A stretch of 64,000 nucleotides of DNA. Source: Lachnospiraceae bacterium (lineage in GTDB: Bacteria > Bacillota > Clostridia > Lachnospirales > Lachnospiraceae). Positions 1-64,000 of this stretch are shown in pieces. The stretch's first letter is position 1; every line of letters starts with the position of its first letter. The stretch is from the NCBI GenBank assembly GCA_045531895.1, contig JAZSEW010000026.1, positions 27,492-91,491 of the forward strand, written 5' to 3'. The notes under the pieces were generated by a model, which had not been told where the DNA came from, did not search any database, and saw only the letters and a program-made list of their open reading frames with translations. A program made the translations under genes and the position numbers.

Positions 1-1743
1 AATGATGTACCAATGTTACTTGTAGTAATGATTTGCGTATTGACTAATACCGCATGCAGTCTGGCGGGCTCTTATCTGCTCCGTCCGATTATCAACGATT
101 TGGGAACCAATGCGGCAGCTTATATGTCTGCGGCAACTCCGGCACTTGCAGATGAAGTGTTTGAAAAGGGCGTGTCTGCACTGCTTCAGGGACTTCTTAC
201 CATGGCAGTGGTATATATGTTCAGTGTGGTATGTTCCTATGCCCAGTCCCGCATTATGGTAACCATTTCCCAGCGGGCTATCCGAAACATGCGTAACGAT
301 TTGTTCGGCAAGATGCAGGAGCTTCCAATCCGTTACTTTGATACGAACAACCACGGCGATTTAATGAGCCGCTTTACCAATGATTTAGATGCCGTTGGTG
401 AAATGTTAAATAATACAATTCCACAGATTATTTCGGCAATGATTACATTGGTTGGAACCTTATGCCTGATGTTTTACACCAACTGGATTCTGGCGATTGT
501 AACAATTGTTACCGTACCGCTTCTTAGCAGTGCAGGTGTTATGATTGCAAAGCGCAGCCGGAATTTCTACTCCGAGCAGCAGGCGGCAATTGGTGCGGTA
601 AACGGTTATGTGGAAGAGGCGGGTACCGGTCAGAAGGTAATTAAGGTATTCTGCCACGAAGAAACTACGGTAGAAGAGTTTAATGAATTAAATGAAGATT
701 TAAAGAACAAGCAGATTCGTGCGGCGTTTGTAGGTGGTCTCATGGGACCGGTCATGGGTAATTTAAGTCAGGTGAGCTATTCCATCACTGCGTTGGTGGG
801 TGGTATTCTCTGTGCACTCGGAAGATTTGACGTAGGTGGTCTTACTATTTTTGTAAACTACTCTAAGCAGTTCTCCAGACCGATTAACGAAGTATCCATG
901 CAGATGCACACTGTATTTTCTGCTCTTGCCGGTGCAGAGCGCGTGTTTGGTATGATGGATCAGGAGCCGGAGCTTCCGGATGCAAAGGATGCGGCAGAGC
1001 CGGTGGCGCTTACCGGTAATGTGGTATTAAAGGATGTAACCTTTGGATATAATCCGGATAAGACGATATTAAAGAACATTTCCCTGTATGCAAAGCCGGG
1101 ACAGAAGATTGCTTTTGTTGGTTCTACCGGTGCGGGAAAAACAACTATTACGAACCTGATTAACCGCTTCTATGACATTCAGGAGGGTGAAATTACCATT
1201 GATGGTGTGGATATCCGTAATTACAAGCGGGATTTCTTACGTAAAAACATTGCCATGGTGTTACAGGATACCCACCTGTTTACAGGGACTGTGCGTGAAA
1301 ATATCCGTTACGGACGTCTGGATGCCACGGACGAAGAAGTGGAAGCAGCGGCAAAGGTGGCCAGTGCCCATTCCTTTATTATGCGTCTGGAACATGGCTA
1401 CGATACGATGTTAGAGGGGGACGGTGCCAACTTAAGTCAGGGTCAGCGCCAGCTCCTTAATATTGCCAGAGCAGCAATTTCCAAGGCTCCGATTCTGGTA
1501 CTGGATGAGGCAACCAGCTCCGTCGATACAAGAACCGAACGGCACATTGAGCATGGTATGGACCGCTTGATGAAGAACCGTACCACCTTTGTTATTGCCC
1601 ATCGTTTGTCTACGGTACGTAATGCCAATGCAATTATGGTACTGGAGCAGGGCGAAATTATTGAGCGCGGTACCCATGACGAATTATTAGAGCTTGGCGG
1701 AAGATATTATGAGCTTTATACAGGCTTGAAAGAACTGGATTAA
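1..1743 (+). CDS. ABC transporter, fused permease/ATP-binding subunit (multidrug-exporter type), 5' end cut by window edge
   Basis: The frame is open from base 1 (first ATG at 13). The N-terminal half is hydrophobic. The C-terminal half has Walker A GSTGAGKTT, signature LSQGQRQ, Walker B ILVLDEATS and H-loop AHRLST. Confidence 0.9.
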   Translation, partial: NDVPMLLVVMICVLTNTACSLAGSYLLRPIINDLGTNAAAYMSAATPALADEVFEKGVSALLQGLLTMAVVYMFSVVCSYAQSRIMVTISQRAIRNMRNDLFGKMQELPIRYFDTNNHGDLMSRFTNDLDAVGEMLNNTIPQIISAMITLVGTLCLMFYTNWILAIVTIVTVPLLSSAGVMIAKRSRNFYSEQQAAIGAVNGYVEEAGTGQKVIKVFCHEETTVEEFNELNEDLKNKQIRAAFVGGLMGPVMGNLSQVSYSITALVGGILCALGRFDVGGLTIFVNYSKQFSRPINEVSMQMHTVFSALAGAERVFGMMDQEPELPDAKDAAEPVALTGNVVLKDVTFGYNPDKTILKNISLYAKPGQKIAFVGSTGAGKTTITNLINRFYDIQEGEITIDGVDIRNYKRDFLRKNIAMVLQDTHLFTGTVRENIRYGRLDATDEEVEAAAKVASAHSFIMRLEHGYDTMLEGDGANLSQGQRQLLNIARAAISKAPILVLDEATSSVDTRTERHIEHGMDRLMKNRTTFVIAHRLSTVRNANAIMVLEQGEIIERGTHDELLELGGRYYELYTGLKELD

Positions 1744-1760
1744 ATGTGTTAAAATGGAAC

Positions 1761-1787
1761 AGGGCGGAGTTTTGTGCTCCGCCCTTT
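1761..1787 (+). terminator. Hairpin terminator after the ABC transporter
   Basis: agggcggag / ctccgccct, a 9-bp GC-rich stem with a 7-nt loop and a short T tail. Confidence 0.6.
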
Positions 1788-1817
1788 AGAATATGGTGAG
1801 ATAGGAGAAAAATTAAA

Positions 1818-2366
1818 ATGAGCAAGGTATATGTGTTTATGGCAGATGGTACAGAGGAAGTAGAGGCATTAACCGTAATTGATTTACTTCGTCGTGCCAA
1901 GGTGGATGTGGTAACCGTTTCCATCATGGAAAAGAAGCAGGTGATGACATCCCATAAAATCGGTGTAGAAGCAGATGAACTGTATGGGGAATCCGATTAC
2001 ATGGATGGTGACATGATTGTTTTGCCGGGCGGTATGCCGGGTACAACCCATTTAAAGAACCACGAAGCACTCCGCAAGGTGTTATTTGCTTACAAGGAAG
2101 CAGGCAAGTATCTGGCAGCGATTTGCGCGGCTCCATCCATTTACGGTTGGAACGGTATGCTGGAAGGCAAGAAAGCCATTTGCTATCCGGGCTTTGAAGA
2201 AGAGTTAAAGGGTGCCATAGTAACCAATGAAGGTGTGGTAACGGACGGACAGTTTATTACTTCTAAGGGTCTTGGTACCGCGATTGATTTTTCGCTGGAG
2301 CTGATTACGCTGTTAGTGAATGCGGAAACGGCAGAGAACATTGCGAAGGCAGTGCAGTATAAGTAA
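1818..2366 (+). CDS. DJ-1/PfpI family protein (ThiJ/YajL-like)
   Basis: 182 aa. It has the GGMPG motif and the nucleophile elbow AICAAP with the conserved Cys. An RBS (ataggagaaaa) lies upstream. Confidence 0.85.
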   Translation: MSKVYVFMADGTEEVEALTVIDLLRRAKVDVVTVSIMEKKQVMTSHKIGVEADELYGESDYMDGDMIVLPGGMPGTTHLKNHEALRKVLFAYKEAGKYLAAICAAPSIYGWNGMLEGKKAICYPGFEEELKGAIVTNEGVVTDGQFITSKGLGTAIDFSLELITLLVNAETAENIAKAVQYK

Positions 2367-2378
2367 ATCGAATAAAAC

Positions 2379-2766
2379 TTGGAAAATGCTCTTGAAAGGT
2401 GCTTGGTGTGCTTTTGGGAGCATTTTGAAAAATACACGATCTCGGATATAATTGCTTGTATAGAAGGCGAACCGGAGGTGGCGACTTCTTCGGTGCATTA
2501 CGGTACTTATACACATGAACTGGAAGGTTTGCCAACGGAAGTAACGGAAAATGAAGCTCAAAGGGTTACTTATGATATCCGGTTTCGGGTCAGGGTGCCG
2601 GGACACTTTATCTGAGGGTATCTTAGTTGGAAGAAGCGAGGGCATGCTGGCAAATCTTCATGCGATTATGGTTAACTTAAATTTTACAGCGGAAAAAGCT
2701 ATGGATGCATTAAATGTGCCGCAAGAGGAGCGGGCACGGTATGCGGCGAAACTGAATAAATGCTAA
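2379..2766 (+). pseudogene. Decayed remnant of an Rpn-family (PD-(D/E)XK) recombination-promoting nuclease/putative transposase, C-terminal tail
   Basis: Two short ORFs in different frames (2379-2615 and 2551-2766). The second ends EGILVGRSEGMLANLHAIMVNLNFTAEKAMDALNVPQEERARYAAKL. This resembles the repetitive EG.. plus 'T.EQAMDAL.IP...R..Y' tail I associate with Rpn/PD-(D/E)XK transposase-like proteins of Clostridia. No nuclease core is present. Confidence 0.35.
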
Positions 2767-2838
2767 TAAGCAGAAGAATACCAACAGGTTTAAATACTAT
2801 ATGAATGAAAGTTAAAAGCGAAAAAACTGAAGAAGTTA

Positions 2839-4143
2839 TTAAGGCTTCTCCAGTTTTTTTCTTAATAAAAATAAACTAACCACATTAGTAATAAACATCA
2901 ATGCATTAAAGAAATCGTTTAGCTCCCATACCAGGCTCATCGTCATCTGGGAGCCTGCAAAAACCATAAGACAATACAGAAAGCGGTAGGTTTTTATCTG
3001 GCTTGCGCCAAATAAGAATTCTGCCGCTTTTTCGCCGAAAAAAGACCAGCCGAGCAAGGTGGCGATGGCGAATAAAACGATGGCGATACCTAATATCTTA
3101 TCTCCTGCAAAAGGAAGCAGGGAAAAGGCCGCCAGAGTGTAGTCTCCGGCAGTGTATGCTTTAAAGAGCTCCGGTACTGCCAGCCCGGCAGAGACAATAA
3201 CCAGACCGGTAATACCGCACATAACGACGGTGTCCCAAAAAGTGGCACTCATCAGCACCAAAGCCTGTTCTTTTGGATTACCACTGCTGTTTGCTGCGGC
3301 AACAGGGGCGGAGCCAAGACCGGCTTCGTTGGTAAAAAGTCCTCTGGCGATGCCATGCCTTGCAGAAAGGAGGAAAGAACTGCCAAGCAATCCGCCGGAA
3401 ACCGAAGAAAAGGAAAATGCGGAGGATAGGATTAGTCCAATGGCATCTGCCAGATACTCTATATGAAAAAATAACAGAAGAAGGCAGGAAAGCAGATAAA
3501 ATCCCCCCATGACCGGAACCAGGCAGGTACAGACCGTACTGATTCCGGAGAAACCGCCGAGTAAAACAAAGGTGATAACAGCGGCAATGCAAAAGCCTGC
3601 TATGGGAACCGGCAAATCAAACAGAGTATGCAAGGTTTCTGTTGCTGCTCTGCTTTGTGTGGAACATCCCACACAGAATGCTGAAACCAGAAGAAGGTAA
3701 GCATACAGCCGGGCTGTTTTTGGTGCATGAAGCTGGTCTCTCAGCAAGTACATGGGGCCTCCGCAGAAGCTTCCGTCGGCACGCTTTGTTCTGAACTTAA
3801 GGCTCAAAAAACATTCGGAATAAGAAGTTGCCATCCCAAGTACTCCGGTAATCCAGCACCAGAATACAGCTCCGGGACCACCTAAGGCAATTGCTGTGGA
3901 AAGTCCGATAATGTTACCGGTTCCAAGGGTTGCGGCAAGGGTTGTGGCAAGAGAGGTAAAGGCACTAAAACCGCCTTCTTTTTTTTCTCCGGAAACGGAA
4001 AGACGTAGGGCGGTTGAAAGCTTTTTTTGCACACATCCGGTATGTTTTGTTATATAAATATGGGTAAATAAAAGAAAGAAAAGCAGGGGACCATTCCATA
4101 AGAAGCTGTTTGCTGTTTGTAAAAAAGTGAAAAATCCGGACAT
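2839..4143 (-). CDS. Alanine/glycine:cation symporter (AGCS family)
   Basis: 434-aa polytopic protein. The motif LGGPGAVFWCWITGVLGMATSYSECFLS and overall layout are typical of sodium:alanine symporters. Confidence 0.85.
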   Translation of the reverse strand: MSGFFTFLQTANSFLWNGPLLFFLLFTHIYITKHTGCVQKKLSTALRLSVSGEKKEGGFSAFTSLATTLAATLGTGNIIGLSTAIALGGPGAVFWCWITGVLGMATSYSECFLSLKFRTKRADGSFCGGPMYLLRDQLHAPKTARLYAYLLLVSAFCVGCSTQSRAATETLHTLFDLPVPIAGFCIAAVITFVLLGGFSGISTVCTCLVPVMGGFYLLSCLLLLFFHIEYLADAIGLILSSAFSFSSVSGGLLGSSFLLSARHGIARGLFTNEAGLGSAPVAAANSSGNPKEQALVLMSATFWDTVVMCGITGLVIVSAGLAVPELFKAYTAGDYTLAAFSLLPFAGDKILGIAIVLFAIATLLGWSFFGEKAAEFLFGASQIKTYRFLYCLMVFAGSQMTMSLVWELNDFFNALMFITNVVSLFLLRKKLEKP

Positions 4144-4330
4144 GGTTGCCTCCTGCTGTTGATATTATATGGTATGAATGTTATATCCGATGTATGAGTG
4201 AGACTTTAAGTTCGATACACGACAAAAGTAGAATAAATATTTTGCGCGCTTTTTAAAAATGTGCTTGTATAAAAAGTTAAATTGTGTTATGATTTTCTTG
4301 AATTGCGAATGTTTTACGATGGAGAAGGTT

Positions 4331-5422
4331 ATGGGAAAAAAACACAGAGAAAAAACAAATGCAATATTTGGAGTTTTAAATATGAAACGCTGTTTAAATG
4401 CAGCGCTTGTTTCGGTTGCTTTTTTTCCGGTCCTTTTAATATTTTCTTTTGCAGAGCCTGAACTGGCACATAACTATATGATTCCGGGAGCGTTCTTTTC
4501 AGCAGGCTCCGGAGCATTTGCTTTTTTACTTCATCAGATAATCAGAAATAAAGCAAAGCAGTATTATGAAGCTGCTGTCTGGGCATATCTTACGGCATCC
4601 CATTTGTTTTTTGTATATATGGCACAGGAGAATATTGTGTTTTATTATGCTGCAGTTGTGCTTGCGGCATATACGGTATTTCTGTCTATGGACCGGTATG
4701 TGATTATGGCGGCAGGAGAACTGGTATGCTATGCGGCTGTTGTGGTAAAAAGCGGAGCAGAAGAACTGCCGATGGGACAATTGTTATTCCTTACCGGAGT
4801 TCATCTGTTTGCATTTTTTATGTCCAGAGACTTTTACACGACAAAGAAGAACTACATCGCAGAGGAAAAGAAATTCCGCAGAGAAATGCAGGAAGCAGAG
4901 CATGACCCATTAACCGGGCTGATTAACCGTCGAGGTCTGGAACGTCGTGTCAATGAAAGCTGGCAGGCAAGTATTAATCGTCAGGAAACGGTGGCGGCTT
5001 TTGTTATGGATATTGATTTATTTAAGTCCTATAACGATTGTTTCGGTCATGTCCAGGGGGATGTCTGCATTAAGCGTGTGGCACACTCCATTGCGCAGAC
5101 TGTTCGTGGGCATGGTATTGCAGCGCGAATCGGCGGTGAGGAATTTTTAGTGTTTGTCCGTGGAAAAAATGTAGATGAAATGTATGACCTGGCAGAACAA
5201 ATCAGGGCTGATGTAGAATGTATGGGCATTTCCAGAGGTCGCAGCGGTGCCGGTGTAATTACCATAAGTATAGGTATGGATATTCGATATGCCACAGCAG
5301 ATGTAACATTACAGGGATTATATGGAAGAGCCGATCAGGCATTGTATCAGGCAAAACAGGATGGAAGAAATTGTGTCAGAAGTACTCAGATGATGAGAGA
5401 GCGCCATTCCAGAATCGGTTAA
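4331..5422 (+). CDS. Membrane-anchored diguanylate cyclase (GGDEF domain, GGEEF active site)
   Basis: The N-terminal ~190 aa contain several TM helices. The C-terminal part reads DPLTGLINRRG...MDIDLFKSYNDCFGH..GD...RIGGEEFLVF...SIG...ADQALYQAKQDGRN. The start is chosen at the ATG 6 nt after GGAG (4321-4324); the ORF is open from 4259. Confidence 0.85.
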   Translation: MGKKHREKTNAIFGVLNMKRCLNAALVSVAFFPVLLIFSFAEPELAHNYMIPGAFFSAGSGAFAFLLHQIIRNKAKQYYEAAVWAYLTASHLFFVYMAQENIVFYYAAVVLAAYTVFLSMDRYVIMAAGELVCYAAVVVKSGAEELPMGQLLFLTGVHLFAFFMSRDFYTTKKNYIAEEKKFRREMQEAEHDPLTGLINRRGLERRVNESWQASINRQETVAAFVMDIDLFKSYNDCFGHVQGDVCIKRVAHSIAQTVRGHGIAARIGGEEFLVFVRGKNVDEMYDLAEQIRADVECMGISRGRSGAGVITISIGMDIRYATADVTLQGLYGRADQALYQAKQDGRNCVRSTQMMRERHSRIG

Positions 5423-5448
5423 TCAATATAGAAAATCAGGAGGATAAT

Positions 5449-6789
5449 ATGGGTAAGTATTTCGGAACAGACGGTTTTCGTGGTGAAGCAAACGAAGACT
5501 TAACAGTAGAGCATGCATATAAAGTAGGACGGTATCTTGGCTGGTATTACGGTCAGGAACACAAGGCGAAGGTAGTCATCGGTAAAGATACCCGCCGTTC
5601 CAGTTATATGTTTGAGTATGCATTGGTAGCAGGTTTGACAGCCAGCGGCGCAGATGCATATCTGTTACATGTAACCACAACTCCAAGTGTATCTTATGTA
5701 GTAAAAAGTGAGGATTTTGACTGTGGCATCATGATTACAGCCAGTCATAATCCTTTTTATGATAACGGAATTAAAATTATTAACAGTTATGGTTATAAGG
5801 TGGAGGCTGAGGTAGAGGATAAGGTGGAAGCCTACATTGACGGAAAAATCGAAGAACTTCCTCTCGCTAAGAAAGAAAATATCGGTCGTACAGTTGACTA
5901 TGCCATGGGCAGACACCGCTATATCGGACATCTGATTTCCATTGCAACCAGAGCTTTTAAGGATATCAAGGTGGGGCTTGATTTGGCGAATGGTTCTGCA
6001 ACTACGGTAGCAAAGGGAGTTTTTGATGCTCTTGGTGCGAAAACATACGTTATGAGTAATGAACCAAATGGTTTTAACATTAATACCGATTGCGGTTCCA
6101 CCCATATCGAACATCTTCAGAAGTTTGTGGTAGATAACGGTCTTGCTGTCGGATTTGCCTATGATGGTGATGCAGATCGTTGTCTTGCAGTAGATGAAAA
6201 GGGCAATATTGTAGACGGTGACCAGATTATGTATCTTTGCGGGTTATATATGAAGGAACGGGGCGAGCTGAACAACAATACGGTTGTTACTACCGTCATG
6301 TCCAATATGGGCTTATATAAGGCATTGGATGCAGCCGGTATTGCTTATGAACAGACTGCGGTTGGTGACAAATATGTATTCGAAAATATGCAGAAAAATA
6401 ATCACTCTTTAGGTGGTGAAAATTCCGGTCATATTATTTTCAGTAAGCATGCCATGACCGGTGACGGTATTCTGACGTCCTTAAAGATTATGGAAGTAAT
6501 GTTAGAGAAGAAGCAGCCATTGTCTGAACTGTTAAAGGATATGAAGATTTATCCACAGGTGTTAAAGAATGTCCGTGTTCGTGATAAAAAAGAAGCCAGA
6601 GAGGATATGGAAGTGCAGGCGGCAGTTAAGGCAGGAGAGGCAAAGCTTGCCGGGGATGGCAGAATTCTTCTTCGTGAGAGCGGTACCGAGCCTGTGATTC
6701 GTGTAATGGCAGAAGCAGGAACCATGGAGCTTTGCAATGAAGTGGTAGATGACATTGTTGATGTTCTTAAGAAATTTAAGGTAGAATAA
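5449..6789 (+). CDS. glmM: Phosphoglucosamine mutase
   Basis: N-terminus MGKYFGTDGFRGEAN, phosphoserine loop TASHNP, and Mg site DGDADR. An RBS (aggagga) precedes the ATG at 5449. The upstream part of ORF 5218-6789 overlaps the previous gene and is not used. Confidence 0.95.
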   Translation: MGKYFGTDGFRGEANEDLTVEHAYKVGRYLGWYYGQEHKAKVVIGKDTRRSSYMFEYALVAGLTASGADAYLLHVTTTPSVSYVVKSEDFDCGIMITASHNPFYDNGIKIINSYGYKVEAEVEDKVEAYIDGKIEELPLAKKENIGRTVDYAMGRHRYIGHLISIATRAFKDIKVGLDLANGSATTVAKGVFDALGAKTYVMSNEPNGFNINTDCGSTHIEHLQKFVVDNGLAVGFAYDGDADRCLAVDEKGNIVDGDQIMYLCGLYMKERGELNNNTVVTTVMSNMGLYKALDAAGIAYEQTAVGDKYVFENMQKNNHSLGGENSGHIIFSKHAMTGDGILTSLKIMEVMLEKKQPLSELLKDMKIYPQVLKNVRVRDKKEAREDMEVQAAVKAGEAKLAGDGRILLRESGTEPVIRVMAEAGTMELCNEVVDDIVDVLKKFKVE

Positions 6790-6930
6790 GATGGAACAAA
6801 AGGAGGCCTGTTCTAAATTATCAAAAAAAATACTGGTAATTTGGAAAAAGGTATGATATACTAATCGGTATTGTGGGTAGGTAGGCGTAAAGGTGATACC
6901 TACCAAGAGGTTTAAGGAGGAAATTTTTTA

Positions 6931-8217
6931 ATGAGCTGTAAAGTAGAGAATTTAGAAAAGAACATGGCTAAGCTTACTATCGAAGTAAGTGCAGAAGAAT
7001 TTGAGAAGGCTTGCGAAAAGGCATATCAGAAGAATAAGAATAAGATTAACGTACAGGGCTTCCGCAAAGGTAAAGCTCCAAGAAATGTAATTGAAAAAAT
7101 GTACGGTGCAGGTGTATTTTTTGAAGATGCTGCAAATGAGTTAATTCCTGACGCATATGCCGAGGCTGCAAAGGAAAGCGGTCTTGACATCGTTTCCAGA
7201 CCGGAAATTGATGTTGTACAGATTGAAAAGGGTAAGGATTTCATCTTCACAGCAGAAGTTGCAGTAAAGCCTGAAGTTACTCTTGGTGCATACAAGGGCA
7301 TTGAAGTAGAAAAGGTTGCTGTAGAAGTAACTGAGGAAGAAGTAGCTGCAGAGTTAAACAGAGTTCGTGAGCAGAATTCCAGAATGATTACAGTAGATGA
7401 CAGAGCAATCGCTAGTGGCGACCTTGCTAACATTGATTATGAAGGTTTCTGTGACGGTGTACCATTTGCAGGCGGTAAGGATTCCGGCTATGATTTAGCA
7501 ATCGGCTCCCATTCCTTCATTGATACTTTTGAAGACCAGTTAATCGGCAAGAATATTGGCGATGAAGTAGAAGTAAATGTAACTTTCCCGGCAGAATATC
7601 ATGCTGCGGAATTAGCAGGAAAGCCGGCAATGTTCAAAGTTAAGGTAAACGGCATTAAAGTAAAGGAACTTCCTGAGTTAGACGATGATTTTGCGCAGGA
7701 TGTATCTGAATTTGATACTTTAGATGAATACAAAAACGACTTAAAGGCAACAATTCTGGAAAGAAAAGAAAAAGAAGCTAAGTCCGTAAAGGAAGAGGCG
7801 GTTATCGATAAAATTATCGAGGGTGCTACCATGGAAATTCCTGAGCCGATGATTGATAACACTGTTCGTCAGATGGCAGATGATTTTGCACAGAGAATTC
7901 AGGCGCAGGGTCTTTCTATTGAGCAGTACTTCCAGTTCACAGGCATGAATGCAAACACATTTATGGAGAACTTAAAGCCACAGGCACTTAAGAGAATCCA
8001 GAGCAGACTTGTATTAGAGGCTGTTGTTAAGGTTGAGAATATTACAGCATCTGAAGAAGACGTAAACAAAGAAATTACAAATATGGCAGAAATGTACCAG
8101 ATGGAAGTTGATAAGTTAATGGAACTTGTTGGCGAAGAGGAAAAGAAGGCGATGGCAGAGGATGTTGCTGTTCAGAAGGCTCTTGACTTCGTAATGGCTG
8201 CTGCTGTTGAAAAGTAA
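6931..8217 (+). CDS. tig: Trigger factor (ribosome-associated PPIase chaperone)
   Basis: 428 aa with the ribosome-binding signature GFRKGKAP and a central FKBP-like segment. The position upstream of clpP-clpX is classic. Confidence 0.95.
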   Translation: MSCKVENLEKNMAKLTIEVSAEEFEKACEKAYQKNKNKINVQGFRKGKAPRNVIEKMYGAGVFFEDAANELIPDAYAEAAKESGLDIVSRPEIDVVQIEKGKDFIFTAEVAVKPEVTLGAYKGIEVEKVAVEVTEEEVAAELNRVREQNSRMITVDDRAIASGDLANIDYEGFCDGVPFAGGKDSGYDLAIGSHSFIDTFEDQLIGKNIGDEVEVNVTFPAEYHAAELAGKPAMFKVKVNGIKVKELPELDDDFAQDVSEFDTLDEYKNDLKATILERKEKEAKSVKEEAVIDKIIEGATMEIPEPMIDNTVRQMADDFAQRIQAQGLSIEQYFQFTGMNANTFMENLKPQALKRIQSRLVLEAVVKVENITASEEDVNKEITNMAEMYQMEVDKLMELVGEEEKKAMAEDVAVQKALDFVMAAAVEK

Positions 8218-8303
8218 TATATAAGTTGAAATAAAGTAATCTGCCCGCTTTTTTGTGGGCAGATACTTTGCTATGTAAAAGTGAGAAAACAGGGAGGCTT
8301 AAC

Positions 8304-8888
8304 ATGAGTTTTGTACCTTATGTTGTGGAACAGACCAGTAAGGGAGAACGTTCCTACGATATTTACTCCAGATTATTAAAAGACAGAATCATTTTTCTTG
8401 GTGATGAAGTAAATGACACTACAGCAAGTCTTGTAGTTGCCCAGTTGTTGTTTTTAGAGGCAGAAGATCCAAAGAAGGATATTCATCTTTACATCAACAG
8501 CCCGGGGGGGTCCGTAACCGCAGGTATGGCAATTTATGATACCATGCAGTTTATTAAGTGTGATGTATCTACCATTTGTATCGGTATGGCAGCCAGCATG
8601 GGTGCTTTCCTGCTTGCAGGCGGTGCAAAGGGTAAGAGAATGATTCTTCCGAATTCTGAGGTAATGATTCACCAGCCATCCGGCGGTGCAAGAGGTCAGG
8701 AAACAGAAATCCGTATTGCGGCGGAGAATATTTTAAGAACAAGAAAGAAATTAAACGAGATTCTTGCAGCAAATACCGGTAAGCCGGTAGAGGTAATTGC
8801 TGCTGATACTGAGCGTGACAACTACATGACCGCAGAACAGGCTTTGGAATATGGTCTTGTAGATGTAATTGTCAAAGAGAGAGCATAA
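8304..8888 (+). CDS. clpP: ATP-dependent Clp protease proteolytic subunit
   Basis: [19 protein letters not shown]-terminus, catalytic Ser in GMAASMGAF, and His in MIHQP. An RBS (gggagg) lies before the ATG at 8304. Confidence 0.95.
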
Positions 8889-8912
8889 GCAAGGGCTGAC
8901 GGAGGTAGATTA

Positions 8913-10181
8913 ATGGCAAAATCAGATGATAAGAATATGGTTTGCTGTTCCTTTTGCGGAAAGCGTCAGGACCAGGTACACAGAATGCTTGCCGGCATGA
9001 ACGGTGCATTTATTTGTGATGCCTGTGTAGATCTCTGTTCCGAAATCATGGAAGAAGAGGAAGAAGATGCAGCCGCGCCTGCGGAGTATGCGGGAGAGCA
9101 GGGAATCAATCTGTTAAAGCCGAAGGAAATCAAAGAATTCCTTGACCAGTATGTTATTGGTCAGGAAGAAGCAAAGAAGGTGCTTTCGGTTGCCGTTTAC
9201 AATCACTATAAGAGAGTATTGTCTTCCGAAGAATCTGAAGTGGAGCTTCAGAAGAGTAATATTTTAATGATAGGTCCGACCGGTTCCGGTAAAACCTATC
9301 TTGCACAGACATTAGCCAAGCTTTTGAATGTTGCGTTTGCAATTGCAGACGCAACAGCCTTAACAGAGGCAGGTTATGTTGGTGAAGATGTAGAAAATAT
9401 TCTGTTAAAGATTATTCAGGCTGCCGACTTTAATATTGAACGCGCAGAATTTGGTATTATCTACATCGATGAAATCGATAAAATTACAAGAAAATCCGAA
9501 AATACATCCATTACAAGAGATGTTTCCGGCGAAGGTGTACAGCAGGCATTGTTAAAGATTCTGGAGGGAACGGTAGCTTCTGTTCCGCCACAGGGTGGCA
9601 GAAAACATCCGCATCAGGAATTCATTCAGATTGATACCACTAATATTCTCTTTATCTGTGGTGGCGCTTTTGACGGTCTGGAACGAATTGTGGAAAACAG
9701 AATCGGAGAAAAGGCAATGGGCTTCTCGGCAAAATTGTATGAGAAAGAAGACAAAAATATCGGCGAGTTATTCCGTCAGGTAATGCCTCAGGATTTGGTA
9801 AAGTTTGGGTTGATTCCTGAATTTATCGGACGTGTTCCGGTACATGTGGCATTGGATATGTTAGATGAGGATGCCCTTATCAGTATCCTGCGCGATCCAA
9901 AGAATGCCCTGACCAAGCAGTATCAGAAGCTGTTTGAGTTAGATGGCGTGGAGTTGGAATTCGAAGAGGATGCGCTCAGGGTATTTGCAAAACGAGCCTT
10001 GGAGTATAAGACAGGTGCACGTGGTCTTCGTTCTATAATGGAAAAGACACTTCTTGAAACAATGTATCAGATGCCTTCCGATGAAACGATTTTAAAGTGT
10101 ATCGTGACAAAGGAGTCAGCTGAAGGCTCTGAACAGCCTAGTCTTCTGGTCTCCGGTGGCGGACAGAAGCACGGCAGATAA
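8913..10181 (+). CDS. clpX: ATP-dependent Clp protease ATP-binding subunit ClpX
   Basis: N-terminal C4 zinc finger (CSFCGK...CDAC), Walker A GPTGSGKT and Walker [10 protein letters not shown]. Confidence 0.95.
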
Positions 10182-10204
10182 GAAGAGTAAGAAAATAATG
10201 TGTA

Positions 10205-10252
10205 AAGCAGGCTGACAGAAAATTCCGTGGAATGATGTCGGCCTGCTTTTTT
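10205..10252 (+). terminator. Rho-independent terminator after clpX
   Basis: aagcaggctgaca ... tgtcggcctgctt followed by tttttt. Confidence 0.75.
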
Positions 10253-10268
10253 AGAGAGGAAGAATGCA

Positions 10269-12629
10269 ATGAGTGAAGAAAAACAGCTGATGCCTGTGGT
10301 GGCACTAAAAGGTATTACCATGCTTCCGGGCATGTTGATTCACTTTGACATACAAAAAGAATCCAGCATCAGTGCAATCAATGTGGCGTTGCGGGAAGGA
10401 AAGTATATTCTTGTTATTACCCAGAAAAATACGGCGGTGGACGACCCGGAACAGGTAGATTTGTATCCGATGGGAACAGTTTCCGTAGTCAAGCAGATGA
10501 TTAAGATGCCGGGAAATCAGATTCGCGTATTGGCAACCGGTGTTCGCAGAGGGTATCTGGAAGAGCTTGTATCTACAGAACCGCATCTGGAGGGGATGGT
10601 ATCTCTGCCGGAGGAAGTAAATGCAGACTCTCTGACAATTATCGAGCAACGGGCAATGCTGCGTGGCTTAAAGGATATGCTGGATGTTTATGTGACAACG
10701 AATGAAAAGTTTGGTAAGGATATTGTAAAGCAGTTGATGAGTGTGGATACGGTAGATGCTTTGATAAATCAGGTGGCAATCAGTGTACCAATGACGATTA
10801 CTTCCAAACAGAAGATTCTGGATGCCGTTCATATCGTAGACCGGTATGAGGCAATTATGGTGATTCTTGCCAATGAAATAGAAATCATTCGTATCAAAAA
10901 GGACTTACAGGCAAAGGTAAAAGCAAAGGTTGACAAGAACCAGAAGGACTATGTGCTCAGAGAGCAGTTAAAGGTAATCCGTGACGAGTTAGGGGATGGT
11001 TCTACCGGAGATGACATTCCGGAGCTTTATACAAAGCTGGAGCAATTAGAAGCTGAAGAAGACGTAAAAAAGAAAATTAAAAAAGAAATTGACCGGTATA
11101 AATCCGTATTGGGAAGCCAGTCGGAAAGTGCGGTGGCAAGAGGCTATGTGGAAACACTGCTTGCACTGCCATGGGACCATGCCACCAAGGATAATCTGGA
11201 TATTGCCAGAGCGGAAAAAATATTAAACAGGGATCATTATGGCTTGGAAAAGGTAAAGGAACGTATTCTGGAATTTTTGGCAGTCCGTGCGTTGAATGAA
11301 AAGGGTCAGGCACCGATTATTTGTCTGGTAGGACCTCCAGGAACAGGAAAAACATCCATTGCAAGGTCTGTTGCCACGGCACTTAAGAAGGAATATGTCC
11401 GTATTTGTCTCGGAGGTGTCCGTGATGAAGCAGAAATCCGTGGGCATAGAAGAACCTATGTTGGTGCAATTCCTGGCCGATTAATCCAGGCCTTAAAATC
11501 TGCAAAAGTAAAGAATCCGCTGATGTTGCTTGATGAGATTGATAAGGTCAGTAGTGATTTTAAGGGAGATGTGGCATCTGCATTGCTGGAAGTATTAGAT
11601 CCGGAACAGAATAAGCATTTTGCCGATCATTATGTAGAAATTCCGGTGGATTTGTCGGAAGTACTGTTTATATGTACAGCGAATTCTACCCAGACTATTC
11701 CGAGACCGCTGTTAGACCGAATGGAAATTATTGAAGTGCACAGCTATACGGAAAACGAAAAGTATCATATTGCGAAAGATCACCTGGTGCCAAAGCAGTT
11801 AGAAAAACATGGTCTGACAAAGAAAGAATTGCAGATTAAGGCGGATGGTCTTCGGGAAGTGATTGCAAGCTATACAAGAGAAGCCGGTGTGCGTTCCCTG
11901 GAACGAAAAATCGGTGAGCTGTGCCGCAAGGCAGCCAAGGAAGTGTTAAAGGCTCGTCAGGCCGGAACTGAATTTGAATCAATTAAAATATCAAAGAAAA
12001 ATGTAACAGATTACCTCGGTAAAAAGAAATACCGTCAAAAGAAAGCTAATGAAGCGGCAGAGGTCGGTATTGTACGTGGGCTTGCATGGACGGAGGTTGG
12101 CGGTGACACATTGCAGATAGAAGTAAACAGCATGCCGGGTAAAGGAAATTTGCAACTCACCGGAAAGCTTGGGGATGTGATGAAGGAATCCGCCCAGATT
12201 GCCTTGAGCTTTGTACGTTCCAAGGTGGAAAATACAGATGTTCCGGCGGAATATTTTGAAAAGCATGATTTTCATTTGCATGTGCCGGAGAGAGCAGTAC
12301 CGAAAGACGGACCTTCTGCCGGAATTACGATGGCAACCGCTTTTTATTCCATGGTGTTGAATCTTCCGGTAAAAGCAGATGTGGCAATGACGGGAGAAAT
12401 TTCCCTGCGGGGAAAGGTACTTCCGATTGGTGGCTTGAAAGAAAAACTTCTGGCCGCAAAGCAGGCAGGAATAAAAATGGTGCTGATTCCGAAGGATAAC
12501 GAACCTGATCTGGAAGAAATTTCTGATGAAATTATCGGAGATATGACAGTGCTTCCTGTATCCGGCATGGATGAAGTGCTGGAGCATGCATTGGTACAAA
12601 AGCAGAGTTCGAAAAGGAGATTGATATGA
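10269..12629 (+). CDS. lon: Endopeptidase La (LonA protease)
   Basis: 786 aa with a LON N-domain, Walker A GPPGTGKTS, and a protease domain with PKDGPSAGITMATA (catalytic Ser) and a downstream Lys. Confidence 0.95.
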   Translation: MSEEKQLMPVVALKGITMLPGMLIHFDIQKESSISAINVALREGKYILVITQKNTAVDDPEQVDLYPMGTVSVVKQMIKMPGNQIRVLATGVRRGYLEELVSTEPHLEGMVSLPEEVNADSLTIIEQRAMLRGLKDMLDVYVTTNEKFGKDIVKQLMSVDTVDALINQVAISVPMTITSKQKILDAVHIVDRYEAIMVILANEIEIIRIKKDLQAKVKAKVDKNQKDYVLREQLKVIRDELGDGSTGDDIPELYTKLEQLEAEEDVKKKIKKEIDRYKSVLGSQSESAVARGYVETLLALPWDHATKDNLDIARAEKILNRDHYGLEKVKERILEFLAVRALNEKGQAPIICLVGPPGTGKTSIARSVATALKKEYVRICLGGVRDEAEIRGHRRTYVGAIPGRLIQALKSAKVKNPLMLLDEIDKVSSDFKGDVASALLEVLDPEQNKHFADHYVEIPVDLSEVLFICTANSTQTIPRPLLDRMEIIEVHSYTENEKYHIAKDHLVPKQLEKHGLTKKELQIKADGLREVIASYTREAGVRSLERKIGELCRKAAKEVLKARQAGTEFESIKISKKNVTDYLGKKKYRQKKANEAAEVGIVRGLAWTEVGGDTLQIEVNSMPGKGNLQLTGKLGDVMKESAQIALSFVRSKVENTDVPAEYFEKHDFHLHVPERAVPKDGPSAGITMATAFYSMVLNLPVKADVAMTGEISLRGKVLPIGGLKEKLLAAKQAGIKMVLIPKDNEPDLEEISDEIIGDMTVLPVSGMDEVLEHALVQKQSSKRRLI

Positions 12630-13237
12630 ATGTAAATAATGTATCGCTGGAAACGGTTTGTGGCATTACAAGTACTCTGCCGGAAAATGTACTTCCGGAG
12701 TTTGCTTTTGCAGGTAAGTCCAATGTGGGCAAATCTTCCCTGATTAATGCAATGATTAATCGTAAGGCTCTGGCAAGAACCTCCTCACAGCCGGGTAAAA
12801 CCCAGACCATCAATTTTTATAATGTGGAAAATCAGCTGTACTTTGTAGATCTGCCGGGTTACGGCTATGCAAAGGTATCGCAGGAAATCAAGGCAAAGTG
12901 GGGAAAAATGATTGAACGTTATCTGCAAAAATCCGGGCAGCTGAAGCTGGTATTCCTGCTTATTGATATTCGTCATGAGCCTTCTGCCAATGATAAAAAC
13001 ATGTATGAATGGATTGAGTATAACGGTTTTGAACCTGTAATTATTGCTACCAAGTTAGATAAGATTAACCGTAGTCAGGTGCAGAAGCATCTAAAAATGT
13101 TACGTACGGGACTGGGACTGAAGAAAGAAACTATTCTGATTCCGTTTTCCTCGGAAACAAAGCAGGGAAAGGAAGAAGTCTGGCAGATTATTGATTCCTA
13201 TCTGGCAGCCGGGCAGGACGGAGAAACAGAAGCATGA
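12626..13237 (+). CDS. engB: Ribosome-biogenesis GTPase YihA/YsxC (EngB)
   Basis: G1 GKSNVGKSSLIN, G3 DLPGYG and G4 TKLDK. There is a 4-nt ATGA overlap with the lon stop; the lon-engB linkage is conserved. Confidence 0.9.
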   Translation: MNVNNVSLETVCGITSTLPENVLPEFAFAGKSNVGKSSLINAMINRKALARTSSQPGKTQTINFYNVENQLYFVDLPGYGYAKVSQEIKAKWGKMIERYLQKSGQLKLVFLLIDIRHEPSANDKNMYEWIEYNGFEPVIIATKLDKINRSQVQKHLKMLRTGLGLKKETILIPFSSETKQGKEEVWQIIDSYLAAGQDGETEA

Positions 13238-13893
13238 AAAAATATCTGACCAAAGAAATGTTAAAAAGAAATCTTGTCATGCTGTTTGCTGTCTGTATGA
13301 TGGGGGTATGTGTACAGTTTTTAAACCTGACCAATCTCGGACCGGATCCTTGCTCTGCTTTGAATTACGGTATGGCCGCAAGGCTTCATATGACTTTCGG
13401 AAATTATCAGTTGCTATTTAATGTGATTTTATTTTTGATTGTGGTATTTCAGGATCGGACTTTATTTGGTACAGGTTCCTTGGGTAATATGATTTTAGTG
13501 GGTTATTCTGCTGATTTTACCGGCTGGCTGTTAGAGAAGGCAGGATTGATGGCAAAATTTCAGAATATGACAACCGGGCTTGCCATTGGTATTATGGTTC
13601 CGACATTGCTAGTATTTCTTGTGGTAGCGGCATTGTATATGAACTGCGGGCTTGGAACCGCTCCATATGATGCAGTTCCGTTTCTTGTACACCGGAAACT
13701 GGAAAAAGCCACAGAGAAAACCATTCCGTTCCGGTTTATCCGGATTGCTTTTGACGGAATTGTAACCCTTGCAGCCTTTTTTATAGGTGGTAGTATTGGA
13801 ATTGTAACCGTACTTATGATTTTTCTTTTGGGACCGGCGGTGGACATGGTATCCGGCCTGGTGAAAAAGAGTGGAATTTTTGCGGAAAAATAA
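13234..13893 (+). CDS. Uncharacterised multi-pass membrane protein (YczE/YitT-like)
   Basis: 219 aa with about 6 predicted TM segments. There is an ATGA overlap with engB. Family assignment comes from general resemblance only. Confidence 0.55.
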   Translation: MKKYLTKEMLKRNLVMLFAVCMMGVCVQFLNLTNLGPDPCSALNYGMAARLHMTFGNYQLLFNVILFLIVVFQDRTLFGTGSLGNMILVGYSADFTGWLLEKAGLMAKFQNMTTGLAIGIMVPTLLVFLVVAALYMNCGLGTAPYDAVPFLVHRKLEKATEKTIPFRFIRIAFDGIVTLAAFFIGGSIGIVTVLMIFLLGPAVDMVSGLVKKSGIFAEK

Positions 13894-14436
13894 TTACTGT
13901 TTGCCGGAGGCAGGAGCACCGGCAGCGAGAGTGGAAATCAGATAGCCGTATACATCGGCACTGCATTCCTTCCAACGGCTGCAGATAGCATCGGCTTCTG
14001 CGGCAGAAGTTACCAGCAAGTTAATATGAACGAGTTCGCTGTCACGCTCTACTACACGGAGCTCCACAACGAACTCGTTTTTCTTTGCCTCATAGTAGTC
14101 TGCTGAGGTGGCAACCATTTCACGGAGCTGGTATTCTTTTTCGGAAAGATAAGCATCAATATCATCCCGGATAGCAACGGAAATTCTGGTGTAAAAAAAA
14201 GACAGGGTTTCCTTGCCGGCAGGGGTGATGCGATATAAATAAGAATTATGGGAGTGTTCTACCTCCACATACTGATCTTCGATTAAATCTTCCAGGGTTT
14301 GCTGAATCGTGATGTAGTTGCAGTATTCCTTTTCCAGAATGAAACGGGTCAGTTCGGTGTTGGTAATCGGAAAATTCATCCGGTCAAGGATATAAAGGAT
14401 AATCAGTTTATAAAGCATCAATGATTCAGATTGCAT
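13894..14436 (-). CDS. DUF4364-like (PadR-type winged-helix-like) protein
   Basis: 180 aa. The N-terminus LYKLIILYILDRMNFPITNTELTRFILEKEY resembles the DUF4364 family. It overlaps the upstream radical SAM gene by 11 nt, which suggests an operon. Confidence 0.55.
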   Translation of the reverse strand: MQSESLMLYKLIILYILDRMNFPITNTELTRFILEKEYCNYITIQQTLEDLIEDQYVEVEHSHNSYLYRITPAGKETLSFFYTRISVAIRDDIDAYLSEKEYQLREMVATSADYYEAKKNEFVVELRVVERDSELVHINLLVTSAAEADAICSRWKECSADVYGYLISTLAAGAPASGKQ

Positions 14437-15370
14437 AGTGGTATTTTCCTCCCTGGATAATGTTTCGTGATTTTAGTTCCATACGCAGGTCATTTTGAAT
14501 TCGTTTTTTATCGGTACTCCACAACGGTGCAATAAGCAGGCTTCGCGGACCGTCGCCGGTAAGACGGTAGATGACGATGTGGGGTGGAATCCGTTCTAAT
14601 AGTGAGAGTACAGTGTTGATATATTCGGTGCGTTCCATGCAGGCAAATGCATGATTCTTACATAGCCTTTCGTAGTCTTTTGCAAGGCCTGTCCCTTTTA
14701 ATATATGCAGAAGCTGTAATTTTATGCCGTGAACCGGAAGAGAGCATACATAATTGATAGTGTGCTGCATATCATTTAGCGTCTCATAAGGAAGTCCGAG
14801 AATACAATGAACTATCACGGGGATACCGCGAGAGTTCAATGAATGGACAGCTTCCTCGAAGACCGAATTGTCATAACATCGGTTAATATAGGCAATGGAT
14901 TCTTTTTTTGATGTCTGCAGACCAAGTTCAACGTAAACCGGCTTTTTTTTGGAAAGACGGGTAAGCAGTTCAAGGACGGGAAGCGGAAGACAATCCGGTC
15001 GTGTGCCGATGAACAAGCCTTCAATGTCAGGGTGAGTTAAAGCTTCCGTAAAAAGATGTTCCAGATAATCTATCGGGGCATAGGTGACGGTGAAAGATTG
15101 GAAATAAGCAACATAGCCATAGGGTGCTCCGTTTTTGGGAAGCTTGTTTTTTACCTGTAGCTTTGCTGCTTCGATTTGTGCATAAACAGATGTGGTCCGT
15201 TCGGCTGCAAAATCTCCGGAGCCTCTTTCTGAGCAGAAAATACAACCGCCATAACCGGCAGTGCCGTCACGGTTGGGACAGGTGGTGCCACCGGCCAGCG
15301 ACAGACGAAAAATTTTTTTGCCAAAGGTTTCTCTAAAATATTCATCTGCACTGTAAAAATAGGGCTTCAT
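14426..15370 (-). CDS. TIGR01212-family radical SAM protein
   Basis: The start is set at MKPYFYSADEYFRETFGKK. It has Cys-rich segments CPNRDG...GGCIFC. The longer ORF (to 15751) would run through the rho start/promoter region and has a low-complexity N-terminus. Confidence 0.8.
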   Translation of the reverse strand: MKPYFYSADEYFRETFGKKIFRLSLAGGTTCPNRDGTAGYGGCIFCSERGSGDFAAERTTSVYAQIEAAKLQVKNKLPKNGAPYGYVAYFQSFTVTYAPIDYLEHLFTEALTHPDIEGLFIGTRPDCLPLPVLELLTRLSKKKPVYVELGLQTSKKESIAYINRCYDNSVFEEAVHSLNSRGIPVIVHCILGLPYETLNDMQHTINYVCSLPVHGIKLQLLHILKGTGLAKDYERLCKNHAFACMERTEYINTVLSLLERIPPHIVIYRLTGDGPRSLLIAPLWSTDKKRIQNDLRMELKSRNIIQGGKYHYAI

Positions 15371-15572
15371 TTCTAAAATACCTTTCTGAAAAATGGGGTT
15401 GTACAGAAAATAATTGTACCACGGACAAAGTTTTTCGTCAATCAAACGAAATACATCTTTTCTTTTTTTTGAAGATAGTGTATAATGATACCAAATCATA
15501 AGAGTTCTTATGTTGTACGTTATATGTTTCCCTGCATCCCCCAAATTATGAAATGAGTAAAAGGAGAATATT

Positions 15573-17237
15573 ATGGCAGATTTTTCAGTAATGTCTCTTG
15601 CTGACCTAAAGGAAGAGGCTAAAAAATTAGGAATAAAAGGAATATCCACAATGAGGAAACAGGAGTTAGTGGAATTGTTGTCTGCACAGGAAAAAACAGC
15701 AGAACAGCTGAAGGAACCGAAAGAGGAGCCGGTGGCAGCAGAAGAACCCAAAACAGAAGTGCTTAAGGAAGAACCGGTAAGAGAAGAGCAGGCAGAACAG
15801 GATGAAATACGTATGTCGGAGGAACGCCGTCCGCAGCAATATGTACCGGATGGTCGCCGTCCGCAGCAATATCAGGACAGAGGACAAGCAACATATGGCA
15901 TGCAGCGTCGCCCGGCTTCACCTTCCTATGTGCAACAGCCAAAACAGGGTTACAATGTACAACCAAAACCGGGTTACAATACCCAACCGGCTTATGATGC
16001 CCAGAATCAGAACCGTTCACAGCAGCCACAGCAGGGAGAGGCTCTAAAGGGACCAACGGCTATGGATATTGCAGCAATGTCTCCGAAGGAATTAGAGGCA
16101 TTGGACAGCGGTGAAACAAAAACAGGAATTCTTGAAATTATGCCCGAAGGCTTTGGATTCATCCGATGTGACAATTATCTTCCGGGCGAAAATGACGTGT
16201 ATGTAGGTACCCCATTATTACGTAAGTACGGTCTTCGTACCGGTGATATTGTTTCCGGTAACACAAAAATTCGTACAGCAACAGAAAAATTCAGTCCGTT
16301 ATTATATGTAAAAACTATCAATGGATTTCCTGTTGTGGAAACTCCGATGAGGCGTCCTAAGTTTGAACATCTGACTCCGATTTTTCCAAATCAGCGCATT
16401 CATCTTGAAACACCGGGGTGCCCGCTTGCGATGCGTATGGTAGATTTGATTTCTCCAATCGGTAAGGGCCAGAGAGGCATGATAGTTTCCCAACCAAAAA
16501 CCGGTAAAACAACATTACTTAAGCAGGTGGCAAAGGCCATCACGCGTAATCACAGAGACATGCACTTAATTATTCTATTAATTGATGAGAGACCGGAAGA
16601 AGTTACCGACATTAAGGAGTCTATTGAGGGTGATAAGGTAGAGGTTATTTACTCCACTTTTGATGAACTTCCGGAAAACCATAAGAGAGTATCCGAAATG
16701 GTAATTGAGCGTGCAAAGCGTCTGGTAGAGCACAAGAAGGACGTTGTCATTCTGCTTGATAGTATTACCCGTCTGGCAAGAGCTTATAATCTGACTGTAC
16801 AGGCCAGCGGTCGTACCCTTTCCGGTGGTCTTGATCCGGCAGCACTGCATATGCCAAAAAAATTTTTTGGTGCAGCCCGTAACATGAGAGAGGGAGGCAG
16901 TCTCACGATTCTTGCTACTGCACTGGTAGATACCGGTAGTCGTATGGACGATGTTGTTTTCGAGGAATTTAAGGGAACCGGTAATATGGAACTGGTATTA
17001 AACAGAAACCTGTCTGAACGAAGAGTTTTCCCTGCCATCGATTTGCCGAAGTCCGGTACACGAAGAGAAGACCTTTTGTTAAGTCAGAGCGAGCTGGAGG
17101 CATCTACTATTATGCGTCGTGCATTAAATGGTGTGAAGTCGGAAGAGGCAACGGAGAATATTATTAAGCTTTTTACACAGACAAGAAACAATGCAGATTT
17201 TATAGATATGGTAAAAAAGACAAAAATTATAAATTAA
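15573..17237 (+). CDS. rho: Transcription termination factor Rho with a long N-terminal insertion domain
   Basis: Rho_N ([29 protein letters not shown]), a cold-shock-like RNA-binding segment ([27 protein letters not shown]), Walker [11 protein letters not shown] and a C-terminal ATPase. About 140 extra residues sit between the first two. Confidence 0.95.
15825..15872 (+). repeat. Exact 18-nt direct repeat (30-nt period) inside the rho insertion
   Basis: cgccgtccgcagcaatat occurs at 15825-15842 and 15855-15872, encoding RRPQQY twice. Confidence 0.95.
15939..15980 (+). repeat. Near-exact 18-nt direct repeat (24-nt period) inside the rho insertion
   Basis: ccaaaacagggttacaat (15939-15956) and ccaaaaccgggttacaat (15963-15980), encoding PKQGYN / PKPGYN. 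Confidence 0.9.
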
Positions 17238-17240
17238 GTA

Positions 17241-17269
17241 TTGCAATTAGAAAAAAATTATGCTACAAT
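17241..17269 (+). promoter_or_regulatory. Sigma-A-type promoter for rpmE
   Basis: TTGCAA, 17 nt, TACAAT, with an extended -10 TGc immediately upstream. Confidence 0.6.
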
Positions 17270-17328
17270 GTAAAAGCTGTTTATTATGCGGTTAATAATC
17301 GTAATGTTTGAAATAAGAGGTGAAAAGA

Positions 17329-17532
17329 ATGAAAGAAGCAATTCAGCCAAAGTACTATCAGGCAAAGGTAACATGTAACTGCGGTAATGAGTTCGTAACC
17401 GGTTCTACCAAGAGCGAAATTCACGTAGAAATTTGTTCCAAGTGTCATCCTTTTTATACCGGTCAGCAGAAAGCTGCTGCTGCTCGTGGTGCTATTGAAA
17501 AGTTCAACCGTAAGTATGGTTTAACACAGTAG
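17329..17532 (+). CDS. rpmE: 50S ribosomal protein L31 (Zn-ribbon type)
   Basis: [10 protein letters not shown]...CNCGNEF...[13 protein letters not shown]. An RBS (aagagg) lies 8 nt upstream of the ATG at 17329. Confidence 0.9.
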
Positions 17533-17558
17533 TAGACAAAAATATAAGGTTAAAAATC

Positions 17559-17595
17559 AGGTTGGGCTATAATTATGGGCTCAACCTATTTTTAT
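17559..17595 (+). terminator. Rho-independent terminator after rpmE
   Basis: aggttgggc / gctcaacct (one G-U) followed by atttttat. Confidence 0.7.
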
Positions 17596-17624
17596 AAAAA
17601 GAGCAAAATAAAAGGAGGATTAGT

Positions 17625-18929
17625 ATGAAACCATCCGGGATTGGTGGACAGGCGGTTATCGAGGGTGTTATGATGAAGAACGGTAACAAGTATGCTGTCG
17701 CTGTCAGAAAACCAAATAAAGAAATTGTAGTAGAGACAAAAACCCTATCCACAAAGAAAAATCCGGTGGCAAACCTGCCGATTATTCGTGGAGTGGTGGC
17801 TTTCGTTGAGTCATTGTCTCTTGGAATGAAAACATTGTCCTTTTCAGCATCCTTTTACGAAGAAGAGGAAGAAGAGTCCAAGTTTGAGAAAAAACTGAAC
17901 AAGATAACAAAGGGTCATGCAGATGGAATTTTGAATGGATTTACCATGGTGTTGGCAATACTGCTGGCTGTAGGTATTTTTATTGTGGCACCGATGCTGT
18001 TGGCTGGTTTTCTTGCAGCAAAAATTGAAAGCCAGACTGTGCTTGCCCTGTTAGAAGGGGTATTCCGTCTGTTGATATTTATATTATACATTGGCTTAAT
18101 TTCCAGAATTAAAGATATCCAGCGTCTGTTCATGTATCATGGAGCAGAACATAAGTCCATTAACTGTATAGAAAACGGTCTGCCGCTCAATGTGGCAAAT
18201 GTAAAAAAGCAGAGTAGAGAACATAAGCGTTGTGGTACCAGCTTTATGCTGACCGTTATGGTAATCAGTATTATATTTTTTATTTTTATCCGTGTGGATA
18301 ATACACTGGTGCGTTTTGTTGTCCGCTTACTGCTGATTCCGGTGATTGCGGGAGTTTCTTATGAATTTATTCGTCTGGCAGGCAGAAGCAATAACGTAAT
18401 TATCAACATCTTAAGCAGACCGGGGATGTGGCTGCAGGCACTGACAACCAGAGAGCCGGATGATTCCATGATTGAGGTTGCCATTGCATCGGTGGAAGCA
18501 GTCTTTGACTGGGAGAAATTTATTGAGAAAGAAAATCGGAAGAAGAATAGAAAGAATAGTAAGAAGCATCAGAACCAGACTGCCAGGGAAGAAAAGAAGC
18601 CGGTAGCAGATGCTGCGGCTGCTGCGGAATTGTCTGCAACAGCAGAAAAAGCAAAAACAGAACCGATACAGTCTGCAAAAGAGAAACCATTAGAAGTGGA
18701 TATTACCCAGATGTTTGATATTAAGCTGTCCGGCGAGCCAAAGGAAATCAGACATGGCAGAGCACCAAAGAAGGATCCTATGCCTTCTGCGACTAAGGTA
18801 GTGGCAGTTTCCAAGGATGACGAAGATGACGATATTTTAAATGCTCTGGATATGTATTTTGAATATAATGGAACAAAATCCGTTATGGAAATCTCTGATG
18901 AAGAAGTAGATGAGGATACCAAGAAATGA
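17625..18929 (+). CDS. DUF1385 (YqhQ-like) membrane protein with a long charged C-terminal extension
   Basis: The N-terminus GIGGQAVIEGVMMKNG and HGAEHKSINC are typical of DUF1385. It lies upstream of prmC-prfA, as in many Firmicutes. The last ~130 aa are K/E/D-rich. Confidence 0.8.
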   Translation: MKPSGIGGQAVIEGVMMKNGNKYAVAVRKPNKEIVVETKTLSTKKNPVANLPIIRGVVAFVESLSLGMKTLSFSASFYEEEEEESKFEKKLNKITKGHADGILNGFTMVLAILLAVGIFIVAPMLLAGFLAAKIESQTVLALLEGVFRLLIFILYIGLISRIKDIQRLFMYHGAEHKSINCIENGLPLNVANVKKQSREHKRCGTSFMLTVMVISIIFFIFIRVDNTLVRFVVRLLLIPVIAGVSYEFIRLAGRSNNVIINILSRPGMWLQALTTREPDDSMIEVAIASVEAVFDWEKFIEKENRKKNRKNSKKHQNQTAREEKKPVADAAAAAELSATAEKAKTEPIQSAKEKPLEVDITQMFDIKLSGEPKEIRHGRAPKKDPMPSATKVVAVSKDDEDDDILNALDMYFEYNGTKSVMEISDEEVDEDTKK

Positions 18930-19762
18930 ATACCTTAAAAAAGGCTTTACAGCAGGCTGAGGAGCTTTTGCAGGTCGCGGGGGTTCCTGAGGCAGAGGTG
19001 AATGCATGGTATCTGTTTGAGCATGTAACCGGCATGAATCGATCGGCATATTATTTAAGTCAGGAAGAATCGATGCCGGAGGAGCAGCAGAGAGAATTTA
19101 CAAAGCTTCTTAAAATGCGTTGTGAAAGAATTCCGCTACAGTATATCACAGGAATGCAGGAGTTTATGGGGTATTCTTTTCTTGTCAGCCCTGCAACTCT
19201 GATTCCAAGACAGGATACAGAAATACTGGTAGAGGAAGTCAGCAAGGTGGCAGAGGGAAAAAGCGTGCTTGATTTATGCACCGGAACCGGCTGTATTTTG
19301 CTGAGTCTTGCAAAGCTGTGTCGACTTACCAAGGCGGTGGGGACCGATATTTCTGCAGAAGCAGTGGAAACGGCAAAAAGAAATGCGGAACGCTTGCAGG
19401 TACAGGCAGAGTTTTACCGTGGGGACTTATTTCAGGCAGTACGACCGAATGAGCAATTTGACATTATTGTTTCCAATCCGCCGTACATTCCATCGGCAGT
19501 GATTGAAACGCTGATGCCGGAAGTAAAAGAACATGAGCCCATGAGCGCGTTGGACGGAGATACGGATGGCTTAAAGTTTTATAGAGAGATTATTAAAAAT
19601 GCAAATAAGTATCTGGCAAATCAGGGGCAGATATTTTTTGAAATCGGCTGTGAGCAGAGTGCGGATGTTTCTGCATTATTGGAAGAGCAGGGATTTCGGA
19701 ACATTCGTGTAATCAAGGATTTGGCAGGACTGGACCGTGTGGTATGTGCCACACAGGTATAA
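18926..19762 (+). CDS. prmC: Peptide chain release factor N5-glutamine methyltransferase
   Basis: SAM motif DLCTGTGCI and catalytic NPPY. There is an ATGA overlap with the preceding gene, and the gene is adjacent to prfA. Confidence 0.9.
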   Translation: MNTLKKALQQAEELLQVAGVPEAEVNAWYLFEHVTGMNRSAYYLSQEESMPEEQQREFTKLLKMRCERIPLQYITGMQEFMGYSFLVSPATLIPRQDTEILVEEVSKVAEGKSVLDLCTGTGCILLSLAKLCRLTKAVGTDISAEAVETAKRNAERLQVQAEFYRGDLFQAVRPNEQFDIIVSNPPYIPSAVIETLMPEVKEHEPMSALDGDTDGLKFYREIIKNANKYLANQGQIFFEIGCEQSADVSALLEEQGFRNIRVIKDLAGLDRVVCATQV

Positions 19763-19781
19763 ATAGAGAGGTAAAGAAGAA

Positions 19782-20855
19782 ATGTTTGATAAATTAGAGG
19801 ATTTATTAAGACGCTTTGAAGAAATCCAGAATGAATTAAGTGAACCTACTGTAGTCAGTGACCAGAACCGCTTCCGTAAACTGATGAAGGAACAGAACGA
19901 CCTGACTCCGATTGTAGAGGCGTATACCGAATATAAGAAGGAAAAGCAGAATATTGAAGACAGCCTCATGATTTTGGATGAGGAAAGCGATGAAGAAATG
20001 AGAGAGCTGGCAAAAGAAGAATTAAATGCCAGCAAAGAAAATGTAGATGCTTTAGAGCAGAAGTTAAAAATTTTACTTCTTCCAAAAGACCCGAACGATG
20101 ATAAGAATGTAATTGTGGAGCTTCGTGCAGGCACGGGTGGTGACGAGGCCACGCTGTTTACTGCAGAAATTTACCGTATGTATTGTAAATATGCCGAATC
20201 CCAGCGCTGGAAGACCGAACTGATTTCTGTCAGCGAGAATGGCATTGGTGGTTTTAAAGAAGCTATCTTTATGGTAAACGGTACCGGTGCATATTCTAAG
20301 CTGAAGTATGAAAGTGGTGCCCACCGTGTACAGCGAGTTCCTGTAACGGAGTCGCAGGGACGTATTCAGACTTCTGCTATTACCGTTGCAATTATGCCGG
20401 AAGCAGAAGAAGTAGATATCGAGATTAATCCAAATGATTGCCGTATCGATGTATTCCGTTCCTCTGGTAACGGTGGCCAGTGTGTAAACACTACCGACTC
20501 TGCAGTGCGTTTGACTCACATACCGACAGGTATTGTTATTTCCTGTCAGGATGAAAAGTCTCAGTTAAAGAATCGTGACAAGGCCTTCAAGGTACTGCGC
20601 TCCAAATTGTATGAATTAGAATTGGAAAAGGCTCATGATGCGGAAGCAGCAGCAAGAAAGAGTCAGGTTGGTTCCGGTGACCGTTCCGAAAAGATTCGTA
20701 CTTACAACTTCCCGCAGGGACGTGTAACCGACCACAGAATCAATCTTACCACATATAATCTGGATGCGGTAATGAACGGAGATTTACAGAAGTTTGTGGA
20801 CTCGTTAATAGCAGCCGACCAGGCGGCGAAGTTAGCTGCTATGGCGGAAGAGTAA
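19782..20855 (+). CDS. prfA: Peptide chain release factor 1
   Basis: 357 aa with a PxT-type tripeptide (PVT), a GGQ motif ([10 protein letters not shown]), and THIPTGIV. Confidence 0.95.
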
Positions 20856-20926
20856 TTGCTCTGTCCGGGAATTCACGGATGCTCTTTCTGGTTTTAATAT
20901 TTTTATAAGATATATGCCTATTTGAA

Positions 20927-20963
20927 AACAGGTTCGAACTTTTGATTTCGAATCTGTTTTTTT
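20927..20963 (+). terminator. Rho-independent terminator after prfA
   Basis: aacaggttcgaa / ttcgaatctgtt (one G-U) followed by a T-run. Confidence 0.8.
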
Positions 20964-20998
20964 ATGGAAGGTTTTGAAATGAAAAAGAGACTGTATTA

Positions 20999-21027
20999 TT
21001 GAAACTCCCTGCTGTTTTTGCTATAAT
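20999..21027 (+). promoter_or_regulatory. Sigma-A-type promoter for the TraX-GGDEF / kinase operon
   Basis: TTGAAA, 17 nt, TATAAT, with an extended -10 TGc. It predicts a 5' UTR of about 120 nt. Confidence 0.6.
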
Positions 21028-21154
21028 TAAACTATGTATATGTTATTTCTCCGTACTTCTTATTTTGAAATCTATGATTTTGTTTCAGAGAAGAATGTTG
21101 CGTACCAACAGCTTTTTGTTAACCTTGCAAGGATGCCTGACTGGAGGGAATAGT

Positions 21155-23356
21155 ATGAAATCATTAAACCGTACACAGTTAAAATTAATTGCCATAACTG
21201 CCATGGTGTGTGACCATGTAGCATGGGGATTTGTGGAGTTCTGGAGTCCGTTGGGACAAATTATGCATATTATTGGACGGCTGACTATCCCTATTATGTG
21301 CTTTTTTATTGCGGAAGGGTTTCGAAAGACTTCCAGTGTCAAAGAATATATCAAGCGAATGATGTTGTTTAGTGTGGTGGCAATGTTGCCGTTTTACTTG
21401 TTTTTTGGTGATATGTATGAGTATAGGCAAAATATAATTTTTGATTTACTGCTGGGACTTTTACTGTTGGCAACATTAGAAAACAGGGAACTTAGACTAT
21501 GGCAGAAGGTGGTTTGTTCTGCCGGATTGTTTTTGATCTCTGCAATGATTGGCGGATGGATTATTATGCCGATGTTATATATTCTTGTATTTTATTATGT
21601 GCGGGATTTTAAGAAGCAGGCGGCATGGGTTTGCGGACTGACCATTATTTTGGAGGTTTTTCTGATTGTGGCGGTGGAATTAAACCGTATTCTGCATTTT
21701 TCACGTTATGACTGGCCGTGGTATGACAAATTGTATTTCTTAGGCTTCATGATTCCGCTATTGTTGATTAAGCGGTATAACGGGGAAAAAGGAAAGAGCA
21801 TCGGTGGAAGATATTTTTTCTATCTGTTTTACCCGGGACATTTTCTTGCACTGGCAGGAATTAAATGGCTGCTTGCAGGAGTGACTTTATATGATATCTA
21901 TGTGGGACTTCATGTATTGGCATTAGTTGTATGTGTGGCGATTCTTATTAAGGTTTTCTGGGCGAGACCATCCAGAGGACAAACCGGCACATTGCTTTTG
22001 GTACTTTCCGGCTGTATTTATACCTTCGGCTTTTTACTTGAAATCACCTCCGGAAATGTAGGTGGATTTTATGCAGCTACGGTTACCCAATATTTTGGGG
22101 AATGCCTGCTTATGATAGGTTTTACAACCTTTGTAGCGGAGATGTGTCACCGTATGGTGCCCGCATTTATTTACGCATTGGAATGGCTGACTAATATTAT
22201 CATTATGTGGCTCTTGTTTACAACGAGAGAAAATCACTATTTCTACACCTATATTGGTATGGATGACAGTGGACCATTTCCAAGATTGGTACTGGAATAT
22301 GGTTGGGGATTTTCAATGTTCGTAGTATATATGGTGCTGGTATGCGGCGGATGTCTTTTTGTTTGTGTGGCCGGTGCATGTAAATCCACCGGGATTGAAC
22401 GAAAAAGAATGCTTTGTACCGCGGTTGCCATTATTTGTCCATGGTTGCCGATTTTTATCAGGGAAGCAGGGCTGACCGGAGGCTATGAAGTACCTTGTCT
22501 TGGTATTATGGGAGCCGTGATTTTAGTAGGTCTGGCACTGTTGAGATATGGCTATTTCGACTCGATTGCACTGGCCGGAGAAAATGCTCTGAATCATGGG
22601 CAGGAGGGCATTATGGTAATTAATAACCATCGTGCCATTACTTACTTTAACAAACGTATGGAAGAAATGTTTGGAAAGCTTGCGCTGAAGCAGAATGCAT
22701 ATAAAAATGAAACTTTAAAAAAGATTTTTGAAGGAACAGTAAAGACACTGGAACTTAAAGGAAAAATATACGAAATGCGTGTAGAACCTCTGATAGAGGG
22801 TGGATATGTGCAGGGGTATATGTTATGGATGTTGGATATTACAGAGCATCAGCATATTTTGGATAAAATCAGCGATATGGCTCATAAGGATTCCTTAACC
22901 GGTGTTTATAACCGAAATTATTTTATTACTCTTTTGGAATCGTATTTACAAGAGGGTGGTAGTGGAAGCTTTTTTATGATGGATTTAAACAGCTTTCGTC
23001 AGGTAAATGATCGCTTTGGACACCAGGCTGGCGATGATATTTTGGCGAAACTGGGAGAAACTTTATCAGAACAGGGGGCAGATGCAATTGCATGCCGTAT
23101 CGGCGGAGATGAGTTCTGTATGTTTTGTAAGGAGGCTTTTGACGCTAAAGAACTGGAGAACGTGGCTGAAAGGATAATTACAGCGTTTAAATCAAAGATT
23201 GAAGAAGAAAAATATGCAAATCTTGTAAGTGTTTCGTTTGGAATTACAAGAATTCTGGAAAACACAGACCGCGATTTTGAAAAGCTGTACAGTAATGCGG
23301 ACAAGGCATTATATGTGGCAAAGAACAGAAGCAAAAATGCCTGGTATATCCTTTAA
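21155..23356 (+). CDS. TraX-family domain / 7-TM sensor / PAS / GGDEF diguanylate cyclase fusion
   Basis: The start is at the ATG 7 nt after ggaggg. N-terminus: LKLIAITAMVCDHVAW...GRLTIPIMCFFIAEGFRKTS (TraX-like). Next come a second polytopic block ending LLRYGYFDSIALAGENAL (histidine-kinase-type N-terminal 7TM), a PAS-like segment, and DSLTGVYNR...MDLNSFRQVNDRFGH..GD...RIGGDEF. Confidence 0.85.
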   Translation: MKSLNRTQLKLIAITAMVCDHVAWGFVEFWSPLGQIMHIIGRLTIPIMCFFIAEGFRKTSSVKEYIKRMMLFSVVAMLPFYLFFGDMYEYRQNIIFDLLLGLLLLATLENRELRLWQKVVCSAGLFLISAMIGGWIIMPMLYILVFYYVRDFKKQAAWVCGLTIILEVFLIVAVELNRILHFSRYDWPWYDKLYFLGFMIPLLLIKRYNGEKGKSIGGRYFFYLFYPGHFLALAGIKWLLAGVTLYDIYVGLHVLALVVCVAILIKVFWARPSRGQTGTLLLVLSGCIYTFGFLLEITSGNVGGFYAATVTQYFGECLLMIGFTTFVAEMCHRMVPAFIYALEWLTNIIIMWLLFTTRENHYFYTYIGMDDSGPFPRLVLEYGWGFSMFVVYMVLVCGGCLFVCVAGACKSTGIERKRMLCTAVAIICPWLPIFIREAGLTGGYEVPCLGIMGAVILVGLALLRYGYFDSIALAGENALNHGQEGIMVINNHRAITYFNKRMEEMFGKLALKQNAYKNETLKKIFEGTVKTLELKGKIYEMRVEPLIEGGYVQGYMLWMLDITEHQHILDKISDMAHKDSLTGVYNRNYFITLLESYLQEGGSGSFFMMDLNSFRQVNDRFGHQAGDDILAKLGETLSEQGADAIACRIGGDEFCMFCKEAFDAKELENVAERIITAFKSKIEEEKYANLVSVSFGITRILENTDRDFEKLYSNADKALYVAKNRSKNAWYIL

Positions 23357-23391
23357 GAAACGGCTGGAGGCATAAGAAGTGGGGTAAGAAT

Positions 23392-26300
23392 ATGAAGGTA
23401 GACATTTTCAGAAAAGTAATCCGGGCGGTTCTGCTGATTGATATTATTCTGGTGCTTGTGGTTATTTTTGGATTTCGAGTGGATGATATGACACTTTCAA
23501 AAGGAGAAGTGTATTGTTTCAATTCCGGCTGGTCTATGACATGGCAGGGAGGAGAAAGTAAAAAAATAGAAAAACTTCCGTATCTGGGAAAGAGTGAACC
23601 GGAGGAATTGGTGGTTATGGAAAACACGATTCCGGAAGCCTTTTATGGAAAGACATTATCTTTCTTGTCTGCAGATAAGGAATTGATAGTATGGTTGGAC
23701 GGAGAAAAGGTGTATGAATTTGGAACCTCAGATACAAGGTATTTTGGACATACACCGGGTAGTGTGGTTAACTTTATTGATATACCTGACAATCTTGTCC
23801 AAGGCCATATCAGAATAGAAATGATGTCGCCTTATGCGGATTATGCGGCCAGAGCCAGTGAAATTACCATAGGAGAACGTGATACTCTGATTTTACAGCT
23901 GCTACAGGAAAATCTGTTTAAGATTATCTGTAATGTGGTCATTCTAATTTGCGGTATTATTTTTCTGCTATTATTTTTGATTCAGAAGGTTTCAGGACAG
24001 AGTACAGGCGGCATGCAGTATTTATGCGGTTATTGTGTAGTGGCTGCAGTGTATTATTCTGTAGAAACTAAGGTACTACATATTTTTTACGGAAACCAGA
24101 CGTTGTATTCTGTACTGGTATTCCTATGCCTGATGCTGATTCCGTTTTTTATAGGATTATATTATTCTAATGGAATTTTTGTACAGTATAAGAAACGCTG
24201 GAAGCTTTTACTTGGACTGATAAGTACAAACATTGTAATTCAGCTGATATTGCAGTTAACCAATCTGGTGGACTTTATGAATATGGCTTTTTTCTCCCAT
24301 GCGCTGATTGCGCTTACCGTTCTCGTGGTAGGAAAATCATATCTGGATATTTTAAAAGAGAAGAAAGATATGGGAATCCGGCTGGGAATGTTAGCCTTGC
24401 TTGCTATGGGAATCGGAGGTACTATTGACATTGTCAGGATGTATGTGGTTGCTGTAGGAGATATGGGAAAATTCAGTCGTCTTGGAACAACCTGCTTTGG
24501 AATGATTATGCTGTATCAGCATATCAGTCAGGTGCTGAAAGGTTATGCACATAACACAGAAGAAAATGCCAGACTTTTAAAAAATGAGATGGAATTGATT
24601 GAGAAGCAGAACGAGCAGCTGAGAATTGCCAATGAGCAGGCAGAGGAGGCAAGAGCAGAAGCAATTGCTGCCAACGCAGCCAAGGGGAGATTCCTTGCTC
24701 ATATGTCTCACGAAATACGGACACCTATTAATGCGGTGCTCGGCATGGATACCATGATTTTAAGAGAAAGCAGGGAAATGCAAATAAAGGAATATGCACT
24801 GGATATTCAGAATGCAGGACAGACTTTACTGGCTTTGATTAATGAAATTCTGGATTTTTCCAAGATTGAGTCCGGTAAGTTGGACATTGTTTTGGTAGAG
24901 TATGACTTTAGCAGCTTGATTCATGATATTTCCAACATGATTAAAGCAAAGGCAAATGCAAAAAAACTGGAATTAAAGATTCATGTAGATGAAAAACTTC
25001 CTTCCAAGCTTTTGGGTGATGATGTGCGTATTCGACAGGTACTTGTCAATTTACTGAATAATGCGGTAAAATATACGCAGAGTGGAACCGTAAGTCTGAA
25101 GGTTGATGGAAGGCAGGAGGGCAGAAAGGTATATTTTGACTTTTCTGTGGAAGATACAGGAATCGGTATCAGGGAAGAGGATATTGAAAAACTGTTTAAG
25201 GAATTTGAACGTATTGAGGAAAAGCGGAACCGCAATATTGAGGGAACCGGTCTTGGCATCAATATCACAACCCAGCTTTTGCATTTAATGGGCAGCAGGC
25301 TTCAGGTTGAAAGTGTTTATGGTAAAGGGTCCAGATTTTTCTTTACATTGGAGCAGCAGATTATAGATTCCACGCCGGTAGGAAATCTTGAGGAACGGTT
25401 AAAGAAGATGACAACGGAATATTCCTATATGGCAGCCTTTACAGCACCGAATGCAAAAGTTCTTGTGGTGGACGATAATGCCACAAATCATAAAGTATTT
25501 GTAAGCCTGCTTAAGTTTACAAAAATTAACGTGGATGTGGCAGACAGCGGCAAGGCCTGTCTGGAGCTGATAACAAAAAAGAAATATGATCTGATCTTTC
25601 TTGATCATATGATGCCGGAAATGGATGGCATTGAAACCATACACCGGATGAAACAGATGGAACAGAATTTGTGTGACAGAACTCCGGTGATTGCCCTGAC
25701 AGCCAATGCCATTACCGGGGCAAAGGAGATGTATCTGGCAGAAGGATTTGATGCATTTTTACCAAAGCCAATCAATCCGGAAAAATTAGAACAGATGATT
25801 TTACGGTTGTTACCTAGAGAACTGTTGCTGTTCGAGGCAGAGGAGGACGGAACGGAAACAAGTGCAGAGGAAGTAAAATCGGATAAGGACAATAGTCCGG
25901 TTATGGAAGAAGAGCTTCCGATGGTGGATGGTATTGACTGGAGCTATGGTCTTATGCATTTGCCGGACAGGGAACTGTTGCAGGATACAGTGAATGATTT
26001 TTATAAAACACTGGAAGCTGAAGCGTCATTTTTACAATCCTTATATGAAGAACGTCAGAATCAGGAGAAGCTTTCACAGTACCGCATTAAGGTGCATGCA
26101 ATGAAAAGCACGGCCAATCTGATTGGTGCCACAGTGCTTGGTGGAATGGCAAAGCTTTTGGAAAACGCCGCCAGAGATGGGGATGTGGATCGAATAGAAG
26201 CTTTACACGATATTTTCCTGACAGAGTGGCGGAGCTACAAAGAAAAACTTAAAGTATGCATAAATGAAGAGCAAAAGGAACAAAAAGGGAATGCAGCAGA

Positions 26301-26535
26301 GCAGTACTTGTTAGTTTTAAACTATTTGGAAATGCTTCAGACGGCCATGCAGGAACTGAATATGGATGAAATGGACAGGATAATGGAACTTTTGGAGGAA
26401 TTTCAATATTCAGAAGAGCTTCAGGAACAAATAGAACAACTGGCAGTATTTGTGACAAATTTAGATAGCGCTCAGGGAGAACTACTGATAGAAAAAATGA
26501 TACATCAGATAACAAGTGAAATGGGAGGAAACTAG
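23392..26535 (+). CDS. Hybrid sensor histidine kinase / response regulator with C-terminal HPt domain
   Basis: An N-terminal extracytoplasmic domain is followed by about 7 TM (7TMR-DISM-like). Kinase motifs: H-box HMSHEIRTPIN, N-box LLNNAVKYT, G-boxes EDTGIGI and GTGLGI. Receiver (VLVVDDN...LIFLDHMMPEMDG...ALTA) and HPt (HAMKSTANLIGA). Confidence 0.9.
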   Translation: MKVDIFRKVIRAVLLIDIILVLVVIFGFRVDDMTLSKGEVYCFNSGWSMTWQGGESKKIEKLPYLGKSEPEELVVMENTIPEAFYGKTLSFLSADKELIVWLDGEKVYEFGTSDTRYFGHTPGSVVNFIDIPDNLVQGHIRIEMMSPYADYAARASEITIGERDTLILQLLQENLFKIICNVVILICGIIFLLLFLIQKVSGQSTGGMQYLCGYCVVAAVYYSVETKVLHIFYGNQTLYSVLVFLCLMLIPFFIGLYYSNGIFVQYKKRWKLLLGLISTNIVIQLILQLTNLVDFMNMAFFSHALIALTVLVVGKSYLDILKEKKDMGIRLGMLALLAMGIGGTIDIVRMYVVAVGDMGKFSRLGTTCFGMIMLYQHISQVLKGYAHNTEENARLLKNEMELIEKQNEQLRIANEQAEEARAEAIAANAAKGRFLAHMSHEIRTPINAVLGMDTMILRESREMQIKEYALDIQNAGQTLLALINEILDFSKIESGKLDIVLVEYDFSSLIHDISNMIKAKANAKKLELKIHVDEKLPSKLLGDDVRIRQVLVNLLNNAVKYTQSGTVSLKVDGRQEGRKVYFDFSVEDTGIGIREEDIEKLFKEFERIEEKRNRNIEGTGLGINITTQLLHLMGSRLQVESVYGKGSRFFFTLEQQIIDSTPVGNLEERLKKMTTEYSYMAAFTAPNAKVLVVDDNATNHKVFVSLLKFTKINVDVADSGKACLELITKKKYDLIFLDHMMPEMDGIETIHRMKQMEQNLCDRTPVIALTANAITGAKEMYLAEGFDAFLPKPINPEKLEQMILRLLPRELLLFEAEEDGTETSAEEVKSDKDNSPVMEEELPMVDGIDWSYGLMHLPDRELLQDTVNDFYKTLEAEASFLQSLYEERQNQEKLSQYRIKVHAMKSTANLIGATVLGGMAKLLENAARDGDVDRIEALHDIFLTEWRSYKEKLKVCINEEQKEQKGNAAEQYLLVLNYLEMLQTAMQELNMDEMDRIMELLEEFQYSEELQEQIEQLAVFVTNLDSAQGELLIEKMIHQITSEMGGN

Positions 26536-26536
26536 T

Positions 26537-27304
26537 ATGAAAAAGATACTTTTAATTGGGGAATTAAATATGACAGTCAGCAGTATTAACCAGCATCTGT
26601 ATACCAGATTCCAAACACAGATATGTACCAACGATTATGAAACGGTAAAAGGAATGGAAAAGGTATTTAAGCCGGATTTGGTGCTGATTTGTCTTGTGGG
26701 AAGTGAGGAACTGGATGAGAGAATTCTGACCTTCTTCAGTGAGAAGAAGAGACCGATTTTACTGGTTGGAACAAAGGAGGAATACAGTCGGTATCAATCT
26801 TGTATAGAGGAAAATTTGTGTGATTTTGCGGTACGTCCGCTTACGTTACAAGCTCTTTTGAAAAAATGTATGGTAATGCTTAAGATGGCAGTCGAAGAAC
26901 AGGAAGAAATCGTTGTAAAGCGGGAAACAAGAGAGAAAAAAATGATTCTTGCAGTAGATGACAGCGGTATTTTACTGAGAAGTGTAAAGAAGATGCTGGA
27001 GCCAACGTATGATGTCGTGGTAGCCAATTCCGGAATGATGGCACTGAATCAGGCCAAAAAGAACCGGCCGGATTTGATTCTTCTGGATTATGAAATGCCG
27101 GAATGGGATGGAAAGAAGACCTTGGAAGAAATCAGAAAAGACGAAGAACTAAAGGATATTCAGGTGCTGTTTTTGACGGCAGTGGCGGACAAAGCCCATA
27201 TCACTGCCGTACTTGATTTGCATCCGTGTGGTTATTTGCTAAAACCGTTTGAACAGCAGAAGCTTCTGGATACCATAGAGACAGTATTATCGGGTGAAGT
27301 ATAA
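26537..27304 (+). CDS. Tandem-receiver protein (degenerate REC + canonical REC, no output domain)
   Basis: The second half is a canonical receiver: ILAVDDSG...LILLDYEMPEWDG...FLTA..K. The first half is REC-like but lacks the acidic pocket (IGELN) and the phospho-acceptor Asp (LVLICLVG). The ATG lies 1 nt after the kinase stop. Confidence 0.8.
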   Translation: MKKILLIGELNMTVSSINQHLYTRFQTQICTNDYETVKGMEKVFKPDLVLICLVGSEELDERILTFFSEKKRPILLVGTKEEYSRYQSCIEENLCDFAVRPLTLQALLKKCMVMLKMAVEEQEEIVVKRETREKKMILAVDDSGILLRSVKKMLEPTYDVVVANSGMMALNQAKKNRPDLILLDYEMPEWDGKKTLEEIRKDEELKDIQVLFLTAVADKAHITAVLDLHPCGYLLKPFEQQKLLDTIETVLSGEV

Positions 27305-27310
27305 TCTATA

Positions 27311-28165
27311 TTATACCGGAAATACATTATGTCGATTGTAGCTGTCCCGATACTCGCTAGGAGAAAGTCCGGTTACTTTACGGAACGCATTGGAAAAGTT
27401 ATGGGCATCGGTAAAGCCAAGCCGGAAAGCAATCTGGGATACCGGTTCTGTGGTCTCGCTAAGAGAAGCCTTGGCACGTTCCATTTTTATTTGGAGAATA
27501 TACTGTTTTAGGGAAATACCTGCCCGCTGTTTAAAGAACGTGGTCAGGTATTTTTCGTTATAGCCGAAGTAGTTTGCTACCTGAGAAACCTTTAAATTTT
27601 CTGAAAGGTGCCAGGAAACATAATCGCAAATGTCTTGGTAGAGCTGTTCCTTAATGATTTTATTACCATAAGCAGGATAAATCTGTCCCTGAAGAGCGAC
27701 TTCTGATAAGATGGCACTGCAAAGGTAACGGTTTAAGGAGATTTCACGGTAGCGGCGGTCGGAATCCTGTAGTTGCTTCATCAAAATAATGATACGGTCG
27801 GGGGAGGTGAGTCGTCCCTGCTCCGGAAGAAGAAGTTGTCCGGGAGTATAGGAAAGTCCTTTTGCAGTAAGCAGTTCGTGGTTATTTTGTTCTTTATTAT
27901 AGCCAAAATGCATCCAGTAAAAGATACAATGTGATGATTTTGTGCCGTGTTCAAATTCATTTGGAGGCATCAGAAGATATTCCCCGGTAGAAACCGTGTA
28001 TTCTGTTGTTGCGCTGGCAATATGGAGGACACCTTCTGTTACGACAAACAGTTCGTAGTCTGCCAAATTTCGGGTCAAATGAATCCAATTATTGTCCGGA
28101 GCAATAAATTTGCCACACCAATGGTAAATAAATTCGTTTTCGGTATTAAAACGGATATAGTTCAT
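27311..28165 (-). CDS. AraC family transcriptional regulator (cupin sensor + HTH)
   Basis: 284 aa with an N-terminal cupin-like region. The C-terminal double HTH reads ...VANYFGYNEKYLTTFFKQRAG...IAFRLGFTDAHNFSNAFRKVTGLSPSEYR. Confidence 0.85.
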   Translation of the reverse strand: MNYIRFNTENEFIYHWCGKFIAPDNNWIHLTRNLADYELFVVTEGVLHIASATTEYTVSTGEYLLMPPNEFEHGTKSSHCIFYWMHFGYNKEQNNHELLTAKGLSYTPGQLLLPEQGRLTSPDRIIILMKQLQDSDRRYREISLNRYLCSAILSEVALQGQIYPAYGNKIIKEQLYQDICDYVSWHLSENLKVSQVANYFGYNEKYLTTFFKQRAGISLKQYILQIKMERAKASLSETTEPVSQIAFRLGFTDAHNFSNAFRKVTGLSPSEYRDSYNRHNVFPV

Positions 28166-28380
28166 AAGATGACCTCCTTTGAATGAAATATTGCCTTATA
28201 GTAGATTATACAATTTTTTTATACTTCGTGTAAAGGGTGGGAGTAAAAATGGTAAGTAGTATATTATATAATGGAAAAAGTACATTTTTCTGAACTTACT
28301 TCTTGCGCAATAGGAATGAACGTAATATAATTAAGTTATGTAAGGCTAACCAAAGAGTAACGGGTAATGGGGATAGAGTT

Positions 28381-30435
28381 ATGAGAAATACAGATTTAAA
28401 TGTGAAAATATGGGAAATTGTAAGCAATGTTCCGGAGGGGCAGTTTGTATTTATTGAAAATTTAGAAACCGGAGTGTCAAACTGGTCCAGAGATGCGGTT
28501 GAGTTTTTCGGACTTCCGGGAGTCAATATAGAAAATACTAAAGATGTTATAAAGGTGTTGGTCCATCCGGATGATTTGGATAAATGGTTGCAGGAGATGG
28601 ATGAAGTGTTCTCTATGCAGAACGATGGCTTCTTCCTGACGTATCAGATAAAAAATGCCAAGGGGGAATATGTTCCCTGTACCGGAAAAGGAAAAATTCT
28701 TCTTGGAGAAGATGGAAAACCGTTGATTTTTACCGGCTCCATGACTATTCATCAGGGGGAAGAAGCGCATGATGCCATTACAGATTTGCCTAAATTCCAG
28801 AGCTTTTTAAAGAATGTCAGTGCGACAAAGAAGAAAAAGCAGGAGTGTCTTCTGGTGGCATTGGAAATAAAGCGGTTTAACAGTATCAATGCATTATATG
28901 GCTATAACTTTGGCAGCAAAACCTTATATGAGACCGCTCAGATTATGAAACGTGCTGTAGGAGATAATGGAAAGGTTTATCGTCTGGAAGGTGTCAGTTT
29001 TGGTATACTGTTCAAGAATAATGACTTAGAATATGCAAAAGAGGTATTTAAGGAAATCCGTGAGAATATGGCTGCATTCTCCCTGGATGGTTCTGCAGTA
29101 AATATTGAAATTAATGGCGGTGCATTATATACAAAGAACTATAAGGTAAGCTCCCAGACAGTATATTCCTGTCTGCTGTCTGCGTTGGAAAAAGCAAAAG
29201 ACGAAGATGCATATGATTTAGTTATCTTTGATGATGAATCTCATGAAACAAACTTTAAAATGTTAGAACTTCTGGATGCTATCAAGGCAGGCATCCGCAA
29301 TAACTGTGAAGGCTTCTATTTATGCTATCAGCCGTTTGTTTCCACAGTAACAGGAAAAATAATTGGTGCAGAGGCGCTAATCCGTTGGCGCAGCCCTATC
29401 TTTGGAGAGGTTTCCCCGGGACGTTTTGTGCCTCATTTAGAGTCTCATCCTTGCTTTTATGATTTGAGTATCTGGGTGCTTCGTAAGGCAATTGAAGATG
29501 CAAAGGAAGTTATTAAAGATATTCCGGGATTTTTTATTAATGTGAATATGTCTTACAGCCAGTTGGAACGACCGGAGTTTAAGCATGAGGTAATTGCCAT
29601 TCTGGATGAATTTGATTTTCCGAAAAAGAATTTGCAGCTGGAGTTGACGGAGAGATGCCGAAACCTGGATATGAATTATTTAAAGGAGCAATTAAGCTTC
29701 TTTAGAAATCATGGCATAAAGATTGCATTGGATGACTATGGAACGGGTAATTCCACTATTAATCTGCTGTGTGATTTACCGATTACCTGTGTGAAGATTG
29801 ACCAGACTTTTATTCTTCATATTCTGGACAAGACCAATAACAGAGTAGTGGTTGACTCTACCGTACAGTGTGCAAAGCGTTTGGGCTTAAATGTATGCTT
29901 TGAGGGTGTGGAGACCCGTGAAATAAAAGACTTTATCGGAAAATATTCCGCAAATTATCATCAGGGGTATTTTTACTCCCGCCCGGTAGAGTTTGAGAAG
30001 TTTAAGAATTTTCTGAATGACACATGGAGTGTCAGTGAGGTTAGCCTAATTAAGGGAAATCCAAAAGACAATTTTGGCGTAGACAGTATTCTTTCCATGA
30101 TTCCGGGTGGTTTTTTCATTTACGCGGATGATGAAAACGAGAAGATTCTCAGTGTTAATGAGATGCTTTTGGAAATTTTTGAATGTGAAACACTGGAAGA
30201 ATTTTTGGAATTGACTAAGGGCTCTTTTAAAGGAATTGTACATCCGGAGGACTATCTGGAGGTTAGCAGAAGTATTGCAAAGCAGATTACCGAGAATGAG
30301 TCTAATCTTGATTTTGTAAAGTATCGTATCATTACTAAGAATGGTACTGTGAAATATGTCAGAGACTATGGTCATCTGGTACATAATGACAGCGATGCTG
30401 ATTTATATTATGTATTCCTGGTGGAAGAGCATTAA
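28381..30435 (+). CDS. PAS / degenerate-GGDEF / EAL c-di-GMP phosphodiesterase with C-terminal PAS
   Basis: The EAL domain looks intact (GAEALIRW, QLELTE, DDYGTG, KIDQTF). The GGDEF-like domain has RLEGVSFG in place of GG[DE]EF. PAS-like segments sit at both ends. The start is set at the ATG at 28381 (the ORF is open from 28303). Confidence 0.85.
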   Translation: MRNTDLNVKIWEIVSNVPEGQFVFIENLETGVSNWSRDAVEFFGLPGVNIENTKDVIKVLVHPDDLDKWLQEMDEVFSMQNDGFFLTYQIKNAKGEYVPCTGKGKILLGEDGKPLIFTGSMTIHQGEEAHDAITDLPKFQSFLKNVSATKKKKQECLLVALEIKRFNSINALYGYNFGSKTLYETAQIMKRAVGDNGKVYRLEGVSFGILFKNNDLEYAKEVFKEIRENMAAFSLDGSAVNIEINGGALYTKNYKVSSQTVYSCLLSALEKAKDEDAYDLVIFDDESHETNFKMLELLDAIKAGIRNNCEGFYLCYQPFVSTVTGKIIGAEALIRWRSPIFGEVSPGRFVPHLESHPCFYDLSIWVLRKAIEDAKEVIKDIPGFFINVNMSYSQLERPEFKHEVIAILDEFDFPKKNLQLELTERCRNLDMNYLKEQLSFFRNHGIKIALDDYGTGNSTINLLCDLPITCVKIDQTFILHILDKTNNRVVVDSTVQCAKRLGLNVCFEGVETREIKDFIGKYSANYHQGYFYSRPVEFEKFKNFLNDTWSVSEVSLIKGNPKDNFGVDSILSMIPGGFFIYADDENEKILSVNEMLLEIFECETLEEFLELTKGSFKGIVHPEDYLEVSRSIAKQITENESNLDFVKYRIITKNGTVKYVRDYGHLVHNDSDADLYYVFLVEEH

Positions 30436-30451
30436 ATGATAAAATATGAAG

Positions 30452-30508
30452 AACAGTCTGTAAGAGCCTGCCTGAATGGCAGATGCTCCGACAGGCTGTT
30501 TTGTTGTA
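30452..30508 (+). terminator. Long hairpin terminator after the EAL gene
   Basis: aacagtctgt..gagc.ctgcc / ggcag..gctc..acaggctgtt followed by ttttgttg. Confidence 0.7.
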
Positions 30509-30590
30509 TTAGCCGGACTATTTATAGCGGATTTTGAATGAATTTTTACTGATTTACAAAGACTAAGAAAAATGGAAAGGAGAAATAATT

Positions 30591-30800
30591 GTGGAAAAAG
30601 AAAAGCAGCATACGATAGAAGCTATTTTGCAGGAAAAAAAGAGAGAACTGCAGTTAGAAGAGGCGTTTGAACTAAGTAATTCAGCATCTTTTACGGATTG
30701 TACCGGTTCGGTACCGGTAGCACCGGTGACTGGGGAACAGTGGAATAATTACGATGAATCCTATCACTTTCAACCTAAACCGGTGAACGCTGAGCGTTAG
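30591..30800 (+). CDS. Small hypothetical protein (69 aa)
   Basis: A GTG start lies 7 nt after the strong RBS aaaggag. The gene is flanked by its own upstream (30452-30508) and downstream (30836-30867) terminators. I recognise no family. Confidence 0.35.
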   Translation: MEKEKQHTIEAILQEKKRELQLEEAFELSNSASFTDCTGSVPVAPVTGEQWNNYDESYHFQPKPVNAER

Positions 30801-30835
30801 CATCGGTAAAAAAACAGCAAAGGAAAATACTGGGA

Positions 30836-30867
30836 AAGACATCCGGGGTTGCAGGATGTCTTTTTTT
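30836..30867 (+). terminator. Rho-independent terminator after the 69-aa ORF
   Basis: aagacatcc / ggatgtctt followed by ttttt. Confidence 0.85.
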
Positions 30868-30905
30868 ATGTTAAGATAACCACAAATTAGAAAGGAAGGA
30901 CGCAG

Positions 30906-32276
30906 ATGAATCGTTTTTTACATATCAAAATGACAACGACAAGAATTATTGTATTGGGTTTTTTGATAGGAATATTATTAGGTGGTTTTCTGCTGTGGCT
31001 GCCGATATCTTCTAAGGCAGGGAGGGACATTTCTTTTGTAGATGCGCTGTTTGTAGCAACAACATCCCTGTGTGTAACAGGTCTGACTCCGGTGGTTATG
31101 GCAGAACAGTGGAATTATTTTGGTCAGGCGGTTATTCTTCTACTGATGCAGTTTGGAGGCCTTGGTGTAATTACCTTTACGACTACGGTGCTGATGATGC
31201 TTGGAAAACGTATTACTTTAAAGGAACGTATGCTGATTCAGGACTCTTATAATCTGGATTCTATCTCCGGTGTGGTAAAGCTGACCAAGAGGATTATAAA
31301 AGGAACATTAATTGTAGAAGCCTGTGGTGCCGTTCTTTATGCTCTTGTATTTGTGCCGGAATATGGTATTCCGGATGGTATCTGGAAATCAGTATTTCAT
31401 GCAGTGTCAGCGTTTTGTAATGCTGGTCTGGATCTGGTTGGAAGTAACAGTTTTATTGCGTATCAGACGAATGTTATCATCAATGTGGCGACCATGCTGC
31501 TGATTGTGCTTGGTGGTCTTGGTTTTCCGGTATGGTGGGATATATTGGATGTAGTGAAACGTGCAGGAAAAAAGGAAATCCTTTGGCGGGATGTTTGTAA
31601 CAAGCTGAATGTACATAGTAAACTGGTGCTTGTGATGACGGTTTCTCTGATATTTGGTGGAGGACTGCTTATTTTGCTGTTTGAGTACAACAATCCGGCA
31701 ACAATTGGGCAGTTATCTTTTGGAAATAAAGTGATGGCCTCTTTATTTGAGTCAGTGACGCTTCGGACGGCAGGCTTTCAGTCCATTGCACAGGAGAATA
31801 TGACAGAAGCTTCAACTTTGCTGGCATTGATTTTAATGTTTATTGGTGGTTCTCCGTCCGGTACAGCCGGAGGTGTAAAAACCGTTACAATGATTATTCT
31901 GATTCTTTCTATGCTTGCGGCAGTAAAGGGTACCGATGAAGTGCGTGCATTTCACCGAAAAATTTCAGATAATTATGTGCGCCGGGCAGTGGCTGTGATT
32001 GTAGTGTTTTTTGTAGCCCTGGTGGCAGTGACAATGGTACTTTCTATTACAGAGAATGGAAGCTTTGTTGATATTTTATTTGAAGCAACTTCTGCAATGG
32101 CAACTGTTGGACTGACCAGAGGCTTTACAGGTTCGTTGTCACTGGCGGGGAAGTGGATCATTATTCTTGCTATGTATCTTGGACGCCTTGGACCGATTAC
32201 CATGGCCCTGGCATTTAATGCAAAGAAATACGAAGGAAAGAAGTCCTATGCAGAAGGCAAGGTTATCATTGGATAA
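30906..32276 (+). CDS. trkH: TrkH/KtrB-family potassium uptake membrane subunit
   Basis: 456-aa polytopic protein. Pore-loop-like motifs TTSLCVTGLT, FCNAGLD, RTAGFQS and IGGSPSGTAGGVKT. Confidence 0.9.
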   Translation: MNRFLHIKMTTTRIIVLGFLIGILLGGFLLWLPISSKAGRDISFVDALFVATTSLCVTGLTPVVMAEQWNYFGQAVILLLMQFGGLGVITFTTTVLMMLGKRITLKERMLIQDSYNLDSISGVVKLTKRIIKGTLIVEACGAVLYALVFVPEYGIPDGIWKSVFHAVSAFCNAGLDLVGSNSFIAYQTNVIINVATMLLIVLGGLGFPVWWDILDVVKRAGKKEILWRDVCNKLNVHSKLVLVMTVSLIFGGGLLILLFEYNNPATIGQLSFGNKVMASLFESVTLRTAGFQSIAQENMTEASTLLALILMFIGGSPSGTAGGVKTVTMIILILSMLAAVKGTDEVRAFHRKISDNYVRRAVAVIVVFFVALVAVTMVLSITENGSFVDILFEATSAMATVGLTRGFTGSLSLAGKWIIILAMYLGRLGPITMALAFNAKKYEGKKSYAEGKVIIG

Positions 32277-32304
32277 ATTGAAGAGCAAAACAAGGAGAAT
32301 CAGT

Positions 32305-32982
32305 ATGGCGAAAAGAAATGGAAATGGCAGAAAAGAATTTGTAGTATTTGGTCTTGGAAAATTTGGACTAAGTGTAGCAAAGGCACTGGCGGATAACGGT
32401 TGTCAGGTGATGGCAGTAGATTCTGAGCAGAGTAAAGTAGAGGAAATTGCAGAGGATGTAACCTATGCGGTTTGCACGGATGTTACAGATGCCGAGGCAA
32501 TTCATTCTCTGGGAATTCGGAATTTTGATGGAGCAATCGTGGCAATCGGAGAAAATTTGGAAGCAAGTGTGTTGGTAACCATTATTGCAAAAGAGATGGG
32601 AATTCCTTATGTACTTGCAAAGGCCCAGTCGGAGTTGCAGGCCAAGGTGCTAAAGAAGGTCGGTGCGGATAAAATAATTTTTCCGGAAAAGGAAACAGGT
32701 ATTCGTATTGCCAACAATTTAGTCAGTGGTAATTTCTTTGATGCTATTGAGCTTTCTACCAAGTACAGCATGATAGATTTGGATATCCCGGCGGAATGGG
32801 TGGGAAAAACATTGCGGGAGTTAAACCTGCGTGCTACAAAGAAAATCAATATTATTGGTATTAAAAGAAATGATGAGTTTGAAATTACACCGGATCCGGA
32901 CGCTCCGTTGCTCGTGGATGATGTACTGGTGATTATCGGGAAAAATCATACTTTGAGCAAACTAATCGGAGCGGAGGCATAA
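32305..32982 (+). CDS. trkA: TrkA/KtrA potassium uptake regulatory subunit (RCK_N + RCK_C)
   Basis: Rossmann motif VVFGLGKFGLSVAKAL and a C-terminal RCK_C-like segment. An RBS (aaggaga) precedes the ATG at 32305. The upstream part of ORF 32167 overlaps trkH. Confidence 0.9.
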   Translation: MAKRNGNGRKEFVVFGLGKFGLSVAKALADNGCQVMAVDSEQSKVEEIAEDVTYAVCTDVTDAEAIHSLGIRNFDGAIVAIGENLEASVLVTIIAKEMGIPYVLAKAQSELQAKVLKKVGADKIIFPEKETGIRIANNLVSGNFFDAIELSTKYSMIDLDIPAEWVGKTLRELNLRATKKINIIGIKRNDEFEITPDPDAPLLVDDVLVIIGKNHTLSKLIGAEA

Positions 32983-32983
32983 A

Positions 32984-33766
32984 ATGATAACCAGTACATC
33001 CAATGTGCAGATTAAACAAATCATGGCACTATTAAAAAAAAGTAAGGAACGAAAAGAGCAGAAAGCCTTTGTAATTGAAGGAAGAAAGATGTTTGAGGAA
33101 ATCTGTCAGGAAAAAAGCAGGATAATTAAGGCATATTTTTCGGACAGTTATGTAAAGGAGCAGTATGAGAACCGGAAACTGCCGGAGGTACCGTATGAAA
33201 TAGTGGCAGATTCTGTATTTGATGCAATGGCAGAAACCGTAACACCTCAGGGAGTACTTGCTATTGTAAAAATGCCGGAATATTCTCTGAAAGATATGAT
33301 TGAAGATGCGGGAACGCTGGTATTACTGGAAAATCTGAGAGATCCGGGAAACTTAGGAACAATTATCCGTACGGCAGAAGCAGCAGGTATATCCGGAGTA
33401 ATTTTAAGTAAAGAATCGGTGGATATTTATAATCCGAAGGTTATACGCTCCACTATGGGAGCAGTGTATCGTGTACCATTTTTATATGTGGAGGACTTTA
33501 TGGCACTGCTTGGTGAGCTTAAGGAAAAGAAAGTGCGTTTGCTGGCTGCTCATCTGAATGGCGACAAAACTTTCGACAAAGCAGATTATAGTGGTAAGGT
33601 AGGGATTCTTATCGGAAATGAAGCAAATGGTCTTTCGAAGGAGGCAGCAGAGCTTGCAGATGAAAAGGTATTGATTCCGATGGCCGGTAGTGTAGAATCA
33701 TTAAACGCTGCGGTAGCAGCAGCTCTTTTAATGTACGAAGCTTTTCGAAAGCAAAAATTATCATAA
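32984..33766 (+). CDS. TrmH-family (SpoU) RNA 2'-O-methyltransferase, RlmB/YsgA-like
   Basis: LENLRDPGNLGTIIRTAEAAG, GNEANGLS and SLNAAVAAALLMYE are SPOUT motifs. Confidence 0.85.
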   Translation: MITSTSNVQIKQIMALLKKSKERKEQKAFVIEGRKMFEEICQEKSRIIKAYFSDSYVKEQYENRKLPEVPYEIVADSVFDAMAETVTPQGVLAIVKMPEYSLKDMIEDAGTLVLLENLRDPGNLGTIIRTAEAAGISGVILSKESVDIYNPKVIRSTMGAVYRVPFLYVEDFMALLGELKEKKVRLLAAHLNGDKTFDKADYSGKVGILIGNEANGLSKEAAELADEKVLIPMAGSVESLNAAVAAALLMYEAFRKQKLS

Positions 33767-33773
33767 TTGTAAT

Positions 33774-33815
33774 GGGAGCGATAAGATTTGTCGAATTTTG
33801 TCGCTCTCTTTTTTT
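33774..33815 (+). terminator. Terminator after the TrmH-family gene
   Basis: gggagcga / tcgctctc stem followed by a T-run. Confidence 0.65.
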
Positions 33816-33908
33816 GATTCTGTTCCTGATTTCGACAAAATATTACATAAGAAAAGGTGTAAGATTCAACTGGAAATAAAAGTAAATTTTAAAATTCAGG
33901 AGGAATTT

Positions 33909-34751
33909 ATGGGACAGACATTATATTATAGTACAATTACAGCATGTGCATTCGGGTGTGTATTGAGAGTAATATTATCAGGGTATTACAGAATATTGCT
34001 AAAAGCATTAAAACGTATGAAGACAACGAAGAATAAGTGGATGCAGAAAATGAAGGCACAGTTTATTTTACGATATCAGGCAATGTTAGGAGTACAGAAT
34101 GTAGAAAGCTTTGTGGAAAAATTTCTGGCAGAACGAAAAATTTTAGGAATTCCCCTTTCTAACTGGAACGGTTTACATATCCAACTGGTAAGTCTGTGTC
34201 TGCTTTTAGGAGCAGTGGCTGCCATGTATCAGTGTACGCAGAAAGCACCGGTGGAAAGTGTGATGATGACAATGTTTCAGGGAATATGGACCAGTGGTCT
34301 GTTGCTGCTGGTGGATGGATTTTGCATGGTACCGGGTAAAATTGATGCTTTGAAAAATGGTATGTGTGACTATCTGGAAAATTACCTGCAGATAAGGTTG
34401 GAGCATGAGTATCATGTTTGGGGTAAGAACAGGGAGGAACTCCGCCAGACCAAAGCGGTGCTGGATGCGCAGATGCAGGTAATTGATATGAAGGCATACC
34501 AGACACAGAAAAAAGTGGAGAGACGACAGGAAAAAGAGCAGGAAAAGCTGAAGCGTGCGGCGTTGAAATTGAAAAAGCGTGCAGTGGCAAAACGCAGACC
34601 GGAAGTAGAACAGAAAGTTCGTAAGGATGTACAGATGCTCAAAGAAGAGGTTGAAGCACGCAGAAGACGGGATGCTGAAGCACAAGCGGCGGCAGAATTG
34701 GAACGTACAGCGAGTCGCCAGGTAGAAGAAATTCTCCAGGGTATTTTGTAA
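33909..34751 (+). CDS. Hypothetical membrane protein with K/E/R-rich coiled-coil tail
   Basis: An ATG follows the RBS caggagga. There are about three hydrophobic segments, then ~90 aa of charged heptad-like sequence (KKVERRQEKEQEKLKRAALKLKKRAVAKRR...). The upstream part of ORF 33798 overlaps the trmH-family terminator. Confidence 0.5.
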   Translation: MGQTLYYSTITACAFGCVLRVILSGYYRILLKALKRMKTTKNKWMQKMKAQFILRYQAMLGVQNVESFVEKFLAERKILGIPLSNWNGLHIQLVSLCLLLGAVAAMYQCTQKAPVESVMMTMFQGIWTSGLLLLVDGFCMVPGKIDALKNGMCDYLENYLQIRLEHEYHVWGKNREELRQTKAVLDAQMQVIDMKAYQTQKKVERRQEKEQEKLKRAALKLKKRAVAKRRPEVEQKVRKDVQMLKEEVEARRRRDAEAQAAAELERTASRQVEEILQGIL

Positions 34752-34843
34752 AATTAAAAAATCAAAAAATTGTCACAAATTCTACACAAATATATGGTAT
34801 ACTGTTTTTGATAATGAACAATGTAAAGTACCTGGAGAAGAAA

Positions 34844-35590
34844 ATGGCAATAGAGGTTTTTAACCGGTATGAAAAAAAGTACCGGATTCGTGATGATACA
34901 TACTATAAATTAAGAGAGCGACTGGCTGAGAATATGGAGTCGGACGAGCATAGCCGGAATGGTGATTTTTATACGATATGTAATATATATTATGACACAC
35001 CGGATAATTATTTGATACGAAAATCCATTGATGGCAGCGCGTATAAAGAAAAGCTACGCTTACGCAGTTATGGCGTGAAAGCACCGGACGAAAAAGTCTT
35101 TCTGGAAATCAAAAAGAAATATAAGCGTCTGGTAAATAAGAGAAGAACAAAATTGGTGCTGGCGGAAGCTTATGAATATATGCAGAGCAAAGAACGTCCG
35201 GTGCTGAAGCCTTATATGAATGGGCAGGTATTAAATGAAATTGATTACATGATTCACCGCATGGATTTATCGCCAAAAGTCTTTTTGTCCTATGACCGTT
35301 GTGCTATGTTCGGCAGAGAAGACAAGGAGTTTCGTGTAACCTTCGATAGGAATATTACCACAAGACGTTATGATTTAGGGCTGCATTACGGGATTTACGG
35401 AGAGAAGCTGTTGGAAGAGGACGAGTGGATTATGGAGGTAAAAATTGATAAAGCAATGCCTCTCTGGATGACGGAGATTCTTTCTGAGTTTGAGATTTAT
35501 CCGGCGTCTTTTTCGAAATATGGAACAGAATATAAAAGATTTGTAGCAAATGGCTGCAAAATAAACAACAAAGGAGAAAATAAAATATGA
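34844..35590 (+). CDS. VTC-domain (polyphosphate-polymerase-like, CYTH/TTM tunnel fold) protein
   Basis: FNRYEKKYRI..., ICNIYYDTPDNYLIRKS, KEKLRLRSYG and VFLEIKKKYKRLVNKRRTKL match the bacterial VTC-domain pattern as I recall it. Confidence 0.75.
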   Translation: MAIEVFNRYEKKYRIRDDTYYKLRERLAENMESDEHSRNGDFYTICNIYYDTPDNYLIRKSIDGSAYKEKLRLRSYGVKAPDEKVFLEIKKKYKRLVNKRRTKLVLAEAYEYMQSKERPVLKPYMNGQVLNEIDYMIHRMDLSPKVFLSYDRCAMFGREDKEFRVTFDRNITTRRYDLGLHYGIYGEKLLEEDEWIMEVKIDKAMPLWMTEILSEFEIYPASFSKYGTEYKRFVANGCKINNKGENKI

Positions 35591-36270
35591 TAGAGCAAAT
35601 ATTTGGAGTGGCACAGGATACAACCATGAATGTGGGGCTTGCAATTACGTGTATGTTAGTAGCAGCGGTGTTTGGCTTAATTATTGGCAGTGTATATTTT
35701 ATAGTGTGTAAGAAGGAACAAAGAAGCTTAAGCTTTTTCTTAAGTCTTGTTATGATTCCTGCAGTGGTTGCTGTGGTTATTGCACTGGTAGGCAGTAATG
35801 TGGCAAGAGCATTTTCTATTGCGGGTGTTTTTGCACTGGTCCGCTATCGTAGCATTCCTGGGGATGGAAAAGATATTGCATTTGTGTTTATGGCAATGGC
35901 TTCCGGATTATCCTGTGGTCTTGGCTATCTGACGTTGGGACTTGCGGTGGTGCTAATTCTTTCCGTAGTGATTGTTCTGGTTAATTTTGCGGGCAGAATG
36001 CTGGTAAAGACAGACTGCAGGCAGTTACGTATTCTGATTCCGGAGGATATGGACTATCAGGGAGTTTTTGATGACATTTTTAAAGAATATGCTACAAAGA
36101 CTTCACTGGAAAAAATCAAAACAACCAATATGGGAACTCTTTATGAACTGACCTATTATGTATATTTGAAAAATGGTGTCAATGAAAAGAAGATGATGGA
36201 CAGTATTCGCACAAGAAATGGAAACCTGACGGTTATTTTAAGCAAGTTTGAACCGGTACAGGGATTGTAA
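35587..36270 (+). CDS. DUF4956-like membrane protein
   Basis: 227 aa with four N-terminal TM helices and a soluble C-terminal domain. There is an ATGA overlap with the VTC gene. The VTC+DUF4956 pairing is a recurrent bacterial arrangement. Confidence 0.65.
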   Translation: MIEQIFGVAQDTTMNVGLAITCMLVAAVFGLIIGSVYFIVCKKEQRSLSFFLSLVMIPAVVAVVIALVGSNVARAFSIAGVFALVRYRSIPGDGKDIAFVFMAMASGLSCGLGYLTLGLAVVLILSVVIVLVNFAGRMLVKTDCRQLRILIPEDMDYQGVFDDIFKEYATKTSLEKIKTTNMGTLYELTYYVYLKNGVNEKKMMDSIRTRNGNLTVILSKFEPVQGL

Positions 36271-36291
36271 CAGAAAATTAAGTAAAGATTT

Positions 36292-36331
36292 GAAGGGAAA
36301 GCAGAAAAGGGCTTTTCCTTCCTTTTTTTTT
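36292..36331 (+). terminator. Terminator after the VTC-DUF4956 pair
   Basis: gaagggaaag / cttttccttc (imperfect) followed by a run of nine T. Confidence 0.7.
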
Positions 36332-36379
36332 GTGCTATTATTAAAGATAAATTTATGTGAGGTGACAGGAGGAATACAA

Positions 36380-37213
36380 ATGAAGTTTACAAAGATGCAA
36401 GGTTGCGGAAATGATTATGTATATGTGAATTGCTTTAAGGAAAAGGTAGAGAATGGACCGGAATTGGCAGTAAGCATAAGTAACCGGAATTTTGGTGTGG
36501 GTTCTGATGGCTTGATTTTAATCTGCCCGTCGGAAGTGGCAGATGTGAAAATGATTATGTATAATGCAGATGGTTCTCAGTCACAAATGTGCGGTAATGG
36601 CATACGTTGTGTAGGAAAGTATTCCTATGACTACGGAATTGTGGATAAGGATATAATTACGGTGGAGACACTGGCGGGAATTAAGACATTGAGACTTCAG
36701 ATAGAGAATGGAAAGGTAGCCGGTGTTACTGTAGATATGGGAGCACCGATTGTAAAACCGGAGCTGGTTCCTGTTGTGGCAGAGGGTGATTCTGTTATTG
36801 CAAAGCCGGTGACAGTTTGTGGTAAAGAATATGAAATTACCTGTGTTTCCATGGGAAATCCACATGCAATTACCTTTGTTGAGGATACAACGGCGGTGGA
36901 AATTGAAACTATCGGACCGGTATTTGAAAACCATCCGATGTTTCCTGAACGGACCAATACGGAGTTTATTCAGGTACTGAGTGAAAACGAAGTGAATATG
37001 CGTGTATGGGAACGGGGAAGCGGAGAAACACTTGCATGCGGTACCGGTGCATGTGCCAGTGTATATGCCTGTATGCTGAACGGAAAGACAAAGGAAGAAG
37101 TTACCGTGCATTTGCTGGGCGGTGATTTAAAGATTAAATTTGACAAGGAGAGCGGCCATATTTTTATGACCGGACCTGCTGTGGTTGTATTTGATGGAGA
37201 ATTATTTGAATGA
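36380..37213 (+). CDS. dapF: Diaminopimelate epimerase
   Basis: MKFTKMQGCGNDYVYV, with catalytic Cys motifs SQMCGNGIRC and LACGTGACA. An RBS (aggagga) precedes the ATG at 36380. Confidence 0.9.
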   Translation: MKFTKMQGCGNDYVYVNCFKEKVENGPELAVSISNRNFGVGSDGLILICPSEVADVKMIMYNADGSQSQMCGNGIRCVGKYSYDYGIVDKDIITVETLAGIKTLRLQIENGKVAGVTVDMGAPIVKPELVPVVAEGDSVIAKPVTVCGKEYEITCVSMGNPHAITFVEDTTAVEIETIGPVFENHPMFPERTNTEFIQVLSENEVNMRVWERGSGETLACGTGACASVYACMLNGKTKEEVTVHLLGGDLKIKFDKESGHIFMTGPAVVVFDGELFE

Positions 37214-39300
37214 AAGAAAGTATAAAACAGGAACTGCTTCATTGCGTTCTGTGTCTTGGATTGCCGGTATTATTTGAGATATTGTATCAGCTGCTTGTAT
37301 TAGGCAGCGGTGCAGGAACCTTTTACATGGCATTTTATGCGGCGCTGGTTGGTGGAGCTGTTTATGTGGCAACCGGATTTCTTCCGGAGTTTGCCGGAAA
37401 AATAGTATATTGTGTGATAAACAGTCTGCTCTGGTTGTACTTTGCAGTTCAGATAGTGTATTACTATGTGTTTGAGGTGTTCTTCTCGTTTGCGTCCATC
37501 TTTGCGGTAGGGACCGATGTTATGGACTTTAAAAGCACCATAGGCAATGCTATCATGGCGAATATATGGTATATTTTATTGTTCTTATTTCTACTGGTAG
37601 TATGCTGTATACTCTTTTGCGTAAAGTGTGACCTGGACAAAAAAGGTTGGAAAGCCCGTCTGGTTTTAGTGGGTGGCTGGCTGCTTGCATTTCTTTTATT
37701 TCATGGAAGTCTGTTCCTTGGCGGTACGGAGGAAAATACGCCTTACAGCCTCTATGTAAAGGATTGGAATGAAAAGCTGGGGGCAGAAAAGTTTGGCATG
37801 CTGGTGTTGGCAGAAAAAGATATTATCAGCCTGATAAAGGGAGATGATATGTCAGAGGAACTTAATGATATTGTGATTGTGGACCGTCCCGTGATTCAGA
37901 CGCCGGTGCCGACAAAAGCACAAAAACCTACGGAATCCATGCACAGCGATATTCCGTCACCATCGGTTACGGTGCCGCCGGATGTGACAATATTACCAAG
38001 CGAAACGCCGACTCCGACGATAAGTCCGACTCCGACACCAACACCGGTGGACACGTCGCCAAATGTACTGAATATTGATTTCCTTGCATTGGCAGAGGAA
38101 GAGAAAAATAAAGAAGTAAAAACGCTGCATGAGTATTTTGCCAGTGAGGAATATACACTGAAAAATGAATACACAGGTATGTTTGAGGGCTATAACCTGA
38201 TTATGATTACGGCAGAGGGCTTTGCACCATATGCCATGCAGGAGGGACTAACCCCAACTCTGCTCAAAATGGCGAAGGAGGGTTTTGTATTTAATCATTA
38301 TTATGCGCCAATCTGGATGACCAGTACCATTGACGGAGAGTTTGTCAACTGTACCGGTCTGCTGCCTGACAGATATTATAGTTTGCGGCGGATGATTGGG
38401 CATGATATGCGGTATTGCTTTGGACATATGTTTGACGGGCTTGGATATCTGACCAATGCATACCACAATTATTCCTACACGTATTATGACAGAGATGAAA
38501 CTCACCCATCCATGGGGTATACCTATAAGGGCAGAGGTAACGGTCTGAATGTGAAAAAGCAATGGCCGGGCTCTGATTTGGAGATGATGGAGCTTTCAGT
38601 ACCGGAATATATCGGAAGTGAACCGTTCCACGTTTATTACATGACAGTCAGCGGACATATGGAGTATAGCTTTTCCGGCAACCGAATGGCGTCTGTAAAT
38701 AAAGATGTTGTAAGCGAATTGCCGTACTCTGAACAGGCAAAGGCTTATATTGCCTGCAACTATGAACTGGAAAAAGCAATGACTTATCTGGTGGAACAGT
38801 TAGAGACGGCCGGAGTGGCAGAACGCACTGTGATTGCTCTTGCAACGGATCATTATCCATATGGCTTGGAAAAGGAAACCATCGATGAACTGGTGGGGCA
38901 TGAGGTGGAAGAAAATTTTGAATTATATGAAAGTACTTTAATCATATGGTCTCCGTCCATGGAGGAACCGATTGAAGTGGATAAATATTGCTCTGCCATT
39001 GATATTGCACCGACACTTGCAAATCTCTTTGGGCTGGAATATGATTCCAGACTTTATATGGGAAAGGATATTTTGTCTACGGCAGAGGGCCTGGTAATGT
39101 TTCAGGATAAGAGTTTCATTACCGACCGGATAATGTATGATGCGGGAACCGGAAGGGTCACATATCTTACGGAGGAAGAGCTTCCGGAGGATTATGTAAA
39201 AATCATGCGGCAGATTGTGAAAAATCGGTTTAAAGTTTCTAAGGGAATTATTGATTTAGACTATTACAGCTATCTTCCGCGAGAGGATGCTGTGAATTGA
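37210..39300 (+). CDS. LTA-synthase-family (sulfatase-like) membrane protein with Pro/Thr-rich linker
   Basis: About 5 N-terminal TM segments, then the linker PSETPTPTISPTPTPTPVDTSP, then an extracellular alkaline-phosphatase-superfamily domain (NLIMITAEGF..., ATDHYPYG). Confidence 0.75.
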   Translation: MKESIKQELLHCVLCLGLPVLFEILYQLLVLGSGAGTFYMAFYAALVGGAVYVATGFLPEFAGKIVYCVINSLLWLYFAVQIVYYYVFEVFFSFASIFAVGTDVMDFKSTIGNAIMANIWYILLFLFLLVVCCILFCVKCDLDKKGWKARLVLVGGWLLAFLLFHGSLFLGGTEENTPYSLYVKDWNEKLGAEKFGMLVLAEKDIISLIKGDDMSEELNDIVIVDRPVIQTPVPTKAQKPTESMHSDIPSPSVTVPPDVTILPSETPTPTISPTPTPTPVDTSPNVLNIDFLALAEEEKNKEVKTLHEYFASEEYTLKNEYTGMFEGYNLIMITAEGFAPYAMQEGLTPTLLKMAKEGFVFNHYYAPIWMTSTIDGEFVNCTGLLPDRYYSLRRMIGHDMRYCFGHMFDGLGYLTNAYHNYSYTYYDRDETHPSMGYTYKGRGNGLNVKKQWPGSDLEMMELSVPEYIGSEPFHVYYMTVSGHMEYSFSGNRMASVNKDVVSELPYSEQAKAYIACNYELEKAMTYLVEQLETAGVAERTVIALATDHYPYGLEKETIDELVGHEVEENFELYESTLIIWSPSMEEPIEVDKYCSAIDIAPTLANLFGLEYDSRLYMGKDILSTAEGLVMFQDKSFITDRIMYDAGTGRVTYLTEEELPEDYVKIMRQIVKNRFKVSKGIIDLDYYSYLPREDAVN
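38026..38039 (+). repeat. Pro/Thr-linker 14-mer shared with the next gene (second copy 39588-39601)
   Basis: ccgactccgacacc is identical at 38026-38039 (LtaS-like linker) and 39588-39601 (C39-like lipoprotein linker). A related ccgactccgac lies at 38008-38018. Confidence 0.9.
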
Positions 39301-39350
39301 CGATGCGGAGAAAGCATGGTACAATGAAAGCAAAAATGGGATGGTTATGT

Positions 39351-40487
39351 ATGAAAAGAACAAATAGAAAAAAATACTGGATTTCTCTTGCAGTGCTGGG
39401 AATTTTTCTTGGAGCTGCAGGCTGTGGACAGGTGCTGGAAACTGCATCGGACCGATTTGACAGCCTGATGGGAGATATTCTTTCCTCAGGTCAGGATTCC
39501 TTTGAAGATGATGGTAATGTAACGATACGGATTCTGACTGCTACACCGATTCCGGAGGCAACACTTTCTCCGACACCAACGTTGGATCCGACTCCGACAC
39601 CGGGAGAGGATAATTCAGAACCGGAAGGAGAAGAAGTGGATGAATGGGTGTATGCTACCGGAGGAGTGAATATTCGTGCCGGCTGGTCTACGGATTCTTC
39701 TATTGTGGGAACACTGAGTAAGAACGACCAGATACATCGGTTGGCAGTATTGGAAAATGGTTGGTCAAAGGTCAGCTACAATAGTGATTATGCGTATATT
39801 CACAGTAATTATCTGACTACTGAACGTCCGACGGTGCCGGGTACGGTACACCTGGACACTTCAGAATATGCGTATGATGCGGTAAAAAACGGAGAAGATG
39901 TTTTAATGCTTGGCGTGCAGAATATTTTGCAGAAGCCGGATTTGCCGGCCGGATCGGAGGTTACCTGTCTGGCAATTGTGCTTAATTATCTGGGAGAGTA
40001 TGCAGACAAGGTTGCTCTGGCAGAGAATTATCTGGTAATTGCAGAACCGGGAACGGCATCACCATATGAAGCATATCTGGGCGATCCCAAGGTATCAGAA
40101 GGGAGCTATGGCTGCTATGCACCGGTACTTGTGGATACGGCGAACCGATATCTGGCAGATAAAGGAGAGACGAAAAAGCAGGCGAGAGATGTTTCCGGAA
40201 GCAGTCTGCAGAGCCTGTTTGATTACGTAAAGAAGGGGATTCCTGTAATTGTATGGGGCACTACTAATGTGGCGGAATCAGAGATAACTGCAGAATGGGT
40301 AATTAACGGAGAGCTGATTCAATGGAAAGGGAATGAGCATTGTACTGTGCTGATGGGTTATAATAAGACTCGTGAAACTGTGATTGTGGCAGATCCGTTA
40401 TGCGGCATTGTAGAATATGATATGGACAACTATTATGAGCGTTACAAGGAGCAGTATTCCAACGCGGTAATTATCACAACAAGATAA
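39351..40487 (+). CDS. Lipoprotein with SH3b-like domain and C39-like (papain-fold) peptidase domain
   Basis: Signal/lipobox MKRTNRKKYWISLAVLGIFLGAAGC, a P/T linker, an SH3-like segment (VNIRAGWSTDSSIVGTL...GWSKVSY), and a C39_2-like core (QKPDLPAGSEVTCLAIVLNYLG ... NEHCTVLMGY). Confidence 0.7.
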   Translation: MKRTNRKKYWISLAVLGIFLGAAGCGQVLETASDRFDSLMGDILSSGQDSFEDDGNVTIRILTATPIPEATLSPTPTLDPTPTPGEDNSEPEGEEVDEWVYATGGVNIRAGWSTDSSIVGTLSKNDQIHRLAVLENGWSKVSYNSDYAYIHSNYLTTERPTVPGTVHLDTSEYAYDAVKNGEDVLMLGVQNILQKPDLPAGSEVTCLAIVLNYLGEYADKVALAENYLVIAEPGTASPYEAYLGDPKVSEGSYGCYAPVLVDTANRYLADKGETKKQARDVSGSSLQSLFDYVKKGIPVIVWGTTNVAESEITAEWVINGELIQWKGNEHCTVLMGYNKTRETVIVADPLCGIVEYDMDNYYERYKEQYSNAVIITTR

Positions 40488-40489
40488 AT

Positions 40490-40550
40490 TAAAAAGAGCC
40501 TTAATAAAATTTCATGCAGCTGATGCGGAAATTTTGATTAGGGCTCTTTT
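40490..40550. terminator. Bidirectional terminator between convergent genes (C39-like gene and dCMP deaminase)
   Basis: aaaaagagcc...taaaatttc / gaaatttt...ggctcttttt, with an A-run on one side and a T-run on the other. Confidence 0.8.
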
Positions 40551-40558
40551 TATAATGA

Positions 40559-41038
40559 TTAGAGCGGAAGCGTTACAAGTTTATTGATTGGTGTATATTT
40601 TTTGTAGGTAATTCCTGCGGAGTCAAACATTTTTCTGGCTGCAACGGAGGAATCAGTATCATGGTATTTGTCGGAATAGTAAATAACCTCGGCAATACCG
40701 GATTGAATCAGTGCCTTCGTGCATTCATTACAAGGAAACAGGGTGGTGTATACCCTGGCACCTTTGATATCACTGCCGGTGTAATTTAAAATGGCATTTA
40801 GCTCGGCATGGCAGACATAGAGATATTTGGTATCCAGAGGCTTGCCCTCTCTGTCCCACGGAAACTCGTCGTCGGAGCAGCCGGCAGGCATACCGTTATA
40901 GCCTACGGAAAGAATTTTGTTGTCCTTGCTGACGATGCAACAGCCAACACTGGTGCTTGGGTCTTTGCTGCGTTGTGCGGAAAGCAGGGCAATTCCCATA
41001 AAATAATCATCCCATTTTAAATAATCCTGACGTTTCAT
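40559..41038 (-). CDS. Deoxycytidylate (dCMP) deaminase, ComEB-type
   Basis: Zinc motifs HAELNAI and [13 protein letters not shown]; 159 aa. Confidence 0.9.
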
Positions 41039-41079
41039 ATGAGGTTCCGTCCTTTCTGTGGTTCATTTGTTTTAGTGTA

Positions 41080-41742
41080 TCACGAATGAGTTCCGGGTAC
41101 AATAGATTTTTTTCGTTTTCCTGCGTATAGCATAAGTAGTATTACACAACCAAGCAATACCGTTCCGACAATAATTAAGGCACATTGCAGAAAGAAACGT
41201 TCTGGCAGAAACAGGATAATCGGGTCTTCGTATGGAGAGAAAATCCAGTCATCGTTGTTAAATACAATCTGATGGAAGAGCACAAAAATCCGATTGAAAT
41301 CAATGGCACATGCCAGACCAATCAGCAGCGGAAGGACGCAGACAATGACGGGGGACGCAATCATCCAGGAGAAACTGCCGCGTTTGTGCTGGATGTAAAT
41401 TAAACCGGCAAGAAAGACCGGGGTAATAAACAGCAGGGCAAAAAACAGGTTAAAGATAACCTTAACCTCCACAAAGTGGGAAATTCCGCTCTCACTTTCA
41501 GGAAGAGAAGGAAAGTCAAGCTCTTCGGTGAAAAAAGGACTGCAGTAATCGATCAGGGCATCATAGTTTTCTTTTATTATTTCAGTGGAATAGCCGGTTT
41601 CTGCTGAAATTCGTTCCATGCCCAGATAGTAGAACGGACGGAAATAAATGGCAATGACAAGGCCGACGGAAATAAAGAAGATTAAAAATAATATACCGAT
41701 GGCACTGTTTACCAGCCAGGTAGTAAGTTTATTTGCTTTCAT
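41080..41742 (-). CDS. TIGR01906-like integral membrane protein
   Basis: 220 aa with 4-5 TM segments. The motif FHQIVFNNDDWIFSPYEDPIILFLPERFF resembles the TIGR01906/DUF1461 family. Confidence 0.6.
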   Translation of the reverse strand: MKANKLTTWLVNSAIGILFLIFFISVGLVIAIYFRPFYYLGMERISAETGYSTEIIKENYDALIDYCSPFFTEELDFPSLPESESGISHFVEVKVIFNLFFALLFITPVFLAGLIYIQHKRGSFSWMIASPVIVCVLPLLIGLACAIDFNRIFVLFHQIVFNNDDWIFSPYEDPIILFLPERFFLQCALIIVGTVLLGCVILLMLYAGKRKKSIVPGTHS

Positions 41743-41820
41743 ACTAATTCTCCTCGTAAAATGGTCTATGGTTGTATTTTAAAGGGTGAAGCAGTATAAT
41801 TCAAGAGGAAAGTGTATTTG

Positions 41821-43392
41821 ATGCGGAAAGAGGGCGGTTCTGTGGATTTATTTGGGAAAATAAAAGAATGGATTACAAAATCAGCGGCAACAAAGGCTGT
41901 AGCAATAATTACAGCAACGATAATTCTGGGCGGCGGTGTGGTATCTTTGGTATATGCGGGTATCTGTAACAGTGCCAAAGTGCAGCTCGGGAAGGCAGTG
42001 ACGGTTACTTTTGCTACGGAGGAATCTGCTGCAGAGAAGACCTTTGGATTAGGGGAATTGCTTGCTGCAATGAAAGAAAATGGAACAGAGCTTGGAATAG
42101 AAGCATCCGTAGAAGAACTGCCTGTTAATGTGGGTATGGGTGAAGTGACATTGTCCAATGTGGGGATTGGTATGGTACTACGTACCAATACTCTGGGAGA
42201 GAGCAACCTGAATGCTGATGTGAATGTGATGAATATGGCATTATTGTCTGCAAGGGCATATGCGAACAAAGAAAAGGTACAGGTAACGGTGCCGAAACTT
42301 TTAAAAGATATCTTTTCTGTAAACTATAGAAGCGAAACTTTCAAGGAGGATTTAGAAAACTGCTATCTGGTGGATTATGCCGGAGTTTCACAGGAAAAAC
42401 TTAAGGAGATTTTAGAAATTTTTCCGGAACGCACCGAAAATACGGAGTGTCCGGATGCAAAGGAAATAGAGAAAAGGTTTTATGAAATTTTGTTTCATTG
42501 CATTACAGATAATTTTGAAGAGGTTGAGTTGAAAAAATCCGGCAAAGCAGATGTGATGGTGGAAGATGAGGTGCTAAACTGTAAGGTATATTCCGCAGAA
42601 ATCTTCCGTGGCTATATCTCGGACTTTTTTAGTGAGTACACATTGCTCACTCAGAATTATATAAAAGAACTTGTGAAAGAATACGGAATAACTGCCTTGG
42701 AAGTAGATTATGCGTTTTCAAAACTGAATCAGGCAGTTCGTTTTATCAGAGGATTTATTACAGATGTCACCGTGGATTTTTATGTGAGTGAAAACCGTCT
42801 GGTAAAAGTGCGGGTTGACTGGGGTGTGGAATGGTACTTAAATGAGCAGGAGGGGTGTCTGGAATTGACTTTTGCAGCGTCAGGAAATCCGTTGGAAAAC
42901 ATGCAGTTAGAGCTGGTGTTGCCGATTCATGAGGATAATGCAAAGCCGGAGATACCAAAGCGGTTGGAGTTTTCTTATCAGGTAACAACGGAGAATACCG
43001 AGAATACATATTCGGTGGAATACCGTGTGCAGTACAATGGGAAACCTATGCGACTCTCTTTGAACCATGAAAAGCTGGGTGGTGACTTTATATTGGTTGT
43101 AAAGAATGGTATAAAGTCCTTAGCTATAACAGGAGCCATTGGGGAACTGGAAAAAGGAAGAAAAATTGGTCTGGAAGTAAAGGATTATGTGTATGCAGAG
43201 GGGGATTATACCGAAGAACAGGAGTTGAATGTCAGCATATATCTGAAAGTATTGGAAGATACGGTGACACCGCTTAAGGGTGAGGAACGGGATGCACTGG
43301 CATTGACCGAAGCTGACGTGGCAGCGCTTAAAGAGGAAGTGATAGTGAATATATACAAGCTGGCATTCAGTATGCTGGGAGTGTTGCAGTAG
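41821..43392 (+). CDS. Hypothetical membrane-anchored protein (single N-terminal TM, ~520 aa)
   Basis: An ATG lies 10 nt after agaggaaag. There is one TM (AVAIITATIILGGGVVSLVYAG) and then a large soluble region. I recognise no motif. Confidence 0.6.
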   Translation: MRKEGGSVDLFGKIKEWITKSAATKAVAIITATIILGGGVVSLVYAGICNSAKVQLGKAVTVTFATEESAAEKTFGLGELLAAMKENGTELGIEASVEELPVNVGMGEVTLSNVGIGMVLRTNTLGESNLNADVNVMNMALLSARAYANKEKVQVTVPKLLKDIFSVNYRSETFKEDLENCYLVDYAGVSQEKLKEILEIFPERTENTECPDAKEIEKRFYEILFHCITDNFEEVELKKSGKADVMVEDEVLNCKVYSAEIFRGYISDFFSEYTLLTQNYIKELVKEYGITALEVDYAFSKLNQAVRFIRGFITDVTVDFYVSENRLVKVRVDWGVEWYLNEQEGCLELTFAASGNPLENMQLELVLPIHEDNAKPEIPKRLEFSYQVTTENTENTYSVEYRVQYNGKPMRLSLNHEKLGGDFILVVKNGIKSLAITGAIGELEKGRKIGLEVKDYVYAEGDYTEEQELNVSIYLKVLEDTVTPLKGEERDALALTEADVAALKEEVIVNIYKLAFSMLGVLQ

Positions 43393-43397
43393 GGGAA

Positions 43398-43446
43398 AGG
43401 GAGTGCCGCAAAACAACCGGTTTTTAGTTATAGAGCGGTACTCCCT
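43398..43446. terminator. Hairpin between convergent genes (41821-43392 and the FliK-like gene)
   Basis: agggagtgccgc / gcggtactccct (one G-U), with an inner aaccggtt palindrome. Confidence 0.55.
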
Positions 43447-43450
43447 GAAT

Positions 43451-45106
43451 TTATGCCCTGATATCAAACGTATACCGGTTTAATCCACCCGGTGCATGTT
43501 CTTCTAAGAATTGTTCCAGCAAGGTCGGAGTATTGTCCTCCTTGGAGGGCTCTCGCACGGAAACTTCCGACTGGAGTGTGTAGCCTTTTAAGGCCAGTGC
43601 TTCTGTGAGCTTTGGCAGCTCGGTACGGACTAAATTACCGGAGTCTTTGTCGGTCATGGAAAAACGTGTGGTGACGTGGGTGCCGGACAGAGTAACAAAA
43701 ATATCGGTGGTGCCAAGGGCTTCCAGCTCCAGGTGAAGCAGGGCACTTAATGTATCGGAAGGTTTTATGGCCTTCTTTTTTTCGTACACATACAGTTCGC
43801 CGTGGGCAGGTCCTTCTCTGAATTTCAACGGAAGCTGGACATAAGGGAACACTTGATTGACTGCGTCCATAAAGGAAAGATTCTGGCGCATCTGCTTTGG
43901 TACGTCGGCGGTGTTTTTTTCTGTAGTACTTTCTGCAAGCTTTTGTGATAGCTGTTCCAGCCGGGTCAGCTTTTCGTTTAGTTCGTCATAGTATTTTTGT
44001 ACTTTTTCACTATCTGCGATGTCTTCCGGCTTCAGAAGAAAGGAGTTAAAAAAGTCTTCCATTAAGGTTTCGCCAATCGGGCGAGTGTGCTCCGAACGTA
44101 CAAAGACAGAACTGTCGGAGGAATCAGGGGGTGGGGCATCTGCTTTGACAGCGGTTGGAACATCAGCCGAAGTTGCAATTTCATCCGCAGGAGCAGGTGC
44201 AGGTGTTATTTCCGCAGAATGCGCTTGCATATCAATAGCATCTGCAGGAATAGGGGCAGATGCCCGTTCGGGCAATGCATTTGACATGTCGGCTGTGGCT
44301 GATTCCGGGTCTGTTTTGGGTGGTGAAACTGCAATTTCAGCCGCAGAATCTGTGAAAAGCTTTTCGGTAACGATTTCACCGGTGTGAAAAGTGGACGGTG
44401 AAATTACAGTTTCTTTGCCAACGAATCGGGCAAGCTCCTGCATGACCTCCTGCTTAAGTGACCCTTCCGGTAACTGCTGTATGGTTTCTGTTAATCCTTT
44501 TATCATAATTTGTGCTTGTGTCAGAAGCTTGGCGTTTCGGTCCTGATAGGTTACAAACTGCTCCACATTTTCTTTTGTAACCGGGATATGGTGAAGCTCC
44601 ATTAAAATCAAATCTTTTACCGGTAACTCCGGATGTTTTGCGGAGATGGAAAGATAGTGACGGATATTTGCTTCATTTACCGGTTGCTGGTGGGCAAGCA
44701 GTTCTGTAACAATGGATACGCTACGTTCGGTTTTGATAATATTTGCCGCAGAAAGTGCCTTGTCAATCATTGGGTTTTCTACCGGTGAATCTTCACCGGC
44801 CAGCTTTAAAAGAATTTGCTCTTCTGTGGTTTGGGCCACGAAGAAGCGTGCTGTTTGTCCAATGGAAAGATTTAAGGTACCTTCGGTACGGGCAGAAACC
44901 GTTGCACCGTTTTCTAATAGTACCATAATCTGATTTGCACGCAAATCAAGCACCTCACCCTTTAGAAACTGTCCCTGATTAACGGTGGTCTGTTTTGCAA
45001 GTTGTGCAGCTTTGGAAGGAGTCAGGTGTTTTGGCAGAGCCGGTACCGTTTTTTCCTGCTTTGGAGGTTTATAAATATTCGCCATCATGTGATCTATAAG
45101 TCCCAT
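43451..45106 (-). CDS. FliK-like protein (hook-length-control-type C-terminal domain), orphan
   Basis: The start is set at MGLIDHMM, 6 nt after GAGGAA. It has an N-terminal segment GEVLDLRANQIMVLLENGATVSARTEG.LNLSIGQ, a central A/P/D/S-rich linker, and a C-terminal LHLELEALGTTDIFVTLSGTHVTTRFSMTD...LPKLTEALALKGYTL. The last resembles the Flg_hook domain. The functional call is weak. Confidence 0.45.
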   Translation of the reverse strand: MGLIDHMMANIYKPPKQEKTVPALPKHLTPSKAAQLAKQTTVNQGQFLKGEVLDLRANQIMVLLENGATVSARTEGTLNLSIGQTARFFVAQTTEEQILLKLAGEDSPVENPMIDKALSAANIIKTERSVSIVTELLAHQQPVNEANIRHYLSISAKHPELPVKDLILMELHHIPVTKENVEQFVTYQDRNAKLLTQAQIMIKGLTETIQQLPEGSLKQEVMQELARFVGKETVISPSTFHTGEIVTEKLFTDSAAEIAVSPPKTDPESATADMSNALPERASAPIPADAIDMQAHSAEITPAPAPADEIATSADVPTAVKADAPPPDSSDSSVFVRSEHTRPIGETLMEDFFNSFLLKPEDIADSEKVQKYYDELNEKLTRLEQLSQKLAESTTEKNTADVPKQMRQNLSFMDAVNQVFPYVQLPLKFREGPAHGELYVYEKKKAIKPSDTLSALLHLELEALGTTDIFVTLSGTHVTTRFSMTDKDSGNLVRTELPKLTEALALKGYTLQSEVSVREPSKEDNTPTLLEQFLEEHAPGGLNRYTFDIRA

Positions 45107-45155
45107 AGGAAGTTCCTCGCTTTTCTGTAAAAAAAGATTTGGTGTGCTATGTATT

Positions 45156-45635
45156 TTAATTGTTTCTGGAACATTTTTCCGCATCAATGGCAAGTACCAG
45201 CATTAGGGCATACAGTGCATCTTCCGGATTTTTCACATCGATGGAATAGGTATCGGTCCAGTTGAACAACTCCTTGGTTACTGTGGCAACCAGAGAACCG
45301 TTATCGGTAACAATCTGATAGTCCCACTCCCAGAAGTCACCTTCCACATGCCAGCCATTAAAGTCAATGTCAAAGACAGGCTTAAAAAAGGTAAATTCTT
45401 TCTGAATACAGCCCAGATACTGTTCTTCGTTGCCAAGATAGAGTTCAAATTTTGGGAGGAAGGTCAGGATCTTTTCTTTTAATGTGGCTACATGAATGCC
45501 GGAAGCATCATGGATATGCAGGCAGTGCCCCCAGGAAAGCTTGCCCTCTACAGTATATATAGTGTTACCGGCTTCATCAAAAATATCGTAACTGTCTAAC
45601 CAGGAAAAAAATCGTTGCTTGAATAAAAGTTTCAT
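45156..45635 (-). CDS. LURP-one-related / tubby-C-like (DUF567, YxjI-like) protein
   Basis: 159 aa. MKLLFKQRFFSWLDSYDIFDEAGNTIYTVEGKLSWGH... and the repeated beta-strand pattern are typical of the family. Confidence 0.6.
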   Translation of the reverse strand: MKLLFKQRFFSWLDSYDIFDEAGNTIYTVEGKLSWGHCLHIHDASGIHVATLKEKILTFLPKFELYLGNEEQYLGCIQKEFTFFKPVFDIDFNGWHVEGDFWEWDYQIVTDNGSLVATVTKELFNWTDTYSIDVKNPEDALYALMLVLAIDAEKCSRNN

Positions 45636-45888
45636 AAGAGATGTCCTCCTTGTAAGCTAAGCACATTTATAAAATTATTTGTAACAGTTCAGCCTGCGCC
45701 ATTCGCAAATGCACCTACGGTGCTTTACCGCTGCTATGCAGCTAATTTGCTCATAAACAGGCGCTAACCCTATGCAATAATTATTTTATCATACTCTATG
45801 TAAATTTGGAAGAAAAGATGATTTTTTCAAAAAAGTATGCTACACTGTATTATATCGGCTGTCAGGCCGGAGAAGTGGAGGAGAATTT

Positions 45889-46929
45889 ATGCGATATCCA
45901 AAGTATTTACAACCGGGTGAAACCATCGGCTTTGTGGCACCATCTTTTGGCTGTGCCACCGAGCCTTATCATACAGCATTTTTAAATGCCCAGAAGAAGT
46001 TTACAGAGCAGGGCTACGGATTGGATATAGGTCCGAATTGTTATGAGAGCAAAGGAATTGGTATCAGTAATACACCTGAATTATGCGGACGGGAGCTTAC
46101 GGAGAGTTATATCGGTACCACAAATCAGGCAATAATCTCCTGTGGCGGCGGAGAATTGATGTGTGAGATTCTTGACCATGTAGATTTTGAGAAAATAAAG
46201 TCCGCAGATCCAAAGTGGTACATGGGCTATTCTGATAATACGAATTTTACCTTTTTGCTGACAACTCTTTGTGATGTGGCATCTGTCTATGGACCTTGTG
46301 CAGGAACTTTTGGTATGGAACCGTGGCACCCATCAGTAAAGGATGCATTTGCGCTGATAACCGGGAAAAAAAATACGGTATCCGGCTATGATGGATGGGA
46401 AAAGGAGTCTTTAAAGGATGCAGAACATCCATTGGTTCCGTATAATATTACGGAAAAGAGAGTACTCAAGGTGTACAATCCGGCAACAGGAAGTATTACA
46501 GAGAATGGTAATGTGCAGATTTCCGGCAGACTAATCGGTGGCTGTCTGGATTGTCTTGATATGCTGGTCGGTACAAAGTTTGATAAAGTACCGGAGTTTG
46601 CAGAAAAGTATAAAGAAGAAGGCATTCTCTGGTTCTTAGAGGCATGTGATTTAAACGTCATGTCTATAAGGAGAGCACTGTGGCAGCTGGAGCACAGTGG
46701 CTGGTTTCGGTATACCAAAGGCTTCTTGATTGGTCGCCCGTTATGCCTTGGACAGGAGTTGATGGGGCTTGATCATTACAGTGCAGTAACCGGAATTTTA
46801 GGTAAGTATAATGTGCCGGTTATTATGGATGCGGATGTGGGACATTTTGCACCGATGATGCCGTTAATTTGCGGCAGTTTAGCAAAGATAACCGTGACGG
46901 GTAATGAGATACAGGCAGAGATGAAATAA
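45889..46929 (+). CDS. S66-family LD-carboxypeptidase (MccF/LdcA-like)
   Basis: Nucleophile motif GYSDNTNF. A downstream acidic residue (LEACD) and His (VGHFAPM) are consistent with the Ser-Glu-His triad. Confidence 0.8.
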   Translation: MRYPKYLQPGETIGFVAPSFGCATEPYHTAFLNAQKKFTEQGYGLDIGPNCYESKGIGISNTPELCGRELTESYIGTTNQAIISCGGGELMCEILDHVDFEKIKSADPKWYMGYSDNTNFTFLLTTLCDVASVYGPCAGTFGMEPWHPSVKDAFALITGKKNTVSGYDGWEKESLKDAEHPLVPYNITEKRVLKVYNPATGSITENGNVQISGRLIGGCLDCLDMLVGTKFDKVPEFAEKYKEEGILWFLEACDLNVMSIRRALWQLEHSGWFRYTKGFLIGRPLCLGQELMGLDHYSAVTGILGKYNVPVIMDADVGHFAPMMPLICGSLAKITVTGNEIQAEMK

Positions 46930-46940
46930 GGAAAAACAAC

Positions 46941-48146
46941 ATGAAACAGATAGTACTTCGAAAACGAAACATACTGTTATTACTGATTCCTTTGGGAATA
47001 TTACTTACAAACTGGGCAAAAAACAGTGCTAATATAACGGAGACGGTATTTGCCGGCGGAATTTATAAGGTGCTCTCCCAGGGAATGTCCCTGCTTACAG
47101 GGTGGATTCCGTTTTCACTGATGGAACTTATTATTATAGTGGGACCTTTGACGCTGCTGGGACTTATCATCCGGCAGATTGTATGTGTGGTTAAAGTAAA
47201 AAATCCGGTGTATGATATGTCGGAGAGCCGAAGGAAAACTATTGCAGTGAAAAGTGTCGGGGAACAGCGTTTTTTGCTGCTCATGACCATGATACAAAAC
47301 CTGCTCTGTTTGATTGCGGTGATTTTCTTTGGCTATGTGTTGCTCTGCGGAGTGAACTATCATCGGTATCCTGTGGCGTATCATCTGGAGCTTACGGTAG
47401 AAAATTCTTCGGTAGAGGAATTGGAAGGATTACTTATTGAACTGGCAGACAAGGCAGTGGAGCTTAGATCACAGCTTACCACGGAGAATGAACAGGGTGT
47501 TTATATGCTTCCGTTTTCAGAACGGAAGCTCGGAGAAGAAGCAAGGAAGGCATATAAGGCTTTTGCGGAGGAATATCCGGTGTTTGGCGGCTTGTATCCG
47601 GTACCAAAGCATGTGTTTTTTTCAAGGCTTATGTCTTACACAGAGATTACCGGTGTATTTACGCCATGGACAATGGAGGCAAATGTAAACATTGATATTT
47701 CTCCATATTCTATTGGAGCTACCATGTGCCATGAACTGGCACATTTACGGGGCTTCATGAGAGAAGATGAGGCGAATTACATTGCTTATCGTGCCTGTAT
47801 GGCATCAGATTCTTTGGATTTGCAGTACAGCGGAACCATGCTTGCTTTGATTCATACGGGAAATGCATTGTATGGCAGGGATGCCGAACGGTATTATGCT
47901 GTGTATCGGGAACATTACAGTGAGGCTGTAAACCGGGATCTGGTTGCCAATAATGAGTATTGGGATCAGTTTGAAAAGCCTGTGGCAGGAGATACAACGG
48001 TGGCGGATATTGCAGAAAAGGTGAATGATACCTATTTAAAGCTTAACGATCAGTCTGACGGAACCCAGAGCTACGGCAGAGTAGTGGATTTACTGCTGGC
48101 AGAATATAAACAAAGACAGAAGAGTGCAGGCGAAATGGTAAAATGA
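46941..48146 (+). CDS. DUF3810-like membrane-associated putative zinc metalloprotease
   Basis: N-terminal TMs and the motif CHELAHLRGFMREDEANYIAY (HExxH-like). Confidence 0.65.
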   Translation: MKQIVLRKRNILLLLIPLGILLTNWAKNSANITETVFAGGIYKVLSQGMSLLTGWIPFSLMELIIIVGPLTLLGLIIRQIVCVVKVKNPVYDMSESRRKTIAVKSVGEQRFLLLMTMIQNLLCLIAVIFFGYVLLCGVNYHRYPVAYHLELTVENSSVEELEGLLIELADKAVELRSQLTTENEQGVYMLPFSERKLGEEARKAYKAFAEEYPVFGGLYPVPKHVFFSRLMSYTEITGVFTPWTMEANVNIDISPYSIGATMCHELAHLRGFMREDEANYIAYRACMASDSLDLQYSGTMLALIHTGNALYGRDAERYYAVYREHYSEAVNRDLVANNEYWDQFEKPVAGDTTVADIAEKVNDTYLKLNDQSDGTQSYGRVVDLLLAEYKQRQKSAGEMVK

Positions 48147-48166
48147 TTTTATATTGTGAGAAAATG

Positions 48167-48197
48167 AAGGGAAAACGAAAGTTTTCCTTTTATTTTC
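48167..48197 (+). terminator. Rho-independent terminator after the DUF3810-like gene
   Basis: aagggaaaac / gttttccttt followed by tatttt. Confidence 0.8.
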
Positions 48198-48279
48198 CTG
48201 AAAGTTATGTTATGATAAAGGATATGATAGCCTGTCCATAATCTGCAGGCAAAAATCAAAGCTGAACAAGTAGAAAGGC

Positions 48280-49974
48280 ATGGAGAGAAACATGGCTGAA
48301 GAAATTAAAGACGATGTAAAAGAAGTAGTATCTAAAAATTTTATTGAAATGATTATTGAAAAGGATTTGGCAGAGGGTAAGCATACCCGGATTGTGACAC
48401 GTTTTCCACCGGAACCAAACGGCTATCTTCACATCGGACATGCAAAATCCATTTTATTAAACTATGGTCTGGCAAAGAAGTATGGAGGTAAGTTTAATCT
48501 CCGTTTTGATGATACCAATCCAACCAAGGAGAAAACAGAATTTGTTGAATCCATCAAGGCTGATGTAAAGTGGGTTGGCGGTGATTTTGAAGACAGACTG
48601 TTTTTCGCATCCGATTATTTTGATCAGATGTATGAGGCGGCTGTTAAACTAATTAAAAAGGGTAAGGCTTTTGTCTGCGACTTAACTGCCGAAGAAATTC
48701 GTGAATATCGCGGAGATTTTGAAAAGCCGGGTAAAAACAGCCCATACCGCGACAGAAGTGTGGAAGAAAATCTGGCTTTATTTGAGGCTATGAAGAATGG
48801 TGAATTTGAAGACGGTACGAAGGTACTCCGTGCAAAAATTGACATGGCTTCCCCGAATATCAACATGAGAGACCCGGTTATTTACCGTGTGGCAAGAATG
48901 ACTCACCATAATACCGGTGACAAGTGGTGCATTTACCCAATGTATGACTTTGCACATCCAATTGAGGACGCTATCGAAGGAGTAACCCACTCCATTTGTA
49001 CTCTGGAATTTGAAGACCACAGACCTTTGTATGACTGGGTAGTTAGAGAATTAGAGTATCCGAATCCGCCGCAGCAGATTGAATTTGCAAAGATGTATTT
49101 AACCAATGTTATTACCGGTAAGAGATACATTAAGCGTCTTGTAGAGGACGGCACCGTCGACGGCTGGGACGACCCTCGTCTGGTTTCCATTGCAGCCCTT
49201 CGCCGCCGTGGCTTTACGCCGGAATCCCTGCAGTTATTTATGGAACTTTGTGGTGTTTCTAAGGCGAACAGCTCCGTAGATTATGCAATGCTTGAGTACT
49301 GCATCCGCGAAGACTTAAAATTAAAGAAGAATCGTGTTATGGCTGTTCTTGACCCGGTTAAGCTTGTGATTGACAATTATCCGGAAGACCAAATAGAATA
49401 TCTGGATGCGCCGAATAACCTGGAAAATGAAGCTCTGGGTGAGAGAAAACTCCCATTTGGCAGAGAACTTTATATCGACCGTGATGACTTTATGATTGAA
49501 CCTCCGAAGAAGTATTTCCGTCTGTTCCCAGGCAACGAGGTTCGCTTAATGAATGCATACTTTGTTACCTGTACCGGTTATGAAACGGATGAAACAGGCA
49601 AAGTAACTGTGGTTCATTGCACCTATGATCCGGAAACCAAGAGCGGCTCCGGTTTTGAAGGCAGAAAAGTAAAGGGTACCATTCACTGGGTAGCAGCAAA
49701 GACGGCGGTTCCTTGTGAGGTTCGCCTATATGAAAATTTGGTGGATGAAGAAAAGGGTGTATACAACGAGGATGGAACGGTAAACTTAAATCCAAACTCC
49801 AGAACTATTTTAACCAATTGTTTTGTGGAGCCAAGTGTGGCAGATGCCAAGGCATACGAAAGCTTCCAGTTTTTACGTAACGGTTATTTCTGTGTGGATT
49901 GCAAAGATTCCACGCCGGAACATCTGGTATTTAACCGGATTGTTTCTATGAAGAGCTCTTACAAGCCACAGTAA
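48280..49974 (+). CDS. glnS: Glutamine--tRNA ligase
   Basis: Class I HIGH region [14 protein letters not shown], 564 aa, and a GlnRS-type anticodon-binding C-terminus. The ATG at 48292 is an alternative start. Confidence 0.93.
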
Positions 49975-49987
49975 AAGGAGGATTAGT

Positions 49988-50851
49988 ATGGCAAATATAT
50001 TTTCGGGTCTTGAGTCATTAGGACTTGGCAATCTGTCTGATATGCAGCTGTTTGAAAATGAAAAGAAGGAAAACGTGCAGAATGGGAGCAAGGCATCTGT
50101 AGAAATAAAGGAAGCTGACCTGATTTTTGATAAAACATTTCGTTGCAAAGTTTGTGACAAGGAATTTAAAACCAAAATGGTCCGTACCGGTAAAGCCAAA
50201 CTTGTATCGCAGGATAGTGATTTAAGACCTCGTTACCAGACGTTGGATCCACTAAAATATGATGCAGTAGTCTGTCCACATTGCGGCTTCGCTGCATTAA
50301 GCCGTTTCTTTAACTATATGACAGATGCTCAGGCAAGGCTTATAAAAGAGAATATTTCTTCAAACTTTAAGGGATTAAAGGAAAGTGAAGAAATCCTGAC
50401 TTATGATGAGGCAATTGTCCGTCATAAATTAGTTCTTGTGAATACTGTGGTAAAGCGGGCCAAGGCAAGTGAAAAGGCATATACCTGCTTAAAACTGGCA
50501 TGGCTGCTGCGTGGCAAGGCAGAAACTCTTCCGGAAGCTACGCCAAATCCGGCTGATGTAAAGAAGGAACTGGCAGAACAGGAAAAGGAATACATTGCAA
50601 ATGCCTATGAAGGTTTTATGGAGGCATTCTCTAAAGAGCAGTTTCCAATGTGCGGTATGGATGAAATCACTATGACTTATCTGGTTGCTGACCTTGGAAG
50701 ACAGGTTGGAAAATATGACGAAGCACTTCGTATGGTGGCACGTGTACTGATGTCCAAAAATGTTGGTGACAGAATTAAGCAGAAAACAATTGACCTGAAA
50801 GAATTAATCAGGGAAGAAAAGGCAAAGGCAGAAGGAAAAACGGAAGCATAA
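49988..50851 (+). CDS. DUF2225-like zinc-ribbon/TPR-like protein
   Basis: CKVCDKEF...DLRPRY...YDAVVCPHCGFA, then a helical C-terminal region. Confidence 0.65.
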   Translation: MANIFSGLESLGLGNLSDMQLFENEKKENVQNGSKASVEIKEADLIFDKTFRCKVCDKEFKTKMVRTGKAKLVSQDSDLRPRYQTLDPLKYDAVVCPHCGFAALSRFFNYMTDAQARLIKENISSNFKGLKESEEILTYDEAIVRHKLVLVNTVVKRAKASEKAYTCLKLAWLLRGKAETLPEATPNPADVKKELAEQEKEYIANAYEGFMEAFSKEQFPMCGMDEITMTYLVADLGRQVGKYDEALRMVARVLMSKNVGDRIKQKTIDLKELIREEKAKAEGKTEA

Positions 50852-50867
50852 GAGTAAGAATAACGAG

Positions 50868-50905
50868 AGGTGACGTTTGCAACTTGTGGCGTCACCTTCT
50901 TTTGT
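50868..50905 (+). terminator. Rho-independent terminator after the DUF2225-like gene
   Basis: aggtgacg / cgtcacct followed by tcttttgtg. Confidence 0.8.
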
Positions 50906-50946
50906 GATAATGTGTTAAGTTTCACAGTACGCGAAAGGAGATTGAA

Positions 50947-51684
50947 ATGAAAGAACAGTTATATACAATTCCTGTAAATGAAGCGTTTGCACTGGACTGT
51001 GAGTGTCCTGTTTGTGCCATGCATCATAAATTAAAGGAGGATGCCCTGGATTTTACGTTGGGACCGAGTTACATGGAAGATGATATCCGTATGGTGACCG
51101 ATAAGGTGGGATTTTGTAAGGAGCATGTTCAGGAGTTATATAATAAGCAGAACCGTTTGGGGCTTGCGCTGATGTTAAAAACCCATGCAGATAAAACAAT
51201 TCGGGATACATCAAAACTGATGAAAAATTATAAGCCGGCAAAACCCGGTTTGTTTAAAAAAGATACAGAGACAAATCCATTGCTTTCTTATTTGGAAGAA
51301 ATAGAACATAGTTGTTTCGTATGTAATAAAATTGACGGTGTATTTGAACGTTACATTGTTACCATTTTCTTTTTGTATGAAAAAGAATCTGATTTTAGAA
51401 ATATCGTGGATAATTGCAAAGGGTTCTGCTCACGGCACTATGCATTGCTCCTTCGGGAAGCACCAAAGCAGCTTTCCGGAAAGTATGTGGAAGATTTTAC
51501 GAATGCGCTGCATAAATCTTATATAAAAGGTATGGAGCGGGTTAGAGATGATTTGTCCTGGTTTATTGATAAATTTGATTATCGGTTTACCAATGAACCA
51601 TGGAAAAATTCTAAAGATTCCTTGCAGCGTATGATGATGAAGCAGAATAGTCTGGAATATTTTCCGGATGAAAGAAAAAAATAA
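50947..51684 (+). CDS. Cys-rich hypothetical protein (DUF6062-like)
   Basis: Paired Cys motifs CECPVC, FCKEH, CFVCNK and CKGFCSRH; 245 aa. The family name is from memory and unverified. Confidence 0.5.
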   Translation: MKEQLYTIPVNEAFALDCECPVCAMHHKLKEDALDFTLGPSYMEDDIRMVTDKVGFCKEHVQELYNKQNRLGLALMLKTHADKTIRDTSKLMKNYKPAKPGLFKKDTETNPLLSYLEEIEHSCFVCNKIDGVFERYIVTIFFLYEKESDFRNIVDNCKGFCSRHYALLLREAPKQLSGKYVEDFTNALHKSYIKGMERVRDDLSWFIDKFDYRFTNEPWKNSKDSLQRMMMKQNSLEYFPDERKK

Positions 51685-51764
51685 AAAAAGAATAAAATCA
51701 CATAAAATAGGTCAAAAGCCCTATTTTATATTGCGCGAGTTGTGATAATATAAATATATCGATT

Positions 51765-51791
51765 TTAGCACTCGAACTCGAAGAGTGCTAA
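51765..51791. promoter_or_regulatory. CIRCE operator (HrcA binding site) upstream of groES
   Basis: TTAGCACTC-gaactcgaa-GAGTGCTAA is a perfect match to the TTAGCACTC-N9-GAGTGCTAA consensus. It lies 45 nt upstream of the groES ATG. Confidence 0.92.
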
Positions 51792-51835
51792 TAAAATAAA
51801 AGAGATGATAGTACTGATAAAGGAGGATTTGTAAC

Positions 51836-52129
51836 ATGAAATTAGTACCATTAGGAGATAAGGTAGTATTAAAACAGTTATTGGCAGAAGAAACTACAAA
51901 GTCCGGTATTGTTTTACCGGGTCAGGCAAAGGAAAAGCCACAGCAGGCAGAGGTTATCGCTGTAGGTCCCGGCGGTGTGGTAGATGGTAAGGAAGTTACT
52001 ATGCAGGTTAAGGTTGGTGACAAGGTTATTTATTCCAAGTATGCCGGCACAGATGTAAAGCTTGGTGATGATGAATATATCGTAGTTAAGCAGAATGATA
52101 TTGTTGCAATTGTTGAAGAGTATGCGTAA
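51836..52129 (+). CDS. groES: Co-chaperonin GroES
   Basis: 97 aa; MKLVPLGDKVVLK...GIVLP...AEVIAVGPG. Confidence 0.95.
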   Translation: MKLVPLGDKVVLKQLLAEETTKSGIVLPGQAKEKPQQAEVIAVGPGGVVDGKEVTMQVKVGDKVIYSKYAGTDVKLGDDEYIVVKQNDIVAIVEEYA

Positions 52130-52249
52130 AGGGCGGAATTGATAGCATTACAGTTTTTTATGTGAGCTTGCTTACAATAAGAACTGTAATGTTATCGATG
52201 GAGTGAAGCGACTGAGGAAAAACGAAGTTTTTTCGAAGACGCCCTTTAC
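52126..52249 (+). other. Structured groES-groEL intergenic element (nested hairpins)
   Basis: gtaaagggcg (52126-52135, overlapping the groES stop) is the exact complement of cgccctttac (52240-52249). Inside it, gatagcattacagtt (52141-52155) pairs with aactgtaatgttatc (52182-52196) over 15 contiguous pairs, one of them G-U. Confidence 0.6.
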
Positions 52250-52263
52250 ACAAAAAAATTTAG

Positions 52264-53895
<1,632 letters not shown>

Positions 53896-53921
53896 TTCAA
53901 TTGAATTAAGCATAGGTTACG

Positions 53922-53954
53922 AAGGGTCATGGTATCTGAGATTCCATGACCCTT
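53922..53954 (+). terminator. Hairpin just after groEL (possible terminator; no T-run)
   Basis: aagggtcatgg / ccatgaccctt, an 11-bp perfect stem with an 11-nt loop. It is followed by aaatgt, so intrinsic termination is uncertain. Confidence 0.45.
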
Positions 53955-53964
53955 AAATGTATTC

Positions 53965-54360
53965 TTCCGCACACATTTTTCTTTTCCGACTCAGCTGTTT
54001 TCCTCGGGGGCTTGCCGATGCAGCTTTCTTTTACGAGGACTATGTCTGCTACTTGGTGCTTTGCAAAAACTCGTCATCGGGTGGGAAGATTTTTTGATAT
54101 TTGGCTTGTTCAAAACATCCTGTGGATGTAATTCTAAGAAAAAGTCATGGTCTGTCAGACACAAGGTGTCCACAGACCATGAAACTTTTTCTTAAAGGCG
54201 CCTGAGCGCCTTTTGAACAATCCAAATGCCAAATGAAGTAAATGCTACACCCTCTGCCTCAAACAGTTTGCATAACACCAGACGCATCCATATCGTAACG
54301 AAAGCAGCACCGGAGCCACTGGGAAAACACTGAACGTCGGTGCAAGAAAAGTGGTGCGAA
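53965..54360. repeat. Large imperfect inverted repeat (arms ~150 nt) around a 26-bp central hairpin
   Basis: The central hairpin is 54135-54194. Arm blocks are complementary: 54099-54115 with 54211-54227, 54015-54036 with 54293-54313, 53986-54003 with 54322-54340, and 53965-53983 with 54344-54360. Confidence 0.8.
54194..54214. terminator. Small bidirectional terminator-like hairpin inside the post-groEL palindrome
   Basis: aaaggcgc-ctga-gcgcctttt; A-run / GC stem / T-run symmetry. Confidence 0.5.
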
Positions 54361-54395
54361 AAGCTATGTTACAGAGATACAAATTGGGATTAGTA

Positions 54396-54743
54396 TTAAG
54401 CAGGAAAACTTCTAAAATAGATTATATTCCTATCAGGGTCATAAAAACTCATGTTAACAGCACCCCAAGGACGCGGAGTAGGTTTTTCAATAATTTCAAC
54501 GCCCATCGCAAGTAATTTATGGTATTCCACATCAATATTATTTACAGTAAAGGACAAACTAATATTTTGATTGTTGTTATTCTTATGTAAGCCATCATTA
54601 TATATCGTAAATTGTGTTTCTTCACATATTAGTATCTGGTGTATTTCATCGTCACTACCATTATCTATTTCTAATATTTGTTTATAAAAATTTGCAAGCC
54701 TTGATACATCGTTTGTGTTTAGACACACTTCGCCAATTTTCAT
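54396..54743 (-). CDS. VOC-family (glyoxalase/bleomycin-resistance fold) protein
   Basis: 115 aa. MKIGEVCLNTNDVSRLANFYKQIL... and C-terminal ...PWGAVNMSFYDPDRNIIYF are typical of the family. The gene is visibly more AT-rich than its neighbours. Confidence 0.7.
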   Translation of the reverse strand: MKIGEVCLNTNDVSRLANFYKQILEIDNGSDDEIHQILICEETQFTIYNDGLHKNNNNQNISLSFTVNNIDVEYHKLLAMGVEIIEKPTPRPWGAVNMSFYDPDRNIIYFRSFPA

Positions 54744-54773
54744 ATATACCTCCGTAAGTACATATTTTCTCTA

Positions 54774-55439
54774 CTACACCAATCTAAAATGTTCCGCCAA
54801 TCTGGCACAAACTTCTTCCCTGGTATCTCTGTCGCCATCTTCCCGCACCAGTGTAAAGAATCCACTATTTAAAAATTCCTCATAATGTTCCTTGCTGTTA
54901 ATGCGTGCCAGACCTTTCCGGTAATTTTCCATTACTTCCCCGGAATTTTCACAACTATCAATAACACTAAGAATAAATTGCTTTTCCGGGTCGTTACGGT
55001 CAAAAAAGCGCTCTACACTCATGCTCTGCGGCGAGAGCATCACTGCTACATGCTGATAATCAGAAATCTCTTTTAAGATACCCAGTGGAATGTTGGTGTC
55101 AACAATTACTTTTTTGTCACGGGAAAGAGAAATCAGTTCTGCAATCTCAAACCCGGCGGCTTCTATTCCTGTGCCGTAAATCCAGCGCTCGTATTCCTCC
55201 GGAGTACGGGTGACAAACTCCTTGAAATCGTTCAGATTTTTTATGTAGCACAAATCCGGCTGGATGGCAGGGTCAGCCACTATATCGGTAACTTCGGTAA
55301 AATAATTTTCACCGCAGAATACCATATCATATTTTTCTGCCAGCATTGTCACCATAGTGGATTTTCCTGCATAAGCAGTGCCGGTAATGAAATAAACATT
55401 ACGCAGATAATGCTTTAAAATATTATTTTCTATTTTCAT
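54774..55439 (-). CDS. P-loop NTPase (kinase-like, uncharacterised)
   Basis: Walker A GTAYAGKST near the N-terminus. The start is at MKIENNIL, preceded by the RBS gaaagga. Confidence 0.55.
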   Translation of the reverse strand: MKIENNILKHYLRNVYFITGTAYAGKSTMVTMLAEKYDMVFCGENYFTEVTDIVADPAIQPDLCYIKNLNDFKEFVTRTPEEYERWIYGTGIEAAGFEIAELISLSRDKKVIVDTNIPLGILKEISDYQHVAVMLSPQSMSVERFFDRNDPEKQFILSVIDSCENSGEVMENYRKGLARINSKEHYEEFLNSGFFTLVREDGDRDTREEVCARLAEHFRLV

Positions 55440-55567
55440 AGCAGTTCCTTTCTCAATCAAGAAGCTGAAGCGCAGATAATATTTTTTATAAAAAGTATAT
55501 CACAGTTTGAATGTTTTGAAAATGAAAATCTTATTTTTTGCTTTGTGAAAAGAAATAATCAAACATA

Positions 55568-55597
55568 TTGCAAAAATATACGGAAGTGTAGTACAAT
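55568..55597 (+). promoter_or_regulatory. Possible promoter for the PAS-GGDEF gene
   Basis: TTGCAA, 18 nt, TACAAT. Confidence 0.4.
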
Positions 55598-55659
55598 ATA
55601 ACCTGGAGAAGTTTGAATATGACAGTTACTTGTAAATGGATATAAGTGTAAGGAGAATA

Positions 55660-56973
55660 ATGGGGATGAAAGCAACAGAAAAAGGATTATTAGAAACCGC
55701 GTTTCAGATGCTGTTACAGGCTTCGTCAGATATGATATTTGTAAAGGATGCCAACCTGGTATATCAGGCAGCGTCCATGTCTTTTGTTTCAATGGTCGGG
55801 AAAGCATCGGCAGAAGAAATTATCGGACATACGGATAGTGAGATTTTTAAGGATCCGCAGTTGGCAAAGCGTTATGAACGAGATGACAGAAAATTGATGG
55901 AGACGCAAAAGGACTTGCTGAATTTTGTGGAGCCGATTCCTGATGTAGATGGGCAATCCAGATACGGTTTTACAACAAAGTGCCTGGTAAGAGATGAAAA
56001 AGGCCGGGTTATCGGAATTCTTGGCATTACAAAAGATATTACCTTGGAATATTTTGCACGGCAAAGGTATCAGCAGGAACTCAGATATTTGTTTGGGCTT
56101 CCGGAGGATACTTATGCAGTATGTTACATAGATGTGGATGACTGGCGTATTATTAAACAAAAGCGTCAGCTGATAGCAGGAGGTACGTTGCAGGAGTGTC
56201 AGACGGTGGAGGAAATATGCAGTTATGCAGTGGAATCTATTGCAAATCAGAATAATCCGGCGGTAGAATTTTATTCCGGCTTTGAACCAACCGTGCTGTG
56301 GCAGATATATACCGACGGAAGAAGTAATATTACTTTTGAGTATGAGCGTAGACTGTCTAACGGTTCTGCCAGATGGGTGCGTAATGAGGTACATTTTTTG
56401 TCGGATGTGGATAGCGGGCATTTATGCGTTATGCTGTCGGCAAAGGATATTCATGAAAGCAAGCTGGAAGAACAAAAAATTATTGATGCGGCAAGGCTGG
56501 ATCGGATGACAAAGGTATTTAACCGTGAAACGGCAATGGAATACATCCGGAGGATATTGGAAAAGGAACCGAACCACCAGCATGCGTTATTTATGCTGGA
56601 TATTGACAATTTTAAAGCATTAAATGATACTCTGGGGCATCAGGCAGGGGATGAGTTTTTGATACACCTGGCAAGTAGGCTAAAGGATGCATTCAGAGAC
56701 AGTGATGTGGTAGGACGAATCGGCGGAGATGAATTTTTCATCTTTTTACGAAATATACCTGAAATAAAGCAGATTGAAAAACGGGCAGGGGATGTTCTGG
56801 ATGTTGTAGCTTCCCTTGCAAAAGGATATTTGAATCTGGATTTGAGCGGAAGCATTGGAATAAGTCTTTATCCGAAGCATGGTGAAACACTGGACGATTT
56901 ATATACAAGGGCGGATGAGGCCTTGTATATTGCAAAGAATCTGGGGAAAAACCGGTATATATTTGCAAAATAG
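55660..56973 (+). CDS. Cytoplasmic PAS-PAS-GGDEF diguanylate cyclase
   Basis: DRMTKVFNRE...LDIDNFKALNDTLGHQAGD...RIGGDEFFIF...SIG...ADEALYIAKNLGKN, with two PAS-like regions upstream. Start candidates are 55636, 55660 and 55666; an RBS (aggag) lies at 55651. Confidence 0.85.
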   Translation: MGMKATEKGLLETAFQMLLQASSDMIFVKDANLVYQAASMSFVSMVGKASAEEIIGHTDSEIFKDPQLAKRYERDDRKLMETQKDLLNFVEPIPDVDGQSRYGFTTKCLVRDEKGRVIGILGITKDITLEYFARQRYQQELRYLFGLPEDTYAVCYIDVDDWRIIKQKRQLIAGGTLQECQTVEEICSYAVESIANQNNPAVEFYSGFEPTVLWQIYTDGRSNITFEYERRLSNGSARWVRNEVHFLSDVDSGHLCVMLSAKDIHESKLEEQKIIDAARLDRMTKVFNRETAMEYIRRILEKEPNHQHALFMLDIDNFKALNDTLGHQAGDEFLIHLASRLKDAFRDSDVVGRIGGDEFFIFLRNIPEIKQIEKRAGDVLDVVASLAKGYLNLDLSGSIGISLYPKHGETLDDLYTRADEALYIAKNLGKNRYIFAK

Positions 56974-57112
56974 TACTGCAAAATTTCTTAAAATTTTATA
57001 TACTCCCGATTGAAAAGCGGAAAGTTTTTTTATATACTGTAAAGTAAGATGTTTTTTTGAATAATATCGGAAAAACAACAAAAGTTTATATAACATGTAG
57101 GAGGATTACATA

Positions 57113-57616
57113 ATGGACGGCTTATATGCGGAAGCAAGAGCAAAGAAAAAAGTTACAATGAAGGATAACCTGATTAAATTCGGTCTGGTTGCAGGAATGG
57201 TTATATTCTTCGGATTGGGATTTCTTTCCTTTAATGTGGTATTGTTAATTATCGGCCTGGTGTTTGTTGGTCTTGGTTATTATTTCCTGCCAAGACTGGC
57301 AACGGAATACGAATATGTATTCTGTGACGGACAGGTGGATTTTGACAAAATCAACGGTGGTGTAAAGCGTAAGACAGTACTCCGTGTGGATTTTGAAAAG
57401 CTTGTGGTAATTGCGCCAAAGAACTCTCATGCACTGGACGGATACCGTCATAACGGTGTGGCAGTAAGGGATTTTTCCAGCCTGGAAGAGAATGCAAAGG
57501 TATATGGTATGGTAATTACCGGCGGAGAGCAGAATACCATGATTTATTTCGAACCAAATGAAAAGATGCTTGCAGCTATGAAGCAGAAGGCTCCTAGAAA
57601 AATCATGGACTATTAA
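57113..57616 (+). CDS. Hypothetical two-TM membrane protein
   Basis: 167 aa. An RBS (aggagga) lies upstream. Two adjacent TM helices are followed by a soluble C-terminal domain. Confidence 0.55.
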   Translation: MDGLYAEARAKKKVTMKDNLIKFGLVAGMVIFFGLGFLSFNVVLLIIGLVFVGLGYYFLPRLATEYEYVFCDGQVDFDKINGGVKRKTVLRVDFEKLVVIAPKNSHALDGYRHNGVAVRDFSSLEENAKVYGMVITGGEQNTMIYFEPNEKMLAAMKQKAPRKIMDY

Positions 57617-57629
57617 TGCAAATCGCCTA

Positions 57630-57658
57630 TTGACATTTTTCAGAAAACACAGTATACT
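57630..57658 (+). promoter_or_regulatory. Sigma-A-type promoter for guaB
   Basis: TTGACA, 17 nt, TATACT. Confidence 0.6.
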
Positions 57659-57712
57659 TTTTAAAATCTTTTTAACAATTAACTATTCACCACTAGCGAA
57701 AGAGAGGAGTAA

Positions 57713-59170
<1,458 letters not shown>

Positions 59171-59225
59171 GGGTTGAGAAGGCTACAAAAGAAAAAGTTT
59201 TTCTGGGGAAAGTGAGGAATTCTAT

Positions 59226-59585
59226 ATGATGCAGGAAAAGAGAAGAAGTAAAAGACTTCCGATACAGTTAGAACTGGTAGTATCAAAGTTGTTTCGTCAA
59301 GAAGCAGCAGAAACTATTGAAACAGATGCTCCTATTCAGGTGGTTGATGTGTCAAAGCTTGGTATTGGATTTGTAACAACCAATGATTTACCAATAAACT
59401 ATTATTTTAATGCAAGATTGGAACTTGGAAGTTCGGAAAATTCGCTTTACTGTGTTGTTCAGATAATCCGCAAAACTCCAAAAGAAGACGGAAGCCAGTT
59501 ATACGGCTGTGAATTTGTAGGACTTGCTCCGGTACTTGGTGGCGTATTTGACGAATATGAAAGAATGCTGGCAGAAGAAAATTAG
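59226..59585 (+). CDS. Stand-alone PilZ-domain protein (putative c-di-GMP receptor)
   Basis: RRSKRLP (RxxxR) near the N-terminus and DVSKLGIGF (D/NxSxxG); 119 aa. Confidence 0.75.
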   Translation: MMQEKRRSKRLPIQLELVVSKLFRQEAAETIETDAPIQVVDVSKLGIGFVTTNDLPINYYFNARLELGSSENSLYCVVQIIRKTPKEDGSQLYGCEFVGLAPVLGGVFDEYERMLAEEN

Positions 59586-59598
59586 TTTATAAACTACG

Positions 59599-59636
59599 GA
59601 CTATCGTTTTGTGCGACAAAACGATAGTCTTTTTTT
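59599..59636 (+). terminator. Rho-independent terminator after the PilZ gene
   Basis: gactatcgttttgt / acaaaacgatagtc, a 14-bp perfect stem followed by ttttttt. Confidence 0.9.
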
Positions 59637-59744
59637 GCTCAGAAGTGTACAATATAAAAAAATTGTGGTACAATATCCATAATGGGTAAAAAGGTGCCTT
59701 GATTGCACGACCAGCTATGAAAAAGGAGAAATGGGGTAAGTAAT

Positions 59745-62657
59745 ATGAAAAATTTAACAAATTTAAGAGAATACACACTGATAAAAACGGAGGAATTGCC
59801 GGATTTAAAGGGAACCGGTTATTATCTGCGTCACAAAAAGTCCGGTGCAAGAGTTGTATGGGTAGAAAATGAGGATGATAATAAGGTTTTTTCTATTGCC
59901 TTTCGTACACCGCCAACGGATTCTACCGGCGTGGCTCATATTATCGAGCATACGGTATTATGCGGTTCAGAGCACTTTCCGGCAAAAGACCCATTTATTG
60001 AATTGGCAAAGGGGTCTTTAAATACTTTTTTAAATGCGATGACATTTCCGGACAGGACAATGTATTCGGTGGCAAGCTGTAATATGCAGGATTTTAAGAA
60101 TCTGATGCATGTGTATTTGGATGCAGTTTTTTATCCGAATATTTATAAGAGAGAAGAAATTTTTAAACAGGAAGGCTGGCATTACGAACTGGAAAGCGAG
60201 GATGCTGAGCTGATTTATAATGGCATTGTATATAGTGAAATGAAGGGAGCATTTTCTTCTCCGGAACAGGTATTATCCCGCGTTTCCATGCATGCTATGT
60301 ATCCGGATACTGCTTATGGCGTAGAGTCCGGTGGTGACCCGGATTTTATTCCGGATCTGACCTATGCAGACTACCTGGACTTTCACAGAAGATACTATCA
60401 TCCGGTAAACAGCTATATTTATCTGTACGGTGATATGGATATTGAAGAGCGCCTTTCCTGGATGGATAAAGAATATTTGTCCAAGTTTGAAGCAATAGAA
60501 CTGGATTCCGAGATTCAGAAGCAGCAGGAATTTGGTGAAATTCGCACAAAGACAGAGTATTATTCCGTGGAAGAGGAAAAAGAAGACGGCGTGTATTATT
60601 CCTATAATGTATTTCTTGGAGACTGGGCAAATTTAACAGAAGCAATTGCCTTTGAAATTTTAGATCAGGTTCTGTTTTCTAACCCAGGTGCGCCGGTAAA
60701 GCAGGCACTGATTGATGCAGGGCTTGGTGAAGATTTTATGTCCGGTATGACAAATCTGTTACAACCAAACTTCACGGTTGTGGCTAAAAATGCAAAGCCG
60801 GGTGACAGGGAGCGTTTTGCCGAGGTGCTTCGCAGTGCTTTGGAGAAGTGCGTTAAGGAAGGATTAAAAAAGACTACAGTGCTTGCTACAATTAATGCTC
60901 AGGAATTCCGTTACAGAGAAGCTGACTTCGGTCGTTTCCCGAAGGGACTTATGCACGGCATTAACTTGATGAGTACCTGGCTGTACGATGACAATGAGCC
61001 ATTTATTTATATGCATGCGAATAAGGTTTATGCAGAATTGAAAGAAAAGGCACAGACTGATTACTTTGAACAGTTAATTCAGAAATATTTCTTAGACAGT
61101 AACCATGGTGTGTTGTTGGAACTTGTTCCTAAGGCGGGGTTCAACGCGGAAAAGGATGCAAAACTGAAAGAAAAGCTGGCATCCTACAAGGCATCCTTAA
61201 GTAAAGCAGAAGTAATGCAACTGGTAGCAGATACCAAGGCATTGAGAGACTATCAGGATGAACCATCTACAAAGGAGCAGTTAGAGTCCATCCCGTTGCT
61301 TTCTATTTCTGATATTGAAAAGAAAGCGAAAGCCTTTAAAAACAAGAAGTTTTTAGAAGGCAAGGCAGAAGCGGTATGGCATAATATTTCTACAAGCGGC
61401 ATCAGCTATATCAGTATGATGTTTGATGCAAGAAAAGTGGCTGTAGAAGATGTGCCGTATATTGGCTTGCTTTCTGACGTGCTTTCACTTGTAAACACAG
61501 GACTGCATACTTATCAGGAACTGGTAGATGAACTGAACATGTATACCGGTGGCTTTGAGACAGCAATCCAGACATATGCAAAAATGAAAGACCACAAGGC
61601 ATTTTTGCCGTTGTTTGGTGTGTCTGTTAAAGCACTGACGGAAAATACAGAAAAGGCGTTGAAATTTTTACAGGAAATTTTGTTTGAGTCTGACTTTTCC
61701 GATAAGAAGCGTTTAAATGAAATTCTTCTGGAGTTGAAGTCCAGACATGAAATGAAGTTTATGGGTGCAGGTCATGCGGTAGCAATCGGCAGAGCGGCTT
61801 CTTACTATAGTGAAAATGCAGCTTTTGAGGAAGCAACCAAGGGCATTGAATACTATGAGTTTGTGAAAAAGCTAACTATGAATCTGGAAGAAAAAGCAGA
61901 GGAAATAAGTGCAGGCCTTAATAGAGTGGCCAAACAGCTTTTTACTAAGGAAAACCTGATTATCAGCCTGATTTGTGAAGAAGATGGAAAAAAAGCATTC
62001 GAAGAAAGTGTGGACAATATTTTAGAAGCAATGTATCCTGCTGCGAAGGGAAAAGAACTTCATATGCCGATAGTAAAGAAAAATGAAGGCTTTAAAACTC
62101 CGGGACAGGTACAGTATGTTATCCGCAGCGGAAATTTCTTAGATGCAGGTGTACCTTATCATGGCTCCTATGAAGTCTTGCAAACCTTGCTTGGGTATGG
62201 CTACCTCTGGAATGAAATCCGTGTCAAGGGTGGCGCATATGGTGGTGGTATTTCTCTCAACGGACTGACAGGTAATGCTTTCACTTATTCCTACCGAGAC
62301 CCGAATTTGGCAGAAACAAACCGTATTTATGAGGGAATGCCGGCTTATGTGGAAAACTTTGATGCAGATGAGCGTGAAATGACCAAGAATATCCTTGGAA
62401 CTATGAGTAATGTGGATGCACCGATGACACCAAGAACGGAAGGTATCCGTTCCTTTGTGGCATATCTGACAGGAAAGACGCTGGATGATATCCAAAAGAC
62501 CCGTGACGAAATTCTGGCAACCACAGCGGAAGATATACGCAAGACAAAGTCTTTGCTTACGGCATTGCTTGCAGCAGACTGCATTTGTACCGTTGGTTCT
62601 GCGGCAAAGGTAGAAGAATGCAAGGAAATGTTTGATGTTGTAAAGACGTTGATGTAA
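59745..62657 (+). CDS. M16C insulinase-family zinc metallopeptidase (PreP-like)
   Basis: 970 aa with the inverted zincin motif HIIEH near the N-terminus and E in the downstream LNAMTFPDRT region. Size and layout are typical of presequence-protease-like enzymes. Confidence 0.85.
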   Translation: MKNLTNLREYTLIKTEELPDLKGTGYYLRHKKSGARVVWVENEDDNKVFSIAFRTPPTDSTGVAHIIEHTVLCGSEHFPAKDPFIELAKGSLNTFLNAMTFPDRTMYSVASCNMQDFKNLMHVYLDAVFYPNIYKREEIFKQEGWHYELESEDAELIYNGIVYSEMKGAFSSPEQVLSRVSMHAMYPDTAYGVESGGDPDFIPDLTYADYLDFHRRYYHPVNSYIYLYGDMDIEERLSWMDKEYLSKFEAIELDSEIQKQQEFGEIRTKTEYYSVEEEKEDGVYYSYNVFLGDWANLTEAIAFEILDQVLFSNPGAPVKQALIDAGLGEDFMSGMTNLLQPNFTVVAKNAKPGDRERFAEVLRSALEKCVKEGLKKTTVLATINAQEFRYREADFGRFPKGLMHGINLMSTWLYDDNEPFIYMHANKVYAELKEKAQTDYFEQLIQKYFLDSNHGVLLELVPKAGFNAEKDAKLKEKLASYKASLSKAEVMQLVADTKALRDYQDEPSTKEQLESIPLLSISDIEKKAKAFKNKKFLEGKAEAVWHNISTSGISYISMMFDARKVAVEDVPYIGLLSDVLSLVNTGLHTYQELVDELNMYTGGFETAIQTYAKMKDHKAFLPLFGVSVKALTENTEKALKFLQEILFESDFSDKKRLNEILLELKSRHEMKFMGAGHAVAIGRAASYYSENAAFEEATKGIEYYEFVKKLTMNLEEKAEEISAGLNRVAKQLFTKENLIISLICEEDGKKAFEESVDNILEAMYPAAKGKELHMPIVKKNEGFKTPGQVQYVIRSGNFLDAGVPYHGSYEVLQTLLGYGYLWNEIRVKGGAYGGGISLNGLTGNAFTYSYRDPNLAETNRIYEGMPAYVENFDADEREMTKNILGTMSNVDAPMTPRTEGIRSFVAYLTGKTLDDIQKTRDEILATTAEDIRKTKSLLTALLAADCICTVGSAAKVEECKEMFDVVKTLM

Positions 62658-62711
62658 TTTGGAAAGAAAGAGGCCGGCTGCGGAAACGTAGTCCGGCTGT
62701 ATGGTGAAACT

Positions 62712-63623
62712 ATGAATGATCAAATGAAATCCGGATTTGTAACTTTAATTGGACGTCCGAATGTAGGAAAATCCACATTGATGAACCATCTTATCGGACA
62801 GAAGATTGCGATTACTTCCGATAAGCCACAGACAACCAGAAACCGTATTCAGACGGTATATACCGATGAAAGGGGACAGGTGATTTTTTTAGATACTCCG
62901 GGTATTCATAAGGCAAAAAATAAGCTGGGTGAATATATGGTAAAAGTGGCAAAAGATACCTTAAATGAAGTGGATGTAGTGCTCTGGCTGGTAGAGCCGA
63001 CTACCTACATCGGAGCCGGAGAACAGCATATTATTGAACAGCTTGGCAGAGTAAAAACACCGGTAATTCTCGTTATCAACAAGATTGACATGGTGAAAAA
63101 AGAAGAAATTATGGCGGCCATTGAGACATATCAGAGCAAGTATTCTTTTGCGGAAATTATTCCGGTTTCGGCCAAAAAAAAGGAGAATACAGACCGCCTT
63201 ATGGAATTGGTATTTAAGTACCTGCCGTATGGTCCGATGTACTATGACGAAGATACGGTAACTGACCAGCCGGAACGTCAGATTGCTGCAGAGTTGATTC
63301 GTGAAAAGGCGTTGAGACTACTTGGGGAAGAGGTACCGCATGGTATTGCAGTTACTATCGAAAAGATGAGAGAACGTGCAGACGGCTCCATGGTAGATAT
63401 CGAGGCAACCATTGTTTGCGAGAGAGATTCTCACAAAGGAATTATTATTGGCAAGCAGGGTATGATGCTGAAAAAAATCGGTACTAAGGCGAGAGAAGAA
63501 ATTGAACGCCTGTTTGAATACAAAGTTAATTTAAAATTGTGGGTCAAGGTAAAGAAAGACTGGAGAGATTCTGATATCCTTATGAAGAATTATGGTTACC
63601 GGGATAATCCGGATGCGTTTTAA
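62712..63623 (+). CDS. era: GTPase Era
   Basis: G1 GRPNVGKST, G3 DTPG, G4 NKID, and a C-terminal KH domain (VCERDSHKGIIIGKQG). Confidence 0.95.
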   Translation: MNDQMKSGFVTLIGRPNVGKSTLMNHLIGQKIAITSDKPQTTRNRIQTVYTDERGQVIFLDTPGIHKAKNKLGEYMVKVAKDTLNEVDVVLWLVEPTTYIGAGEQHIIEQLGRVKTPVILVINKIDMVKKEEIMAAIETYQSKYSFAEIIPVSAKKKENTDRLMELVFKYLPYGPMYYDEDTVTDQPERQIAAELIREKALRLLGEEVPHGIAVTIEKMRERADGSMVDIEATIVCERDSHKGIIIGKQGMMLKKIGTKAREEIERLFEYKVNLKLWVKVKKDWRDSDILMKNYGYRDNPDAF

Positions 63624-63741
63624 TACATGTTATATCATGGAAATTTTGTTTCCAATTCTTCCATAGGGTAATTATTGTTGCGTTGGAAATCCTAAGTATA
63701 TCAAAAAACAAACTTGTTTGGTGTGCGAAGGGAGAAGAACG

Positions 63742-63927
63742 ATGAAGACGTGGAACAATATGGACTCAGAAATGGAATTTGGACAGGAATTTTTACCGAG
63801 CCAGCAGTTTGGTGAAGCGACAGCAAATGATTACTGGCAGCGCTTTGCAAAAACAGGAAGTATTGCGGATTATTTAAATTATACGGCACACTCCCGGGGG
63901 GAGCACAGACCGAACGATATAAAGTAG
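63742..63927 (+). CDS. YqzL-like small protein
   Basis: An ATG lies 6 nt after gggaga. The segment DYWQRFAKTGSIADYLNY resembles the YqzL family. The era-yqzL-recO order matches Bacillus. Confidence 0.45.
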   Translation: MKTWNNMDSEMEFGQEFLPSQQFGEATANDYWQRFAKTGSIADYLNYTAHSRGEHRPNDIK

Positions 63928-63939
63928 TGAAGGTTATTT

Positions 63940-64000
63940 ATGACAGGACAAATACACTTAACCGGCATGGTATTAGTTTCCATGCCGGTTGGCGATTATG
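63940..64000 (+). CDS. recO: DNA repair protein RecO, first ~20 codons only (cut by window edge)
   Basis: MTGQIHLTGMVLVSMPVGDY matches the usual RecO N-terminus (.G.VL...P.GE.D). The position after era also fits. Confidence 0.45.
   Translation, partial: MTGQIHLTGMVLVSMPVGDY

Follow-up and report, generated by a model that had tools for sequence, protein, structure and literature searches.

What is an imperfect palindrome of about 420 bases doing just 3' of the groEL chaperonin gene of an uncultured Lachnospiraceae? The locus lies in a 64-kb stretch of DNA that was analysed as a whole, hereafter the window. There, groEL (52276-53895, + strand) faces a convergent glyoxalase/VOC gene (54396-54743, - strand). 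An earlier reading, made from the letters alone (the sequence-only reading), had placed the two stop codons at 53895 and 54396 and seen no credible ORF in the gap. Both coordinates are correct, and the verdict on coding holds because the ORFs of the element, the longest of which has 61 amino acids, are not conserved in L023, a homologue with 85% identity. A small protein was rejected as well: apart from the unconserved ORFs, the motif GAGGA-N3-ATG near 54035 has too short a spacing, and its 17-aa product is poorly conserved.

No other long palindrome exists in the 64 kb, and the sequence of the element is present there once. Its neighbours are the VOC gene, a 228-aa protein without assignment and a PAS-GGDEF protein; no mobility gene, transposase, RAYT, invertase, recombinase or integrase was found among them. 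The convergent gene ends about 20 nt from the element both in the window (VOC, 54396) and in L023, where it is ARMT1-like; in another relative, L008, no convergent gene adjoins the element. The groESL operon, a highly expressed one, is CIRCE-controlled here.

Fold of the element and searches for known families

The 418 nt from 53958 to 54375 fold as a single nested hairpin (RNAfold), strongly so on each strand. The + strand reaches -165.5 kcal/mol, against -107.9 ± 5.4 kcal/mol in dinucleotide shuffles (z = -10.7), and the - strand -179.2 kcal/mol (z = -12.5); on either strand, 0/100 shuffles fold as well as the element. In every copy the - strand has the better fold, by 7-14 kcal/mol.

The core hairpin with its 3-nt loop and both side hairpins lie, base by base, where the sequence-only reading had drawn them (Table 1). 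The two inverted repeats of the core (54135-54145/54184-54194 and 54145-54155/54172-54182) are 100% complementary, and its tip reads gacac-aag-gtgtc. The stem proposed to enclose the three hairpins is present as well, over 54093-54115/54211-54233, at 87% complementarity. Further out, two of the proposed arm blocks, 54015-54036/54293-54313 and 53965-53983/54344-54360, were recovered by the inverted-repeat scan, which returned 54015-54031/54297-54313 and 53974-53983/54344-54353; the block 53986-54003/54322-54340 gave no separate repeat pair, and the stretch is paired in the predicted fold. The rod arms are only about 75-80% complementary. The hairpin at 53922-53954, closest to groEL, is likewise real, and direct inspection of its alignment with L023 shows two compensatory pairs.

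Table 1 Parts of the palindromic element and of its loop module, with positions in the window.
Feature	Position	Strand	Evidence or remark
Whole imperfect palindrome / long interrupted hairpin (rod and four-way junction)	53958-54375		Fold, L023 homologue, pair conservation
groEL-proximal hairpin	53922-53954	+	16-bp arms, 94% complementary; then AAAUGUAUUCUU, not a clean U-tract
Left outer rod arm	53965-54062		Repeat scan, fold, pair conservation
Right outer rod arm	54272-54365		Repeat scan, fold, pair conservation
Junction-closing stem, 5' half	54099-54115		Pairs with 54211-54227; repeat I1; aligned to closing stem of model R1
Junction-closing stem, 3' half	54211-54227		Repeat I1
Side hairpin 1, ACATCC-TGT-GGATGT	54115-54129		Homologous to GCGTCC-NNN-GGACGC of L003/L008/L196
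Central (core) hairpin, about 26 bp, 3-nt loop	54135-54194		Repeats I8 and I9; fold; R1 alignment
Side hairpin 2, AAAGGCGC-CTGA-GCGCCTTTT	54194-54214		A-tract, G+C hairpin, T-tract
Module outer helix, 5' half, GCAAA	54063-54067	+	Pairs with 54267-54271; covaries across lineages
Loop strand AACTC	54068-54072	+	Invariant in window, L023, L003, L008, L058 and both L109 copies
Module inner helix, 5' half, GTCA	54073-54076	+	Pairs with 54255-54258 (TGCC), one mismatch; covaries
Module inner helix, 3' half, TGCC	54255-54258	+	Covariation alignment
Loop strand TCAAACAG	54259-54266	+	Variants TCA[A/G]ACA[G/T]; only L109B copy degenerate
Module outer helix, 3' half, TTTGC	54267-54271	+	Covariation alignment

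The sequence-only reading recognised no named RNA family, and Rfam agrees: the element has no match in scans at gathering score or even at E<=10, and the related loci scanned yield no family for the element. Sensitive blastn against phage and plasmid records returned no match; of two pattern scans of viral contigs, one gave a single chance match within a phage gene and the other none. Nothing pertinent came out of literature searches on long hairpins and palindromes, whether in Lachnospiraceae or close to groEL. A promoter/terminator scan found no conserved promoter on either strand. An intrinsic terminator was also rejected, with no U-tract after the rod on either strand and none listed by the scan at the rod ends; side hairpin 2, with 4 U, is the only terminator-like part. 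Resemblances to a DnaA box, an IHF site, a LexA box, a CIRCE-like sequence and a k-turn were judged by eye and set aside, the matching bases not being conserved between the two sequence types described below.

Pair conservation and a second sequence type

L023, whose GroEL is 99% identical, carries the same element at 84.7% identity over 464 nt, while the four-fold sites of groEL differ by 32% between the two. Of the 165 pairs predicted for the window alone, 137 are unchanged in L023, 6 have both partners changed and still pair, and a further 6 are of G-U type, either newly or as before; 11 no longer pair and 5 fall in gaps. In simulations of neutral change, set at only 16% per site, 35 ± 5 pairs are lost, and never fewer than 20 in 2000 runs. 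Paired sites diverge by 9.5%, against 34% for unpaired ones, and the bulges and internal loops common to both copies have not been homogenised.

Other strains (L003, L008 and L196) hold at the same spot a second type of element, unrelated in sequence and identical in architecture. With a four-fold divergence of 43.5%, L008 and L003 share 154 pairs for comparison, of which 87 are unchanged, 24 double-compensated, 9 changed on one side and 27 broken; simulation gives 43-73 broken and 3-12 compensated. Across the three sequences of this type (alignment A9), both partners change in 25 pairs; shuffles give 9.7 ± 2.4 (0/500 as many) and slid controls at most 6. These statistics rest on five full-length copies, two of one type and three of the other, and the pairs were defined from one sequence, which brings some ascertainment bias. 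Compensatory change of this kind, beyond controls, is one mark expected of a structured ncRNA; the base pairing is under selection.

The two types meet in their junction domains. A covariance model built only from those of L003 and L008 (R1) finds positions 54080-54247 of the window on the + strand with 28.7 bits (E about 3e-6), and L023 with E about 9e-5, aligning in order the closing stem, side hairpin 1, the core and side hairpin 2. In some 170 further groEL loci of Lachnospiraceae, R1 finds nothing credible; its match in L031 (E = 0.05) is an ordinary terminator hairpin. Side hairpin 1 differs from its second-type counterpart by two compensatory pairs, and side hairpin 2 is homologous to AAAAGTGC-TTC-GCAC in L003 and to AAAAATGC-GAA-GCATTTTT in L008. 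The junction domains of the two sequence types are thus homologous in structure. The earlier suggestion that a shape is preserved here, and not a simple inverted duplication in decay, is supported by the compensatory changes, by broken pairs far below the neutral number and by this sequence-unrelated homologue with the same four-way junction.

In the second type, the counterpart of the groEL-proximal hairpin is part of the palindromic unit itself, where its pairing partner is a mirror hairpin at the opposite end. Terminator-like hairpins that face inwards stand at both ends of this palindrome and could shield the element from transcription that starts outside.

Every full-length copy of either type lies directly 3' of groEL and is oriented the same way relative to it. 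When genome and metagenome collections were scanned with GroEL as anchor, no new copies came up among the matches listed, all of them relatives with 83-92% identical GroEL.

A conserved loop module in unstable DNA

Both types, and hairpins in two further loci of other Lachnospiraceae, L058 and L109, have in common an asymmetric internal loop, 5'-AACUC opposite 5'-UCARACAG, set between covarying helices. The outer helix occurs as GCAAA/TTTGC, CCGAA/TTCGG, CCGA/TCGG and GCGCA/TGCGC across lineages; the inner one as GTCG/CGAC in L023, GGCA/TGCC in L003 and L008, and GCGG/CCGC in L058. In an alignment of the module helices (A5), pairing holds in 93.7% of cells, compared with 63% for shuffles (0/500 as good) and no more than 35% for slid controls, and 7/9 pairs change on both sides. 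The domain that the module encloses ranges from a 5-bp hairpin in L058 and L109 to the junction domain of about 180 nt in the window; variable stems of known RNAs range in size likewise.

Three palindromes with arms of unrelated sequence are centred on the module: the window type, the L008 type and L058, a hairpin with about 85 bp of perfect arms. In L109 it occurs once per arm of a 594-nt fold-back, with 113 nt at 92% complementarity. Both L058 and L109 hairpins lie within about 2.5 kb of the groESL operon. The asymmetry of the loop keeps a single orientation across all full-length lineages and L058, and only the duplicated L109 copies depart from it. Module-like matches in L029, L094, L049, L133 and L192 fall in coding or non-palindromic sequence and are due to chance; the palindrome 3' of groEL in L056 does not hold the module, its AAACAGT being base-paired. 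Counted by their arms, the window type, the L008 type, L058 and L109 make four independent sets around the loop hairpin.

At the DNA level the element is unstable and dispensable. Among strains with identical GroEL it may be present, reduced to a deleted remnant or absent. Deletion derivatives occur in L009/L010, in L022 and in L004/5/7, the last being a 24-bp perfect hairpin made from the two ends of a window-type stem. The two shoulders of the junction, that is, the side hairpins, are swapped in flip/flop fashion between close relatives, and the central hairpin does not flip. Many metagenome contigs break at the element site. The perfect arms of L058 in turn point to recent DNA events.

These observations bear on the cruciform or recombination site that the sequence-only reading had offered as one candidate. 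A classical cruciform is improbable, since arms so imperfect make extrusion from duplex DNA energetically unlikely; the folded form would then be a transcript or transient single-stranded DNA. The recombination aspect is partly right, since the DNA shows the instability of a palindrome: central deletions, flip/flop of the side hairpins and, in other species, newly formed, nearly perfect palindromes built around the same motif.

Weighing the explanations

Of the three candidates first put forward, a structured RNA or 3'-UTR element is now the best supported, a MITE/REP-like repeat is weakened, and the cruciform or recombination site stands in the part just described. We give a probability of about 0.45 to the following: the element belongs to a new, narrowly distributed family of large structured elements (about 360-430 nt) tied to the groESL 3' region, and its working form is a folded single strand, most likely of RNA. 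As no RNA or mobile-element family yet described matched it, it is probably a new structured RNA. Such a molecule would be a long interrupted rod that carries the conserved asymmetric loop (on the groEL-sense strand, 5'-AACUC-3' opposite 5'-UCARACAG-3') and has at its end a four-way junction built from two small hairpins and a long one. It would be made as a 3' extension of the groESL transcript, as suggested by the hairpin after the groEL stop codon without a proper U-tract, and possibly also from the convergent gene; loop and junction may offer a binding platform for a protein or another RNA. We infer that the folded species is RNA, and likewise its strand, its transcription and its partner.

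The lack of a conserved ORF and of mobility genes nearby is in line with an RNA. Several observations pull the other way: no conserved promoter is found, and the inward hairpins of the second type may exclude outside transcription; the better fold of the - strand goes with counts of G-U versus A-C mismatches that give no significant strand assignment (a later count, based on the fold of the - strand only, was biased and discarded). The element is also dispensable and unstable, and shoulder exchange implies DNA-level events that an orientation-sensitive RNA might not tolerate. The few copies and their ascertainment bias weigh here too. Finally, in quasi-palindromes what looks like compensation can arise from gene conversion between the arms or from template switching.

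This last point leads to a DNA fold-back palindrome with no RNA function, an unlikely reading, though the likeliest of the rivals. Through snap-back or template-switch replication, the AACTC/TCAAACAG module would seed an inverted copy of its flanks, conversion between the arms would keep them complementary, and central deletions would erode them. It would account for one module in four palindromes (window type, L008 type, L058 and L109), the first three with unrelated arms, as well as for the perfect arms of L058, the flip/flop shoulders, the several deletion derivatives, the lack of a promoter and the broken metagenome contigs. Conversion alone, however, is estimated to leave the number of changed pairs at no less than about half the neutral one, nearly all of them double; the 23 changed pairs observed, only 6 of them double, against 35-63 broken under neutral change without conversion, therefore look like purifying selection. 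Conversion would also erase asymmetric loops kept in one orientation, and the bulges shared by the window and L023 were not homogenised. A rather improbable synthesis would join the two: the loop hairpin of about 30 nt (AACUC/UCARACAG) would be an active site, of DNA or RNA, around which long fold-back palindromes nucleate again and again, and the products would isomerise by flip/flop and be selected as rod-shaped RNA. It would then be a bacterial chromosomal counterpart of hairpin-primed palindrome dynamics, which to our knowledge are so far known from viral termini. We hold it equally doubtful that the element is a generic 3'-end barrier for two convergent units, a stable hairpin that blocks 3'-exonucleases or read-through on either strand without a specific ligand, as REP/BIME elements and the 'positive retroregulator' of Bacillus thuringiensis do. 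Its position between groEL (+) and a gene ending about 20 nt away in the window and L023, the folding of both strands and the high, CIRCE-controlled expression of groESL would suit a barrier, and a non-essential role indifferent to orientation would fit both the tolerated flip/flop and the dispensability seen among strains; a conserved asymmetric loop, a conserved four-way junction and 400 nt of structure go far beyond what blocking an exonuclease needs, L008 has no adjoining convergent gene, and no U-tract follows the rod on either strand.

The remaining explanations are much less probable. A non-autonomous mobile element (MITE, REP or REPIN-like) that landed 3' of groEL by chance is very unlikely: it would explain an imperfect, intergenic 3' palindrome with presence/absence polymorphism, and repeated palindromic elements do exist in other Lachnospiraceae, such as the two copies in L062. 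It is weakened by a single, locus-bound copy in the 64 kb, with none extra found by models R1 and R3 in about 1.5 Mb of related groEL loci, by full-length copies all directly after groEL and L058/L109 hairpins close to groESL, and by the absence of a transposase or RAYT nearby, of a phage or plasmid match and, by eye, of direct repeats at the ends of the window element and the L109 fold-back. More improbable still is a diverged, enlarged relative of TwoAYGGAY (Rfam RF01731, whose clan is that of Csr-Rsm protein binding), acting as a CsrA-titrating small RNA, as hypothesised for that family (PMC4333381). A bona fide TwoAYGGAY copy (96.4 bits, E = 8e-16) does lie within a long palindrome of L027, in the DUF6106-guaB gap, on the strand opposite to groEL (L027 GroEL is 92% identical); by eye, the consensus 'AaacACAGcaa...uugCGUCAag' resembles 'AAACUCGGCAA...CUGCCUCAAA' on the + strand of the element; side hairpin 1 holds ACGGAU in L023 and AUGGAC in L196; and internal loops of a long hairpin likewise close a multi-hairpin junction. 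The element is nonetheless not a member of TwoAYGGAY. The window has no match at the gathering score (43 bits) or at E<=10 on either 2.5 kb or 456 nt, nor is there one in L003, L008, L058 or L109, and a model made from the Rfam consensus core and L027 (R2), run on the window and all loci searched, picks up L027 alone. In the window type GGA occurs 5 and 7 times, where 5.4 and 6.1 are expected, and is neither enriched nor looped, being mostly in stems: side hairpin 1 alone carries one (UGU-GGAUGU), base-paired, and side hairpin 2 and the core tip have none, which speaks against a CsrA sponge. Least credible is a programmed, phase-variable invertible switch. Junction shoulders do occur in both orientations among close relatives, and assemblies often break here; yet no promoter or terminator changes orientation, as the swapped parts are small palindromic hairpins themselves, no invertase is near, and the orientation differs between strains without being seen mixed within one sample.

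Comparison with known systems

As a clean candidate for a large structured non-coding element, the palindrome brings together an unusual combination (a 400-nt rod, a conserved four-way junction, a short conserved asymmetric loop that recurs in unrelated palindromes, and flip/flop isomerism) next to the main heat-shock chaperonin operon of abundant, uncultured rumen and gut Lachnospiraceae. An RNA would define a new family and might add a post-transcriptional layer to groESL; a DNA-level element would be a natural system for how long palindromes of bacterial chromosomes arise, persist and decay. The general importance is limited by narrow distribution and dispensability.

Among repeats, REP, BIME, REPIN and MITE elements offer the likeness of a dispensable, strain-variable imperfect palindrome 3' of genes, often between convergent ones, and have been proposed to stabilise upstream mRNA. 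They are multi-copy, dispersed and linked to RAYT or transposase, whereas our element is single-copy in the sequence searched and confined to the groESL neighbourhood; it is also ten times longer than a REP, with a conserved branched core. Parvoviral inverted terminal repeats and poxvirus telomere hairpins share with it a large palindrome with two different mirror hairpins in flip and flop orders. Those form the ends of linear viral DNA, with hairpin-primed replication and dedicated nickases; the element is chromosomal and internal, its third, central hairpin keeps one orientation, and no such enzymes are nearby. Integron attC sites likewise conserve structure over sequence and unpaired bases in an imperfect palindrome, with variable terminal structure and neighbours. 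They measure 57-141 nt, carry R''/R' boxes (RYYYAAC / GTTRRRY) and have an integrase beside them; at 418 nt the element is three times longer, and an attC identity was rejected on its non-complementary loop strands and the lack of an integrase among the neighbours.

TwoAYGGAY likewise occurs in Clostridiales and gut bacteria and is a long hairpin whose internal loops close a junction with small hairpins, with the L027 member in a long palindrome of the same groEL-DUF6106-guaB neighbourhood and a short resemblance at the junction-closing stem. It differs by its 168 nt, against about 420 nt here, by a three-way instead of a four-way junction and by its AYGGAY terminal loops, absent from the element; covariance models match in neither direction.

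With OLE, ROOL, GOLLD, HEARO and raiA, discovered by covariation and with functions open or only recently found, the element shares a length of hundreds of nucleotides and a narrow distribution that includes Firmicutes and rumen bacteria. Unlike them it has no Rfam model match, is rod-like and nearly symmetric instead of ornate, and is lost or truncated in close strains. Large structured bacterial ncRNAs are rare, and the solved cases (OLE, ROOL, GOLLD, HEARO/omega RNA and raiA) have each given unexpected biology.

A folded palindrome downstream of groEL

The 500-nt gap between groEL and the convergent VOC gene houses an imperfect palindrome of 418 nt, the sole long palindrome of the 64-kb window, where its sequence occurs in one copy. 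The sequence-only reading had seen no credible ORF between the two stops; in agreement, ORF analysis ruled out a coding element, and a terminator scan likewise ruled out a canonical terminator. Whichever strand is folded, the element forms a single nested hairpin, at -165.5 kcal/mol for the + strand (z = -10.7) and -179.2 kcal/mol for the - strand (z = -12.5), with no shuffle equally stable in either case. It is real and strongly folded. The features proposed by eye were located again, except that only two of the three outer blocks came back: the repeat scan did not list 53986-54003/54322-54340 as a pair of its own. As suspected, the element belongs to no named RNA family, Rfam giving no match at any threshold tried; phage and plasmid records held nothing matching it.

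Features of the groESL region and of the palindrome (window positions)
Feature	Position	Strand	Remarks
CIRCE operator, perfect	51765-51791		upstream of groES; TTAGCACTC-N9-GAGTGCTAA, spacer GAACTCGAA
groES-groEL spacer	52130-52275		146 nt, unusually long
Hairpin within this spacer	52138-52199		30-nt arms, 80% complementarity
groEL	52276-53895	+	
groEL-proximal hairpin	53922-53954		repeat scan and sequence reading; weak U-tract follows
Loop strand 5'-AACUC	54068-54072	groEL-sense	opposite 5'-UCARACAG
Enclosing stem	54093-54115/54211-54233		repeat scan
Side hairpin 1	54115-54129		sequence unrelated to side hairpin 2
Core hairpin	54135-54194		three segments; repeat scan and sequence reading
Side hairpin 2	54194-54214		sequence unrelated to side hairpin 1
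Loop strand 5'-UCARACAG	54259-54266	groEL-sense	opposite 5'-AACUC
Glyoxalase/VOC gene	54396-54743	-	convergent to groEL

The CIRCE operator probably places the groES-groEL operon under HrcA control. The ancestral order groES-groEL-DUF6106-guaB is widespread in Lachnospiraceae, and DUF6106 follows groEL after 20-90 nt in relatives with 92-94% identical GroEL (loci L011-13, L019-21 and L109). Comparison contigs chosen for identical or near-identical GroEL reveal that the slot between groEL and DUF6106/guaB is variable at the strain level in the window's clade, with different contents at identical GroEL (window 53896-57112 versus L002-L026). It carries the VOC gene, a 228-aa protein and a PAS-GGDEF protein in the window, and an ABC ATPase, LysR, an MCP, or an ARMT1-like protein with a 2'-5' RNA ligase in other strains; the slot genes of the window and the compared strains include no mobility genes. 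Many metagenome contigs break 40-520 nt after groEL.

Two sequence types and a common loop module

Loci L023 to L026 carry the same element (84.7% identity over 464 nt), followed by genes that differ from the window's. At the equivalent position, L003, L008 and L196 have a palindrome of ~360-430 nt that blastn fails to align with it (L003 and L008 being 69.5% identical). The architecture of this second type is that of the window: a long stem with interruptions leads into a four-way junction, which here bears three hairpins, one of GYCC-NNN-GGRC type, a long A-rich/U-rich core and one of A-tract/GC/T-tract make-up. Trained solely on the L003 and L008 junction domains, a covariance model matches the window (54080-54247, + strand; 28.7 bits, E about 3e-6) and also L023 (E about 9e-5), every helix being aligned with its counterpart; ~170 other Lachnospiraceae groEL loci gave no credible match. 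This helix-by-helix alignment indicates that the inner domains of the two types are homologous; between their outer arms, similarity is undetectable. A terminator-like hairpin faces the second-type palindrome from the right (L003 5136-5150, L008 5146-5158, - strand); it shows compensatory changes (GTTGCGAAGCAAC vs GCTGCGCGGCAGC) and is kept in L008 though no - strand gene remains.

One asymmetric internal loop on the groEL-sense strand is common to the window, L023, L003, L008 and L196; together with its two flanking helices we call it the module. It recurs in L058, a distant Lachnospiraceae (GroEL 85%), at the tip of a 302-nt palindrome (8270-8571) with arms of ~85 bp perfect pairing in the DUF6106-guaB gap. 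In L109 (GroEL 94%), a 594-nt fold-back (455-1048; about -304 kcal/mol; arms ~200 bp, 113 nt at 92% complementarity) lies upstream of the groES operon, flanked by DUF2225 and an acetyltransferase gene, and bears one AACTC/TCAGACAG hairpin per arm, in inverted orientations. The module encloses a domain of variable size, from a 5-bp hairpin up to the ~180-nt junction domain. Both helices covary, the inner (GTCA/TGCC, GTCG/CGAC, GGCA/TGCC, GCGG/CCGC, CAG/CTG) and the outer (GCAAA/TTTGC, CCGAA/TTCGG, CCGA/TCGG, GCGCA/TGCGC, ACGCA/TGCGT), and seven of nine pairs change on both sides. Paired cells amount to 93.7%, versus 63% in shuffles (0/500); the L058 and L109 copies came from a descriptor that requires pairing, which inflates this percentage and leaves the covariation unaffected. 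The descriptor and a further covariance model returned no more copies in ~1.5 Mb of related loci. Branched core and loop motif are conserved across sequence-unrelated arms.

Selection on pairing

At four-fold degenerate sites in groEL, divergence is 32% between the window and L023 and 43.5% between L003 and L008. When the 165 pairs predicted from the window sequence alone, a definition that biases towards unchanged pairs, were scored in L023, 137 were unchanged, 6 double-changed and still paired, 6 changed on one side and still pairing, 11 broken and 5 gapped; divergence was 9.5% at paired and 34% at unpaired sites. Neutral simulation at half the four-fold divergence broke 35 +/- 5 pairs (minimum 20 in 2000 runs). 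For L008 versus L003, 87 pairs were unchanged, 24 double-compensated, 9 one-sided and 27 broken, where simulation predicts 43-73 broken pairs and 3-12 compensated ones. In the alignment of the three second-type sequences, 25 pairs are double-changed, versus 9.7 +/- 2.4 in shuffles (0/500) and at most 6 in a slid-partner control. These statistics rest on five full-length copies.

Double changes could also arise by arm-to-arm gene conversion or template switching, but under conversion alone, by our estimate, changed pairs should number no less than about half the neutral figure, and almost all of them should be double. The changed pairs are few and mostly not double, as expected of purifying selection on a folded strand. 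Selection preserves pairing in the element. The suggestion that its shape is maintained thus holds, broken pairs being fewer and compensated ones more numerous than in simulations and controls, and the branched core being found in the sequence-unrelated type.

Instability, rival readings and known systems

The locus is also unstable as DNA. L009/L010 and L022 hold second-type elements reduced by internal deletion; L004, L005, L007, L110 and L112-114 retain only a near-perfect 24-bp hairpin built from both ends of the window-type stem; in L002/6, L015-18 and L107/8 the element is absent. L003 and L196 have arms 83-89% identical, and their junction domains match better inverted (78.5%) than in the same orientation (67.6%), while L196 and L008 junctions match in the same orientation (78.3%) despite arms ~70% identical. 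The exchanged unit consists of two 'shoulders', each a side hairpin plus core-stem base; the ~50-nt core-hairpin tip and the loop module keep a single orientation.

We regard a functional structured RNA as the main reading, at a probability of about 0.45. With arms of imperfect complementarity, the functional form is more likely a single strand folded on itself than a cruciform, and the chromosomal, non-conjugative context suggests that this strand would be RNA. It may arise through 3' extension of the groESL transcript, to which the fixed orientation, the position directly after groEL (in L058, after groEL-DUF6106) and the weak U-tract after 53922-53954 point; loop and junction would form a putative binding platform. 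Against an RNA count the promoter scans, which found none for the element, the inward-facing terminator-like hairpins at both ends of the second type, and an ambiguous strand signal (by folding energy the - strand is favoured by 7-14 kcal/mol; G-U/A-C counts give no significant difference). The shoulder flip/flop also counts against it, as it implies that orientation is little constrained in part of the junction.

A fold-back palindrome acting purely at the DNA level, with the module as its seed, is less probable. In its favour, the long, nearly perfect arms of L058 and L109 indicate recent palindrome formation around the module; the few, mostly non-double changed pairs speak against it, being those of selection on a folded strand. 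Of the earlier cruciform/recombination-site candidate, the cruciform is disfavoured by the imperfect arms, and the recombination part is partly borne out by the deletions and flip/flop. A generic two-way 3' barrier, which would fit the folding of both strands but would not need the conserved loop and branched core, seems more doubtful still.

Smaller shares go to the MITE, TwoAYGGAY-relative and invertible-switch readings. Of the proposed MITE/REP-like nature, none of the hallmarks checked was seen: the element is single-copy in all sequence searched (the 64-kb window and ~1.5 Mb of related loci), element copies and module-bearing hairpins always lie in the groESL neighbourhood, no direct repeats were seen by eye at its ends, and no transposase is nearby. 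Two copies of one ~210-nt palindromic repeat family just downstream of guaB in L062 (Dorea sp. D27; 9815-10022 and 10665-10872) point to a repeat of MITE type there. Additional long palindromes between genes close to groESL in other Lachnospiraceae (L056 7656-7916, with the - strand fold better by 30 kcal/mol; L033 1469-1709; L131 1615-1868; L171 3283-3443) have neither loop module nor Rfam match. In Roseburia MAGs, a tandem array directly follows groEL (L036 7692-8042, L041 about 6550-6896; 5.5 copies of a G+C-rich 64-nt unit), and L036 has a GA-cis RNA at 9261-9349.

TwoAYGGAY is a proposed CsrA-binding sRNA of Clostridia (PMC4333381), placed in Rfam's Csr-Rsm protein-binding clan (PMC5753348). 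Among ~170 groEL loci searched, only L027, a Lachnospiraceae MAG, has a bona fide copy (8313-8479, - strand, 96.4 bits), inside a ~250-300-nt palindrome in the DUF6106-guaB gap. The element is not a TwoAYGGAY RNA: no match to the window or to any locus with the module came from the Rfam model or from one combining the consensus core with L027, AYGGAY loops are absent from the element, and the window type shows no GGA enrichment. The resemblance over a short stretch near the junction-closing stem is no more than a lead.

The element is limited in reach, being dispensable and restricted to one clade of uncultured Lachnospiraceae, and its reading as RNA draws on sequence and predicted fold. Its interest lies in its size, the conserved branched core, one small asymmetric loop recurring in unrelated palindromes, and the flip/flop, a shoulder exchange of the same kind as the isomerism of palindromic viral termini. 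We found no description of it in the literature; it is a new, narrowly distributed family in the known class of bacterial structured non-coding elements.
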